DNA of 64,000 nt from Picochlorum sp. SENEW3. Taxonomy: Eukaryota. Location of the stretch: contig CP120461.1 in NCBI GenBank assembly GCA_034226945.1, forward strand, positions 1 to 64,000. The letters are read 5' to 3'. The notes below the pieces were generated by a model. The model was given only the letters and a program-made list of their open reading frames with translations, was not told where the DNA came from and searched no databases. Below are positions 1 through 64,000 of the stretch, one piece after another (position 1 is the stretch's first letter; every line of letters starts with the position of its first letter). The translations under genes and the position numbers were made by a program.

Positions 1-279
1 CTTCGTTCAGTTACGTATTGCTGCTTACGGTTCACTACTCACGACGATGTTTTTTGGTACCTTTTTTAAAAAAAATTCCAAAAAAATTCCAAAAAAAGCG
101 ACTACAAACTTCGTTCAGTTACGTATTGCTCCCTATACCCTATACCCTGTGCATACCGTCGTTCTTGGCAGGAGGGTAATGAGGGTAAATAAGCCAATAT
201 CAGCACCACTTCCCACCACACAAACGAAAAATAAACACAATTTCCTAATAATACAAAAATAAACCATCATAAAAACAAA

Positions 280-3195
280 AACATCCAAAAATCCAAAATA
301 AATCCAAAAAAAACAACCCCAAAAAGACCAAAATACCCTAACCAAAAAAAACACACACCAACCAAAACAACAATATATACAACATATGAAAGAAGAAGAA
401 TTATAATAAGAAGCACCCTTATATATACAGCAACAAGGACAAAAAAGACACGGCACACAACAAGATCTGCTCCTCCTACTACACCAAAAGAAACAGCAGA
501 CCAACAAAGACGACGCAAAGCAATCGAAAGAAAATAGCTCATAATACTCCTCATTGATAATGATAATGATAATGATAAGAACATACACAACAACAATCGA
601 CACGACCAAGCAACCAACAATAACAGGAACAGGACACAACAGAACCAAACACACAACAAGAGAAGAGAACAACCTGGAGAGAGATAGGATAGACTCACAG
701 ACAACATCTGAGAGATTGAGAGAGAGAGGTGTAATAGTAATAGTAGTAGTAGTATAATATATGAAAATAAATAAATAAATAAATAAAAGACATGAAATGA
801 AATGAGAAAGAACGAAAAAAGTATTGTCTTTGTTTCACAACAATAACAACAAGCACTACTAGAGTAACCAACCTCACACCAATGGTTTTGGAGTTTTTCA
901 GTATCTTATCATGCAAGGCACGCGTACGTACTTATGTACTTGAACGTCGACTTCTATCTGTGAATGACAGGAAATCACGACATCCCCGGTCAGACGTCCC
1001 TTAATACAATAAATCAACAACCATCCAGCATGCACCACCACTACTACTACTACTAAACAACACACAAACAAAGAAGCAAAGCAATCAAAAGAGAAGCAAG
1101 TAAATATCTCATAATAGTAGTAGTAGTAATGATAATAACATGCACAACAATCCACACGAGCAATAATACCAACCAATAATAACAGAGCAGAACAGAACAA
1201 AGCACACAAGTCTCATGCTCACAAGAAGAAGAACAACCTGGAGCTACCCTACACAGACAACAAGTGAGATAGAGAAAGAGTTATAATAATATCATCTCCT
1301 TCACAACAACAACAACAAGCAAGCTGTGGCAAGCACTAGAGTAATGTTGCTTGAATGCTGGAGGAAAGTATGACATTGTCTTACTTAGACTTCATGAGGA
1401 GTTGCAATTAGAATAGTAGGACATAACTGCGACGCTTCTTTGAATGAGGGAGATGTCGTCGTGTTTATGTTGCTGCCAAGAAAGCAGGCGAGTCACAGCT
1501 CTCCTCCTCGACCAGCTGGCTGTGTGTGTGCTCCACATCCACTCCCATCAAAATATGTCTTCGATGGAGAGAGCTGTGAATACCAAAAAAAATCACGATA
1601 TATCCTCGGTCAAACCTCTTGTGTGATGGGATGGGAAGAAGAATGAAAAACATGCCACAAAAAAACGACGAGTGTGCCCGAGCGGTCTCATGGTCATCCT
1701 TTTTTTTTGTCCTCATTTACGGACGAACACCACGTCCGAGGAGGAGACCGGAGCAGGGTTTCCATTTTTGGCATATTGATGTTTCCTATCAAATACACAT
1801 TTGATGGGATGAAGATACATGGGTAGATTGGTTAGATTGAAAGTTGATTACTTTCCCATCGAAGCATGATTGTGATAGGAGTATATGCCATCCTGAAGGG
1901 CCTGGCAAAGCTTGCTGAAGCTACAAAACTGGCTTTTGACTGGAGTTCACTCATGAATTCTGGGGAGAGTGCGGGCATATTTGTTGACCAACTGGCATAT
2001 TTCCAGGGCATATTTTCTGAAATCGGCATATCGAGCGGCATATTTGCCGAACCAAATATGCCTCGAAAGCTTGATCTGGCATATTTTTGAAGGAATATGC
2101 CAAAAATGGAAACCCTGGACCGGAGTTCATAACTTGGTCCTACTTTTTTATTGTGTTTGTTTACGGACATTCACCAGAGACCCGACTCTACGGGTCGCAT
2201 GCTAACGGTCTGGGGCTTTGTCGGACCGAAGGGTCGAGAACGAATAAAGAAGCATGTGGAGAGTTGTCCTCACAACACAAGTAGGAAAAGCCGTGTAGGA
2301 ACCAGTCCGAATAGGTCAGTATAAGGTGTCCCTTCCTATGATTGCTGTGCATACGCAACATACTGCGGCTGCGGCTATCTCTCGACTGTTCCAGACCAAG
2401 TTGACACCACCTTCCAGAGCCATGGCATCGCGTTGGCCCAGGCGGTGCCACGCACTGCCAAACAAACAGTGCCCCATAGTGATTCATATTGAATAAATGG
2501 ATAATTAAAACAGCATTCAGGAGTCCTCTCCGTCGTCACCGCGTCGGTTTCCACGCCAACCGACGGTCGTCCATTCCGATCGCGTCGCGACGGTTGGGAC
2601 CAGCACAGGCCTGGAGTCGTCCTCCACGGGCACGAAGGAGCATCATTCTTGCTTTAAAATTAGATATCAGTCGAAAGAACCGACGACTGACCACCACGGA
2701 GCACAACAGGGTTCCAACAACAACCGCCCCACGGGAATGTCATGTCAACACCAATTACAACGGTGCCAACAGGCCACGACCTCCTTCTCCCAGGTTTTCC
2801 ACCCTCTATCTTATGTATGCATATATATCTTTCAAGGAAACTGCTGCGCTTCCTCCAATCAAAGTCACACGGGTTGCTTTGCCCAGAGCTTGTTGCGAAT
2901 TCTGTTGTGAACATTGGTGGTGAATGCGACGCGAACTACTCCTCCTGATACTGGCGAATGGCGAAGCTCTTTACACGACTATTTCTTCTCACGAAGTCCA
3001 TATGAGATGCCTAAAGTCGGCAAACCACGGGTAAAAGCTCTCCAACCTTCGAGTCTGAGGCAACCACTGGTGGTTGATTCCTGGCCCACTGCAAAAAACA
3101 TGCGGTGACCAAGGTGGGTCCTCGACCCGTGAATGCGCCATCTGGCCCGTTACATAGGTTTTTTGGATACATATAAGACTTAGTAGCACCGCAGA
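280..3195. repeat. Diverged segmental duplication, copy A (pairs with ~4095-6170)
   Basis: Shared blocks: ~280-560 with ~4100-4460; ~1065-1720 with ~4915-5660; ~2545-2745 with ~5975-6165; ~3130-3195 with ~5720-5790. Confidence 0.8.
1754..2117. mobile_element. hAT-type non-autonomous element (MITE), 364 bp
   Basis: Perfect 24-bp TIR CAGGGTTTCCATTTTTGGCATATT (1754-1777 / 2094-2117), 8-bp TSD GACCGGAG (1746-1753, 2118-2125) and many internal GGCATAT motifs. Confidence 0.92.
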
Positions 3196-3217
3196 CACGA
3201 CGATAGAGTGCTGATGC

Positions 3218-4036
3218 GCCCACAATCGTGTACCAAGCGTTGGAAAAGTGGCCCCCAGGCACACCCCTCCCTAGACGGCCGGTCACGAGGAATCTGGGAA
3301 ATCCGAGAAATCTCTTTTTGAATTACATCCATATGAGGTGCCCCAAAGCGAGAAACCAAGGAGCACAGCTCTCACGTGCCCACAATCGTGTACCAAGCGT
3401 TGGAAAAGTGGCCTCCAGGCACACCCCTCCCTAACCGGCCGGTCACGAGGAATCTGGGAAATCCGAGAAATCTCTTTTTGAATTACATCCATATGAGGTG
3501 CCTCAAAGCGAGAAACCAAGGAGCACAGCTCTCACGTGCCCACAATCGTGTACCAAGCGTTGGAAAAGTGGCCTCCAGGAACACCCCTCCCTAGACGGCC
3601 GGTCACGAGGAATCTGGGAAATCCGAGAAATCTCTTTTTGAATTACATCCATATGAGGTGCCTCAAAGCGAGAAACCAAGGAGCACAGCTCTCACGTGCC
3701 CACAATCGTGTACCAAGCGTTGGAAAAGTGGCCTCCAGGCACACCCCTCCCTAACCGGCCGGTCACGAGGAATCTGGGAAATCCGAGAAATCTCTTTTTG
3801 AATTACATCCATATGAGGTGCCTCAAAGCGAGAAACCAAGGAGCACAGCTCTCACGTGCCCACAATCGTGTACCAAGCGTTGGAAAAGTGGCCTCCAGGA
3901 ACACCCCTCCCTAGACGGCCGGTCACGAGGAATCTGGGAAATCCGAGAAATCTCTTTTTGAATTACATCTATATGAGGTGCCTCAAAGCGAGAAACCAAG
4001 GAGCACAGCTCTCACGTGCCCACAATCGTGTACCAA
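3218..4036. repeat. 160-bp tandem repeat, ~5.1 near-identical copies
   Basis: Unit starting GCCCACAATCGTGTACCAAG recurs at 3218, 3378, 3538, 3698, 3858 and 4018 (partial). Confidence 0.97.
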
Positions 4037-4094
4037 AGATTACCAGTTTTGGCTGAAACCAAAAGTTTGAGGTTATGGACCCCCCTTTACTACC

Positions 4095-6170
4095 CAAAAA
4101 TAAGAAAATATCCAAAAAATCAAAAATAAAGCCAAGAAAAAACACCACCAACAAGACCAAAATACCCTAACCAAAAAAACACACCAACCAAAAAACATCC
4201 AAAAACAACACCAAAAGAACGAGAATATACAATACAATATCAAGAAGAAGAATAAGTAGTATAATAACCACCTATATATACAACAACAACAACGACAACA
4301 ACAAAAGACACGGCATACCACAAGCTCTGCTACTATTACTGCTCCTCCTCCTACTACTACTACTACAACAACAAGAGAAGACAACAACAACAACAGCAAC
4401 CAACACAAAAGAAGGAAGCAAAACCAAAATCAAAAGATACAAATCTCATAATAATCATAATGACACAACAACAATCTATACTATGCTATGCATGAATGAA
4501 AAGAATCTCTGTCCTTTTTCACAACAACAACAGCAACATCAACAGAAGGACACAATATTAAGTAAGTAAGTAAGAAGAAGAGTACCAATAATAATAATAA
4601 TACACACCCATCATTGAAAAAAACTCCCACAACCAGTGGTGCAAAACATCAAACAGGTCTGCTGCCACATGTCTGAAGAAGAAGAGGGAGCATCTCGGAA
4701 CAACAAGAATGGCGATCTTCCCATCACCCCTTGATTTGACTGGGACCACCACCAAAAATATACCAACCAAGCCAATACACAAAATAAAAAGGGTGTTGTA
4801 TAGTATAGTTTTAAAAAAAGCACTCATCAAAGTGTCGCACACCACGTGAAACAACTACTTCTCCTCTGACACCACAAGATCTGCTACTGCTACTACAATA
4901 CAAGAGAACACACCAACAAAGAAGCAAAGCAATCAAAAGTAGAAGAAAGTAAATATCTCATAATAGTCGTCGTCGTAATAATGATAATAACATGCACAAC
5001 AACAATCGACACGAGCAATAATACCACCCAATAATAACAGAACAGAACAAAGCACACAAGTCTCATGCACACAAGAAGAAGAACCAGGAGCTACCCTACA
5101 CAGACAACATACATATGAGATAGAGAGAGGTATAATAGTAGTAGTATATATAAAAAGAATAAATAGAAGACATGAAACAAGAATAAAATGAAAAGAAATC
5201 GTCGTCTTCACAACAACAACAACAAGCAAGCTGAGACAAACACCAGAGTAACATTGCAGCAGCTGCAATGCTGGAGCATCTCTCAATATCATCATCATGC
5301 GAGGCACGCGTACTTACTTACTTACATAGACTTCATGAGTTGCAATTAGGATAGTAATAGTAGTATAGAGCTGCGCAGCGTCTTTGAATGGGGAAGATCT
5401 CGTCGTGTTTTTACAGTACAGCAAAGAAAGACTGCTCATCAGCTCTCCTCCTGACTGCTGTGTGCTCCACATATCCAGACGCTCCCATCAGAAGGGGTCT
5501 TCCATCGGAGAAGGGAAACCAACATCGAAAAGAAACTACTACCACGGGTCAAAACTCCGTTGTGATGGGAGATGAAAAAAAGCACGCTGAGTGTGGCCGA
5601 GCGGTGAAAGCGTGTGGGCTCTCTGGCCCATGGTCGTCCTTTTTTATTGTCTTCATTTACGGACGGACACGCCTGGAAAAAAATTTGAAGAAGCCCGACC
5701 TCATCCATTGTCCCTGCTATATGAATGCACCATCTAGCACCTTGCATAGTTTCTTTGGATACATAGAAGACTTGGTAGTAGCACCGCAGATGTGACCCTA
5801 AACAGAAAACGCACTCAGCCACCTTCTTGCACACAACGCATCATGTGGCCTCGGTGATCTCACACCCTTGCCACTCACCGGCATAGTGCATAGCAGTATT
5901 GGTTGTTGGTATTGGATGATTGGACAAATATAACAATATTAAGGGCTATATTCATCGGCGCCGAGTCGAATGGATCTCACCAACCGACGTTGGTCCACTC
6001 CGATCGCGTCGCGACGGTTGGGACGAAGACGCCGAGAATCGTTCCTTTGTGGGCATAGGGGAGCGTCATTGTTGGTTTAAAATTAAATATTATTCAAAAG
6101 AGCGAATGGCCGACCACCACGGAGCACAACAGGGTTCCTACAACAACCGCCCCACGGGAATGTCAACATG
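4095..6170. repeat. Diverged segmental duplication, copy B
   Basis: Block-wise similarity to 280-3195 (see copy A). Confidence 0.8.
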
Positions 6171-6730
6171 ACAACAATGACAGTCACAACCATTCCGGAG
6201 CCGCGACGTTGAGGCCTCTTTCTTCTGATGACTGTGTTCTATCACAGTGTTGAAGACAAGTCACGAAAACAGACAAACCCAAAGTCGACGTGACTGTATG
6301 TTTGAGGGAGATTCGCGTCGTTGTCTCGAATGCGTGAGCACACTCCTCGCGTGGGTTGGTCTTCCTGAATCTGTGACAAATGATCTTACTGGCTTCTTGG
6401 ATGAATTTTGACTACTATATAGTATAGTAGCCCCGCAAATCCCACGTAGGTGGGGCAAGGCTCTCCGGGAGCCGCTCTCGTCTTGATGGCTGCTATCTGT
6501 TGTTGAGGCGGTTTTTATGTGGTCCTGTCCTGTCCTGTGGGCGACCGGAGAGGAGTCGTCCTGTCGCCAGATTACCTTCCGGAATAGAATACGATAAAAA
6601 AACCCCGACCAAAAGGTTATTTGCTGGTTACTTGCTGGATACTTGCCGGTTACTTTGTCGTGGTCATACATTTTTATTATCCTCATTTAAAGACGTCCAA
6701 GGTGCACATCACCTTCACCCCTCTGAAAAC

Positions 6731-7160
6731 CCATGCCAGAGACAATGTCCACTCTTCTAGCTTTGCACATATATTTGTATACTATAATTACGTCTATACA
6801 AAAGAGCGCAGGACTGGACATTGTCTTGGACACCACCAAACACGCCTCACAAGCTCCTTGATAGTGACCACCAGGGTGACCACTTCACCCCGCCGAATGA
6901 CCATGCCAGAGACAATGTCCACTCTTCTCGCTTTGCACATATATTACTATACTATAAATACATCTACACAAAAACGCGCAGGACTGGACATTGTCTTTGA
7001 CTCCCCCAAACACGCCCCACAAGCTTGCTGATAGTGACCACCATTGTGACACACTTCAGCTCCCTGAAAACCAACCTCAGAGACATTTGTTTTTTTCTCT
7101 AACTTCTCTCAGATACTATTTATACATATTTATATATCTGGGCAAACGAGCGGGACTGGA
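6731..7160. repeat. Diverged ~170-bp tandem repeat (2 clear copies plus 1 degenerate)
   Basis: CCATGCCAGAGACAATGTCCACTCTTCT at 6731 and 6901; GCAGGACTGGACA recurs with the same spacing. Confidence 0.85.
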
Positions 7161-7705
7161 CACGTTTTCGTCTGGTAGGTAGACCACTGCAAAGGATTTG
7201 ACTACTGACAGTCACCTTCTTTCAAGTGGGGGCGCCTTTTTCTCCATATGGCGCGCCCAATTTTGTGCCAGTTTTGGACCCCTCTGAAATGGACCCAAAA
7301 CAAAATATTTTTCAGTTCTGACTCGTGTTTGATGCTATTGAAAGGCAAATAAAACTTAATATGTGGAGAGACAGAGCATATCGTCAATAAATCCATACCC
7401 TACCGTGCTTGACACATGGATTTGGGCCATATAAATCAAAGGAATGTGTAGTAGTGGTGGTGTTCTTCTTCACACCCCCTCCACATCTACATATATTACA
7501 CACATGCAAGCGAGACAAAAGAATAAGACTGTGCTTGAAATGCATGGTATTGACTATAGATACATGGAATGCAGAAAACACTGATCGCCTGGTTCAGCCA
7601 CACCAAAGATGGTTGGAGGAGTGCAAGCTACAACACAGCCAAGCCAGTGCTGCTACTTCACCTCGGAATGAGATACTGCTGCATCATCAAATACATTATA
7701 TAAAG

Positions 7706-7743
<38 letters not shown>
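7706..7743. repeat. (TAC)n microsatellite
   Basis: About 12 perfect TAC units. Confidence 0.95.
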
Positions 7744-8435
7744 ATCAGTCTAGTAAAGAGACGCCGCTTGTGTGGCGAAAGCAAGGCAACGAGAAACAAA
7801 CAACAACTGGGCAACACAATGGTGTTGGTGGTGACCAAAGCAAACCAAAACAAAATGACACTCCAAATCAGCATGGGATCGACCTTGTCCACAACTCTAC
7901 TAAAAAACAGTCGTATTCTATTAAGGTAATCTGTCCAGAAAAACCACAACGACGTGACTTGTTGAGTTGAACTACCACAGATAATAAATAAAGATGGCCA
8001 TCCTCCACCCTGTTGTTGGCATTCATTTGGGGTCGTGAACCATGTCACAAAGCCTGATACGCCCCTTGTTGGGTCTATGTATGTAGTATTGTGACGGTAC
8101 GATGACGAGCAATGGTGGTTGGCAAAGAGTGGTGAAAACAACAAACAGAACAGCAAAGAACAATGGAGAGTGAAGCCGTTGACTGAATGGACTGTCATGT
8201 GCCTCATCGTCCGGTGCAAGCATTTGTTCGACCGGAGACTTGATGCGTACAAACGTTCCAAACGTTTCAAAAGTTTCGGATGGGTCAATATTTTTTATTG
8301 TTCATTTACAGATGTTCGGAAAAAGCCACGAATAGGAACGTTCCAGCTACGGTCAGATGGACCACAAAGTCACTACTTTGGTGGTATGACAACAGGTGGT
8401 CCTCCTTTACACATTTCTTTTTTGTATTTTGGATG

Positions 8436-9609
8436 TCACACCTGCTGTGCAGATTTTTCTTCACCAGCAAAACCCTCAATACCCGAGGTTGCGACCCCAA
8501 GCTCTTTCTTGACTTCCTCAATCATCATGATTCGCCTCTTGGCAGCAAGGCCACCAACAGGAAGTGTGGTATGTCGACTCCCCAAGGGTACAAATGGAGC
8601 CAGGGAGGTATACATCCACTTAAGAACGCCTTTAACAGATGACTTGTGCACCTCCCAGTCTTCGAGAGGATCGGTAAAGTCACGGGATCGCTTCCCCTCA
8701 AAATATTCCATGGGCTCCCGGAAGCCTCGACTGGTTCGGGGTGGCTCACAAATGCCCTCAGAATGCGTCCGGAACTCCCACGACCAAGCAACTTCGCTCA
8801 GAATGAAATTTCGAAAGTATCCAGAAACTGAAGGCCCACAATTGCATGCCAAATCATTTAAACTCGCAAGAGTGAGCTCGAAAACAAGACAATCTGTCTC
8901 AGCAATGGCATCGAATGCCGTGCCATCCTTCTCAAACCCTATGTATACACCGCAAACGTTCAGCAATCCAATGTCAAAGAAAGATCCACTATACATATGG
9001 CCGCTTATCGTCTCGCCTTGCTTTGTCCTATTGTATACTGCCTTTCCTTCAACCAACAGAACAGCCTGACAAATAGACTCCACTTTGTTCAGTATTGTTT
9101 CCCCTGCTTTGAATCTCTTCCATGTGCCCTTCTTCAACAGTTCTCTAACTTCCAAAGGCTGCATTCCACTGCGACGAAGCATGAAGGCATTCATTTGTCG
9201 CTCATCCTCGCTCCGAAAACGAATTGGCCTCTCATCCAGGACGAGCCTGACTATCGCCAGAGCATGGATAATCAGACCGACAGCGCTCCATGCAATGGTA
9301 TCCACCCCTATTTCCCCTGTAAATGTATAGTTTGGCCATATGGGGTACCCACACACTGCTTGCGCCATCAGCCAAATGTACGCCAGCGCCAAGAAAATTC
9401 GAATCAGCAAAACGTCGGCGAAAATGGCCGAGAGAGTAAAGCAGGCACTCGATGCCTGCACAAAAAAATGGAAAGTATCGGTTCTTTGTCACAGTAGCCC
9501 AGTATGCGTGAACGGTGTGTGCGTGAACGGTTTCCGACAGACGTCGAATGTGCTCGCCTCGATTGCGTACCTGGGACCAAGGGCCAGACGGTTGTAAGGT
9601 TGTCACCAT
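8436..9609 (-). CDS. Popeye-like membrane protein (N-terminal TM helices + cyclic-nucleotide-binding-like domain)
   Basis: Exon 1 MVTTLQPSGPWSQ, GT-AG intron 9570-9456, then about 3 hydrophobic segments ending ERPIRF and a cNMP-fold-like LLVEGKA...SFFD region resembling POPDC/BVES. Confidence 0.7.
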
Positions 9610-9865
9610 TGAGAACCCTACAAATACAAGATGTGTTGTTGTTTAACGCGCCGCTGTGGGAAATCCCAAAGCAGTACATGGCACCTACGGGCCACGTGAG
9701 TGCTTGCTGTTAAAACAGCCACTCATCACCATCGCGGTACAGGAACGACCGGCCATCGTGATGACGATCGTCCGGACTCTTGATCGATCAAGGATCGGAG
9801 CAATTAGCAAAAGGTGACTACACATACAAGGTAGGCCATTCAATTAAATTACGTACCTGTTCGAC

Positions 9866-12800
9866 ATGAATCGAGACGAGGATAGTCTCGTGCTGTACGT
9901 CAATGGCGTCAAGCGGGTATTGCCGAGAGGCCAAGGCCACGTCACCCTGCTAGAATTCTTGAGAGGTACGGACCTCATGCATACTGATAACTAGGGAAGA
10001 AAGATAACCTTTTCCCCAGTGTCACGTCCTGGTGGTAGCGGAGATTTGTATACAAAATGCCCACTACGTCCCACCGGGGCAGTCACCCCGGTCAGGGGTG
10101 ATTTTCGTTCACGTCGACGTCTTCACCCCATGCATGTATTCATTAATGTCGGTATATGTAGATAATTTGAGGCTGACCGGTGCAAAGTTGGGCTGCGGGG
10201 TCGGTGGGTGTGGATCGTGTACTGTCATGGTGTCGTGCGTGGACCCAAGAAGCAAGGAGATTGTGCATCGCGCAGTGACCGCCTGTATCTGCCCCTTATA
10301 CAGCGTTGAAGGAATGCATGTGGTGACTGTTGAGGGTATCGGGTCGACGATGAAGGGCTTGCACCCTTTGCAAAAGTCCCTGGCAAACTCTCACGGCACG
10401 CAGTGTGGATATTGCTCTCCTGGATTTATCATGTCCATTTATGCACTGCTGCGTTCAAAAGGAAGAGAGAAAGTGACAGAGGAAGATATCCGGCACGCTT
10501 TGGCTGGTAATTTATGGTACGTCGATGGAGTGACGAGGTATTCGAGGACAATCCTCATGTTGTGTTGTTGTTGTGCACATGTGTAGCCGTTGCACTGGGT
10601 ATCGGCCCATTGTTTCTTCTTTCTTGAGGTTCGCTGGAGCGTATGCAGATGATGTGCTGAATGGTTGTATTGAGGTTCCTGATGCGGTACTGCATGGCAG
10701 CGAGGAAAAGTCGATATGTCCCTCGACAGGCAAGCCCTGCTCCTGCTCACGTGACGGGTGTTCTCGAGGAGGGCCTAATTCCTCTATTCCCGCCATACAG
10801 GGTGAACCGATCTTTCCTCCGGCTCTTGTATCAAGGAAATCGTTGGAGTTTGAAGACCACGGGGCACAGGTGTCTTGGTATGCTCCAAAGACTGTCGATG
10901 GGGCTTTGCGTCTCATGTCAACCATTCCGGATGCCGTGCTTGTGTGTGGGCACACGTCTCGTGCAATTCGAAAGAAAAATACAGATGGATCAAAACAAAA
11001 TCTTGTTTCAATTTCTCAAATACCTGAACTTTTGTCCGTGTCCATTGGGGATGATTGTGTGACAATCGGAGCTGCAAATCCTGTCTCTGTTCTTTCAAGT
11101 GTATGCTCGAAGGTTATAGACTCAGATGCCCTTAAAGAGTGGCAGAAATCATTCATGAAATCTATTCAGAGTCAGCTGAAATGGTTTGCATCTCCAGCAA
11201 TACGCAATGGGGGTAGTATTGGAGGTAATATAACGGAAACCCGAGGGGTTTCAGATTTGGTGCCTCTTTTCATCGCCGCATGGGTGGAGTACAGGATTGT
11301 AGGACCTCGTTCTAGTGAACGTACTGTGAATGCCATCGATTTTTACCTCGGGGATGGCCAGATAGATTTGCAACCTGGAGAAATGTTGGTAGACATCACC
11401 ATACCATTCTCGAGACAATATGAGTATCTGGTAGAGTTCAAACAAGCTCAAAGGAGGGGCAATGCTTTTGCAATCGTCAATGCTGGTATCAGAGTATGGT
11501 TTACACACTCAGGTGAGTCCTGGATGATGAAAGAGGCATGTATTGCATACTGCGGGGCCTCTGCCAATGTCGTTGTTGCCAGGTCAACATCCGAGTTCAT
11601 GAGAGGCAAGGAGCTTTCCTCCGATTTGCTTGAAGATATCTTGGAGTGCGTGAAAAATGAGGTGCATATTCCTGACAATGCCATGGGTGGCATGGTGGAC
11701 TATAGAAGGGCTCTTGTGGTGTCCTTCCTCAAGAGGGGGTTGGCAAGGGTCAGCAACCTGCTGCAAGAGAATACCTTGTCGGCATCTCACAGATTTCGCA
11801 ATTCACTTGATCCTGATTTGACTCTGTGTGTGGACAGGCATAGGCTGGATGCAACCAAGGGTCTCCAATACTTTGATGAGAGCGGTGGTCCTGATGCTGC
11901 TGGGAAACCGTACCCTCACCAGTCGGCTGATTTGCATACCACTGGTGAAGCAATCTATGTAGCTGATATGCCTCTTCCTATTGATGCTCTGCATGCTTGG
12001 TTGGTTTTGTCCGAAAAGCCACATGCAAAGATCAAAAGCATCGATACTTCCCCTGCATTTGAAGTCCCTGGGGTAATTTCAGTTCATCTGGCGAGGGATA
12101 TTCCGGGCATCAACCTCGTTGGATGTATTGTTGTCAATGAGGAAATGTTTGCTTCTGACACAGTCTCTTGTGTGGGGCACATGCTCGGCGTGGTTGCTGC
12201 AGAGACTGTCGAGGCAGCCAAGAAGGGCGCCAAGGCCATCCAGATTGAGTACGAAGAATTGCCAGCGATTTTCAGCATCGAGGAGGCGATAGCACAAAAT
12301 TCAACCTTGGACTGTCCTGAATCCATGCTGAGCCATTACGAATGTGGGGATGTAGATGCAGCGTTTTCTGACCCTGATCTCATTGTGACTGAAGGCGAAT
12401 TTCGACTGGGAGGCCAGGAACACTTCTACATTGAACCTCACGGTCATTTGGTGATTCCAGGCGAGGAGGACAAGATTATTGTTCATGCGATGACTCAATG
12501 CCCAGAAACATGCCAAACTTCTATCGCTCGTCTGCTCAAGATTCCAAACCACAAAGTGGATGTGAAGGTTAAACGCATCGGTGGAGGGTTTGGTGGTAAG
12601 GAAACGCGGAGTAACTACTATGCAACGGCCGCAGCGATCGCTGCATATTTCTCCAGGCGCCCTGTGAGCATTCTATTGGACAGAGAAACTGATCTCCAGA
12701 TCACCGGAAAGCGACACCCGTTCCTCACTAAATACAAAGCAGCGTGTACACGTGATGGAAAAATAGTTGGTTGTGACGTCCAGTTGTTCTTGAATGGCGG

Positions 12801-14196
12801 CAATACTTTGGATGCAACTGGTGGAACACGAATTAAGGCACTCATTGGGTTGGATTCTGCTTTCAAGATACCCCATTTCAGAGCAAAGGGAACTCTGTGC
12901 AAGACGAATCTCCCCTCAAATACTGCCTTCAGGGGATTTGGAACGCCCGAAGCAACGTTCATCATGGAAAACATTCTTGACAAGCTTGCTCAGGAGGCAA
13001 ATATCGATTATAAGACATTTTTGGAGATCAATCTTTATAAAGAAGGCGACGTCACCCCATATGGTCAGACGCTTACAGATATCACTTTGAAGACCTGCTG
13101 GCAGCAGGCACTCGACAATGCACGGTATGATGAGCGCAGAAGGCAAGTTGATGAGTTTAACAAGTCCCACAAATATGTCAAACGAGGTATGGCGGTAATT
13201 CCACTCAAATATGGCATTGGTTACGAGACTTTATGTCTCAATCAAGGCGGTGCTACTGTGCGGATCTATCAGGAAGATGGGACTGTCCTTGTAAGCCATG
13301 GAGGAGTGGAGTTGGGTCAAGGGTTGAACACAAAGATTTCTCAGGTTGTGGCTCATGAGCTAGGTGTTCCCTTTGAAAGTGTCATATGCTCTGATCGTTC
13401 CACGGGCAGAATTCCGAATGCATCCCCAACATCGGGATCTATGACGAGTGACTTGAATGGGGCAGCAGCAGCAAATGCCTGCAAAGAGCTGATGAAACAG
13501 CTAAAACCAATTATGGATGAGATGCCCGACGCATCCTTCAAAGAGATTGCACAGGAGGCATATGGCAGAAGAATTTCTCTCTGTGCTCATGGATTCTATT
13601 CAACTCCTGAAGTTAATGGCATTGGTCAAGACAGGCCATTGAACTACTACACTATGGCGGTTGCTGTTACCGAGGTAGAAGTTGACACTCTCACTGGTGA
13701 CTATATTCCTCTTCGAACTGACATTGTCTTTGACGTGGGACGTTCCATAAATCCAGCCATCGATATTGGGCAAATAGAGGGGGGATTTGTGCAAGGCATG
13801 GGATGGACAACCACGGAAGAGCTAGTCTGGGGTGACAGGGAGCATCCTTGGATCAAAGAGAAGGGCAAGCTGTACTCCACCGCGCTGAGATACAAAATCC
13901 CAAATGTGTTCCAAATTCCCAAAGATTTCAGGGTGACCTTGCTGCGCAATGCCTCATGCTCGAAAACACCTCTAGTTTACAGAAGCAAGGCAATCGGTGA
14001 GCCACCATTCTGTGTGGGGACATCAGTCTTTTGGGCCATCAAAGATGCCATCTATTCTCAACGCGCCGAGGCTGGGAGACTAGGCTGGGTCCAGCTGGAC
14101 TCTCCATGCACCCCTGAGAGGGTTCGAATGACCTGTGACGATGGTGTCCTTCATCTTATCGACAGGTCGCAGAGCAATCCGGAGCATAGTTGTTAG
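9866..14196 (+). CDS. Xanthine dehydrogenase / aldehyde oxidase family molybdo-flavoenzyme (divergent)
   Basis: Introns 9966-10161 and 10517-10586 restore LYVNG..KLGCGxGGCGxC..QCGYC..GNLCRCTGYRPI (2Fe-2S). FAD domain and Moco motifs GGGFGGKETRS, TAFRGFG and SKAIGEPP are present. Confidence 0.95.
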
Positions 14197-14981
14197 GGCG
14201 GATCAACTCGATTGTGGGTTTTCTATTAGTGACTTCAAAAAAATCCTATGGGGGAGCGGGGCGTCTTTTAATAATTGATAATTTGATAAAGGTGCCAAGC
14301 TGGCATCCAATCGCCTCTTAAAACCTCTGAATCAATGCGTATGCATATCCTAGTGCACAAACATAATAAACATGGTCGCTTGGCTGATCCTGTGTGGAGG
14401 AATCTTGCCTGGATCACTGTCCATAGCATGTCCTCTGTACGAGCCTTGTGCCCCACAGCCCTTGGGAATTTTCCGAGGTTCATCATCCCCAAATACTCTC
14501 ATGATACACCAAGATATACAGAATCTGCATTTGGCATTCGATTTCACGCCAGATACGAGAGAGATGTGGACACAGTGCAAAATTCAAACTCCTTTTGACC
14601 ATGCCCCTTCGCATTCAATGTGATTTCAGCTGTTTCCTTCGCCCCAAACCCAATTTGTTAACTCAATATCTCCAAAAAGTGTCAAATATGTTTTATGCTC
14701 GGAATGTCCTTGGAAATCGACCCACTTCAGGTTGTCTCTGTGACAGATCTGAAGCTGAGATGTAGATCCAGGCTCTGCCGTATTTTATCATTATTGAGGC
14801 TTTCCCCGGGTACCTAATGACATTTGTCGGCGTGTAGGATGCTTAAATGCACCGCAAGGGTTGTTCAAAGCCCATTTAGGGTGGATTTGGCTCAAATTAT
14901 CACTTTACAAAATCAGGTCCAATTCTGAGAAAATCCTATGGGCGGGGCTAATAGAAAACCCACAATCGACTTGATCCGCCC
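14196..14981. mobile_element. PIF/Harbinger (Tourist-like) non-autonomous element, 786 bp
   Basis: 34-bp TIR GGGCGGATCAACTCGATTGTGGGTTTTCTATTAG (14196-14229 / 14948-14981, 1 mismatch) with a TTA TSD at 14193-14195 and 14982-14984. Confidence 0.9.
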
Positions 14982-15104
14982 TTAACATCTTTACTAAAAT
15001 AAGTCATATTCTATTAATATAACGTGTCGCAGAAACCACGACGTGACTTCTTGAGCTGAACTAACACAGATAAGGTGCAGTTGACCGGTCGATCAACCAA
15101 TCAA

Positions 15105-15883
15105 TCAATCCTCATCCTCATCATCATCTGTATCATAACCATCCACTGCAGGTTCTGGCAAAGGAGAGCCCATTCCTCCTCCGACAAGATCCCCAATATA
15201 ATATGTTTTCAATGTCAACATCTCGGCATCTTTGTGCGAATTTACCCTGTCGAAAGCTGATGTAGCATCTGTTCCAGCAGCCCTTAAAATTGCCCCTTGG
15301 CCTCCTGGGTGCAGGTTGACAAAATCTGTCAAGTCATAAACCTTTCCATCATACACAACCCAAGCGCTATCTCTAGAATTGTGTGTGGCAACTTCGGCTG
15401 CAGTATATCCTGTTCCAGATGGCTGGGATTGGCTGCGGACAATGAAGCCAGCGATTCTGCCGCTGGAGGGGCAAAACTGAACGGTGCTGGAAGACACCTC
15501 TGCCGCAGAGGTTGATCCCTCCTTCGTGCTCAAGGAGCACGTCCCGTTGGACTCTGAATAGGCAAAGCTCGAGCATCGACTCCTGTCAGCATATTTGGCA
15601 AAGCACGCGTCTACGCTGGAGATTCTAGACACACAGTCTGGTAGTATCCTCCCTTGGTTTTGTAACCATCCCATGCCTTTCCCTTCTCACCATTCGACGG
15701 CAGGATGTAATCGGCACTGGAAGACATATAGTCTTTGCAAGATGCAGCATATGCGGATCGAACAAAGCCTGCACGAGTGAATGCATCGTGTAAGTCGAGG
15801 TTACGGAACTACAAGGAAGCAGCACCCTATAACATACCGAATACCGCCACCGTGGCTAAGAAGAAGGATCCTCTAAATATCAT
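15105..15883 (-). pseudogene. Signal peptide + PAN/apple + cytochrome b5 protein, copy 1 (frameshifted)
   Basis: Paralogue of 17224-18124 with the same intron. Two extra nt in a TG run near 15629-15636 give an early TAG. The b5 motif WVVYDGKVYDLTDFVNLHPGG is intact downstream. Confidence 0.75.
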
Positions 15884-16186
15884 TTTGTAAAGAATTTCTA
15901 CCTTGATGACAAAATGTACAGGAAAGAATGAAAAAAGTGTGAACGCGGTTCGCACGAGCATGCCTCTGCATGCAGACTTGCGCAAGTCAAATTTGACTTG
16001 ATTTCTCTCTGTAAATGGGAACAATAAAAAGAGCGACGGTGGTCCAGGGTTCGAGCCCAATTTTTTGGTTTGGTCACAATTTTTATTGTGTTCAATTACA
16101 GCAGAAAAACACTTGGGTACTTGGGAATGTGTGTCGATCGCTCTACTAGAGTGCCCACTTGCATTGAATATGTATGTATGTATGTA

Positions 16187-16660
16187 CTATTGCTTTCGAT
16201 TTCGACGTCGGTGCACCCAGGTAGTCAGCTCTACTTTTTTATTTTTCAGAAATGCAATCGAGTTGCTTCTGTTGAGAATCTTTTTCGCGTACTCTTCATC
16301 ACATCCACGTTCTTCCATAACACTCTCCAATGCAGCAAAGAAAGGCCTCCTCCTCATTTTAGGTCTATTCTTTGACAAGACCTTTAGAGCTACCTTTGTC
16401 AGTTTCTTTTTCCATTTCTCTTTACTTAGAGGGTGGTCAGATACTGTTTTAGCCTCATTCTTTTTCTTACTGTTATTTTTTTCTTACTACTTTAGCCCCA
16501 TTCTTAATCTTTCCGGAATCCTTCTCTTCTTTACTAACAGTTTGTGTTTCTAGAACATCCGCCCCATTACCGTGTGCTTCCTTTTGATCAGCAGTAGAAT
16601 CCTCCTTATGTGGTCATACCAATACCACTACCAGCAGCAGGAGAGCTCTTCTTCCCTTCT
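16187..16660 (-). pseudogene. Decayed Lys/Glu-rich gene fragment, C-terminus resembling LYAR-type winged helix
   Basis: EKWKKKLTKVALKVLSKNRPKMRRR...FLKNKKVEL. The upstream part is broken by frameshifts and stops. Confidence 0.35.
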
Positions 16661-17223
16661 TGACTATCACAGTAAAGCCACGACTGCATTCAAATTTCAA
16701 ATCAATCATTATCAATATTGCACAGCATCAATCAGATACAGTTTGTCCATTGCAGTCGCATTCGAAGTGACATCAACGAACCATATTGAACGATTTTCTT
16801 CTCCCACCAGTACGTGTCCTATTCACTGCCAATCCGTTCTAAGAAATTAGTATGCGATCAATGATGTTGTATATCCACACCGAATATCGTCGACGAGTCA
16901 GCTGAACGTTTAGCTTGCAGACGAAGAACTTTGACCTCGAAGAACTTCCAACAAACTTCACGAAATTCCCTCAAATGCTGATAATGTATTATCCTTATAA
17001 TCAGGATTCTAAATATATCCTTATTAGGATTTTATTCGATCTACAGTGGGAGTTTGACAACAGGCCGATATCCGGCCGTGTGTTTTACAACATGCATATG
17101 CAACAACAATTTAAAAAACTGTTTTACATATCTGTTCCAAGAGTTGAGGAACGCGATCTCTCCCTCTCACGGGAAAAAAACATTTGAATGCAGTCTTGAA
17201 TGCAGAAGATGTAATCAATTGAA

Positions 17224-18124
17224 TCAATCATCATCGGTGTCATAATCTGTATCAGTATCGTAACGATCATCATCATCATCATCTGTATCAGTGTCGTAAC
17301 GATCATCATCATCATCATCTGTATCAGTGTCGTAACGATCATCATCATCATCATCTGTATCAGTGTCATAACGATCATCATCATCCACTGCAGCTTCTGG
17401 CAGTTGTGAGTCCATTCCTCCTCCAACAAAATCCCCGATGTAGTATGTTTTCAATGTTAAGAGCTCGGCTTCTCTGTGAGAGTTTTCCCTGTCGAAGGCT
17501 GCGGTAGCATCTGTGCCTGCCGCTCTCAAAATATCCCCCCGCCCTCCTGGGTGCAGGTTGACAAAATCTGTCAAGTCATAAACCTTTCCATCGTACACAA
17601 CCCAAGCACTATCTACAGAATTATGCTTGGCCACCTCATCTGCCGTGTATCCTTTTCCAGAGAGTTGGACTTGGCCGCGGACAACGAAACCAGCGATTTT
17701 GCCGCTGGAGCGGCAAAACTCAACGGTGCCTGAGGACACCTCTGCTGAAGAGGTCGCTCCCTCCTGCGTACTCAAGGCGCACGTCCTTCTTGACTTTGAA
17801 TATGTAAAGCTGGAACATCGACTCCTGTCAGCACATTTAGTAAAACACTCGTCAACGTTCGAGATTCGAGACAATGTCTTGTAGTATCCGCCCTTGGTTT
17901 TGTACCCATCCCAGGCCATGCCCTCCTCACCACTGGAAGACAGGGTGTAGTCGGCGCTCGAAGACATGTAATCTTTGCAAGAATCAGCATGAGCATAACG
18001 AGCGAACCCTGCAGAAGTGGACACATCATTTACTCAAAGTTTGGTAGTTGGGGTTGCAACTGGTGCCAGAACAAAGCATACCCAATACGGCCACCATGCC
18101 CAAGAAGGAGCCTTTATGGATCAT
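17224..18124 (-). CDS. Secreted PAN/apple + cytochrome b5 heme-binding protein with acidic repeat tail, copy 2
   Basis: Exon 1 MIHKGSFLGMVAVL and intron 18081-18009 give the signal-like MIHKGSFLGMVAVLGFARYAHA. PAN-like ECFTKC..RCSSFTY..TCAL; b5 HPGG plus second His (SHREA); Asp-rich tail. Confidence 0.85.
17245..17385. repeat. 36-bp coding tandem repeat x4 (DDDDDDRYDTDT)
   Basis: ATCTGTATCAGTGTCGTAACGATCATCATCATCATC at 17245, 17281, 17317 and 17353. Confidence 0.95.
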
Positions 18125-18370
18125 TGTGTAAAAAATACACCTTGCAGACAAAATACACGAATACCAACGGAAATAATAGAGCAAAAATTTTAACGCGTTT
18201 GGACCCTCCCCTTCCATTGACTCTGAGACATCACGGCATCACGGCATCGTTATTTAATGTTCTATTTACAGAGCTCTCGGTTTGGAATTCCATCTGCTCA
18301 AAACTCTGCATCCCCACCAAGTACACTGTGAACATTGTGAATAGTTAGAGCGGATAAGGACAATAGTGAG

Positions 18371-20462
18371 ATGGAATTCATCGGGGCATACGGGGACGAG
18401 TACGTTTCTTGCTCAGCACCGCATTATTATTGGTATTGTGTATGAGCAGGCATTGATTTTGATCGTGAGAGGAACTGACCCTGCACGGAAACGAATTAAT
18501 AATGGACTTTTATCGCATTTCGATCTGCAGTGACGGAGACAAGGAGAGAAACTCTTGCAGCCCAAGAGAAGAGGTAACGGAGGTTATCAAGAGCTGTGCT
18601 CCCGAGGTACGACTATTTTAATCCTTGAATTGAATGAAAAATTAACTTTCGATTTGAACGAGTACGAGCCTGTGTATTGCAGGTGTTTGTCACTGATACT
18701 GACATTGTAGAGCACAACGGAAGACTGGGTTCCTCTGTCCTTCCCGCCGTGACGGCACGGCATGTAGAGTATAATCTTCCAAGACATCTGATGCATGCTC
18801 CTGTAGCTGGCCCTCGGAATCCAGGAGATTCGCTCAATATGCCTGTGGGCACAAGAAATCACTGGTCAGGGCAAGCAGAGGATGCTCACATGAATTCTTT
18901 TGCTTTCGATGACCAGTATAACACATTTTCAAAGTCTGGTGCTGCTGTGGATCCTCATAGCGGAGATATAGTCGGCAAAAGCAGTGTTGCCGCTGTTCAA
19001 AAGGCAGCTTTCCGGGCTGGAAGCACCAGGAGGAAGAAGCAAAAACTGGAGGCGGGCCAGAGCCAGCGTCCAGAAAGTGGAGTAGCATTAGACAGGCCGT
19101 TTGTACTGAAGACGAGGCAGCCATGGGCTGAGGACGTCGTTCCAGTGGAGCAAGAGCTTACAGAGGCACAGCAGGAGTACGTGGCTGCGTTGAATCAGGA
19201 GAAGGAGGAAAAAGCCGCGTTGTCCGGAAAAGAGGATTACAGTATATTCCACGGCTTGAAGGGAGAAGACTATCAGGGTAGGACTTGGGTCGATATTCCC
19301 TCTGGACTCCAGAGAGAGCCTGATGGCAAATGCTTCCTGCCGAAACGGGTTGTTCACGCGTGGACAGGGCACTCAAAGGGAGTCAACTCCATCCAATTTT
19401 TCCCGTCCTCGGGTCATTTATTGCTTTCAGGTGCGTGGTGCTTCTTTTGTTTTCGTCGTGCGCTGTCTCGAATTGTATTTTTGATGAATGTGCAGGCGGT
19501 TTGGATGGCAAGGCCAAGATTTGGAAGACTACTGGAGGCAGGGAATGTATGAGAACGTACATAGGACACTCGAAAGGGATCCGGGAATGCTATTTTGCAG
19601 AGCATGGTAGAAAGTTTGTAACCGCGGCATACGATAAGGGAATCAAGTTATGGGACACAGAGACTGGGTCCATGCTCCAGAGATTTGGAGACAGCAGTGC
19701 CATGGCATACACTGTCAGGACCCATCCAGATCCCTCCCAACCAGATGTTTTGCTGGCAGGGATGCATAACAAGAAAATCTTGCAATTCGATATGCGTTCA
19801 GGCGATGTAGTCCAAGAATACAATTACCATCTCGGCCCAGTGAACACAATCACATTCATAGATGAAAATAGAAAGTTCCTCTCCACGAGTGGTGCGTGCA
19901 TGCATGCAGCCTTCCCGCCTGTTCTCCTTTATGTTCGTTTACGCTAAAAAATATGTATCAATCGTGCAGATGACAAAAGTATTCGAGTGTGGGAGTTTGG
20001 TGTGCCTGTGCAGGCAAAGTGCCTGGCAGATCCATCCATGCATGCCATCTCCTCTGCCGCAATCTCCCCAAGCGGGAAGTGGTGGCTTGGACAAAGTGCA
20101 GACAATCGCATAGTCACCTACTCAGCCAGCGAGTCGGTGAGGCACAATAAGAAGAAGACGTTTGGAGGTCACTCGAGTGCCGGGTATGCATGCCAGATTG
20201 GTGTCTCTCACGATGGCCAGTACGTGTATAGCGGCGATGGAGAGGGAAAAGTCTTCATTTGGAACTGGAAAACAAAAAAGGTTCGTGTCTGTGCGCTTAT
20301 GCGACCTGTGTAAAATGCTCCTGATTAGTGGTTTCTTGTTTGCAGATTTTGCGTTCCCTGAAGGCCCACGAGGGGGTTTGCATAGGCTGTCAATGGCACC
20401 CAACAGAAACAAGCAAAATTGCCACATGTGGGTGGGATAGTACCATCAGGCTTTGGGATTAA
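18371..20462 (+). CDS. CDC40: Pre-mRNA splicing factor Prp17/CDC40 (WD40), multi-exon
   Basis: [48 protein letters not shown]; several short GT-AG introns. Confidence 0.92.
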
Positions 20463-20556
20463 GAATGTTTGCATGGGAGTTCAGCATTACGGTATACATT
20501 TTCAAAAAAAAATTATGTGCAAGTTTGAAATACGAAAGTAGTAGCAAATGTATATA

Positions 20557-21800
20557 TCAATGTTGCTGTTGGAGTCCCTGTGCCAAAAGCGACACTCGGC
20601 CTAGCGTGGGATGTCCTCCTTGCGAAGAACCTGCAGTTCTACTGGGTTCCTTCCTCTGCACTTCCTCTAAACTTACATCGCCACTAGGTGATGGGGACTT
20701 GCCTTGTCTATGTGGTTTATTCGATTTTTCCACCTCAGCAGAGGATGTACTCCTATCGGTCTTTTGTCCTTTGTTGGACACTGAATCCTTGTGCATTTTT
20801 AGTATGGAGAAAAAATTTGAAGACCTCTTGCCTTCTGGCGCCGCCGAGCTGCTGCCTTTGGTCTGATTCACCTGTTGTTGCGATATATCCGTTCTAGCGC
20901 CTTGCATGCCTGGGCTGTTGGCCGAGGTGGTGTCAAACCATTTACCGAGCACTGCATTGGGCTTTCTCCAAGGCGGCAAAGAGATACCCAACTCCTGATA
21001 CACCTTTGTCATCTCCGAGCATATCACAGCTGCAAGTGCTTGAAGTCGAAGAGGACTTCCTACAAATTCTAATGGCACAGATTGTAAGAGTGTCTCGTAC
21101 TGCTGGTTGTGCTTTCCGAGCAAGAATTGGTCTCGGAACTGAGGGTCGATCAAGCACTGATGATCTGTGGTGCCGTCCAGTTTGCCGCTGCACAACAAAA
21201 ATTCATGTCGCAATAACTCCAAGCACTTTGTGTCATCTGTTTCAACGCCATAGTTGGCAGTCTCTGCCATTCCAGGGCTCTCGACGCACTGGATGGAGCA
21301 GTTGTACCCCATGGCTGCCAGGTCCGAGGCAAGCTGGGCAATGGGGACCGAACCAGCGCAAGACTCTCGCAGACTACTCGCCAGTGCCCTGACGTCCTGC
21401 ATGAGCTCTATTTCAAAGGACGCTACTGGTCTCGCCAAATATTTCAGTCGTTGGACTACCGGATTCTCCAGCGAACACTCTGGAAGGCTGTCGGAGCTCG
21501 GCAAGTCTCTTGTCGCCCGTACCCCTTTCTGCGAGAGCTCGAGATCAAACATTATTGACCTAGTCGAAGACTCTTTACCATATGACAAATCATCCTGCAA
21601 ACAAACCACGCACGTGAGGAAAACCCAGCAAGTTGCAGTGGTCGCGATTCACTGGGCCGTACCGCGTCGCTCAGAGTCCTTCCCCTGCGACTGCTACCCT
21701 CGGAAAATTCATTTCTGGAAACTGTGCGTTTGATGCCATTTATAAAACCCCTCAGGCGAGACGCGAATGGAGCAGTCTTCGTCGTCGTGGGCGACGTCAT
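20557..21800 (-). CDS. DUF506 family (plant-specific PDDEXK-like) protein
   Basis: LRHEFL..IDPQFRDQF..FVG...LPPWRK..LGKW motif. Exon 1 and the start are inferred. Confidence 0.8.
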
Positions 21801-22037
21801 CTTGCTCCAAGCGACCTCAGGGCCGTTGTTGTAGGCGGTCGAATGCGTTATTAATGAATTTTCGTTTGCAAATAACAATATCCCAAAAATTGCAAACGCG
21901 GCAGATTCGTGGTGGGACAGCATTACATGGCATGTTGCATGCATTTGTGGCAAGGATTGCTTAGGAATCATTCCTACATTCCCACTGTAGGTGGCAGGAA
22001 CGAAACAGAAATTGGCAGGGTCTTCTCCTGCCCCATG

Positions 22038-24123
22038 CTATAGTCCATGGTGATCAGCAAAGGCCTGGAGTGTATGGGCAAGGATACCACTTTCAGAGTC
22101 TGTGGACTCGGACACGAGATCTGGTCGATCCAATAATAGAGCTTCTAGGAGACTGAAATGCCTCTTGATGTGGGGATTCTCTGCAACACCCGGGTGCTCG
22201 TTTGGATGTGCCTGGTAGGAGCGTATAACCTCTTGTGCTAATTCAATACCGGACAGGGTGATGCTGACGGGCTTCCCAAACACCTCCTCCTTGCCTTCTG
22301 GGTGTCGAATATCATCAGCAAAAGGAACTTCAATGACAGCGAATCCATTGAACTCTTCTCTACAATCAGTTTCATCCATCGGCCTGCTGGCGGGAAAAGG
22401 GAGGACTGCTGCCAACCTCGGTTCAGACTGATCAGACTTTACAAATCCGCACACAGCAACCACGGATCGCTTCACTAAAGCATTGTATATGGCTGTGCAA
22501 TTCTGATAAACTGTGGTGGGAGCATTTTCGTCTGCAGTATGAATGAGCAGGAAATTAAAAATCGCAGATGATTCATGTTTCAACATCAAGAAGACAATGA
22601 CGAAAAAGGCATACCTGGACGCATGAAGTAGGACTCCCTTAGCTGCCAAGACTCTTGGATCCAACTCGAAGGCTTGAATCCAATAAGGAAAATTCCTTTG
22701 GGCAATGGAAATCGCAGGTGAAGTACATCTCCTTTTGGAATGGATATACGGGGAACAGCCATTTGCTTCTTCCCGACAGGTTTGGGATAATATGGGAGTT
22801 CTTCCTCGGGCATGCTCAACATACTAGCGATGTCAACAGGGACGTCCTCGGATATTTTATTTATGAGCAAGCTGCTGTCTCTAGCGTCCAGCCATGTTGT
22901 TGGACCGACACATTTTGGCCATGCTGGTGATGTCACACAAAAACACTTCATGGGCATGGTACCAAAATCTCCCATACACCAATCCAGCGAGATAGAATTG
23001 TGTTTCAACTTGCCTTTCAGAATTTTTAGATGAAACCCATCCTGCGTTCCAAATATCGAGATACATTCACGCCAGTCAATACAGGATATACACACACATG
23101 AAATCATTGGACGTACATCACACGGCACCATGCCGCTCCCAAGGTTACCAAGACCGACGTGCTCTCGTTGTACGTGATTGCACATGTCAGTGTACAACAT
23201 ATCGTACACACCAGCCGCTCTGACCAAATCTGCCCACATGGAACTCCTCAGTGTCCTTGGGGAGACCCTGTTCAGAGTCTGGTCCAATGCGACAATCCGT
23301 AGCATGAATTTACGCTTCTCTATGATTTGTGTTATTTGCCCACTGATTAATGTATTTTCACTTGCACAATATGCGCCATCAGATGCAAGGGTCCAGACTA
23401 CAAGCTTTGTTTGGGCATGATCCCATGTAGTCTTTGCGTCACTGAATTCAAGTACTGCTGCAATCAGAGCGTTCAAGAAGGAGTTGGCGCTCGAGCCGCT
23501 CGAACTTTTCCGAGATATATCGTAGTTGAACGAGCTCAAGCGATCCAGGAGGTCAATCGACGGCGGCGACGCACTGTGCCAAGTCTTAATACCACCCAGT
23601 CTGTTTTGCCCACCATCACTCGGCTGCAATTCAGATTGATGATGATGGGGGGTCGGTCGGCTTGATAGAGCGTATACCAATCATGCAACATACCGTGTTG
23701 AAGAATATGATGGTGATATCATCCTCCACGCTGAAGGCCAATCTAGAAAGGACAATATCATGGACCTGCTTGAGGGCCACTTGGAAGAGGGTCAGGTTCT
23801 TGTACCGCTGCAGGAAAATAGATGGCGTCATCGAACCAGGAGAAAGATGATGTCAAATATACTGTCGTACCCTCTGGTTCCCACTGTACAGTGTTGTCTG
23901 TACGCCTTCCGAGGCGTCAATCAAGAAGGCAACCTGCTCTTTGCCATACACCTGGACAACAAACAAACCACGGTAGTGCATGCTTCTGTGGCTAGTCATA
24001 TGATATACCATAAAATCGTACTGGTGTGTCTGCGGAAGAAGCATCTCCGCGAACGTCCTTCTCTGTGAAAGAGTCGACCTTGGTCTCGTTGTTTCTCCTG
24101 TCGGTCGTGGCCTCTTCCGACAT
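22038..24123 (-). CDS. KU70: Divergent Ku70-like protein, multi-exon
   Basis: vWA start KEQVAFLIDAS, IIFFNT, LIGFKP, PRLAAVLP, GFAVIEVPFADDIR, ENPHIKRHF. Confidence 0.75.
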
Positions 24124-24170
24124 CTTTATGTTACATTATGATGCGAGATCAAATCGACTATGCATATCTT

Positions 24171-26096
24171 TTAACGCAAGAAAAATCTGAAAATTCTTCG
24201 TGCATCACCGCTCACTTCTCGAATGTCAAACTCGCTGTGAGCATTCAAATGGTCAACAATCTGGTCGAGTTCGTGGCTGCTGTCCGTGCCCACTCTCAGC
24301 CCTAGCAAGACACCGGATGATCTGTTACCCGACTTTCTGTAGTGGAACAGGGTGATTCCCCAACGGGGAGAAATGGACGGCAGGAATCTTTCCAAAGAGC
24401 CTGCTCGTTCGGGAAAGTCAACAAGGAAGATTCTCTCATAGGTTGAGCCACCATCTACAGAGTCTGTAACACTGTCAAGCGCTCCCTTCCCCCCTGAATG
24501 CCCTCCGACTAGATGCCTCAGATGTACTTGGGCAATTTCTAAGTGAGATATATCCGAAAACGTGTAATTATACTCTTCCAGCTCCTTCAGGAGAGATTTG
24601 AACTCCTCCGAATTGGGCGACAGGCCAAGACCAAACATGAGGGCTCCCTCACACCCTTCGCTGTACCTATACTTGAGCTCTGTGATATCGAATGTGCGCC
24701 CTTTCATCGCCCGTCCTAGAAATGTGGCGAACGACCCATCCTCTTCCGGCAAAGCCACAGCCAAACTGGCTTCGTCCTCCCCGACACCAGCCAAGTCAGC
24801 AACTTGGCGAAGGCGGTCGAAATTCATATTCGCTCCCGATGTTATGGCGACGACAGTCTTATTCTTAATATTATAGTTTCTGATATATTCCTTGGCGCCA
24901 GCCACGGCCACAGCACCGGATGGTTCTAGGATGGACCTCGTCTCATTGAACACGTCCTTGATGGCTGCCGACGTGGCAGCGTTATCCACAAGAATAACTC
25001 CGTCTACGTATTCCTTGCATAATCTGAATGTCTCCGCACCAACCTGTTTGACCGCCACCCCATCTGCGAATGTATCAACCCTCGAGAGGGTGATTCTTTT
25101 GCCCAGGGCCAGGGATTGAGCCATGGCATTGGCACCAGTAGGTTCTACTCCAATTACCTTGATCTCGGGTCTGAGCGCTTTTATGTACGCCGCGACACCA
25201 GCTATCAGGCCTCCTCCGCCGACGGGCACGAAGACAGCCTCAAGATTATCCATGTCACATTGTCTCAGAATTTCAGCCCCGACTGTCCCTTGTCCTGCAA
25301 TGGTGTATGGGTCATCGTACGGAGCAATGAAGACCATGCCTTCGTCCCGCGACTTCTTCTGAGCATACGCTTGGGTTTCCTGGTAGCTCTCTCCAACCAG
25401 CTCCACGGTGCCTCCCAAGGCTTTCACTGCTGCAACCTTGATCTCTGGAGTGTTTATTGGCATGCAAATGATTGCTTTGCAACCCAGCTTCGCCGCCCCC
25501 AAGGCGACACCTTGGGCATGGTTTCCAGCGGATGAGCATATGACTCCATTATCCAGCTCTTCTCGTGTAAGTTGGGCCATCTTATTATATGCCCCCCTCA
25601 ATTTGAAACTCTTCACAGGCTGCAGGTCCTCTCTCTTGAGCAGTATTTGATTTGCGTACTGCCGCCCGAGTTCATTCGCTTGCACCATGGGGGTTTCTAC
25701 AGCGACGTCATACACCTTAGACGTCAAAATCTCTCTCAGATACCCATTCGGGTCCAGTCGCCACGAAAAGCCTGCACACCCAAAAGCACCTTGGCAAGCG
25801 GGGTCCACGCACCCAGCACAGCGGAACAGATCCTCTGGAGAAGGAGATGAAAATCTATTTACTTTCGTTAATCTTCCAGGAGGTTCTTGAAACGATTCTG
25901 GTGTCCTCACGAGGTCAGACGAGTCGCTTCGAGCCTGGTCGGTCTGAGACAAGGCTGCTCGCCAGAAGCGGCTTCTTCTGCCAACAGAATTTCTTCCAGA
26001 GGAATATGATCTATTGTTTACGGGCGTCGAACCAATGCAAAGTGCGTCATGGGACAAGGCTGAAGCCGCGCTGGTCCAACAAGGCAGGTCGGCCAT
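24171..26096 (-). CDS. ilvA: Threonine dehydratase (biosynthetic, plastid)
   Basis: KREDLQPVKSFKLRGAYN, SAGNHAQGVA, VPVGGGGLI, C-terminal ACT-like domains and a transit peptide. Confidence 0.97.
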   Translation of the reverse strand: MADLPCWTSAASALSHDALCIGSTPVNNRSYSSGRNSVGRRSRFWRAALSQTDQARSDSSDLVRTPESFQEPPGRLTKVNRFSSPSPEDLFRCAGCVDPACQGAFGCAGFSWRLDPNGYLREILTSKVYDVAVETPMVQANELGRQYANQILLKREDLQPVKSFKLRGAYNKMAQLTREELDNGVICSSAGNHAQGVALGAAKLGCKAIICMPINTPEIKVAAVKALGGTVELVGESYQETQAYAQKKSRDEGMVFIAPYDDPYTIAGQGTVGAEILRQCDMDNLEAVFVPVGGGGLIAGVAAYIKALRPEIKVIGVEPTGANAMAQSLALGKRITLSRVDTFADGVAVKQVGAETFRLCKEYVDGVILVDNAATSAAIKDVFNETRSILEPSGAVAVAGAKEYIRNYNIKNKTVVAITSGANMNFDRLRQVADLAGVGEDEASLAVALPEEDGSFATFLGRAMKGRTFDITELKYRYSEGCEGALMFGLGLSPNSEEFKSLLKELEEYNYTFSDISHLEIAQVHLRHLVGGHSGGKGALDSVTDSVDGGSTYERIFLVDFPERAGSLERFLPSISPRWGITLFHYRKSGNRSSGVLLGLRVGTDSSHELDQIVDHLNAHSEFDIREVSGDARRIFRFFLR

Positions 26097-26290
26097 GGTG
26101 GGAACGAAGTATGCAGTTCAAATCCGTTCCAACCGGGCTCCACGATATATTTTGATACAGTTTGATATGTGAGGCACGTCAGTAGGATTGTGGTGCTATC
26201 ACTTGCTGGTCAATTTCGATTGAGACCAGTGACTTTCTCATGCATGGGGACTCATCAAAAAGAGATGTTGTTACAGCGCCTTCTTGCGAA

Positions 26291-28243
26291 TCAAATGCGA
26301 TACAAAACTGTGATTCCTAGAAGAGAGAGGCATTTTCTCATGACAACAGCCGCAGCGTGACACAACAGGAGCCTGCTGTCCTGTGCATCACTGCCAACAA
26401 CTTGGCACTCATTGTAGAACTGGTTGAAAACCCCAGAGAGGTCATACAGATAATCTGTGATTCTGTTTGGTGTCAGCTCATCAAGAGTGGCCTCGATTGC
26501 TTCCGGGAAGCGGGCAATATGTAATGCAAGAGCCACTTCTGTCTCATGTTCCAGGACAAGCTTTGCCCCTTTCGTGACCAAGTCCTCTGGGTCTATGCCA
26601 GACTTCCTGATGATTGAAGCGATGCGGGCATGAGCGTACAGTAGATACACTGCAGTATTTCCCTGAAGGGATAACATCTCATCAAAGGAGAACCGATAGT
26701 TGGTTGTCCTGTGTCCTTTGAGATCGGCATATTTGACTGCACCATATCCCATGGCGGAGGAGGCAGCATCCAACTCTTCATCCGTGATATCGGGGCGCCT
26801 TTCTTTGATTGTCGAGGTACATCTCTCTTTGGCCTCATCCAGTAGCTCCACCAGCCTAACAACCTGCAGATTGCGATCAGAACGAGTTCAGAAACGAGTT
26901 GAAAACTACTCACACAAACTAAAACGCAAACCACGCACATCTCCACTTCGACTCCTGAATTTCTTTCCATCCTCTCCTAACACGAGGCCAAAAGGAACAT
27001 GATCAATTCTAATGTCTCTATCAGTCGGAATATACCCGGCCTTTTTGGCAGCAGCAAATACCATATCGAAATGTTGGGATTGACCTGCGTCCGTGACGTA
27101 GATGATCCAATCAGCCTTTTCCTCAGATATACGGTGTTTGATTGCTGCCATATCAGTGGAAGCATACCCAAATCCACCGTCAGACTTTTTCACAATGAGT
27201 GGAATTTTGTGCCCATCAACGAAAACACAGGTTGCGCCATCGCTGACCTCTGCAATGCCTCTGTCCATCAAGTCATCAACCACGCCATTCAGGAGGGGGT
27301 TGTAGAAAGATTCCCCCCTCTCCTGGATGGTAACGCCCAGCCTCTTGTATATCTTTTCAAACTCTCGGCGAGAAGCATCACAAATTCGTTGCCAGGCCTC
27401 AACATACTCTGGCTTCCCGCTCTGGAGAGCGGTGACTGCTTCTCTCGATCTAACCTTGAAGTCATCTTCCTCATCAAACCTCTGTTTGGCTGCCCTGTAG
27501 AGAACTTGTAGATCCGCAACATCTTCGTTGGTGGATGCATTCAATCCCTCGGGTCGTTTCTCGGAAATATACTGAATCAACATGCCGAACTGGGTACCCC
27601 AATCGCCAATATGATTCAGTCGCAGAACATCAGCACCGCAAAACTCTAGTGTCTTGGAGATGGTATCTCCGATGATAGTCGAGCGCAAGTGTCCCACATG
27701 CATCTCTTTTGCTACATTAGGAGAAGAGAAGTCCACAATGACCTTCTTGTGCTCATACCCTTCTGGTGCCCATGACGCAATCCCCTCGTTGGAGGCGAGC
27801 ATTGCAGAGGTGCGTGCTGCCAGCCATGATGGACTCACTCGAATGTTGATGAAGCCTGGACCTGCCAGACTCGTCTCCTTGATGATCTCGGACGGTGGCA
27901 AATTTGCTACAATCGCGTCGGCAACAGCCCTCGGATTCTTCTGAGCATCGTCTGTTCCTTTCAAGCGCCCAAAAAGGGACATGGCATTGTTGCACTGGTA
28001 ATCTCCATACTTGGGCTGGTTGCACGCACTAACTAGCGCGGGCTCAGCCGAGCCAAGGCCAGGGAAAGCTTTCTGGATGGCCTCGGAAAACAAGTCCACC
28101 AGTTCGTGACGGACGCAGCGAACTTTGTCGGTGGCCGAAGCCTGAGCGGCCACCAACCTTGCCTGGCCCTGTGAAGGAGAGGTAGATGCTGACTGAACCA
28201 TGAGATCCAACTTTGACAATGCTTCTGTGACCTTGTTAGACAT
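26291..28243 (-). CDS. argS: Arginyl-tRNA synthetase
   Basis: DFSSPNVAKEMHVGHLRSTIIG, GKKFRSRSG and DALR domain; one intron ~26940-26865. The 5' end may extend further. Confidence 0.96.
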
Positions 28244-28661
28244 TCTTCTGGAGCCTGCACACCGAAATGCACCCTGCTGTGTAGTTGCACGCAGCCAAAC
28301 GCACGAACAAAGTAGACAACGTACCCAGCAGTGCTCGACCGGTCTGGAGAGATGAGCGAATCGTGTACGTAGTTTTACAAACTGCAGATCATACGAGATA
28401 CTACCGTGATGCCATCTCTGTGGCGGTGCATTGCCTTGACATGTCAGGTGTAAACGTACATGCAATTCTCTGAGGTGTTCTACCACAGAGCATTTCAATG
28501 ACTACAAAACCAGCGCAAATTTTCAAATTATTGTACCAGAAAGGCGATCGCCTGGGACTTGTAGCGTCTCGAGATGATTGTCTCATGTCCCACCTCTACT
28601 TGAGCAAATTGAATGCCTCGTCCTACCGAGCGTGCATTTGCAATGCTGCAAACAAAATAGC

Positions 28662-30798
28662 ATGGATTTGGAGGAGCAGTTGCTGCAGTCCTTGGAGAAG
28701 AGCGACGACGAGGGATTTGACAGCGAGAGGAGTCAAAGTGGCGAGTTTTCAACGACACCACTTGGAGGAGGGTCACTCGACAACCTTCCGGGGGCCTTGT
28801 TGGAAGGGGATGCTCCCGTTTCATGGGTTTCAGAGGCAAATTTAGATGTATTTTTTGGCAGGCTGTACCTGTACTGGGAGTCAAAAGGCTTTAGGCAGTT
28901 CCTGGTCGGACGAGTCCTGAACGCACTTGCGCTGGCGTTTACTGGAGTGTTGTCGGGGTTTCTTCTTCTGGGCGTGAACTACTCTGGTTTGAGCAATCCA
29001 TGTTTGAAAGAGGGATCCTGCAGTATTCTCGAAGCATGCCTGAGGGAGTTATCTCGGGTTTTGTTTCCGATAACCTTGTGGAAGGTGGTCTCGACCTTGT
29101 ACCTGGGAGCTTTTGTCGCATATGTTGCGCTCGCCGTGGTGCATCTCGTCTCAGAATACAAAGGAATGTCTCATGTTTACGAGTTTGTGAGAAACGACCT
29201 GGGATATAGCGAACGCGGCATCCGTGCGGCGACGTGGCAGGAGGTGTTGGCAAGGGTAGTCGAGTCTCAAAAGCGGGTCAGGATATGCTTGTCTCGCGAC
29301 CTGACTGAGCAGGATATTGTCATGTGCATCATGCGGAAGGATAATTATTTGATTGGCATGCTCAACAAGGGTGTTCTGGCGTTGACTTTCTCGGGGTTGC
29401 CCGGCCTGTCAAAAGCCCCTCTCCTGACCAAAACAGGTTGAATGGAACCTGAGATGGTGCATCTTGAACGCCATGTTTGACGATTCTCTCCGGGTGAAAG
29501 AGTCGTTTCTCTCCTCTCCTGAGACAATAAAGAAGAGATTTAGAGCTGCAGCTTTGGTAAATATCGCTCTGTCGCCATTTTTGCTCGTGGTGTTGATCCT
29601 GCAGAGTGTGCTAAAAAACGCTGAGAGCGTGTACCGACAGCCAGGGTCCATAGGAGCCAGGCAATGGTCTCCCCTGGCCCTTTGGTATCTCCGCGAATTT
29701 AATGAAGTTCCCTTTTTCTTGTATAATAGACTGAATTCAGGTCACGAATCTGCAATGAGGTATATCAAACAGTTTCCAAATTTGTTAGTCAGCGACATCT
29801 CTCGTTTCCTGTGTTATATTGCTGGATCATTTGCTGCCCTTCTCATGGCGCTCACATTGTTTGAAGACGATTTGCTAGAAGTAGATTTTATGAGTGGAAA
29901 GCAGACAGTTTGGTGGCTGGCTGTCTTGGGTGTGGTGCTTGCTGTGTTCAGGCCCATGGTTGTTGACAAATCCACCACATCATTTGACCCAGAGTTGGCC
30001 CTCCTGGAACTCGCCGCCCATACGCACCATTATCCTCGTCATTGGAGTGGAAAGGCTCACACATTAGACGTACAGGAGGAAGTTGAAGCCATGTTTCGCT
30101 ACAGGGCTGCCATCTTTCTTGAAGAGCTTGCAAGTGTGATTTTGACACCAATCTTGCTTTGGCGAGTTTTGCCTACATCAGCAAGCGAGATAGTCGCATT
30201 TCTCCAAAGTAATACGACATATGTGCCCGGATTGGGAGATGTTTGCTCATTCTCTGCATTCGACGTGTCAAAGCACGGAAATAAAAAGTATGGGAGCTCC
30301 CGGAACGGACCAAAACGCCTGAGATCGAAGCAAGGCAAAATGGAAAAGAGCATCATGAGTTTTGCAGCAATTTACCCGACATGGAACCCCCCGGAGCAGA
30401 GTAAAGTGCTCCTGAGTAACGTTGACAGCGTGTTCCAGGATGAAAATGAAACATTGCCAGAATTGGTGGAGCAGCAAGCTCAAGGGTATGACATGCATGG
30501 ACATGTCAATTTCGACATACGGAAGTTTTTGATTACATACTATCCACACGTGGCTAAAATGGTGATGAATTCACAAGACGATCCACTCGCAAGTCTTTGT
30601 GACCTGAGAAAAGACACAGCCAAGGGAGACCCTGGGAAAAAAACAATGATCTCGTACAGTATGCTCCAGTACTTTCATGACCACCAGGAAAAAATGCATG
30701 CAAGCCTACAGAGCCAAGAAGCAACCAATAGCAAGCAAAATGCACCGAGCCATGATCAGGAGCGCAGCAATGAGATGAGTGTGTTGGGTATAGGGTAG
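28662..30798 (+). CDS. ATG9: Autophagy protein ATG9 (1-nt frameshift near 29436)
   Basis: NLDxFF..LY.Y..KG, IMRKDNYLIGMLNKG, EWNLRWC, REFNE, GDVCSFS.FD..KHG, GKMEKS. Confidence 0.92.
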
Positions 30799-30804
30799 GG
30801 GACC

Positions 30805-31119
30805 CTACTTTTTCTTCTTCTTGAGTCCTCCGACAACTGCCACGCCTTGGGTGGTCACACCACCAGATAGCTCGTGCACATTCTGAACTTTCTCAGGTTC
30901 CCAGGGTAACTTTGGATGCTTATTCTCATGGTGCTCCTGCACGGTTTTCATCGATGGCATTTGGAGGTTGCAGACGGGACATTTGAACTTGCTGTGCCCG
31001 ACTTTCCCCCCCTTTCTGTCCTGCAATCCCGCAGAACCGCCTCCTCTATTCACAGTTGCATTAAATGCCTTTGCTTTCAGCTCAGCTGCGGTATGCTTTG
31101 CTGGTTTTGCTTTCCCCAT
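30805..31119 (-). CDS. MBS1: Methylene blue sensitivity (MBS) small C2H2 zinc-finger protein
   Basis: GKAKPAKHTAAEL..NRGGG..DR..GH.KFKCPVC..HHENKHP matches the MBS family. Confidence 0.88.
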   Translation of the reverse strand: MGKAKPAKHTAAELKAKAFNATVNRGGGSAGLQDRKGGKVGHSKFKCPVCNLQMPSMKTVQEHHENKHPKLPWEPEKVQNVHELSGGVTTQGVAVVGGLKKKKK

Positions 31120-31566
31120 GCTTGGCTCATGCACCAGAAGCAGGGGTGGAAATGGTGTCCAATCCCTTGATCACAAGGTCTTGTGGATGTACAAATAATT
31201 ATCGCTCAAATATGTCCTGATGAGTGATCTAGATGGTAACAAATGTGGACTCATACAAGTTTTTCGGCGACTGTCATAACGGCATGTTGATTCCCATCAA
31301 CGATGGGAACGATAGGAACGATATTATTGTATTTAAAGCATCAAAGTATGGAAAGTATGGATTCTATCTGGATTGACTTTTCCAAATTCCTCTCGTAGAT
31401 GAGGGCAGAACCGCTGGGTGCATTCGGAAGAGAATATTATAAACGAATTTGACTGATCTTGATCAGCTGATTGACGGCGTGACGTGGTCCGAAGAAGCAC
31501 TCGGGAATTCACGCTTAGACGATTGCTCCGCAATCGGCCGTTCCGACCGCCGTGGACGAGTAAGAC

Positions 31567-32685
31567 ATGGAAACCATAAAAAGAAATTTCATTATTGCGA
31601 TTGGTCCTCATACCAGGACCGCTCCTCGACCGGGAATCCGTAGGACAAGGCAGGTGCTGCACGACACTGGTGCGAGACGGGCCCTGTTTGTCTTCCAGAC
31701 GACTCCCCGAGCGTGCAAAGCCCAAGCGAGGTTGCTGATCCAAGCTGCGACTGAGGAAATTGTCGAGGTCAAGAATCTGAAAGGCATACGAATGAAACCG
31801 CGCAGCGCCGAGGACGAGGAGAAAAAGGTTCGTCCAATGGTGGAGTACTTGGTAGCGTGGAAGGATGGGTCGCCAGATACATGGGAGCCCGTCACAAATC
31901 TCGCAGACAATTTGCTGAGAGATTTTGAATCCAAATGGTGGAACGCTGTCAAAAAGGGTGACGAAGCTGTGATGAGCGAGATGCTCGACGGCGGAGGCGC
32001 TGTTTTGTCACGAACCCTGAATGAGGACAGGCGCAGTGCATTGCATTTTGCCGCTGCTCTTGGGAAAGCTGACCTGGTGCGGCGTCTCATCAGAGAGGGG
32101 GCCGAGGTGGACCTGGGAGATAAAGAAGGGTACACTCCTCTGCACATGGCCGCAGGATATCTTCATACATCGACAATATACGCTTTGATAGAAGGGAATG
32201 CAGATCCAGAGCAGCAGGATTTGCAGGGCAGGTCTCCCTTGGAGCTTGTCGAAAGCCTGAGAGCAGCTCTGCCCCCGGATAATCCAGCGACTGCGGCTCG
32301 TAGAATTGCTCTAGAAGAGGTACTGAAAGTATTGGTGGATAATTTGTTCGAAGATGTGCTTCCAGACGCCGTAATGGAGAGTAGAGAGATAGAAAATGGC
32401 GATGGAGCCAAGGAGTACTTGGTGAAATTTCCCGATGAAGATGAACCTGTGTGGGTCCACGAGAAGTACATGTCGGAAGAGGTCGTATCCGATTACCAAG
32501 ATAACCTGGAGTACGCGAAAGCTGAGAAGATTCTCGATGTCCGAAATAAGGGGGACTCTCGTGCGTATTTGGTGAGATGGATGGATGGATCAGAGGACAC
32601 CTGGGAGCCAGAAGAACATGTCTCCCAAGATCTCATCTTCATGTTTGAGAACAACGGTGCTCTGCCTCCAGGTGTCAAAATCTAA
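31567..32685 (+). CDS. cpSRP43: Chloroplast signal recognition particle 43 kDa subunit
   Basis: Chromodomain (EYLVAWKDG), ankyrin repeats (TPLHMAAGY), two further chromodomains and a transit peptide. Confidence 0.95.
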   Translation: METIKRNFIIAIGPHTRTAPRPGIRRTRQVLHDTGARRALFVFQTTPRACKAQARLLIQAATEEIVEVKNLKGIRMKPRSAEDEEKKVRPMVEYLVAWKDGSPDTWEPVTNLADNLLRDFESKWWNAVKKGDEAVMSEMLDGGGAVLSRTLNEDRRSALHFAAALGKADLVRRLIREGAEVDLGDKEGYTPLHMAAGYLHTSTIYALIEGNADPEQQDLQGRSPLELVESLRAALPPDNPATAARRIALEEVLKVLVDNLFEDVLPDAVMESREIENGDGAKEYLVKFPDEDEPVWVHEKYMSEEVVSDYQDNLEYAKAEKILDVRNKGDSRAYLVRWMDGSEDTWEPEEHVSQDLIFMFENNGALPPGVKI

Positions 32686-32779
32686 TCATAATAATAAGTA
32701 GCCATAAATTATTTATTCGATTCTATAATTCATGAGGTATCAGGTGTTGCACCAATAGCGGTAAAATGTTGTAATCGAC

Positions 32780-33809
32780 ATGACCGATACGTGGACGACG
32801 AGTACGGTTCCTCCTGTCGCAATGCAAACATAGCTATAAATATCACATGTAATAATATATTACATACGGTGCAGTCGAATCAGATCCAGCAGTGTTCACG
32901 GAACTTGTTCTCAGAGTTGGAGTCCAGGGTGCAGAGGTGGCAGAAATAGAGAGTTTCGACGATGAAACCTTGGCAAAACTAGGACATGTGTATGCTTTAA
33001 TCTTTCTTTTCAAATGGGATGCAGGGCTAGAGGCAGAACTGGAGCAGACACGCTCCAAGGCAGAAGAGACCCAAGAGGCGGACTCAAACATCTATTTTGC
33101 AAGGCAAGTCATTCAGAACGCATGCGCGACCCAAGCGATTGTCAATGTCCTCATGAACATTACAGAGGGGGCAGATTTTGGTCTGGGGGAGGAATTATCG
33201 AAGATGAAAACGTTCACGGCAGATTTTGACATGGAAATGAAGGGGCTTTCTATCGGGAACAGCGAGATTCTGCGAGAGGTTCACAATTCTTTTAGACCTC
33301 CAGCGTCTCATCTGTTGCCAGAAAAGACGAGCTCTTCAGAAGGAGAGGCGTTCCATTACATTGCATATATGCCTATTCATGGGCGTGTCTACGAGTTGGA
33401 TGGCCTAGCCCAGGGTCCTCGTGCAATTTGTGCCGTCAAGGCCGGCGCCTGGATCCACCAGGCGATCGAAGCAATACAGGAGAGAATGAGGATGTATCAA
33501 GGTTCAGAAGAGCGATTTTCGCTGCAAGCCATCATCGAAGATAAGTCACAAGCCATTCGTAGAGATATTGCTGCCCTGGAGAAGGAAATGCAGTCCCTAG
33601 AAGAAATGCATCAGGCAGTTGAAATTCGCCGGAAAATTTTAGAGCTCAGACAGCAGATTGCTAAGAACACGGCAGCTCTGCGGGACGAGGAAGAAAAGAG
33701 GAAGGCTTGGAAGATGGAGAATTTGTACAGACGGACAGACTTTACGCCGTTCATCTTCCATTGCCTGAAAATCATGGGCAAAAACCGCCTGCTCGACCAA
33801 TTCATCTGA
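32780..33809 (+). CDS. UCHL5: Ubiquitin C-terminal hydrolase UCH37/UCHL5
   Basis: Exon 1 MTDTWTT plus intron gives IESDPAVFTEL; QVIQNACATQA, FHYIAY, YELDGL; C-terminal ULD. Confidence 0.93.
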
Positions 33810-34094
33810 TTTTCCAGTCATTACATGCCCGGTGGTGATGCATAGTGAAAGATGGGCACACTCCTCAAATTCGGATTATATGTAAGTCATGGTATTGCGT
33901 GCATTGCGTGGTAAAAAGTGGGATTGAGCATCAGTTTTTTTCAAAACTGTGCAGAGGTGACGTGACAACTTTCTGATCTTGTCCACGTGAACAGTCAGAC
34001 GCTCCCTCCTTTCCTACCGATCAATAATTAAATTTTTTAGTAGTATCTTCAAGTGACAGGGATATAATTACCTTTTTATTGGAGGTGGGCAAAC

Positions 34095-35862
34095 ATGTCT
34101 CAGCAACAAAACCAAGCCCATGCGCCGGTGACTGACTCCATCGAAGACACTGGAATGATCCTTCCACTCATTCCCTCCAATGATGACTACGAAAATGATC
34201 CAAAGGTATGCTTGAAGAGACGCACCAGTGGAAGAGGCCCGTGGCGTTTGGGAGGTTTCAGCGCCTCTGCTTAACGTCCTTGCGGAACTCTGGATGAATT
34301 CAACCATGTTGGCTCGTCAACTTCACCTGATATATGTATATTTTTAGGTATGGGATCTCATAGTTGTTGGTGCTGGAGTGGCTGGCTCGGCTTTCGCGTA
34401 CGAACAGGGAAGGCGTGGGAGGCGAGTCCTCTTGGTGGAACGAGACTTGAGGCAGCCCGATAGGATCGTGGGAGAGCTGCTGCAGCCAGGGGGTTACATG
34501 GCTTTGAAATCTTTAGGCTTGGAACACTGTGTGGACGGCATTGATGCCCAAAAGGTGTACGGATACTGCATGTTTAAGAATGGAGAGGAGGCAAAAGTTG
34601 GATATCCGCTGGAGGGGATGGGGGAGGACATTGCTGGGAGGTCATTCCACCATGGCAGATTTGTGCAAAAATTGAGACAGGCTGCTTCCGGCTGTGAAAA
34701 TATTACTGTGAGGCAAGGCATCGTGAAGAAATTGATCAATGGTACGGTATCGGCGTCATCCGTGTGTGCTGCCTGAAATTCTAACTTCTTCTGTGTGCTT
34801 CCAGACAAGGGAGAAGAATGGGAAGAGGGACAAGTTGTCACTGGGGTACGGTACAAGTCGTCCGATGGATCTGATAAGACTGCTTTGGGCAATCTGACAA
34901 TTGTGTGCGATGGCATGTACTCGTCGTTCAGGAAAAAGCTGAGCAAGCCAGATATGAAATTTCCCTCCTACTTTGTGGGACTGTTGTTGAAAGATGTTGC
35001 CGTGCCACATGCTAATTTCGGACATGTGATTTTGGCAGAGCCATCACCAGTGCTATTTTATCCCATATCGCCGTCAGAAGTTCGTTGCCTTGTGGACTAT
35101 CCAGGAGAGAAGCTTCCTCCGATGACTTCGGGTGCACTTCACGAATATTTGCTTGAACGCATCGCACCTCAAGTGCCCCCAACGCTTCAAGAAGCTTTCT
35201 GTAAGGCAGTGAAGCAGGGAAGAATCAGGACGATGCAGAACAAACAGCTGACGAGCGCCCCACTTCACCAGCCTGGAGCCCTGCTGTTGGGAGATTCCTT
35301 CAACATGAGGCATCCTCTCACTGGGGGCGGCATGACAGTTGCCCTGTCGGACACATTGCTGCTCTGTCAGATGTTGAATCCATTGTCCAACTTTGATAGT
35401 GCGATTGAGACCTGCGACGCGACCTCTGCTTTCTACGTGAAGAGAAAGCCATTGTCTGCAACAGTGAATACCCTGGCAAATGCATTGTACAAGGTCTTCT
35501 GTTCCACAGGCAGTCCAGCACAGGAAGAGATGAGACAAGCTTGCTTCAACTATCTCAAGTTGGGAGGAATATACTCGAGTGGTCCTGTGTCGCTGCTTTC
35601 AGGTCTGAACCCGAGGCCATCAGTACTAGTTGCCCACTTTTTCATGGTTGCATTGTATGGAGTTGGAAGGCTGTTGCTCCCAAGGCCCTCAGTCAAGGGA
35701 GTTCTCGCCAGTATCACACTCATCTATACTGCGTGCTGCATAATTTTCCCCATCATCCGATCCGAAGGAGTCATGGCCGTGTTCTTGCCGTTCCTGACAA
35801 GCAAGCCATCGCCTTCGGCGCACATGAGGAAAGTTGCTTCCAGCAGGAGAATTCTATGTTGA
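34095..35862 (+). CDS. SQE: Squalene epoxidase
   Basis: IVVGAGVAG, DRIVGELLQPGG, GDSFNMRHPLTGGGMTVAL; two introns. Confidence 0.96.
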
Positions 35863-36154
35863 TGAGGGAGACATTGACGAGTAGTTTAAGTTTGGAGGAC
35901 ATTCCAACCATCAAGGATGCCGGGGCATTGCCCACATCCAGAGTGAGTTTGAACTTAGTGGCCCATCAAAAGTCTGCCTGAATTTCACAGCACTGTTCAT
36001 TCTTGTTGATTCGTTGAATTTGTTGAGTATATTTGATTCACAATTAACAGTTGTATGTAATCGAACATTCAGTAGCGTGGAAGAGACTGCTCGCCAATCG
36101 TGCTGTTCGTTTCTGCAAAAGAATTCCGCAGTTCTTAAAAAAAAAAAAGAAAGT

Positions 36155-38565
36155 ATGGGCGATTTCAACCCCCAATTCTCGTTTGATATCAGAGATGAGT
36201 CAGTTCCTAAGCAAACACCATGGGATTTCTCAGGTGCGGTGACAAAGTGGTCATGCCATGCATGGCGCTGTTTTGAAAGGACGCGTTTGAAGCGGATAGA
36301 AGAAAAAGGTTCGGACTTACTGTTAACATACTTTGATATTGCCATGTAGACGCTCTTAAGGATGCGGTAGAATCCACTGGGACGAGCATTGACTACAAAA
36401 TAAGTGCTCAGAAGACTGCAAGGACGGCAAGAAGGAACAGAGATACAGGCGAAGAAGAACTAAGCAGTGAAGAAGAACTTCTCCCTGGTGAGGAAGATCT
36501 CGAAGAGGCAGAATCTGATGAATCTGGCGACGAGGAACCATCATCTGACGATGGTGATGATGATGAACCATCCAGTGCTGGTGGTCATCCCGTGGAACCA
36601 GAGCAAACGAAAAAGGCGCATTCTGCATCTGAGAGGGATAAAAGGAAGAGCAAAACTAGCGAAGAGAAGCAAGGGTATTTTGGTTCAGCACCCAAGAACA
36701 CGAAATTTTCAGCCTCCAGCTTTGGGGACTTGAATTTGTCAAGACCTCTCATTCGAGCATGCTCGGCGCTTGGGTATTCGAAGCCAACTCCAATTCAGGC
36801 AGCATGTATCCCACTTGCTCTAACAGGAAGAGATATATGTGGCAGCGCCATCACGGGGTCCGGGAAAACAGCAGCATTCAGCTTACCCTTGCTGGAGAGG
36901 TTGCTGTACAGAGACAAGAGAGTTTCTGCCACGTATGTCTTGATTCTTGTGCCAGCAAGAGAGCTTGCTGTCCAAGTTCACTCTATGATTGAACGACTTG
37001 CACAGTTTACAGACATACGGGCTGCCCTAGTCGTTGGTGGACTCTCAGTAAATGCCCAAGCAGCAGCACTCCGCACTGGGCCTGAGATCGTAGTTGGAAC
37101 ACCAGGGCGCGTGATTGACCATCTGAGGAACAGCCAGGGGTTTGGACTAGAAGATATAGCGACACTTGTTCTTGATGAGGCTGACAGACTTCTCGAGATG
37201 GGATTTAAGGAAGAGATTCACGAGATTGTGAAAATGGCACCAGAGAAACGGCAGACTCTACTCTTCTCCGCCACAATGACCGAGCAGGTCAAAGATTTGA
37301 TAAAATTATCTTTGAGGCATCCTGTGCGGTTAGCGGCGGATGAGACCTCTGCCGCACCCAAGGCACTGACGCAGGAAGTTTTGAGGCTGAAAGGCAAGGC
37401 ATCAGTTAAAAAGGAGGCAACACTACTGGCCCTCGTAGCACGAGGATTTAGGACGTCAGGAAGGGCTATTATATTTTTCTCAACAAAGCAGAAAGCCCAC
37501 AGGGCAAAAATTCTATTTGGCTTGGCGGATCTCCCGCTCGCAGTGGAGCTACATGGAGACATGACCCAGGCTGCAAGGTTGCAAAGTTTGGAGGACTTCA
37601 GGACAGGAAAAGCGGGTTTCTTGCTTGCAACAGATGTAGCTGCGCGTGGTTTGGATATATTAGGCGTAGAAACTGTCATTAATTTCGATGCACCGAGAAA
37701 CTTGACAGGGTATTTGCACAGGATTGGAAGGACAGCAAGAGCAGGGACATCAGGGCGCAGCATCACTTTTATAGAGGATGGCGATCGCTCCCTCCTGAAG
37801 GAAGTGATCAAAAAAGGAAAAATTGAGCTCTTATCTCGCAAAGTACCCCCTGCAGCTATACACGCATGGCAGACCAAGCTGGAAAGCTTTGAGAGGGACG
37901 TCATTCAGATTCTGAAATCGGAGAGGGAAGAGAAGGAGCTTAGGAAGGCAGAGATGGAGGCACAGAAGGCGACGAATATGATTGACCATCGGGTTGAAAT
38001 ATTCTCGCGCCCTGCTAGAACGTGGTTTCAAACGAAGGGCGAGAAAATGGCAGTTGCCAACGAAGCCAAGAAGGCAGCTCTAGGCTTGCTCGAGGAGAGC
38101 AGTGCAGGCAAAGAGGACTCAAAGGCCGCAAAAGCCGCCGCCAAAAGCAAAAAGCGGTTGGAGAAAAAGCAGGCTGCCAAAGAAGCGGAAGAGAGAGAAA
38201 AGAAATCGGGCAAGAGCGACGCGTTGCAGGAAGAGACCAAGGAAATGGCCAAGAGAGTCAGGCAGCTGAAAGCAAAGGAGCAGGAACTGAGGGAGAGTGG
38301 CATCTCTGCGGCAAAGGCCGGTAGGATAGCAGCAGCGAGCCTTTCTGCAGGTACGAAGAAGAAGAAGCGGAAGAGAGATCTCTTCTCTGATGGCTCTGAA
38401 CCCGTGCTCGCCGAACGAACAAACAGCAAAGTCTACCCCGGTGGCGCCAAAACCAGTCAACTATCCAACACCTCGCGAGGTGGGTTGCCCCTCTTGAACA
38501 AAATCAAAAGGGGTGGTAAAGGCAAGAATGCATTTAAATCCAAGTCAAGACATAAAAGAAGATAA
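36155..38565 (+). CDS. DDX27: DEAD-box RNA helicase DDX27/Drs1
   Basis: PTPIQAACIP, TGSGKT, DEAD, SAT, HRIGRTARAG, SRPARTWFQT; first exon PWDFS plus intron. Confidence 0.93.
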
Positions 38566-38597
38566 ATAAAAACGATGTAAAGGAGTAGGGTGGTCCA

Positions 38598-39985
38598 ATG
38601 GTCGACATGTTCAACTGTTCAAGCGGAACACCTGGAAGAATAGCACGCACAGGCACAGGGCTCCGAAGAAGGACACGCCTTCAAAAGATAACATCAGAAA
38701 GGATCGTTCATGTATCATCAACCTCTGCAGACCAAATTCAGCTGCAACTGGTCTCGTCCATTTCAGACATTGGACAGGGGTCCTGGAACGCTTGTCTTGA
38801 GCCTGGAGCAAATCCTTTCTTGTCCTATGAGTTTTTGCATGCTTTAGAAGAGAGTAAGAGCGCCTGTGCCCGAACTGGGTGGCTCCCTCAGCATGTGTTG
38901 ATCACAGCTGCACAGGGCGACTCCTCTGAAACCCTTGCTGTATGCCCAATGTACCTCAAGGGGCATTCATACGGCGAGTACGTGTTTGATTCTGGGTGGG
39001 CACAATCATATGACTACAATGTACCGACTGGGCCACGGTACTACCCCAAGCTGCAATGCTGTGTTCCTTTCACGCCAGTCGAGGGGAACAGAATACTGTT
39101 GAACAACAATCATAGCAGGGGCCTCCACCAGGAGGATTTGTTTGTGTCCATTGCTGATACAATGATGACGCTACCTGAAAGAATGGGAGTGAGTAGTGTT
39201 CACGTGACGTTCAATTCAAAGGAAGAAAGTGATACAATGGCCAGAAGAGGTTGGATCCAACGGTGTGTGGGATTGTGTCAATGGATGCGATGATATGTGC
39301 CACTTCATTGATTTTCGGTACATTCGAATGCAGGACAGGAGTTCAATATCATTTTCAAAATCGTGGATACGACAACTTTGACGACTTTCTGATGAATCTG
39401 AAACAGAAGAAGCGAAAATCAATCAGGCAAGAGCGCAAACGAGTCCAGAACAATGTGGTGGTGAAGCAATTGACGGGAGATGACCTGAATGCTCGGGTAT
39501 GGGATAGTTTCTATTCATTTTATCTGTCAACAGTCGATAAGAGGTGGGGGACTGCGTATCTAACGAGGGAGTTTTTTGACATGATTGGGGAGTCGATGAG
39601 GGACCGGATACTTCTGGTGTGCGCCTACGAGAATCAGACAGATGAGACCCCTATTGCTGCTGCACTGAACCTCATTGGGAACGACACACTGTTTGGTAGG
39701 AACTGGGGCTGCCTTCCAGGTCTCCACATTCATGGCTTGCATTTCGAGCTCTGCTATTACCAAGCCATTGACTTTGCCATAAGAAATGGCCTTAAAACTG
39801 TCCAGGCTGGCGCTCAAGGCGAGCACAAGATCCAAAGGGGATACTTGCCATCTACGACGTACAGCAACCACTATGTGGCCAATGCGCAGTTTGCTCATGC
39901 CGTGAAAGACTTTTGCCAGAGGGAATCCAGAGAGTTGGAAGCGTACTCGGAAGCCCTCCAAGTGTACGAGTCTCCCTACAAGTGA
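38598..39985 (+). CDS. DUF482 / FemAB-like GNAT N-acetyltransferase, probably plastid-targeted
   Basis: HSYGEYVFD, YYPKL..VPFTPV, HFELCYYQAI, GAQGEHKIQRGY; one intron. Confidence 0.9.
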
Positions 39986-40080
39986 ATGAATCAATATATA
40001 TATATATATATATGTTTTTTTAATTGCTAGAATTCGATCAAAACCAGTCGACAATACATGAATTTTGACAGGTGTTGCTC

Positions 40081-41103
40081 ATGGCTGACACCAACCCCGC
40101 GAAGCGAACACACGAGGAAGTGACGGGCGATGCACCTCAGGTTCAGAAAAAAAGAAAGACGACAAAAGCAAAACGGAGGGACACGGATGCGAAGGATGAC
40201 GAGGGCAAGGCTGGAGCTCCGACTTTGTTGTACTTCGAGGAGCAGAAAGAGGCTGCCCTTTTAATGCAAGATATATCCGGTAGGCGGCGACAGAACACCA
40301 AAGCAGGTAAGGATACTATTCAGCCACAACTTTTGTCAGAGTGGAGGTTGTTTCACGAGATTGTTCGCCAGCAAAAGGACCCAGCAGGGGGGAGTGGGTT
40401 GTCAGCTCTCAGGAGGGAAGGCAAGCAGGACGCAGGGCAGAGGAAGAAAATTGCTGGGTTCGATCCCGAGGTTCTAGATATACTGCAGATGGGATCCATA
40501 ACGCACTTGAGAGATATTATGATTGGCGCATCCCGGATTGCAGCACAGCGCAGGCAGGGTGATCAGAAGCCAGAGGGTTTCACGGTTGTAGAAGATGTCC
40601 GAATCGGGCTTGGAGAAATCAGGAAGAGAGACGAAGAAGAAGCAAAAGAAATGAAGAAGAGAGAGCAAGAGATGCTCCTGAAGGAGGCAGCGAATCGAAG
40701 GGCGAACGAAGAGACCAAGGAGAAAGCCCAGAAATTAAAGGAACAAATGGCTGGGAAACAACAGGCGGTTGCGGCAAATAAGGCTCTTGCTGCGACTTTA
40801 GGCGGTGGAGATGCCAAATGGATGAAATGGGCAGCTGAAGGGACGCCAAAACCTGCTGCAACAACGGCATCCAAGGATGACATCGTGGCTGCTCCTGAGC
40901 ACCAGGATTCGCTGCCAAAGGAAGACCCGAAGACGGGCGAGTCGAAAGATGCTACGGATCCACGCATCTTGCCATCAGAAGATCTTACACGAGGGAAGAT
41001 GTTAGCAATAACAGTAGATGATATTGTCAACTATGTGGAATCCCGCCCAGAATACGCTAATAGCCCAGTGTTGTACAAATTGTTGCACTTGAAATCTATG
41101 TAA
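40081..41103 (+). CDS. TAF4-like TFIID subunit (C-terminal domain)
   Basis: HLRDIM..IAAQR, AANKALAATLGG..KW, ITVDDIV resemble the TAF4 histone-fold and C-terminal conserved region. Confidence 0.65.
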   Translation: MADTNPAKRTHEEVTGDAPQVQKKRKTTKAKRRDTDAKDDEGKAGAPTLLYFEEQKEAALLMQDISGRRRQNTKAGKDTIQPQLLSEWRLFHEIVRQQKDPAGGSGLSALRREGKQDAGQRKKIAGFDPEVLDILQMGSITHLRDIMIGASRIAAQRRQGDQKPEGFTVVEDVRIGLGEIRKRDEEEAKEMKKREQEMLLKEAANRRANEETKEKAQKLKEQMAGKQQAVAANKALAATLGGGDAKWMKWAAEGTPKPAATTASKDDIVAAPEHQDSLPKEDPKTGESKDATDPRILPSEDLTRGKMLAITVDDIVNYVESRPEYANSPVLYKLLHLKSM

Positions 41104-41114
41104 TGCCCCATTCC

Positions 41115-42781
41115 TCAGGGACTATCCTCGTATTGATACGCAGGGATCGAAAAATCTTCTGTCCCAGAATCGTTTTGCTCATGTTGCTGGTCAGCACAAT
41201 GCTTCTGTCTTTCCAATGGGGCACCACTGTCTGACTGGTGCCTGGAAAAATGTTTCTCGAGCAGATTTCGTAGGAAATCTGGCGAATCCAACTTCATTGC
41301 AGCCTCAAGGTGTCGTATGTACAATTTTGAGGCCTTTTCGATGTTCTCTCTTTTGATGCATGCCAACGTGATCTGTTCCTTTCTGGCCATCTCTGCAGTC
41401 TCCAATGCCTTGTGTCCTTGGACAACAATGTCTCTTTTCAGCCTTTCGAATTCAACCTTTTCGTGGGTAATTTTGGCAATTTCTGCTCTTGATTTCTCGG
41501 TGGCCTCCCTCAGCGACTCAAAACCTTTCTGAATTTCCTCTGCCTGCATGCTTATTTTCTCATCGAGCTGCTCCAGTTCAGTCTCCTTCTCACTAATCAA
41601 AGACTTGATCTGATCGAGTTTCTCTAGCGCCACGTCATGTGATTTTTTTAACTCAACGAGCTCGTTCTTTTTCACTTCCAGCCCAGCCTTGGAGGTTTCC
41701 AACGACTCCAATACACTGTCCCTCTGTGAAATAAGATCTTCAGTTTCCTTCCGACGAGAATCGATCTGTTCTCTCATTTCCCTCAATTCTTCTTCTTCTT
41801 TTTGCCTCATAATTTCCCATTCTTGTCTCTCTCTGCGCAACCTTTCCTCGTCCACAGCCAGCTCCTTTGTTCTTTTGTCTACCAGGAGTCTTTGTGCGTT
41901 GACCGAGTCTCCTTCCTCCTTGAGCCGCTTTTGATCCTCTCCGATTTCCTCTTTCACCGCATCAAGGTCCTTCTTAGTCTGTTGCAACCCATCTTCCATG
42001 GCTCTGAGTGTCTTTTGGTGCTGTGACACATGTTTTTCCCTGGCATCCATCTCTTTGAGCTCCTTCTGGAATTCAGTTTGGCGCATCTCCAAGCTTCGTG
42101 CGGCTCTTTGAAATTCGGTGACAAGGCGCTCGAGATCAGCCTCCTTTCTGGCATTCTCCCGCTCCTTCTGCAAGGTGACATCCCTGAGTTGCTCCATGTC
42201 ACGGCATTCTTTTCAGTCTCTTCCATCTTCAACTGGTGTGCTCCTTCTTTCTGAATCATTTGTTGCATCTTTTCCCTCATGTCATGGAGTTTTCCCACAG
42301 AGTATTGGAGCAAATTGACCGACCTTTTCAAATCATCGACGGCCTGGTTGCGCTCCTTCATGACTGAGTGAAAGACGCCTTGGAGGCTGTCAGCAAGGCC
42401 CAAGGCATTCTTCTGCGCCTCCCTCGATGTTTGAATAATCGTGTCAAATTCTTTGAGATGATCCTCAATTGAATAGTTGCTCAATTGTTGGACCGGGTCC
42501 TCGCTGCCTTCCCCTGTCCCAAGAGGACTACCATGCGGGCAGTGCTCTTCCACAGACATGTGGTGTCCCTCACTCTCCTCTTTGTCCGTCACGTCAACTA
42601 TACATTGATCTTTCACCACAGGACTAGCCATATGACTTTTGGTAATATACCTTTCGTGAACTGAGGATTCAAAATCCCGCAGGAACGTAGATAGCTGTCT
42701 CATGACCCCAAGGTGGTTGTCAGGCTCTGGAACAGACCCATCCCTTTTATTGATGGCTCCCTCATCACTTTCAGAGGACAT
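41115..42781 (-). CDS. Coiled-coil protein of unknown function (frameshift near 42220)
   Basis: Two overlapping E/K/Q-rich ORFs (41954-42850 and 41115-42197) join if one A is added to an A4 run. Confidence 0.6.
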
Positions 42782-43103
42782 TGCTCGCTTTATTCGCGTC
42801 CAAAATGGGTTTCTCGTACAATTGGATTTCCTATCTGCGCCAGAATCCATGTCACAATAGGTTTGTATCCATGGTCAATTCCAACCTAGATTTCACCGAA
42901 CCAGAGGAGTACCGCATGGGCAGCCAAGGATTCCAGCATCCTTGTCGTCGCTGTGTCCACAATACACCATACAAACCCGTCCTCTTTAATATAATCGGAA
43001 ATACTTTTTCAAATACGAGCGGTCAAGAGGACCAGTCCTATTCTTTCCATGAGGAGAGATCTCCGTAGTTTCAAACGTCAATTCACAAGATAGCGTGCAA
43101 AGG

Positions 43104-43885
43104 ATGGATCCAGCCAAGTACAATAGTCAAATGCAAAATATTGCGTATGGAGAGGCGTTTATGGCAGCTGCGGAGGATTATAAGAAGGTACGTGGATTCC
43201 CTTGCCAGCTGGTGTTCAAGGCGACGACACACCTGTTTGTTTGTTACTGCTGCAGGAAATGCTGAGGGAGAAGCGAGAGGCTGATCGCATCGGGCATGAT
43301 GCACAAAGAAGTATCGCCTTGAAGGATTTGTTTGATGACCCCGAGCTGGAAAAGTTGCACGGGGAGAGGCTTGCTAAACTTCAGGAAGAACGAGAAAGGA
43401 GGGTTGAGATGGAGCGGAAGGGGCACGGGACGTACGAGGAAATTTCGGAAGCAGAGCTCCTCGAGGTGAGCACACAGACTGATAGGGTAGTTGCTCACTT
43501 CTTTCATCCAGATTTTGATCGCTGTAAAATAATGGACAAGCATCTGTCTATTTTAGCACCAAGGTACTTTGACACCAGGTTTGTCAAGGTGTCCGTGGAA
43601 ATGGCCCCGTTCCTGGTTAAGAAGCTCAACATCAGGATGCTCCCATGTACAATATGTTTCCAGTCTGGCGTCGCAGGGGAGCGTTTGGTCGGATTCGATA
43701 GATTGGGAGGGAAGGACGACTTTGACACATCCGTCCTGGAAGGGAGGCTCCTAGAGTCCCAGGTCATCCGTCCTTCTTCGACTCTCCCGAGGACTGATCC
43801 GTCGGATATAGCCAACTCCATCCGCCAAGGATTTTACTCACAAATGAACAAGACTCAGAGCGACGAGGACTCGGATTTTGAATAG
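43104..43885 (+). CDS. Phosducin-like thioredoxin-domain protein (TXNDC9/PLP3)
   Basis: GHGTYEEI, VVAHFFHPDFDRCKIMDKHL, APFLVKKLNIRMLP; one intron. Confidence 0.92.
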
Positions 43886-43929
43886 TTGTATGAACATTCA
43901 TTGCATTATGTACATAAATATTGATTGGT

Positions 43930-45098
43930 CTATATTGATTTGACAGTCTCGAGCGGATTCGTCGGATTGTACGCAGCATGCGTCGTTTGCAGGCTCGGGT
44001 GGGCTTCCAGAGCCAATTCAACAGATCCATTATCCCAGTATCCAGGCTGCTTCGTGGCCTCTAGGTACCACTCAATGGTCTTCCGAAGTCCCTCCTCCCA
44101 AGATGTCCTCTCCTCCCATCCCAAAGCAGTCAATTTTTCATCAGAAATGTAGTACCTTTGGTCGTTGAATGCCCTGTCCCTCACAAACTCCAAGTACTGA
44201 TCAGGGTCCAATCCAAACACTCTGCAAATCTCGCTCGCAACTTCCCTGACAGTTCTTTCCTTCTTCGTTCCAATGTTGTACACTTCTCCAGGGACACCAC
44301 GGTGCAAAACCACATCAAACGCTTCCGCGACATCATCGACGTACAGATATGAACGGGTTGCCATGCCATCACCGTGAATAGGAAGTCTCCTGTTCTCAGA
44401 CGCCAACAGACTGAATTTTGGAATCATTTTTTCGGGAAACTGGTGGGGACCGTACACATTATTTCCTCTGGTTGTCACCACTGGAAGCTTGTATGATGTG
44501 TAGTACGCCATTGCCATCATTTCTGCACCTGCTTTGGCAGCAGAATATGGATTGGTGGGCTCCAGCCTGGAACTCTCGGTCAACCCATGCTCACTTCCCA
44601 GGGAGGTCTCCCCGTACACTTCATCAGTCGACACATTCACAAACTTGGTAATATTCCCGTAGTTCCTGCATGCCTCCAGCAGCACGTGGGTCCCGTACGT
44701 GTTATTGTGGGTAAAGGCAAGAGAGTTACCAAAGGAGTTGTCCACGTGCGTCTGGGCTGCGAAATGCATCACCGTATCGATCTCCTCTGTTGTTAAGACA
44801 TATGACAGTAGATCCGGGCTCTGAATATCTCCCTTGATGAACTTGAAATTGAGGTGATCCTTCACCTGCCTGAGATTGTTCAGAGTTGCACAATAGTCCA
44901 ACTTATCGAGCACGACAACCTGCACATGTGATGCGATGTAACACCAGTACACTAAAATAGCATTCAGCACAGCGAAGCACATACCTTGTAGTGTCCGTAT
45001 TTTTTCACCAACTTGATCACCACGTGACTCGCAATGAATCCCGCGCCTCCGGTTATGAGAATGTTGCGAGGTTGGTGGTCTTCTGCGTGCCCGTTCAT
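43930..45098 (-). CDS. UDP/dTDP-glucose 4,6-dehydratase (RHM N-terminal domain only)
   Basis: ILITGGAGFIASHV, HFAAQTHVDNSF, STDEVYG, YSAAKA; intron after HYK. Confidence 0.93.
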
Positions 45099-45275
45099 AA
45101 TTATGGATGGGTAGAAAATTATTTGATACGTGACCGAGGGCAGCATGTACGGAGCATAGAAGGATGCTGCCTCTCATCTTGAATCTTCCAAAGAAGGAAT
45201 CTCTCCTCAGAGCAGCAAGGCATTTCCACAGCAAGGGTAATACTTCATAGATATATCTATATATTCCAAACAAGT

Positions 45276-45962
45276 ATGCAGGACAGAACCAATAGAGTAG
45301 AGGCACACAGTGTGACAGAACTGGACGCGTTGCTGTCGTCGAGTGCAGCGTCACAGCAGCATGTTCTCCTGTTTTTCTGGGCTGGCTGGAGCGAAGCATG
45401 CCGGGATATGGAGCCAGTCTTGCAGGCGGTAGAAGTAGAATATGGTTCTGCATTAAAAGTTGTCGGCGTAGAAGCCGAGAAGGCCACGGACGTGTCCCTG
45501 CGTTATGCAGTGCAGGCGGTGCCCCTGTGCATACTTGTGTGGCAAGAGAAGGAGGTGGAGCGGGTGCAGGGAATGGACCCAATAGAGCTGCAAGATAAGC
45601 TGGCTTCCCGTCTCGGTGCCAGTCCAATAGCGGAGCAAGGCCGGGCGCAGAAGATGAGCTTGGATGAGAGGCTCGATATGCTGGTCAACCAGTCACCAGT
45701 CATGCTCTTCATGAAGGGAAGCCCTGACGCCCCTCGGTGCGGGTTCAGCCAACAGGCAGTGCAAGCTCTTCGGGACGCAGGCTGCACTGCCTTTGGCCAT
45801 TTTGATATTTTAGAGGATCAGGAGGTCAGGCAGGGGTTGAAAGAGAAGAGCCAGTGGCCCACGTATCCTCAGCTGTATGTCAAGGGAGAACTCGTCGGTG
45901 GCTGCGACATCATTCTTGAAATGAGCAAAGACGGATCTCTTGCCGAAGAAATTAACAAATAA
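45276..45962 (+). CDS. Monothiol glutaredoxin (Trx + CGFS Grx; Grx3/GRXS17 type)
   Basis: Trx-like WAGWSEAC, then PRCGFS, WPTYPQLY and GGCDI. Confidence 0.93.
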   Translation: MQDRTNRVEAHSVTELDALLSSSAASQQHVLLFFWAGWSEACRDMEPVLQAVEVEYGSALKVVGVEAEKATDVSLRYAVQAVPLCILVWQEKEVERVQGMDPIELQDKLASRLGASPIAEQGRAQKMSLDERLDMLVNQSPVMLFMKGSPDAPRCGFSQQAVQALRDAGCTAFGHFDILEDQEVRQGLKEKSQWPTYPQLYVKGELVGGCDIILEMSKDGSLAEEINK

Positions 45963-46108
45963 AGTTTCGGAGACACGTGATGACAGGACACGCAATTGTC
46001 AAAGCTTTTCATCTTTGAAACGTTATTTCGTCATCCTTGCTCTGATGTCTCCATGATGATGATGATAGTACATGGATATGTATGTTCTTACAAAAAGAAA
46101 AGAAACGA

Positions 46109-46432
46109 TCAATGGTGCCCTTCCTTCCCAAAATCTAGATGGAGCTTGGTTCCCTCCACAAAGGGAGGGTTCCTGGCAAACATGCTTCCCCCTGGTCTAT
46201 ATGGGACAATATACGGGTCGGGGTGCTCCAACTCCTTCAACCGAGCCTCTCCATGCCTCAGCAATCGCTCAATTTCATTCGTGTCCTTGACGTCCTTGTA
46301 CGCGTCAAACTCTCTGCGTAGTTTGCCAGCTTCCTCGGCAAAGACATCCCTACTGACAACCCAAGAAAGCAGCTGTTTCAGACTGGTCCTGTACAGTCCT
46401 ATTATTCTAGATTTCTGTAATGCTGTAGCCAT
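46109..46432 (-). CDS. NDUFB9: Complex I subunit B22 (LYR family)
   Basis: LYRTSLK..W..HPDPYIVPYRPGGS..RNPP. Confidence 0.92.
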   Translation of the reverse strand: MATALQKSRIIGLYRTSLKQLLSWVVSRDVFAEEAGKLRREFDAYKDVKDTNEIERLLRHGEARLKELEHPDPYIVPYRPGGSMFARNPPFVEGTKLHLDFGKEGHH

Positions 46433-46779
46433 ATCCACAGACGTGCTTCTCGCCAACGAATACGAGCGACCTATTGTAGTTCACGGACGAGTCCTGAATG
46501 GCATCACCACTGAAGAGTCCCTGTATCTTGATGGGTGTGGTCTGTAGGTTGCAGTGATATGTAAATTGAATTTAGCCCTGTAGCAACGGAGTTTCTGACC
46601 ATAGATATCGAATCAAAAGCAATGTCCGACTTGGAAATCAGTGCTGAAACCATATTAATGGCGAGGCTCGGACCGCTATGGATCCATGTGCTCCTTGGTC
46701 ACTGTGGAGCACCGTTCCTGGTAAATTATGTATTATATTTTATTTTAAACGGCATAGGAAAGGATCAGGACTAGAATAG

Positions 46780-47600
46780 ATGGTGTCAGAGGTCGTCCAG
46801 GGGTTACTCCTTGGTCTTGCCATTCTCATTGGTACGTTGTTGCGTGTTCCTGAGGTGAGGTGTTGGCATTGATGGAGATATGAGTGTTCTTTGTAGTATT
46901 CTTTTTCATTCTACCCCGTGTATGGAGAGGAAAGTCTGGAGGGGGAGGTTGGTCTCTTCTTCTTGTCGGTCCTAGCAATGCTGGCAAGACAGCCATGTTC
47001 CTCAGGCTTCGAGATGGCGACGGGTCGCGCAACAGAGAAACAGTGACATCGATGCGACCGAACGAGGGTGATGTGACGATGCGCGTCGGTGGAGTGGAGA
47101 AGAACATCCATGTGATTGACCTGCCAGGGCATCCACGCTTAGAGTCTTACTTTTTCAAAGAGGTGCCACGGGCGAAAGGTATTGTGATGGTAGTGGATTG
47201 TATGGACTTTAACTCTTCGAAAGAGGAGGTGGCACGCCACATGTATAGGTTGCTGACGAGTCCAGTGGTCCGAGGAAGGGGTGTTCCGATTCTGGTGGCA
47301 TGCAATAAATCGGATGGGGGTGCAAAAGCTCATTCGGCAGAGTTCATTAGGAAGAGACTTGAAAAAATGGTGTATGAAATGTATATGAGTGACAGGGAGA
47401 GTGGACTGGACAGCATTGGGAACGATAAGGATGAGAGAGAGCACAACATTCTCAGTGGCAAAGGAGATGGGTTCTCGTTTAGTGATCTCGCAGAGAGGCG
47501 GAAATTCCACCGCCCGTTGCATGTGAGCTTTCAAAAAGTATCTGTGAAAGAGGGTGATTTAGATGCTGTGAAGGAGTTTTTGGGTACATGTAAACTGTAA
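46780..47600 (+). CDS. SRPRB: SRP receptor beta subunit (GTPase)
   Basis: N-terminal TM, GPSNAGKT, TVTSM, DLPGHPRL, ACNKSD; one intron. Confidence 0.9.
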
Positions 47601-47602
47601 AA

Positions 47603-48595
47603 TCACAATGTTGGTGCAAGGTCATTGTCATCGAATCGCTTCTGGTCATAATACTCTGCTCGGACGGCTCTTCCTCCGAAAAACCGCCCATCTAACTCTT
47701 TCATGGCCTTTGTCGCAGCTTCTTGCTCCTCGAACTCGACAAATATCCTGACCGCACCCTCGGGTGGATAGGATGGATCTGTCACTTCGAAAATCAGCAC
47801 GCTAGACACCTGGCCATGCTTACTACATTCCGTTCCAATCTCATCATCTAATGTCTCATCAACCTCTCCAGGACCTACCACATTAGTCAGAATAATGACC
47901 TTGGAAGGGGGCCCTTTTGGAACTGTAGGGGATGCCTGCGACTTGACAATGGATGGCTCGACAATCCGTCCACTTTTGACATCTGTCTTCTCCACCGTCA
48001 AGGCCTCTGATATGCCCTGCCTGTTTTTGCCCAAGCCCTGACCCTTCTTCCATCCCATCTTCTCCAGCATTTTCTGCGCAAGGGTCATGCCTTTCTCGGG
48101 CACTAGCTCCGCTGCCACGTGTTCTCGCTCAGCAGTCTTTTGCTTCTGCTTTGCCAGGCGTTCGAGCTCTAACCTCTCGATTTCTTTCTCTTCTATCAAT
48201 CGCGCTCGTTCCTTCTCCTCTAGTATTTTCTCGTAGTTATTAGGGACGAGTGGGTCATATGGGTCCTGCACCGTGGTATTGAAGGCCAACCCACTGGGAG
48301 ACTCTATTGGGTCACTGGACAGCGCCGCATGCACCTTACGCAGAAGGGTATTGCCTGATTCAACCCGTGCAACCTTGGATTTTGAAACAGAAGACGCCTT
48401 TGCAACGGGTTGGGGCCTTCTCTTGACTGCCACCGGTGCTAGTGCTGGGTCCAACCCTGTGCGCATCACGCTTGCCCCCCAGCGCGATTTCTTACCCTCA
48501 TCAACGTTATTTTGGTCATCAGATGAACCATTTGCCGTATCGCCCTTGGCTTTGGGCAAGTCTCCGTAGAGACCTCCTCCATGTTTGGAAAACAT
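47603..48595 (-). CDS. RBM17: Splicing factor SPF45/DRT111 (G-patch + UHM)
   Basis: YDPLVPNNYE, KMLEKMGWKKGQGLG, AVRIFVEF, GRFFGGR. Confidence 0.92.
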   Translation of the reverse strand: MFSKHGGGLYGDLPKAKGDTANGSSDDQNNVDEGKKSRWGASVMRTGLDPALAPVAVKRRPQPVAKASSVSKSKVARVESGNTLLRKVHAALSSDPIESPSGLAFNTTVQDPYDPLVPNNYEKILEEKERARLIEEKEIERLELERLAKQKQKTAEREHVAAELVPEKGMTLAQKMLEKMGWKKGQGLGKNRQGISEALTVEKTDVKSGRIVEPSIVKSQASPTVPKGPPSKVIILTNVVGPGEVDETLDDEIGTECSKHGQVSSVLIFEVTDPSYPPEGAVRIFVEFEEQEAATKAMKELDGRFFGGRAVRAEYYDQKRFDDNDLAPTL

Positions 48596-48671
48596 GTCGC
48601 GCTCCCTCTGTCATTCAGCGTTCTCACATAGTATGGATCAATTCATTCATATTTATATATAGTGCAAAATA

Positions 48672-49415
48672 TTATACTGAAGAGGCTGCAGCCCATGGCT
48701 CGCTACAACAACTGCTGCCAGAAGAACTGTGGGCAGAGTCTTCTGATTCCTTCAAGCGTCCGGGGAGAGACTCCATCAGACGCGACAGGAGACCTGCCCA
48801 ACGGTGTTCTTCTCCATTCTCCATGCGCTCCTGGGCCATCACCAACTCTGCCAACAGACCAGGCGACACATGTTCTGCCTCTTGAATATCAAAAACAGCA
48901 TGGTGATGCCGTCCGCTCTCAGCATGGTATCGTGCTCTGTCTGTATATGCCATGCCCAGGTTCTTGATGCACAGTGGGTCTGTTGGATCCTGATGATACT
49001 TCCGCTTCCACTCTTCTATGGCATCACTAAACTGAACACCTCCTTCCTTGCCTTGACCAGCACAGACCTCTGTCTTCCGACAAGGTCGCACTGACGCTCT
49101 CCTCTGTCCATGATATTCCACCTTCACACCATCTTTTTCGGTGTAATATGCACTTGTCGTTGCATCGTTGCGATGCAAACCCTCGTCTTGCCCACATCTC
49201 GTGTCCCGTTGACCAGCGACACGTTTCTCATCATACGCGATCCTTTCCTCTCGATTGGAGAGTACTTCGTACGCATTTTGTAGTCTATCGAAAGAAGTGG
49301 CAGAGCCACCCTTATCTGGATGCTCGGATACGACTTTTTTCAAGTATGCTCGTCGAATGTCCCTCTGGCCAGCAGTCTCATCGACACCCAGGATATCATA
49401 TAGAGTGGTCATCAT
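48672..49415 (-). CDS. DnaJ-domain protein
   Basis: LYDILGV..HPDKGG..AYEVLS. Confidence 0.88.
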   Translation of the reverse strand: MMTTLYDILGVDETAGQRDIRRAYLKKVVSEHPDKGGSATSFDRLQNAYEVLSNREERIAYDEKRVAGQRDTRCGQDEGLHRNDATTSAYYTEKDGVKVEYHGQRRASVRPCRKTEVCAGQGKEGGVQFSDAIEEWKRKYHQDPTDPLCIKNLGMAYTDRARYHAESGRHHHAVFDIQEAEHVSPGLLAELVMAQERMENGEEHRWAGLLSRLMESLPGRLKESEDSAHSSSGSSCCSEPWAAASSV

Positions 49416-49436
49416 ACAGATTGTTAAAAAAAATGG

Positions 49437-50395
49437 CTACATTTTTGCTCCCACGACTGCATGGTCGAGAATCCAGTCAATCATCGTCTGCAGGACTTGG
49501 TCAGCCTTCTCTTCAAACAGTACTTCGTGGTATCCATCCTGTACTTCGTGAAAGGTTTTATCCGCACTGCTCACGCCTTCCATGAACGATTTGGTTGCGT
49601 TGAATACCGTCACTCTATCCGAAGTTCCGTGATGGGCGTAGATGGGCAAGGTGAAATCACCCTGTGCCGCAGCAAGTGCCTTGAACCCCTTCATTGTTTG
49701 CTCAGCTGTCCTGACTGGAAGTGGGCCTTTATAATTAAGTTCGTCATCTTCATATTCTTTAACTTTTGCAGGATCTTTGTTCATGTGCGCCGCCACAACC
49801 TTTGGCACGATTCTAGTCCTGGGGATGGCTGCAGAGAATATTTTGCTGAGCGCTGCCTGCACTCGCAACGTCATTGTCCATTCCACGTCCAAACATGGGC
49901 TACAGAGCAAGAGACCTGCATCATGAGAGCCAAGAGTGTTATGCTCAAGAAGCACAGCACGCGAGCAATAATGTGAAAAAAAAAACACGTCATACCGTTC
50001 CACTTGGACTGGTCTTTCAGACACGTCAGCGGAGCAATCATTCCTCCGAGGCTATGGCCCCCGATGAAAAAGGGTACGTCTCCCCCATACTCTTCAGTGC
50101 AGTCCTGTCTCGCCTTGTTGCACAGGTCGTCAAAGTCTGCAATCAAGCCGTCCAAACTTTCAAAATACACCCGTTGTACCCCTCCACTCTTTCCGTGTCC
50201 GTGGGCATCGCCAGAGTACACAGCAATACCATTGTCTGCCATTCTCGTGAATATGTGAGAGTACCGTCCGACATGCTCACATAAACCGTGATGAAAGCAC
50301 AGCGCTGCTTTGGGTTTGCCTGTGCCAGGCAGGTATTTGACGGTGAAGAGAGATTCTCCCCAACAACTCAGCCTCGTACTTTCCACGTATTTCAT
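49437..50395 (-). CDS. Alpha/beta hydrolase, monoacylglycerol lipase-like
   Basis: HHGLCEH, GHGKSGG, GHSLGG, HGTSD, YHEVL; one intron; start uncertain. Confidence 0.88.
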
Positions 50396-50560
50396 TCTTG
50401 CACTTCTATCTGCATACCGTCAGTATGGGAACTGGCATATACATCCGTGATCCCATGGATTCATGAATCGTATTTGGGTACCGGTACCCATCAGCAATCA
50501 ATTGGTGGTTGAACGCATTCACCTTGGCATCACAGGGTCTTGATTATTGTGTAAATAGAA

Positions 50561-51529
50561 ATGATTTGTAGGACATTGTCTTTTGTTGGGTGTCCTGAGC
50601 TGTATAGTCGGCATATGAGGTGCCGAAGTGGACGTTGCCACTCTCAACCTTTTTCTGACGGAGAGTTTGGCAAGGGGAGAGATTCTGCGGCCAACAGACT
50701 CGAGGGTATAATTAAAAGAAAGAAGGAGAAGATCCAAGCGTACTTGGATGAAATTGGTGTGGAGGAGTTGGAGAATCGTTTGCAAGATGCCCTGAAGATT
50801 GGTGCAGGGCCAACTCCTTTTGCATTCTCTCAAAAGGTCGCAGAAGTTGGTATGGTTGAAGGGAGGCCTTTGTTGATTTTTGAGGTAGGACGATCAGAAG
50901 GCGAAGGAGAATCTGTCGAGTCTGCGGAGAAGGTTGCAGAGCGAGCAGCACGTTTGGTTCAAGCTGGTGCAGACGCACTTTCCGTGAGAGTGGACGAGGA
51001 GGTGACTCCAGAGGGCGATAAGGACGCTTTTGTGGTTTGTCAGGCGTGTCGAAGTGTGCCTGTGTTTTATCGCGACTGGCTCCTGCATCCGGTGCAACTG
51101 GTCAATGCAAAATCGACAGGTTGTTCTGGGGTGCTTGGCATTGTTGCATCAGTGTCTGGGCCTAAAGGGACTCCTGTCATGTCAAGTTTTGGAAGTGCAT
51201 TAGGTCTCGATAGCCCCGTAGAAGTTGTTAATTTGGCAGAGATGAAGATGATGGCAGAGGCTAGTGTTCCTTTTTACTGCATGGATATTGGCGTTTCTCT
51301 GTCCCTGTCTGGCATTGCAGGTTTTGGGTCTGATGTGGTGCAAGGTGTTTTAGGAGAGATGCCTTTCGGGTCACTCAGTATTGTCGGACTGCGAGATATT
51401 GAAAAGGCGCGATCGGTCAGGGCCGCAGGTGCTGATGGGTTGTACATCCGTAGAGAAATTGTTGACATGTACAAAGGGGATGAAGCCTCCCTTGTGAGTC
51501 ACATAAAGAGTCTTGTTGACGGGGATTGA
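50561..51529 (+). CDS. Indole-3-glycerol phosphate synthase-like TIM-barrel protein (divergent)
   Basis: IIKRKKE, LIFEV, GADALSV..D, VPVFYRDW..PVQL, VEV, AGADG; transit-peptide-like N-terminus. Confidence 0.7.
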   Translation: MICRTLSFVGCPELYSRHMRCRSGRCHSQPFSDGEFGKGRDSAANRLEGIIKRKKEKIQAYLDEIGVEELENRLQDALKIGAGPTPFAFSQKVAEVGMVEGRPLLIFEVGRSEGEGESVESAEKVAERAARLVQAGADALSVRVDEEVTPEGDKDAFVVCQACRSVPVFYRDWLLHPVQLVNAKSTGCSGVLGIVASVSGPKGTPVMSSFGSALGLDSPVEVVNLAEMKMMAEASVPFYCMDIGVSLSLSGIAGFGSDVVQGVLGEMPFGSLSIVGLRDIEKARSVRAAGADGLYIRREIVDMYKGDEASLVSHIKSLVDGD

Positions 51530-51544
51530 TCATCCTCACATAAA

Positions 51545-52888
51545 TTATAATGCTCCTGATAATGCCGTAGCAACATGCATCAGATGCTCATCCGACCCCC
51601 TAGGCCCAACGAGGCTCATTCCTAATGGGCATGACTCCACTGTTGCCACTGGCATTGTAATCTGGGGCAATCCGGCAAGGCCAGCTATACTCGTCAGCGC
51701 GAGTGTTTTTGATCTAAAATTTCCAAGTTCATCGGCAGGTAGGCCAATCTTTGGTGCCGGGCCATAGGCTGTGGGTATGGTGAGCATTGTATTTTCCAAG
51801 AGGCTGTCAAGATGCCTTGCAATCTTGTCTCTCAAGTTGTTTGCTCGGATGTATTCTTCTTCGGTTATTTTGGAGGCCATCTCAAATCTCTCCTTGATGC
51901 CAGGGCCAAAATTAGGCTTCTTTTTCTCTATCCACGCTCCATGCGTCTTCCAAATCTCCCACCCCTGGCAAACTCGGAACACATCCACCCAACCTTCCAG
52001 GTCCAATCCTTCTACTGATGCTATGTTGACTTCCACAGGCGACCCGAGAATTGCCTTGACCCCCTCGAAATTCGAAGACAGCCTATCGTATATTGCCTTC
52101 GATGCCGATTTCGGGACGAGGTCGAATGCATCTATCCCAACTCCCCACCTGGGCAAAGGAGCATGGTATCGTGTTGAAGGGTCCAAGAGGACGTGACCCA
52201 CCCTTTCCAACAATGCCGCATCTCTGGCAAACCACCCGCCAGTATCAAAGGAGGGTGCTAGAGGACATGATTTGGAGATATCCACCCTTCCGTGAGTCGG
52301 GCGAATTCCATAGATTCCACAAAAGCTGGCTGGTATTCTCACAGATCCACCCGTGTCTCCGCCCAATCCAATGTCTGCAAGCCCTCTGGCAACTGCTGCT
52401 GCCGTGCCAGACGAGGATCCTCCAGGAATTCTGTTCGGACAAGCAGGATTCACCGGTGTTCCGTAATGATGATTCTGTCCCTCCAAGCTGTATGCCATCT
52501 CATCCATCACTGCTTTTCCAACCACCTTGCACCCTGCTTCCAACAGTCTGCTCACGGCCGGCGCAGTCTCTGTTGAAATTGGATGGCTCTCCCTCCAATC
52601 GGGACTCCCATTGCTGGTTCTATATCCCTCGATATCGTAACTATCTTTGACTACAACGGTGTATCCGGTCAAAGGGCCTTCCCCGCCCGTACCACCCAGG
52701 TCCAAATGCTCCATGAGACAGCCCCCGTCCTCACCGTTTTGCATTCCAGCAAAATGCCTCATCCTTACGTTTTTTAGCACAAACCCTGGCCTCTTCTGGA
52801 TGGTGTCGGAAACACTTTGGAGGAACTGGGTTTTGCACGGCCCTGTACTTTTCGAAATTGAATGCACCAAGCAGATGCGGATTGGCAT
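51545..52888 (-). CDS. Amidase signature family protein (AMI1-like)
   Basis: VKD, PGGSSSG, GDTGGSVRIPASFCG, RPTHG; start uncertain. Confidence 0.92.
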   Translation of the reverse strand: MPIRICLVHSISKSTGPCKTQFLQSVSDTIQKRPGFVLKNVRMRHFAGMQNGEDGGCLMEHLDLGGTGGEGPLTGYTVVVKDSYDIEGYRTSNGSPDWRESHPISTETAPAVSRLLEAGCKVVGKAVMDEMAYSLEGQNHHYGTPVNPACPNRIPGGSSSGTAAAVARGLADIGLGGDTGGSVRIPASFCGIYGIRPTHGRVDISKSCPLAPSFDTGGWFARDAALLERVGHVLLDPSTRYHAPLPRWGVGIDAFDLVPKSASKAIYDRLSSNFEGVKAILGSPVEVNIASVEGLDLEGWVDVFRVCQGWEIWKTHGAWIEKKKPNFGPGIKERFEMASKITEEEYIRANNLRDKIARHLDSLLENTMLTIPTAYGPAPKIGLPADELGNFRSKTLALTSIAGLAGLPQITMPVATVESCPLGMSLVGPRGSDEHLMHVATALSGAL

Positions 52889-52941
52889 TTTTGAACTTAA
52901 AATTAATAGATATATATATATATATGTATATATACAGGCAC

Positions 52942-53564
52942 TTAATTCCAGTACGCGGAATCCTTGTCTGGTTTACCAAGCTCCAACTTCTTACCTTCGA
53001 TGGCAATCAAACATTTGCAGCCCTGCACGGAACGATGCGTTTGATGAGGCTCAACAGTATTTCTCGACAGGTTGCCATCTATACAAGTATCACGACATCA
53101 CAGAAACTCACCGGTGGCACATGATATGTCTCCAAGGTCTTGTCATTGGCCATCTTTTGACCAGCATAAATCAACTCAATATCCTCCCATTTCTGAATGC
53201 CAGGGGTATTTCTGACTTCCTCTGGTTTATTTGATCGAGCAATTCCTCCGTTAAACAGCGCCTCCTTCACCTGTTGTGCCGTCCAATCTGGACATGCCGT
53301 GACTCTGTATCTGCACCCACCGCAGAAGAAGGCCATATGGTCCATGTCCTTCCTCCGTGGCACTGTAGGGATGCCTTCGAATGGATGATCCATGGTGGCT
53401 ATCTCCTCGAAAACATACGCTTCCTTCTCAGGAGGAATTTCTGTGTTTGTATCGCAATCCCAAGCTCCCTTTCCCAGCGACACAGACGCCCCACCGTCTT
53501 GTTGCTGCTGTCCCCCAGCGACCTCAATCTGTTGTTGCTTCTTATCTTCCACTGCCACTGCCAT
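52942..53564 (-). CDS. Small protein with C-terminal ubiquitin-like fold, unknown function
   Basis: WTAQQVKEAL..LIYAGQKMANDKTLETYHVPP plus spliced last exon GCKCLIAIE. Confidence 0.65.
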
Positions 53565-54146
53565 GATAGTATCACGTGTAGTGATTAAATTCCCTGTAAC
53601 ACTGTTTCTAGAAGGAAGGGGACTACAGCCATGAGGAGCACGGGAGTCAATCCTAACAATCCGAGTTTCTCTTCGGACACAAGCACTCACAAGTATGATC
53701 CTTCATCGAACGCGTACCTTGATGCCGAGTGATGATTTTTGATTCTAAAGTACAGGGGCAGGAGAGAATGAACCTATACTTGTCGTGTCAACCCTTTTTG
53801 ATGGTCAACGGCTATCCTTTATAGATTGATCAAGTCCGCCTATCAAGGGGATATCTTGATCGGGCATCTTTCCACGAACCTCTCACGCATTCTGATCAAC
53901 AGATGATGTCATATCGACCGTCAACAGGATCGGCAGACAAAGATTTCTATGGATGGTGATGATGAAGATTTCCAAGGGGTTCATCTGGTGTTCATCGAGC
54001 TGAAGGGAGAGGAGTGGGATGGGGGCTGCCTGCATTCAGATCTTTAGAGATCTCTAGAGATGCAGATATGGTAGGATTCATCCAAATTTCATCCGGGCAG
54101 GCGGGTTCATGCAGAGCGTGAACCAGTGTAATTGGAGTGGTTAAAA

Positions 54147-54785
54147 ATGTCTGTGTTTTGCGCATCATCGTATCATCAAAGCGTCTTGGAGACTGGCAGG
54201 CGCAGAAGGACCAGCCCTTCCATACATCGTTCAAGACTTTCTCGAGTGGGGGTGGTGCCATTCGCGCTGTTTGGCTTTGGGAATAATGAAGAAAAGAAAG
54301 AGCGGGAGAGGGAAAAGGAAGCGCAATTCAGGGCGCAACAGGAGATCTTGGCCAGGAGAAAAAACAACTCTTGGCAGCAAGGTGTGAAGGAGAGGAGGGC
54401 CAAAGCGTCGAGATATATGCAGGATCCCGAGTTTAAGAAACAGTGTGACGAAGAGAATCGGAAAAAGTTTCTTGCCAAGAAAGAAGCCGAAGGGCCTGAA
54501 CCGAAGGGGTTTGCCTTCATTGTATGTCTCTCGATTCCTGCATGTGTGTGTTTTGGTTTTCACCTTGGGGCTGCTCTGAAGACTATGTTGTGTATGTAGG
54601 TTCCTATAGCGCCGTTTGGCATGCCAGAATATGATGGAGGTGAGAGATTTGACCTCAGGTTGCCATATGTTGACAATGGATGGGTGGACGAAGATGCAGA
54701 TCCTGTGAAGCAGTTCAAACGATTTATTGGCCTTGAGAAGAAGGAGAAAAGGGACGAAAACGATGATAAGAAAAGGACAAAGTAA
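54147..54785 (+). CDS. Hypothetical plastid-targeted protein
   Basis: Transit-peptide-like N-terminus, ALFGFG, intron, PFGMPEYDGGERFDLRLPYVDNGWVDE. Confidence 0.65.
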
Positions 54786-54961
54786 GCGTTTTGTAGAGCG
54801 AAACGAATACTCAATTAATTTCGTCAATGAATGTAAGGAATTTTAATTTGTTACCAAGATGATGCGCCTTGCTGTTGCTGACTCAGCATCATGATGATCC
54901 TGCTGGGTCGAAGCCCCACGTTCCGTGTCGGAGCCCGCAGAAAAAATATTATTCGTTCAAT

Positions 54962-55435
54962 ATGTTTGCGAAAAGTGTGAATGTTCTAACAGTTAAAAGT
55001 CCAAGGCTGCCTGCGAGGTCCAATGTCCATCGACACAAAGTGATGGCCTCCACCTATTGGAGTCTCGAACCCAGGAAGGAGAAGGCCACCTTCTTTCAGA
55101 ACGTGGCCTCGACAGTCATCGATCTGACAGGGTCTATCGGAAGGAAAAGGGTTTGCTCTATCGGGGCGAAAGATTACGCGCAGAACGAGCCAATCGATTT
55201 TACCATTATCGACCATGGTGGAATCCATGTCTTGTTCGAGAGTGAATCGGACCACATCAATCCATTGGACTCCCCGTCTACTTTGTACATCACCGATGTG
55301 GATTCTACATCAGATGTATACGTCGATGGAGTCCTTGTTCCAAAGGGAAAGAGGACGAAATGCAGACCAGGAGCCCATGTGCATCTTGGAGATGCAGATT
55401 TTGTTGTTCAAAGAAACGTCGTGGCACATGCATAG
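54962..55435 (+). CDS. Small FHA-like domain protein, probably plastid-targeted
   Basis: LYITDVDSTSDVYVDG..PG..VHLG resembles the FHA C-terminal strands. Confidence 0.55.
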   Translation: MFAKSVNVLTVKSPRLPARSNVHRHKVMASTYWSLEPRKEKATFFQNVASTVIDLTGSIGRKRVCSIGAKDYAQNEPIDFTIIDHGGIHVLFESESDHINPLDSPSTLYITDVDSTSDVYVDGVLVPKGKRTKCRPGAHVHLGDADFVVQRNVVAHA

Positions 55436-55545
55436 TTTTTATCAAAGGAAATTTTCAAATATTTGTCCTTGTAAATGAAATAAGTAATATAGTAGTGTAC
55501 GTAAAAAGCAATCAAACAAAGAACCGAAGATATATTCATGTACGT

Positions 55546-56679
55546 TTAAAGTGTGAACAGGAGCAGCGATGCTGCCATCACAGCCATTCCGAGAACCACG
55601 CAATTTGTGGACCATTTATCTTTCGGATCATATCGAAGAGCCATGGGAATCAGTTCTTTGATGCTGATATACACCATCATACCAGCAACGAGAGCAAACA
55701 CAATCGCAAATGCCAAACTTGTATCGCCATACAATGCCAGATACCCCACTACTGCACCAAGGGGCTCTGACATACCGGACGCCGTGGCCCAAAAGAAGGC
55801 TTTTTTCCTAGATCCAGTTGAATAATATATGGGGAGCGCCACGCAGATGCCTTCAGGAATATTGTGCACCGCGATTGCGATTGCAATGCCGATACCAATG
55901 CTGGTATCTGACAGTGTGGCCACAAATGTTGCCAAACCTTCCGGAAAATTATGAATAAATATCGCCAAAGCTGTCAATAATCCCATTTTATGCAACGCAT
56001 GGTTGTGGGGGTCATTTTCTATCACCTGCATGACGTCCGGAGCTGTCCTTGATGTTCTCTCGCTCTCATTCTTGGCAGATTCTGCCTCTTTTTCCATCTC
56101 CTCTTCAGGATCGTGCTCGCTCAATGCCACTTTTCTGGGCGATTCACATCCTGTCATTACTGTTCTTGAGGAACTCATACTCGCGGGCAATGGTGCAACA
56201 TGCTCCATCTCTTTGGAGCTACTCTGTGCCTCCACATCCTGCTTGTGTGCTGCTTCACTCTCATGTGCTCTCTCATCGATGGCAGCAGCAACCTCCTCTT
56301 GCAACAACACAGCTTGAGTCGTGCTTGGCAAAAATTCACTCTTCCTTTTTGCCCTTCTTTCTATGAAATGCATTATCAGATGGACAATCTTATCCAAGAC
56401 AAAAATGATGACAAATCCTCCAAAAAAGGCCAAAGTGGAGTATCTGTAGGCCTCTACGTCACTGTACCCCGCCTCCTCGAATCCATCCACCGACTTGCGT
56501 AAAAAAATTTCAGCAAAAGAGACATATAACATCACACCAGCAGAAAATCCCAGCGCCCCTGCCAGAAACTTCGAGTTTGCCAGGTGGGCACAAAACACAA
56601 TGCAGGCCCCTATGGTCGTGCAGGCACCAGCTGCAGCCGCCAATCCAAACGCCAAGCCCACATTTCCTGTTGCGACCAT
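55546..56679 (-). CDS. zupT: ZIP family zinc transporter (ZupT-type)
   Basis: AGVMLYVSFAEI, HNFPEGLATF, HNIPEG, AGMMVYISIKEL. Confidence 0.93.
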   Translation of the reverse strand: MVATGNVGLAFGLAAAAGACTTIGACIVFCAHLANSKFLAGALGFSAGVMLYVSFAEIFLRKSVDGFEEAGYSDVEAYRYSTLAFFGGFVIIFVLDKIVHLIMHFIERRAKRKSEFLPSTTQAVLLQEEVAAAIDERAHESEAAHKQDVEAQSSSKEMEHVAPLPASMSSSRTVMTGCESPRKVALSEHDPEEEMEKEAESAKNESERTSRTAPDVMQVIENDPHNHALHKMGLLTALAIFIHNFPEGLATFVATLSDTSIGIGIAIAIAVHNIPEGICVALPIYYSTGSRKKAFFWATASGMSEPLGAVVGYLALYGDTSLAFAIVFALVAGMMVYISIKELIPMALRYDPKDKWSTNCVVLGMAVMAASLLLFTL

Positions 56680-57101
56680 GGTACTTCGAAGTAGAATTCT
56701 ACGTCCGTGCTCGCGCGAATGAAAAACTCTGTGCTGAGTTGAGAAGAAGACAAGCCGACGTTGCCTAGTCTGGCAGGATCACCAGCAATCGCAAATCGAT
56801 GTATTCCACTTACAAGAAGTGTGCCATATAAATAATATTGAATGCACAGCAGATCTATTGACAAGTCGAAAGGCCACTCTTCTTGAATCCCGTTGCTACA
56901 AGTAGATTTGACCGATCGGAGCTGGAGATAGACAATGCTGCGACGATTATGTTACTCACAAGTAAACAAATATTGAAGAATGATCGAGTATCGCCAATGG
57001 TTGCATATTTGTGGACCCACAAGATTGGATATGATCAAAGATCTTCAAAGATCTGTTTGAAGCATCCAAGAAAGAAAGAAAATTGATTCCTAGAAGTCCT
57101 G

Positions 57102-58076
57102 CTATTTCTCAAGGGATGACAATGCGACTGGAACAGAGGGCCCCATGGTCGTGCTTAAAGTCATCTTCAAAATGTAGCCAGGAATGCCTTGTCCCTTGAT
57201 TGCCTTTGGGCGGGCCTCGAGCACCGACCGCACGAATGCCTCAATATTCTCCTGCAATGCTTCCACCGAAAAACTCTTTTTGCCAACTCCTCCGTGAATA
57301 ATGGCTCCCTTGTCTGCTCTAAATTCTACACGTCCCTGCTTCATGGCAACCACCCCAGCAGCCACATCCTGTGTAACTGTCCCCAGCTTTGGATTGGGCA
57401 TCAAGCCCCTCGGGCCCAGGATTCTTGCAATCTTTCCCAACTTACTCATCATATCGGGTGTGGCCAAACATGCATCAAAGTTGATGGCAGAAGACCCATC
57501 TTGCTGTATTTTGGAGATGAGGGCATCGTCCCCAATGACATCAGCCCCTGCCTCTCGTGCAGCCCCTTGAGCGACGTCTTGCACTGTGAATACACAGACT
57601 CTGACCTTTTTACCAGTTCCATGCGGCAATGATGCCATTCCGCGGACCATTTGATCACCCCTTCTGGGATCAACGCTGGTATTCAGGGCAACTTCAACAG
57701 TCTCATCAAACTTTCTCTGCTTCCTCTGAGAAGTGTCAGTCTCCTTCATCTCCTGAATGGCTTCTAAAAGGGGTAAAGGTTGCCTGTGGCGCTCTGGACG
57801 CACCCTTGGAGGAATGTATCGGGGGAGAGGTAACCCATTCAAAGTCCTAATGCTCTGCTCGACCAGAGGCTGGGCATCGTGACTGCTGTTGCCTCCCGCA
57901 GAACTAAACCACCGCTTCGGACCACCTTGCGCTAAAAGATTCTCTACAATATTATATGTCAAATTATGGCTGATTGAGTCGCCATCAGTGTGGCCTGAGG
58001 CGATTGTCGCGCAGACTCGTGTTTCTAGTTGCAGCAATTGCTGCAGTGAAGGGCGACGCAGTCGCAGGGATGCCAT
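57102..58076 (-). CDS. rplA: Organellar (mitochondrial) ribosomal protein L1
   Basis: KFDETVE, LPHGTGK, LGPRGLMPNPK, STTMGPS; mitochondrial-type presequence. Confidence 0.93.
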   Translation of the reverse strand: MASLRLRRPSLQQLLQLETRVCATIASGHTDGDSISHNLTYNIVENLLAQGGPKRWFSSAGGNSSHDAQPLVEQSIRTLNGLPLPRYIPPRVRPERHRQPLPLLEAIQEMKETDTSQRKQRKFDETVEVALNTSVDPRRGDQMVRGMASLPHGTGKKVRVCVFTVQDVAQGAAREAGADVIGDDALISKIQQDGSSAINFDACLATPDMMSKLGKIARILGPRGLMPNPKLGTVTQDVAAGVVAMKQGRVEFRADKGAIIHGGVGKKSFSVEALQENIEAFVRSVLEARPKAIKGQGIPGYILKMTLSTTMGPSVPVALSSLEK

Positions 58077-58690
58077 ATCTGCAACTTTACAGTATTTTAG
58101 CGATGTATGACGCCATGGAGTGTATCGAGTTCAACATCACCCCGATCAGTGACAACACTGATGTGCGACGTCGCAACTGCCCTATTTAAGGAAAATCGAG
58201 GACGTCCTCGGTCGACCGGGAATTACAAATTGATTGCAATTGCAATTTTTGCAAAAATTGAAGAGGACGCGGGCATCACCCATTTTCGATACGTCAACAT
58301 CTATGCATGTAGATGATTTTCGGTTTACAAGCAAGAAATTAATATTCATGATAGCCATATATTGTGATCGGTAGAGCCGTGTCTGGCGTTTGAAATATGT
58401 CATCTGCGGTTTTGAAAATGGTGTAAATGACGCGTGACCGACGTCGATGTATGTTCTGGGCGTATAAAAATTCTATGTAATACGCCATTGAAAATATACG
58501 TTGTGAAAACGTACTCGTTGCCCACGTGTATCAATACGCCATCGTAGAAATACTCTCTATTACACATCTGTAAAATACGCGTATCATACAAAAGCGTGCT
58601 GCAGGCGTCTTCTGACGCCTTCGAACAGCATCGTTTCAAGACTGTACCCACACATGTGGTGGGCTACATAAAATACTATATAGGAGCACC

Positions 58691-60497
58691 TCATTGCTCC
58701 TCTGAGAATGGCTGCTCCTCTGAAAATCCATGCTGCTCCACTGTTGGAAAGGTGACATGCCTGCTCTCTGAGTTGTACACTTCTTCGAGAATAGTGGTAT
58801 ACTTGAGTACACTCTCCTTCTGATTCAGCAGGATCGTCTCAAACTACATCCACATAATATGGCAGTTACACTTGGTATTATTGCTGAACCACAAATACAC
58901 ATGCATGCATGCAACCAATGGAAGTGGGCCATGTGATGATAGGAGCAATGCCTCCTAGACATACACACCAGAGTTCTTCCTGGCGTATATTTCTTCAGCT
59001 AATAGTCAGGGGCAATTCAGAAAGAAAAGCCATATCATGGTAATACCCACTGACCGTGAAACATACATGGTACCCTACATTGGTTGCCTCTAAAAAGCAA
59101 ATGCATACAATATCACCAAAGGCTTTGCGTACCTTGTAAATATAAAATGCCAGAATAGCCTGTGGAATCGATGAGATGTTGGTTCCATGGGTATCTTGCC
59201 TCACGTTCAGTCTTGGAAACTCTTTTGGTGACATTCCAATGGACAGAATGTGAGCATCTTGCAAACTTGCCAAAAACATGCGAAACTTTGCATTGCCGAA
59301 CGGATCAAACCAACCACTATACCTGTCTCTAGTACATCTATACGCAGGTCCCTTCTTAGAACCATCACCTGCATGCAAAAGGATCAACATCACACATTTC
59401 ATACACATGCATGGTGTGTGTGCACTAGTACCTGATGAGATCTGAAGCATGAACTGCCTTTGGGTCTGCTCCGAAAAACGCATCTTTCTTGTCTGAGTTG
59501 TACTCATGCTCGCTTCCCCGTAACCCTCCATATCGCTCTCATAGACAGCCTTGAATGCTGTGATGGCCCTCTTGGTCAGATCTGCGCGGATGGTAGTTCG
59601 AACCAGCGTTTTGACCTGCATGCAATAACATGGAAAGAAAATTGAGATATTGTGGATCAATTCATCATCCCTTGTGCAGTAGACATACCTTGGTTGATTC
59701 TTTCTGCAGGTCTGTTGCTGAGATTTTTGGATAAAACTCCCGCACAACAGATATGATGGTTTGTTCTGTTGGATACATGCCGCTTGTTACATCACGCATT
59801 ATGTGCTGAAGTATGACAAGCTTGATTGTTTTCATCTGCAAATATACAGTGCAAATTAGCATCAAACAACCACCCGGCGCTCGGCACAGATGATCCATAC
59901 CCTGCCAATATCTATTTCATCGGACTGGCCTTGGCCTTCACGAACCAGCCTTTTCATCTCTTCAAAGCCTTGAATATTGCTTTCAATCAGGCTTTCAAGC
60001 AGTTGTTTGATCTGATCTGTGTTCGTCGCCAATATTTCTAGCCAATTGGCAATCTTTCTCTGTTGTTCGCCACTATCCAAGGGAGGCTCCTTGTCCTGCT
60101 CTTCATCCATAGAGTCCTGGACACATTCATAGCCAGAACCATCATCTCTTATTTCATCGAAAGGCATTTCTGACGAAATATCATATCTAGCATTGTGTTG
60201 CATGGGCGTATGATATGGGGTTGGAGCTGGATTTGAATTCAAATTTGGATTCAAACGAGATCCAACCGTTCGGTTCAGTTGGTTGCCAGGCTCATGGACG
60301 AGACTCGAATCAGAGCCAAAAGGCACACTGCCGACCTGTACATTATTCGTATTCGTATTATTTACAGTCGTATTTGCGACTGGATTCTTCCTAGGTCGCC
60401 CTCTACCGCGCTTTTGCGGAACCGTGTTATTCGGTGTGATCATCTGTACATCTCCCGAAACACAGGCACCGTTGGATATTTGCTGTCTGTTTTCCAT
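58691..60497 (-). CDS. Multi-exon AT-hook protein, probable transposon accessory ORF
   Basis: KRGRGRPRK AT-hook, acidic stretch and coiled coil. Consecutive ORFs are linked by short GT-AG introns; the 3' end is inferred. Confidence 0.55.
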
Positions 60498-60754
60498 TTT
60501 GCTACATAACTTTGATATAAATATCACGCTTTTATTATGTGGGCGAGAGAATGCATAGAATTTGGTATGTGACTTGTCTCAACTGCCACGGGCTCTTTGG
60601 AGAGTGTCCGGTTTGGGCATCGAGTCAGTCTGACCCGTGCCTCGAGATGATCAGCGGCTTCCTGATCATGAGGTAGCGCGCGTCCGATACCACTCGCTGA
60701 AAGTAGACAGAGTTGATGTATAGCGAATAGTCTTTACACGGTTGTAGAATAATA

Positions 60755-63700
60755 ATGAGACGCGCAGTGCAAACATTTGGGGTCTGGGAGAAGACGGAGA
60801 GAGCTACCCAACAGTGTGAGTATTGCAAACTCTGGTTTGCCAAAGTGGACGCTCGACACTATCGAACATGTATATTCATTCCTGGCGAGGAGAGACGCCA
60901 AAAGTTAGCATGGCTTGAAGAATTGAAAAAGGATAGGAAGAGAGTCGCCGAGAGGGAGAGATATGCTCGCAAGAGAAAGTTGGCTGCCCAGGTTCCAGGT
61001 CAACCTCAGAGCCAAGATAATGTGCAATTCTTGCCACAGGGCCCAATCTTGAACAACGAAGAGAATTTAATGGATGGAGGATTGGACGATATGTGCATGT
61101 CTTATGGCGGAGAGGCGTCGGCTGACGCTCAGATGGGAATGGATGGCATTACTCAGGAGGAGGTGCAACAAGATGAAGAATTTGTGGACTCCCATCTCAC
61201 ACGAGCTCTATGCGACGTGATACAAGACGTTAATCAGAAAAAGGCAGATAATTTACTGAAAAGCATCCACAGGATATTACGAGAATCTGGGCGAACCAAA
61301 TTCGCCCAGGCTTTTAAGGATTTGAAAACCTTCCAGGACTGTGTGGCATCTGCATCCCAGAGGACCCAGTTGAAAGCAACAAAAGTTCTCACATCTGCGG
61401 GTATACAATGCTACGTGTATCATGTATCAGATGCAAAGCAATTGCTACATGAAATGCTCCTTAAAGTGGGCCAAGTGAGCACCAGACCTGAGACATGCAC
61501 AACAGAAGATGGAGCATCCCAAGCCTATGGCCAGGTTGTATATGGTAGCTGGATGAGGGAAACATACGTACGCCATCTAATTGAGTGTATAATTTATCTG
61601 CGAGACGCATGTGTAATTGTAATATGTACGTGCAGCACAAAATTCAGGAACTATCTCCAGGAGCAGAACTGCTTCCCATTGCATTTTACAGTGACAAAAC
61701 GCTGACAAGCAGCAGTAGATCCTTGTATCCTGTGAATTTGTTTCTTCCTTCGGCCAATAAACATTCCGTGCACAAGGGAAATTCGTATAGATGCATTGGT
61801 CTCGTGCCGGAGCCTCCCATTGTCACTGGTGTGCTGACCACAAAGAAGAAGTTCTTCAAATCCCTGAGAAAATGGCTAACCTACACAGCCATGCAGATCA
61901 TCCTAGAGCCTTTCAAAGAAATCAGCAAGACTGGAATAGTATTAAACATAGATGGGATAGAGAAAAAGTACTATCCAATACCGGTTTTTTATGTGGCCGA
62001 TTTGCTAGAATACCAGACTATTTTTGGCATCAGTGCTTCGGTGAGCGTCCCAGACTCCTTTCCTGATCCAAGCTATCTTGTGCGCACAAAGGATCTGGAT
62101 CTGAACCAAGAGTTCATGTCGATACCGAAGCGAAGAAGTGAAGAAAACACCCTGAAACGAATAGAGATAGCTCAGCGGATGAATAGATCTGGGGCAAGCG
62201 AAGAAGCAGTACATAAACTGAAAAAGTTTTCCCTGGATCCATTGCTGTTATATTCTCCCAAGGATGACTGCGAACGGATTTTCAAAGGGAAAAAAATCAT
62301 AGAGTTTTATTGGGTGCGTGACTGGTGTGCGCTTTTTCGTGCGTATCCTAACGTGAGCATAAAGGCCAAGATGTTGTATATTCGCAGGGAGAGGGGATGA
62401 ATACTGATGTGACACTTCCAGTGTCTGGATTCCATCTGACCAACTGCTTCGATTTGGTTGTCCCTGATAAACTCCATACATTAGACTCAGGTATTGGGTC
62501 GATGCTATACTGCACAAATCCTGAGCAAAAGAACTCTCTGTTCAATATCTGCATGAATATGTCAGGAAGAAATCGGAGCACCATTACCGAAATCATGAAT
62601 CAAACTGTGGAGGATTCCTCCCCATGGCCGAATTATAGCCTACCAACATCCAAATTCAGAGATCCAGAGAATAGAAAGATAAAAATATCGAGTGAACAAT
62701 CTGCAAATCTGCGTCGATTGGCATTGATTGCCTGTCTTGCTGATGAGGCTCTTTATCCAATAATCCCTCCTTTGAAAGGTGAGTGCCGCATGGGAATGCA
62801 ATTCATTTTTTTGTTTATTATTGTGGCTTCATCACAACAATACATGAACTTCATTGCAGCCTATCTCGATGTAGAAGAGTGTATCAATAGAAAGATACAC
62901 ACGGATGAGTCGATATCCACAATGCATGAGTTGATCAAGAAACTGCGTCAGGAGATGCTGAAAGCCTGGTCAGCAGTGTCACAGGATCTTAATCTTAAAA
63001 TCCTGAAATGGTTTTCACTCTATAAATTTGTGTACGAAGTGAAACGATCTGGTTGTGCCAGTGTCACAGATACGCATCATCACGAGAGGACCCACAAGGA
63101 CATCAAAAAGGCCAGTGGATTTACCAACAACCATCTTGATACATTGATGGGGCAAACCATTGCAAAATCTATTAGAATAGCTCAAACGAAAGATTTGATT
63201 AGCAGTTCTGGGGCCGCTCGAAAGTATAACACCATTGTACGCTCTCTCATTCCAAATGCAGATGAGACATCTCTAACAGCAATCCTATTGTGCAGAGACA
63301 AAGATGCATTGCCAACAAGGCGCTCACCATAGTGAAGAGTCCAATGCTCGTGAGCAATATGATGGATTTGAATGAGAGTATCAAGCCTTTTCAGGCGTAT
63401 TGTCCAGAGATGGCCCGCCTGAAATACTGTGTGGAGATTCTGTACAGGGTGAATCTCAGACAGACATCCAAGCATGTGTCACTGCCACTTGATACCAAGG
63501 TAAATTGCATGCTGTGAAACGGTTACTAATATGATCATTTATTGCTTAAAATATTATGCAGATTGAGATTTATTCTGGAGCATATATTCCATACCATCAG
63601 ACTCCAGGCTCTGAGATGGATGCCAAAAAGATTCTTGGAAGGGTGGCCATAATTGATCAAGTAAACAAGGTTCGAAATCGATTCAAGCAAGGAGAATGCC

Positions 63701-64000
63701 AAGAATCAGAGGAGAGACAAGAAATAGATAGATTGGTTCAGCGACTGGGTTCGTTCGTCACAGCAAAAGGCAATACACTGTCTGAAGAATGGTATGCTGA
63801 GGTGATTTGTTTTGTCCGAGTCACCCCACCGCCCACCGCACGTATGGAGACTCATGAGACCGCATTCGTAAGATGGTATAAGGAAGTGAAGGCTACAGAG
63901 ATTCATGATCGCATTGGGTTGCCTGTGCTCCAACTGGAGAAGACAACGAGGCCATCTGTCGCAGACAGCCAAATCCAGACTGAGCCATTCACAGACTTGA
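60755..64000 (+). mobile_element. Plavaka-type (CACTA/EnSpm-related) DNA transposase, truncated by window end
   Basis: Introns 61568-61635, 62314-62387, 62779-62859, 63237-63295 and 63500-63561 give one open frame with YSDKT..YPV, IGLVP, ILEPF..G..DG..YVADLLE, PDKLH, HHERTH and AFVRWY. Confidence 0.8.

What the first reader, a model, noticed from the sequence alone, without database searches (positions are those of the whole stretch)
58150..64000. Apparently intact Plavaka-type transposon with a divergent two-gene layout in a green alga
Seen: six exons joined by canonical GT-AG introns give an uninterrupted frame of over 900 aa, with an N-terminal CxxC..H..C finger and motifs SDKT, YPV, ADxxE, PDxLH and ERxH. 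Known: these motifs characterise Plavaka transposases, described mainly from fungi and related to CACTA/Mirage. Inference: this is a young, possibly active element carrying a head-to-head partner gene across a 257-bp shared promoter.
Basis: partly seen in the sequence, partly recalled or inferred. Interest (0 to 1): 0.75.

Follow-up and report, generated by a model that had tools for sequence, protein, structure and literature searches.

The report
Plavaka-type transposon in a Picochlorum-like alga
The end of this window holds a real, open-reading Plavaka-family DNA transposase gene and a divergently transcribed companion gene of unknown function in a Picochlorum-like green alga, a layout already recorded in another green alga, so it is a solid but fairly ordinary mobile-element find.

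Summary
Six exons joined by five GT-AG introns (59-81 nt) give a 967-codon frame with no stop. It is still open at base 64000. The exon-2 frame matches Pfam Plavaka (PF18759) above its curated cut-off.

The partner gene is real. Its five exons give 438 aa, of which 431 are identical to an annotated Picochlorum sp. BPE23 protein. The two start codons lie 257 bp apart.

Three claims could not be shown: transposon ends and target-site duplication, copy number, and youth or activity. The right end lies outside the window, and no eukaryotic genome collection was available.

The two-gene layout is not new. [quoted passage not shown] Plavaka in chlorophytes is already published.

The partner belongs to a very small, unnamed family. 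It has an AT-hook. A language-model search points to fungal DUF6532, but Pfam did not confirm this.

Verdict: a new member of a known kind, of modest interest.

The parts
60755..64000 (+). Transposase gene. Exons are 60755-61567, 61636-62313, 62388-62778, 62860-63236, 63296-63499 and 63562-window end. It gives at least 967 aa and its 3' end lies outside the window.
   Evidence: Spliced frame with no stop and five GT-AG introns. Pfam Plavaka PF18759, E 1.9e-12, 47.5 bits against a cut-off of 26.3, on the exon-2 frame. 45-51% identity to five PF18759 proteins.
60815..60871 (+). N-terminal C2HC zinc-finger-like motif (C21, C24, H35, C39).
   Evidence: Sequence. The same spacing occurs in Picochlorum SENEW3 P0001. 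It is the only part of the P0001 model with pLDDT 60-73.
61690..61701 (+). SDKT motif, with the putative first catalytic Asp (D291).
   Evidence: It is conserved in 3 of 3 homologues that cover it.
61996..62010 (+). ADLLE motif, with the putative second catalytic Asp (D393).
   Evidence: A121 and D122 of exon 2 are invariant in 6 of 6 sequences.
62463..62477 (+). PDKLH motif (a D-x2-H block as in CACTA-type transposases; that comparison is recalled, not tested).
   Evidence: P-D-x-L-H is present in 6 of 6 sequences.
63084..63095 (+). ERTH motif. E703 is a candidate third catalytic residue, and H702/H706 form an H-x3-H.
   Evidence: ERTH is kept in P0003, the only homologue that reaches this far. 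The assignment is inferred.
60498..60754 (.). 257-bp spacer between the two divergent start codons, presumed to be a bidirectional promoter.
   Evidence: Coordinates. Promoter function is inferred and was not tested.
58688..60497 (-). Partner (accessory) gene. Exons are 60497-59901, 59835-59689, 59615-59432, 59368-59133 and 58843-58691, with the stop at 58690-58688. It gives 438 aa.
   Evidence: 431 of 438 residues are identical to P0015, 'hypothetical protein M9434_007131 [Picochlorum sp. BPE23]'. The four introns are GT-AG.
60378..60413 (-). AT-hook (partner residues 29-40, with a GRGRPRK core).
   Evidence: Pfam AT_hook at 14.8 bits on the window frame and 13.8 bits on P0015, against a cut-off of 17.4. 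It is below the cut-off, but the motif is visible in the sequence.
59142..59342 (-). Conserved core of the partner family (residues 319-385: Y..DPFG..FR.LL.LQDAHL...IP..ILAFY).
   Evidence: 15 columns are invariant in 9 of 9 sequences.
58077..58687 (.). Region that must contain the left end of the element, if it has one. It lies between the host ribosomal-protein L1 start codon (58076, minus strand) and the partner stop codon. Candidate terminal motifs are CATCA at 58135 and CACTGATG at 58157, and a 7-bp hairpin lies at 58145-58162.
   Evidence: Sequence. The L1 gene was identified by Pfam at 1.1e-59. No terminus is proven: the 29-mer at 58135-58163 has no second copy in the window at up to 3 mismatches.

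Best explanation
Window 58.1-64.0 kb holds the left two thirds or so of a cut-and-paste DNA transposon of the Plavaka lineage (EnSpm/CACTA-Mirage-Chapaev-Transib group). It sits in the nuclear genome of a Picochlorum-like trebouxiophyte green alga, just upstream of a ribosomal-protein L1 gene.

It carries two divergently transcribed genes:
1. A DDE-type transposase of at least 967 aa. It has an N-terminal C2HC finger and a catalytic core with D291, D393 and a third acidic residue near 703-719.
2. A 438-aa accessory protein. It has an AT-hook, a long helical segment and a conserved C-terminal core.

Shown: both gene models, Pfam family membership of the transposase, the existence of relatives of the accessory gene, and a parallel element layout in Auxenochlorella.

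Inferred: the pair moves as one unit bounded by short TIRs with a 2-3 bp TSD. The transposase cuts and rejoins the ends. The accessory protein is a DNA-binding helper or regulator, in the manner of En/Spm TnpA or other transposon accessory genes.
For: - Pfam PF18759 sits above its cut-off on the window's exon-2 frame and on 5 of 5 homologues. In P0002 the match covers profile positions 36-316 of 325, from the end of exon 1 to the PDxLH block.
- The 967-codon frame has no stop, and the intron positions are shared with homologues.
- The accessory gene is real and conserved: 431 of 438 residues are identical to a BPE23 protein. A further 95%-identical fragment, P0004, and 7 more distant relatives were found in 1.84 billion representatives.
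- All 7 differences from P0015 lie in the disordered exon 1 (199 of 438 residues). My own arithmetic gives (199/438)^7, about 0.004, which suggests constraint on the C-terminal part.
- Both genes have lower GC (0.447 and 0.451) than 13 host frames (mean 0.501, sd 0.014). Their GC3 is 0.473 and 0.465 against 0.515, sd 0.023.
- Both genes carry 4-5 short introns, while neighbouring host genes are mostly single frames.
- The Picochlorum SENEW3 relative stands for 18 member sequences. That fits a multi-copy family there.
Against: - No terminal inverted repeat or target-site duplication was seen. The right end is outside the window.
- The window holds only one copy. The best off-locus tblastn hit has E 0.27.
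- No protein near-identical to the transposase turned up in either length band searched, so nothing shows a second transposase copy.
[quoted passage not shown] The only CxxC is at residue 21, and 6 of 6 aligned sequences have D-P-x-Y at the expected place. That placement is my inference.
- The third catalytic residue is not pinned down.
- Both AlphaFold models were poor (pLDDT 44.6 and 36.7), so no fold evidence exists.
- The BPE23 relative of the partner is annotated as an ordinary hypothetical gene.
Confidence: 0.72

Rival explanations
1. A domesticated or immobile gene pair. A former Plavaka transposase and its neighbour are now fixed, single-copy host genes without functional ends.
For: - Only a single copy is seen in 64 kb.
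- No ends were found.
- The open frame and the constraint on the partner's C-terminal part would also fit a host function.
- The CxxC motif is lost.
- The partner is annotated as a normal gene in BPE23.
Against: - The composition differs from that of host genes.
- The same two-gene layout is recorded in an element curated as autonomous, with TIRs, in Auxenochlorella.
- Several divergent lineages of the transposase (45-60% identity) and three variants of the partner (100%, 98.4% and about 95%) exist in public data. Both look like a transposon family.
Confidence: 0.13
2. A real Plavaka insertion that is no longer autonomous. It would be truncated or broken beyond the window, or catalytically dead.
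For: - The 3' end was not seen.
- The CxxC motif is absent, and the H-x3-H is not kept in P0003.
- The third acidic residue is uncertain.
Against: - 967 codons run without a stop across five introns.
- The D291 and D393 blocks are invariant among relatives.
- D-P-x-Y in place of CxxC is shared by all 6 aligned algal sequences. That makes it a lineage trait rather than decay of this copy.
Confidence: 0.25
3. The partner is an unrelated host gene that merely lies next to the transposase.
For: No genomic context could be seen for any partner relative. The family has no Pfam name.
Against: - The low GC and GC3 are shared with the transposase.
- The genes are head to head at 257 bp.
- The same arrangement is recorded in Auxenochlorella Plavaka-1.
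- Feature searches with two family members, which are only 26% identical to each other, both point first to basidiomycete DUF6532 clusters. One paper reports that domain as enriched together with Plavaka and KDZ domains (passage read).
Confidence: 0.1

Closest known systems
Plavaka-1_UTEX250 of Auxenochlorella (EnSpm-Plavaka; Dataset S3 of PMC12633428, row read)
   Same: Both hosts are trebouxiophyte green algae. Both have a Plavaka-type transposase plus a second gene of unknown function in antisense orientation. The recorded length of 8.8 kb fits an element that starts near 58.1-58.6 kb and runs past 64 kb.
   Different: The sequence of that element was not available here. So homology of the two accessory genes, the 15-bp TIRs and the 3-bp TSD could not be compared. 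The host here is Picochlorum-like.
Fungal Plavaka families (Pfam PF18759; PlavakaA and PlavakaB of Kojima 2025, PMC12730594, passages read)
   Same: The transposase domain matches the Pfam model above its cut-off. The D, D and PDxLH blocks are present. A CATCA pentamer (the PlavakaB terminus) lies at 58135 in the region where the left end must be.
   Different: Identity to the Pfam model is modest (47.5 bits). [quoted passage not shown] The accessory gene is not a TET/JBP dioxygenase. The termini are unverified.
Red-algal giant Plavaka elements with PAG1-3 accessory genes (bioRxiv 10.1101/2025.02.11.637652, passages read)
   Same: Both are Plavaka transposases that travel with accessory genes of regulatory or unknown function.
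   Different: Those elements are 17-19 kb with three accessory genes (methylase/SET, ParB-2OG oxygenase, and one unknown). Here there is one accessory gene with none of those domains.
En/Spm (CACTA) with TnpD transposase and TnpA DNA-binding helper (recalled knowledge)
   Same: It works in a similar way: a transposase plus a second element-encoded protein that may bind DNA. The partner here has an AT-hook and a weak HTH_Tnp_Tc3_2 match at E 0.06.
   Different: In En/Spm both proteins come from one transcription unit by alternative splicing. No sequence similarity to TnpA was tested or seen. No Pfam transposase family other than Plavaka matched any of the eight frames scanned at E up to 1.

Membership tests
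Plavaka transposase (Pfam PF18759) | Match to the family HMM above its gathering score | tested here: met
   Exon-2 frame: E 1.9e-12, 47.5 bits against 26.3, profile positions 97-252 of 325. 5 of 5 homologues pass, and P0002 covers positions 36-316. Exons 1 and 3 scanned alone gave no match. The spliced protein could not be submitted whole.
Plavaka / CMCT clade (Kojima 2025) | D, D, E catalytic triad | tested here: inconclusive
   D291 and D393 sit in invariant blocks. The third residue is either E703 (ERTH, kept in P0003) or an acidic residue about 13 positions after H706 (D in the window, E in P0003). No reliable structure model was obtained.
Plavaka / CMCT clade (Kojima 2025) | [quoted passage not shown] | tested here: not met
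   The only CxxC in the 967 aa is at residue 21. 6 of 6 aligned algal sequences have D-P-x-Y about 20 residues after the second D. This is a departure at lineage level and does not overturn the Pfam match.
Plavaka / CMCT clade (Kojima 2025) | H(3-4)H motif before the E | tested here: inconclusive
   H702-x3-H706 is present in the window. In P0003, the one homologue that reaches this region, the first H is L.
Plavaka transposon (element level) | Terminal inverted repeats (TGT..ACA or CATCA..TGATG) with a 2-3 bp TSD | not testable with these tools
   The right end is beyond base 64000. No eukaryotic genome collection was open. The candidate left-end motifs at 58135 and 58157 are unverified.
Plavaka transposon (element level) | More than one copy, or insertion polymorphism | not testable with these tools
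   The window holds one copy.
DUF6532 (Pfam PF20149) for the partner protein | Match to the family HMM | tested here: not met
   0 of 9 family members matched at E up to 10. Only language-model feature searches point there: score 0.92 with 133 shared features for P0015, and 0.96 and 0.95 with 164 and 154 shared for P0008. All are below the 170 shared features typical of true members.
TET/JBP or red-algal PAG accessory genes | 2OG-dioxygenase, methylase/SET or ParB domains in the accessory gene | tested here: not met
   Pfam shows none of these in the partner frames or in P0015. PAG1, which has no known domain, could not be compared.

The most novel reading that the evidence does not exclude
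The 438-aa partner may belong to an old, unnamed accessory-protein family that travels with Plavaka transposases in both green algae and basidiomycete fungi, where it would be known as DUF6532. In that reading it acts as the element's DNA-binding helper or anti-silencing factor. The algal transposases would meanwhile have swapped the zinc-binding CxxC of the clade for D-P-x-Y. If so, Plavaka would be a conserved two-protein system rather than a lone transposase that picks up cargo.
Probability: 0.25. Interest if true: 0.5.

Novelty: new member of a known kind. Interest (0 to 1): 0.3.

Why it matters
Picochlorum genomes are among the most compact in the green lineage and are used for engineering and for adaptive-evolution work. 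A possibly autonomous cut-and-paste element there could be a source of mutations and a candidate tagging tool. The accessory gene gives a concrete handle on what Plavaka elements need besides the transposase.

Plavaka in chlorophytes, and the antisense second gene, are already in print. The gain is therefore incremental.

Tried and rejected
- Second copies or ends in the window: none. tblastn and blastn gave a best off-locus E of 0.27. The repeat searches returned only short matches that I take for chance. The 29-mer search found 1 match, itself.
- Solved-structure sequence search with the transposase profile: only 2 chance-level hits, at E 0.26 and 0.63.
- AlphaFold models:
  - Partner: mean pLDDT 44.6.
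  - Picochlorum SENEW3 transposase relative: mean pLDDT 36.7.
  - Both were too poor to use, so no fold search was run. The strand-helix order around the two Asp blocks looks RNase-H-like, but I give it no weight.
- Bacterial and archaeal genome scan with the transposase alignment: 40 pattern matches, 0 confirmed.
- Host intron survey for comparing splice sites: ambiguous, with too many candidate pairs. I dropped it.
- P0005 (4866 aa, 32 stretches, 25% identity) matches only the low-complexity and intron-derived part of my query. I left it out of alignment A1 as spurious.
- An in-frame short intron that would bring the 'GYYHDMAFL...' stretch into the partner protein: I found no acceptor in the right phase by reading the sequence.
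- The supplementary file media-4.txt of PMC12633428 holds plasmid maps, not transposon sequences.
- The supplement of the Spirogyra paper could not be read. Its Plavaka tree may already include Picochlorum.
Full report
**What is in the sequence.** Reading 57000-64000 and listing stop-to-stop frames shows five successive plus-strand frames from 60731 to the window end. Joining them at GT-AG sites gives six exons: 60755-61567, 61636-62313, 62388-62778, 62860-63236, 63296-63499 and 63562-63999. Together they make 967 codons with no stop, and the frame is still open at base 64000. The five introns are 68, 74, 81, 59 and 62 nt long, and all end in GCAG.

**Family of the transposase.** The exon-2 frame matches Pfam Plavaka (PF18759) at E 1.9e-12 and 47.5 bits, above the curated cut-off of 26.3. 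No other Pfam transposase family appeared at E up to 1 for any of the eight frames scanned in that call. Two word-indexed protein searches gave few hits:
- exon 2, longer proteins: 3 hits among 1627 candidates;
- the exon 3-4 frame, similar lengths: 3 hits among 1966 candidates.

Together these are five distinct proteins, 45-51% identical to exon 2 and up to 60% over exon 3. All five pass the Pfam cut-off. In P0002 the match spans profile positions 36-316 of 325, that is, from the end of exon 1 to the PDxLH block. The only named hit is a hypothetical protein of Picochlorum sp. SENEW3, which stands for 18 member sequences. In a script alignment, the spliced protein is colinear with these relatives across junctions 1-3. 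Three relatives stop or read through exactly at the 'PLKG' donor of intron 3, so that intron position is shared. Junctions 4 and 5 and the last 220 residues or so have no homologue support.

**Catalytic motifs.** D291 and D393 lie in blocks that are invariant among the relatives. [quoted passage not shown] Here the only CxxC is in the N-terminal finger. About 20 residues after D393, all 6 aligned sequences have D-P-x-Y instead. Placing that stretch opposite the CxxC is my inference from the recalled spacing in RAG1 and CACTA. H702-x3-H706 is present, but P0003 does not keep the first H. The third acidic residue is therefore not pinned down. A profile search of PDB sequences found nothing. The AlphaFold model of the SENEW3 relative was poor (pLDDT 36.7), so there is no fold evidence.

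**The partner gene.** On the minus strand an ATG at 60497 opens a gene whose first four exons I derived from frames and GT-AG sites. A protein search with its largest frame found one hit among 98 candidates: P0015, 'hypothetical protein M9434_007131 [Picochlorum sp. BPE23]', 438 aa. That sequence shows a fifth exon (58843-58691) behind a 289-nt intron. With it, the window encodes 438 aa, of which 431 are identical to P0015. All seven differences lie in exon 1, which is 199 of the 438 residues. By my own arithmetic the chance of that is about 0.004, so the C-terminal part looks constrained.

An exhaustive HMMER search of 1.84 billion representatives gave 9 hits:
- a 95%-identical 132-aa fragment (P0004);
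- seven relatives at 40-51% identity;
- one repetitive 4866-aa protein, which I discard as spurious.

The aligned family (9 sequences) shares 15 invariant columns in a core reading Y..DPFG..FR.LL.LQDAHL...IP..ILAFY, which ends at a shared intron position. Pfam gives only an AT-hook below its cut-off and a weak HTH_Tnp_Tc3_2 match at E 0.06. The AlphaFold model is mostly helical but unreliable (pLDDT 44.6), so I ran no fold search.

Language-model feature searches with P0015 and with P0008 both put basidiomycete DUF6532 clusters first. The two queries are only 26% identical to each other. Scores were 0.92 with 133 shared features, then 0.96 and 0.95 with 164 and 154 shared. Pfam does not confirm this: 0 of 9 members match. 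One paper lists DUF6532 among domains enriched together with Plavaka and KDZ in certain Ganoderma genomes (PMC8955403; passage read). This remains a lead and is not a result.

**Host and surroundings.** The rest of the window is a dense run of eukaryotic housekeeping genes, mostly as single long frames. One has chromo plus ankyrin domains, the cpSRP43 architecture of the green lineage (that assignment is from general knowledge). Published Picochlorum figures are 40-49% of genes with introns, mean intron 88-101 bp and mean intergenic distance 220-364 bp (PMC6141220; table passage read). The window fits them. Together with the 98.4% match to a BPE23 protein, this makes a Picochlorum-like trebouxiophyte the likely host. 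An exact look-up of host proteins was not possible.

Directly left of the region lies a ribosomal-protein L1 gene on the minus strand (57105-58076; Pfam 1.1e-59). Any left end of the element must therefore lie in 58077-58687.

**Is it a transposon?** Points in favour:
- Both genes have lower GC (0.447 and 0.451) than 13 host frames (mean 0.501, sd 0.014), and lower GC3.
- Both are intron-rich in an intron-poor neighbourhood.
- The transposase family shows several divergent lineages.
- The partner exists in at least three close variants.

Points against, or simply open:
- The window has one copy.
- No inverted or direct repeat marks an end.
- The right end lies beyond base 64000.
- No eukaryotic genome collection was available.
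- The bacterial and archaeal genome scan found 0 relatives among 40 pattern matches.

In the left-end region I note CATCA at 58135, which is the PlavakaB terminus according to Kojima. I also note CACTGATG at 58157, a 7-bp hairpin at 58145-58162, several palindromes, and two to three ATACGCC-type short repeats at 58475-58555. None of these is proven to be a terminus.

**Comparison with what is known.** Plavaka was first described in fungi. It has since been reported in red algae with three accessory genes (bioRxiv 10.1101/2025.02.11.637652; passages read). It has also been reported in 'red algae, chlorophytes, and streptophytes' (PMC13519894; passages read), and as potentially active EnSpm-Plavaka elements in Auxenochlorella. 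My searches returned 20 papers for 'Plavaka', of which 16 were listed, and 7 papers for 'Picochlorum' plus 'transposase'. None reports Plavaka in Picochlorum. However, the Spirogyra paper's supplementary tree could not be read. The BPE23 genome paper masked repeats before annotation and does not mention transposons: 0 occurrences of 'transpos'.

**Verdict.** This is a genuine Plavaka-family transposase gene with a conserved, divergently transcribed accessory gene in a Picochlorum-like green alga, and most likely a copy of a two-gene Plavaka transposon (confidence 0.72). 'Intact', 'young' and 'active' remain unshown. The layout is not novel for green algae. The open points of some interest are the function of the accessory family, its possible link to fungal DUF6532, and the apparent loss of the CxxC motif in the algal lineage.

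Noticed in passing
window 1-150: The same 22-mer occurs at 1-22 and 109-130. It is followed by short CCCTATA-like repeats and then by about 1.3 kb of A/C-rich low-complexity DNA (GC 0.39, AT skew 0.28). From memory the 22-mer looks like the tail of a long-read sequencing adapter, so this may be an untrimmed read end at a contig or chromosome end. It was not tested.
   Followed up: no
window 3218-4036 and 6713-7058: Two tandem arrays: 160 bp x 5.1 copies at 97% identity, and 170 bp x 2 copies at 86% identity. They lie in a region without Pfam-recognisable genes, and may be subtelomeric repeats.
   Followed up: no
window 28578-30798 and 38589-39985: The ATG9 gene and the FemAB-like gene are each split into two overlapping frames. 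Their Pfam profile positions abut (2-196 with 195-478; 1-164 with 155-368). This looks like single-base frameshifts rather than introns, either assembly indels or real pseudogenes.
   Followed up: partly
window 58998-59132 (minus strand, partner intron 4): Reading through the intron-4 donor gives 45 more residues and a stop. The end of that stretch (GYYHDMAFLSELPLTIS) resembles P0006 (GCHQDLAFLMNCPLIV), a relative only 30% identical to P0015 overall, and it is kept in the 95% fragment P0004. This may be a retained-intron isoform or a conserved DNA element.
   Followed up: partly
window 60648-60668 and 58141-58162: The spacer between the two genes contains a 7-bp-arm inverted repeat built on GATCAG. 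The same hexamer sits in the hairpin of the left-end region. This may be chance.
   Followed up: no
window 31567-32682: A chromo plus ankyrin protein of 372 aa has the cpSRP43-type architecture, which serves as a marker of the green lineage.
   Followed up: no
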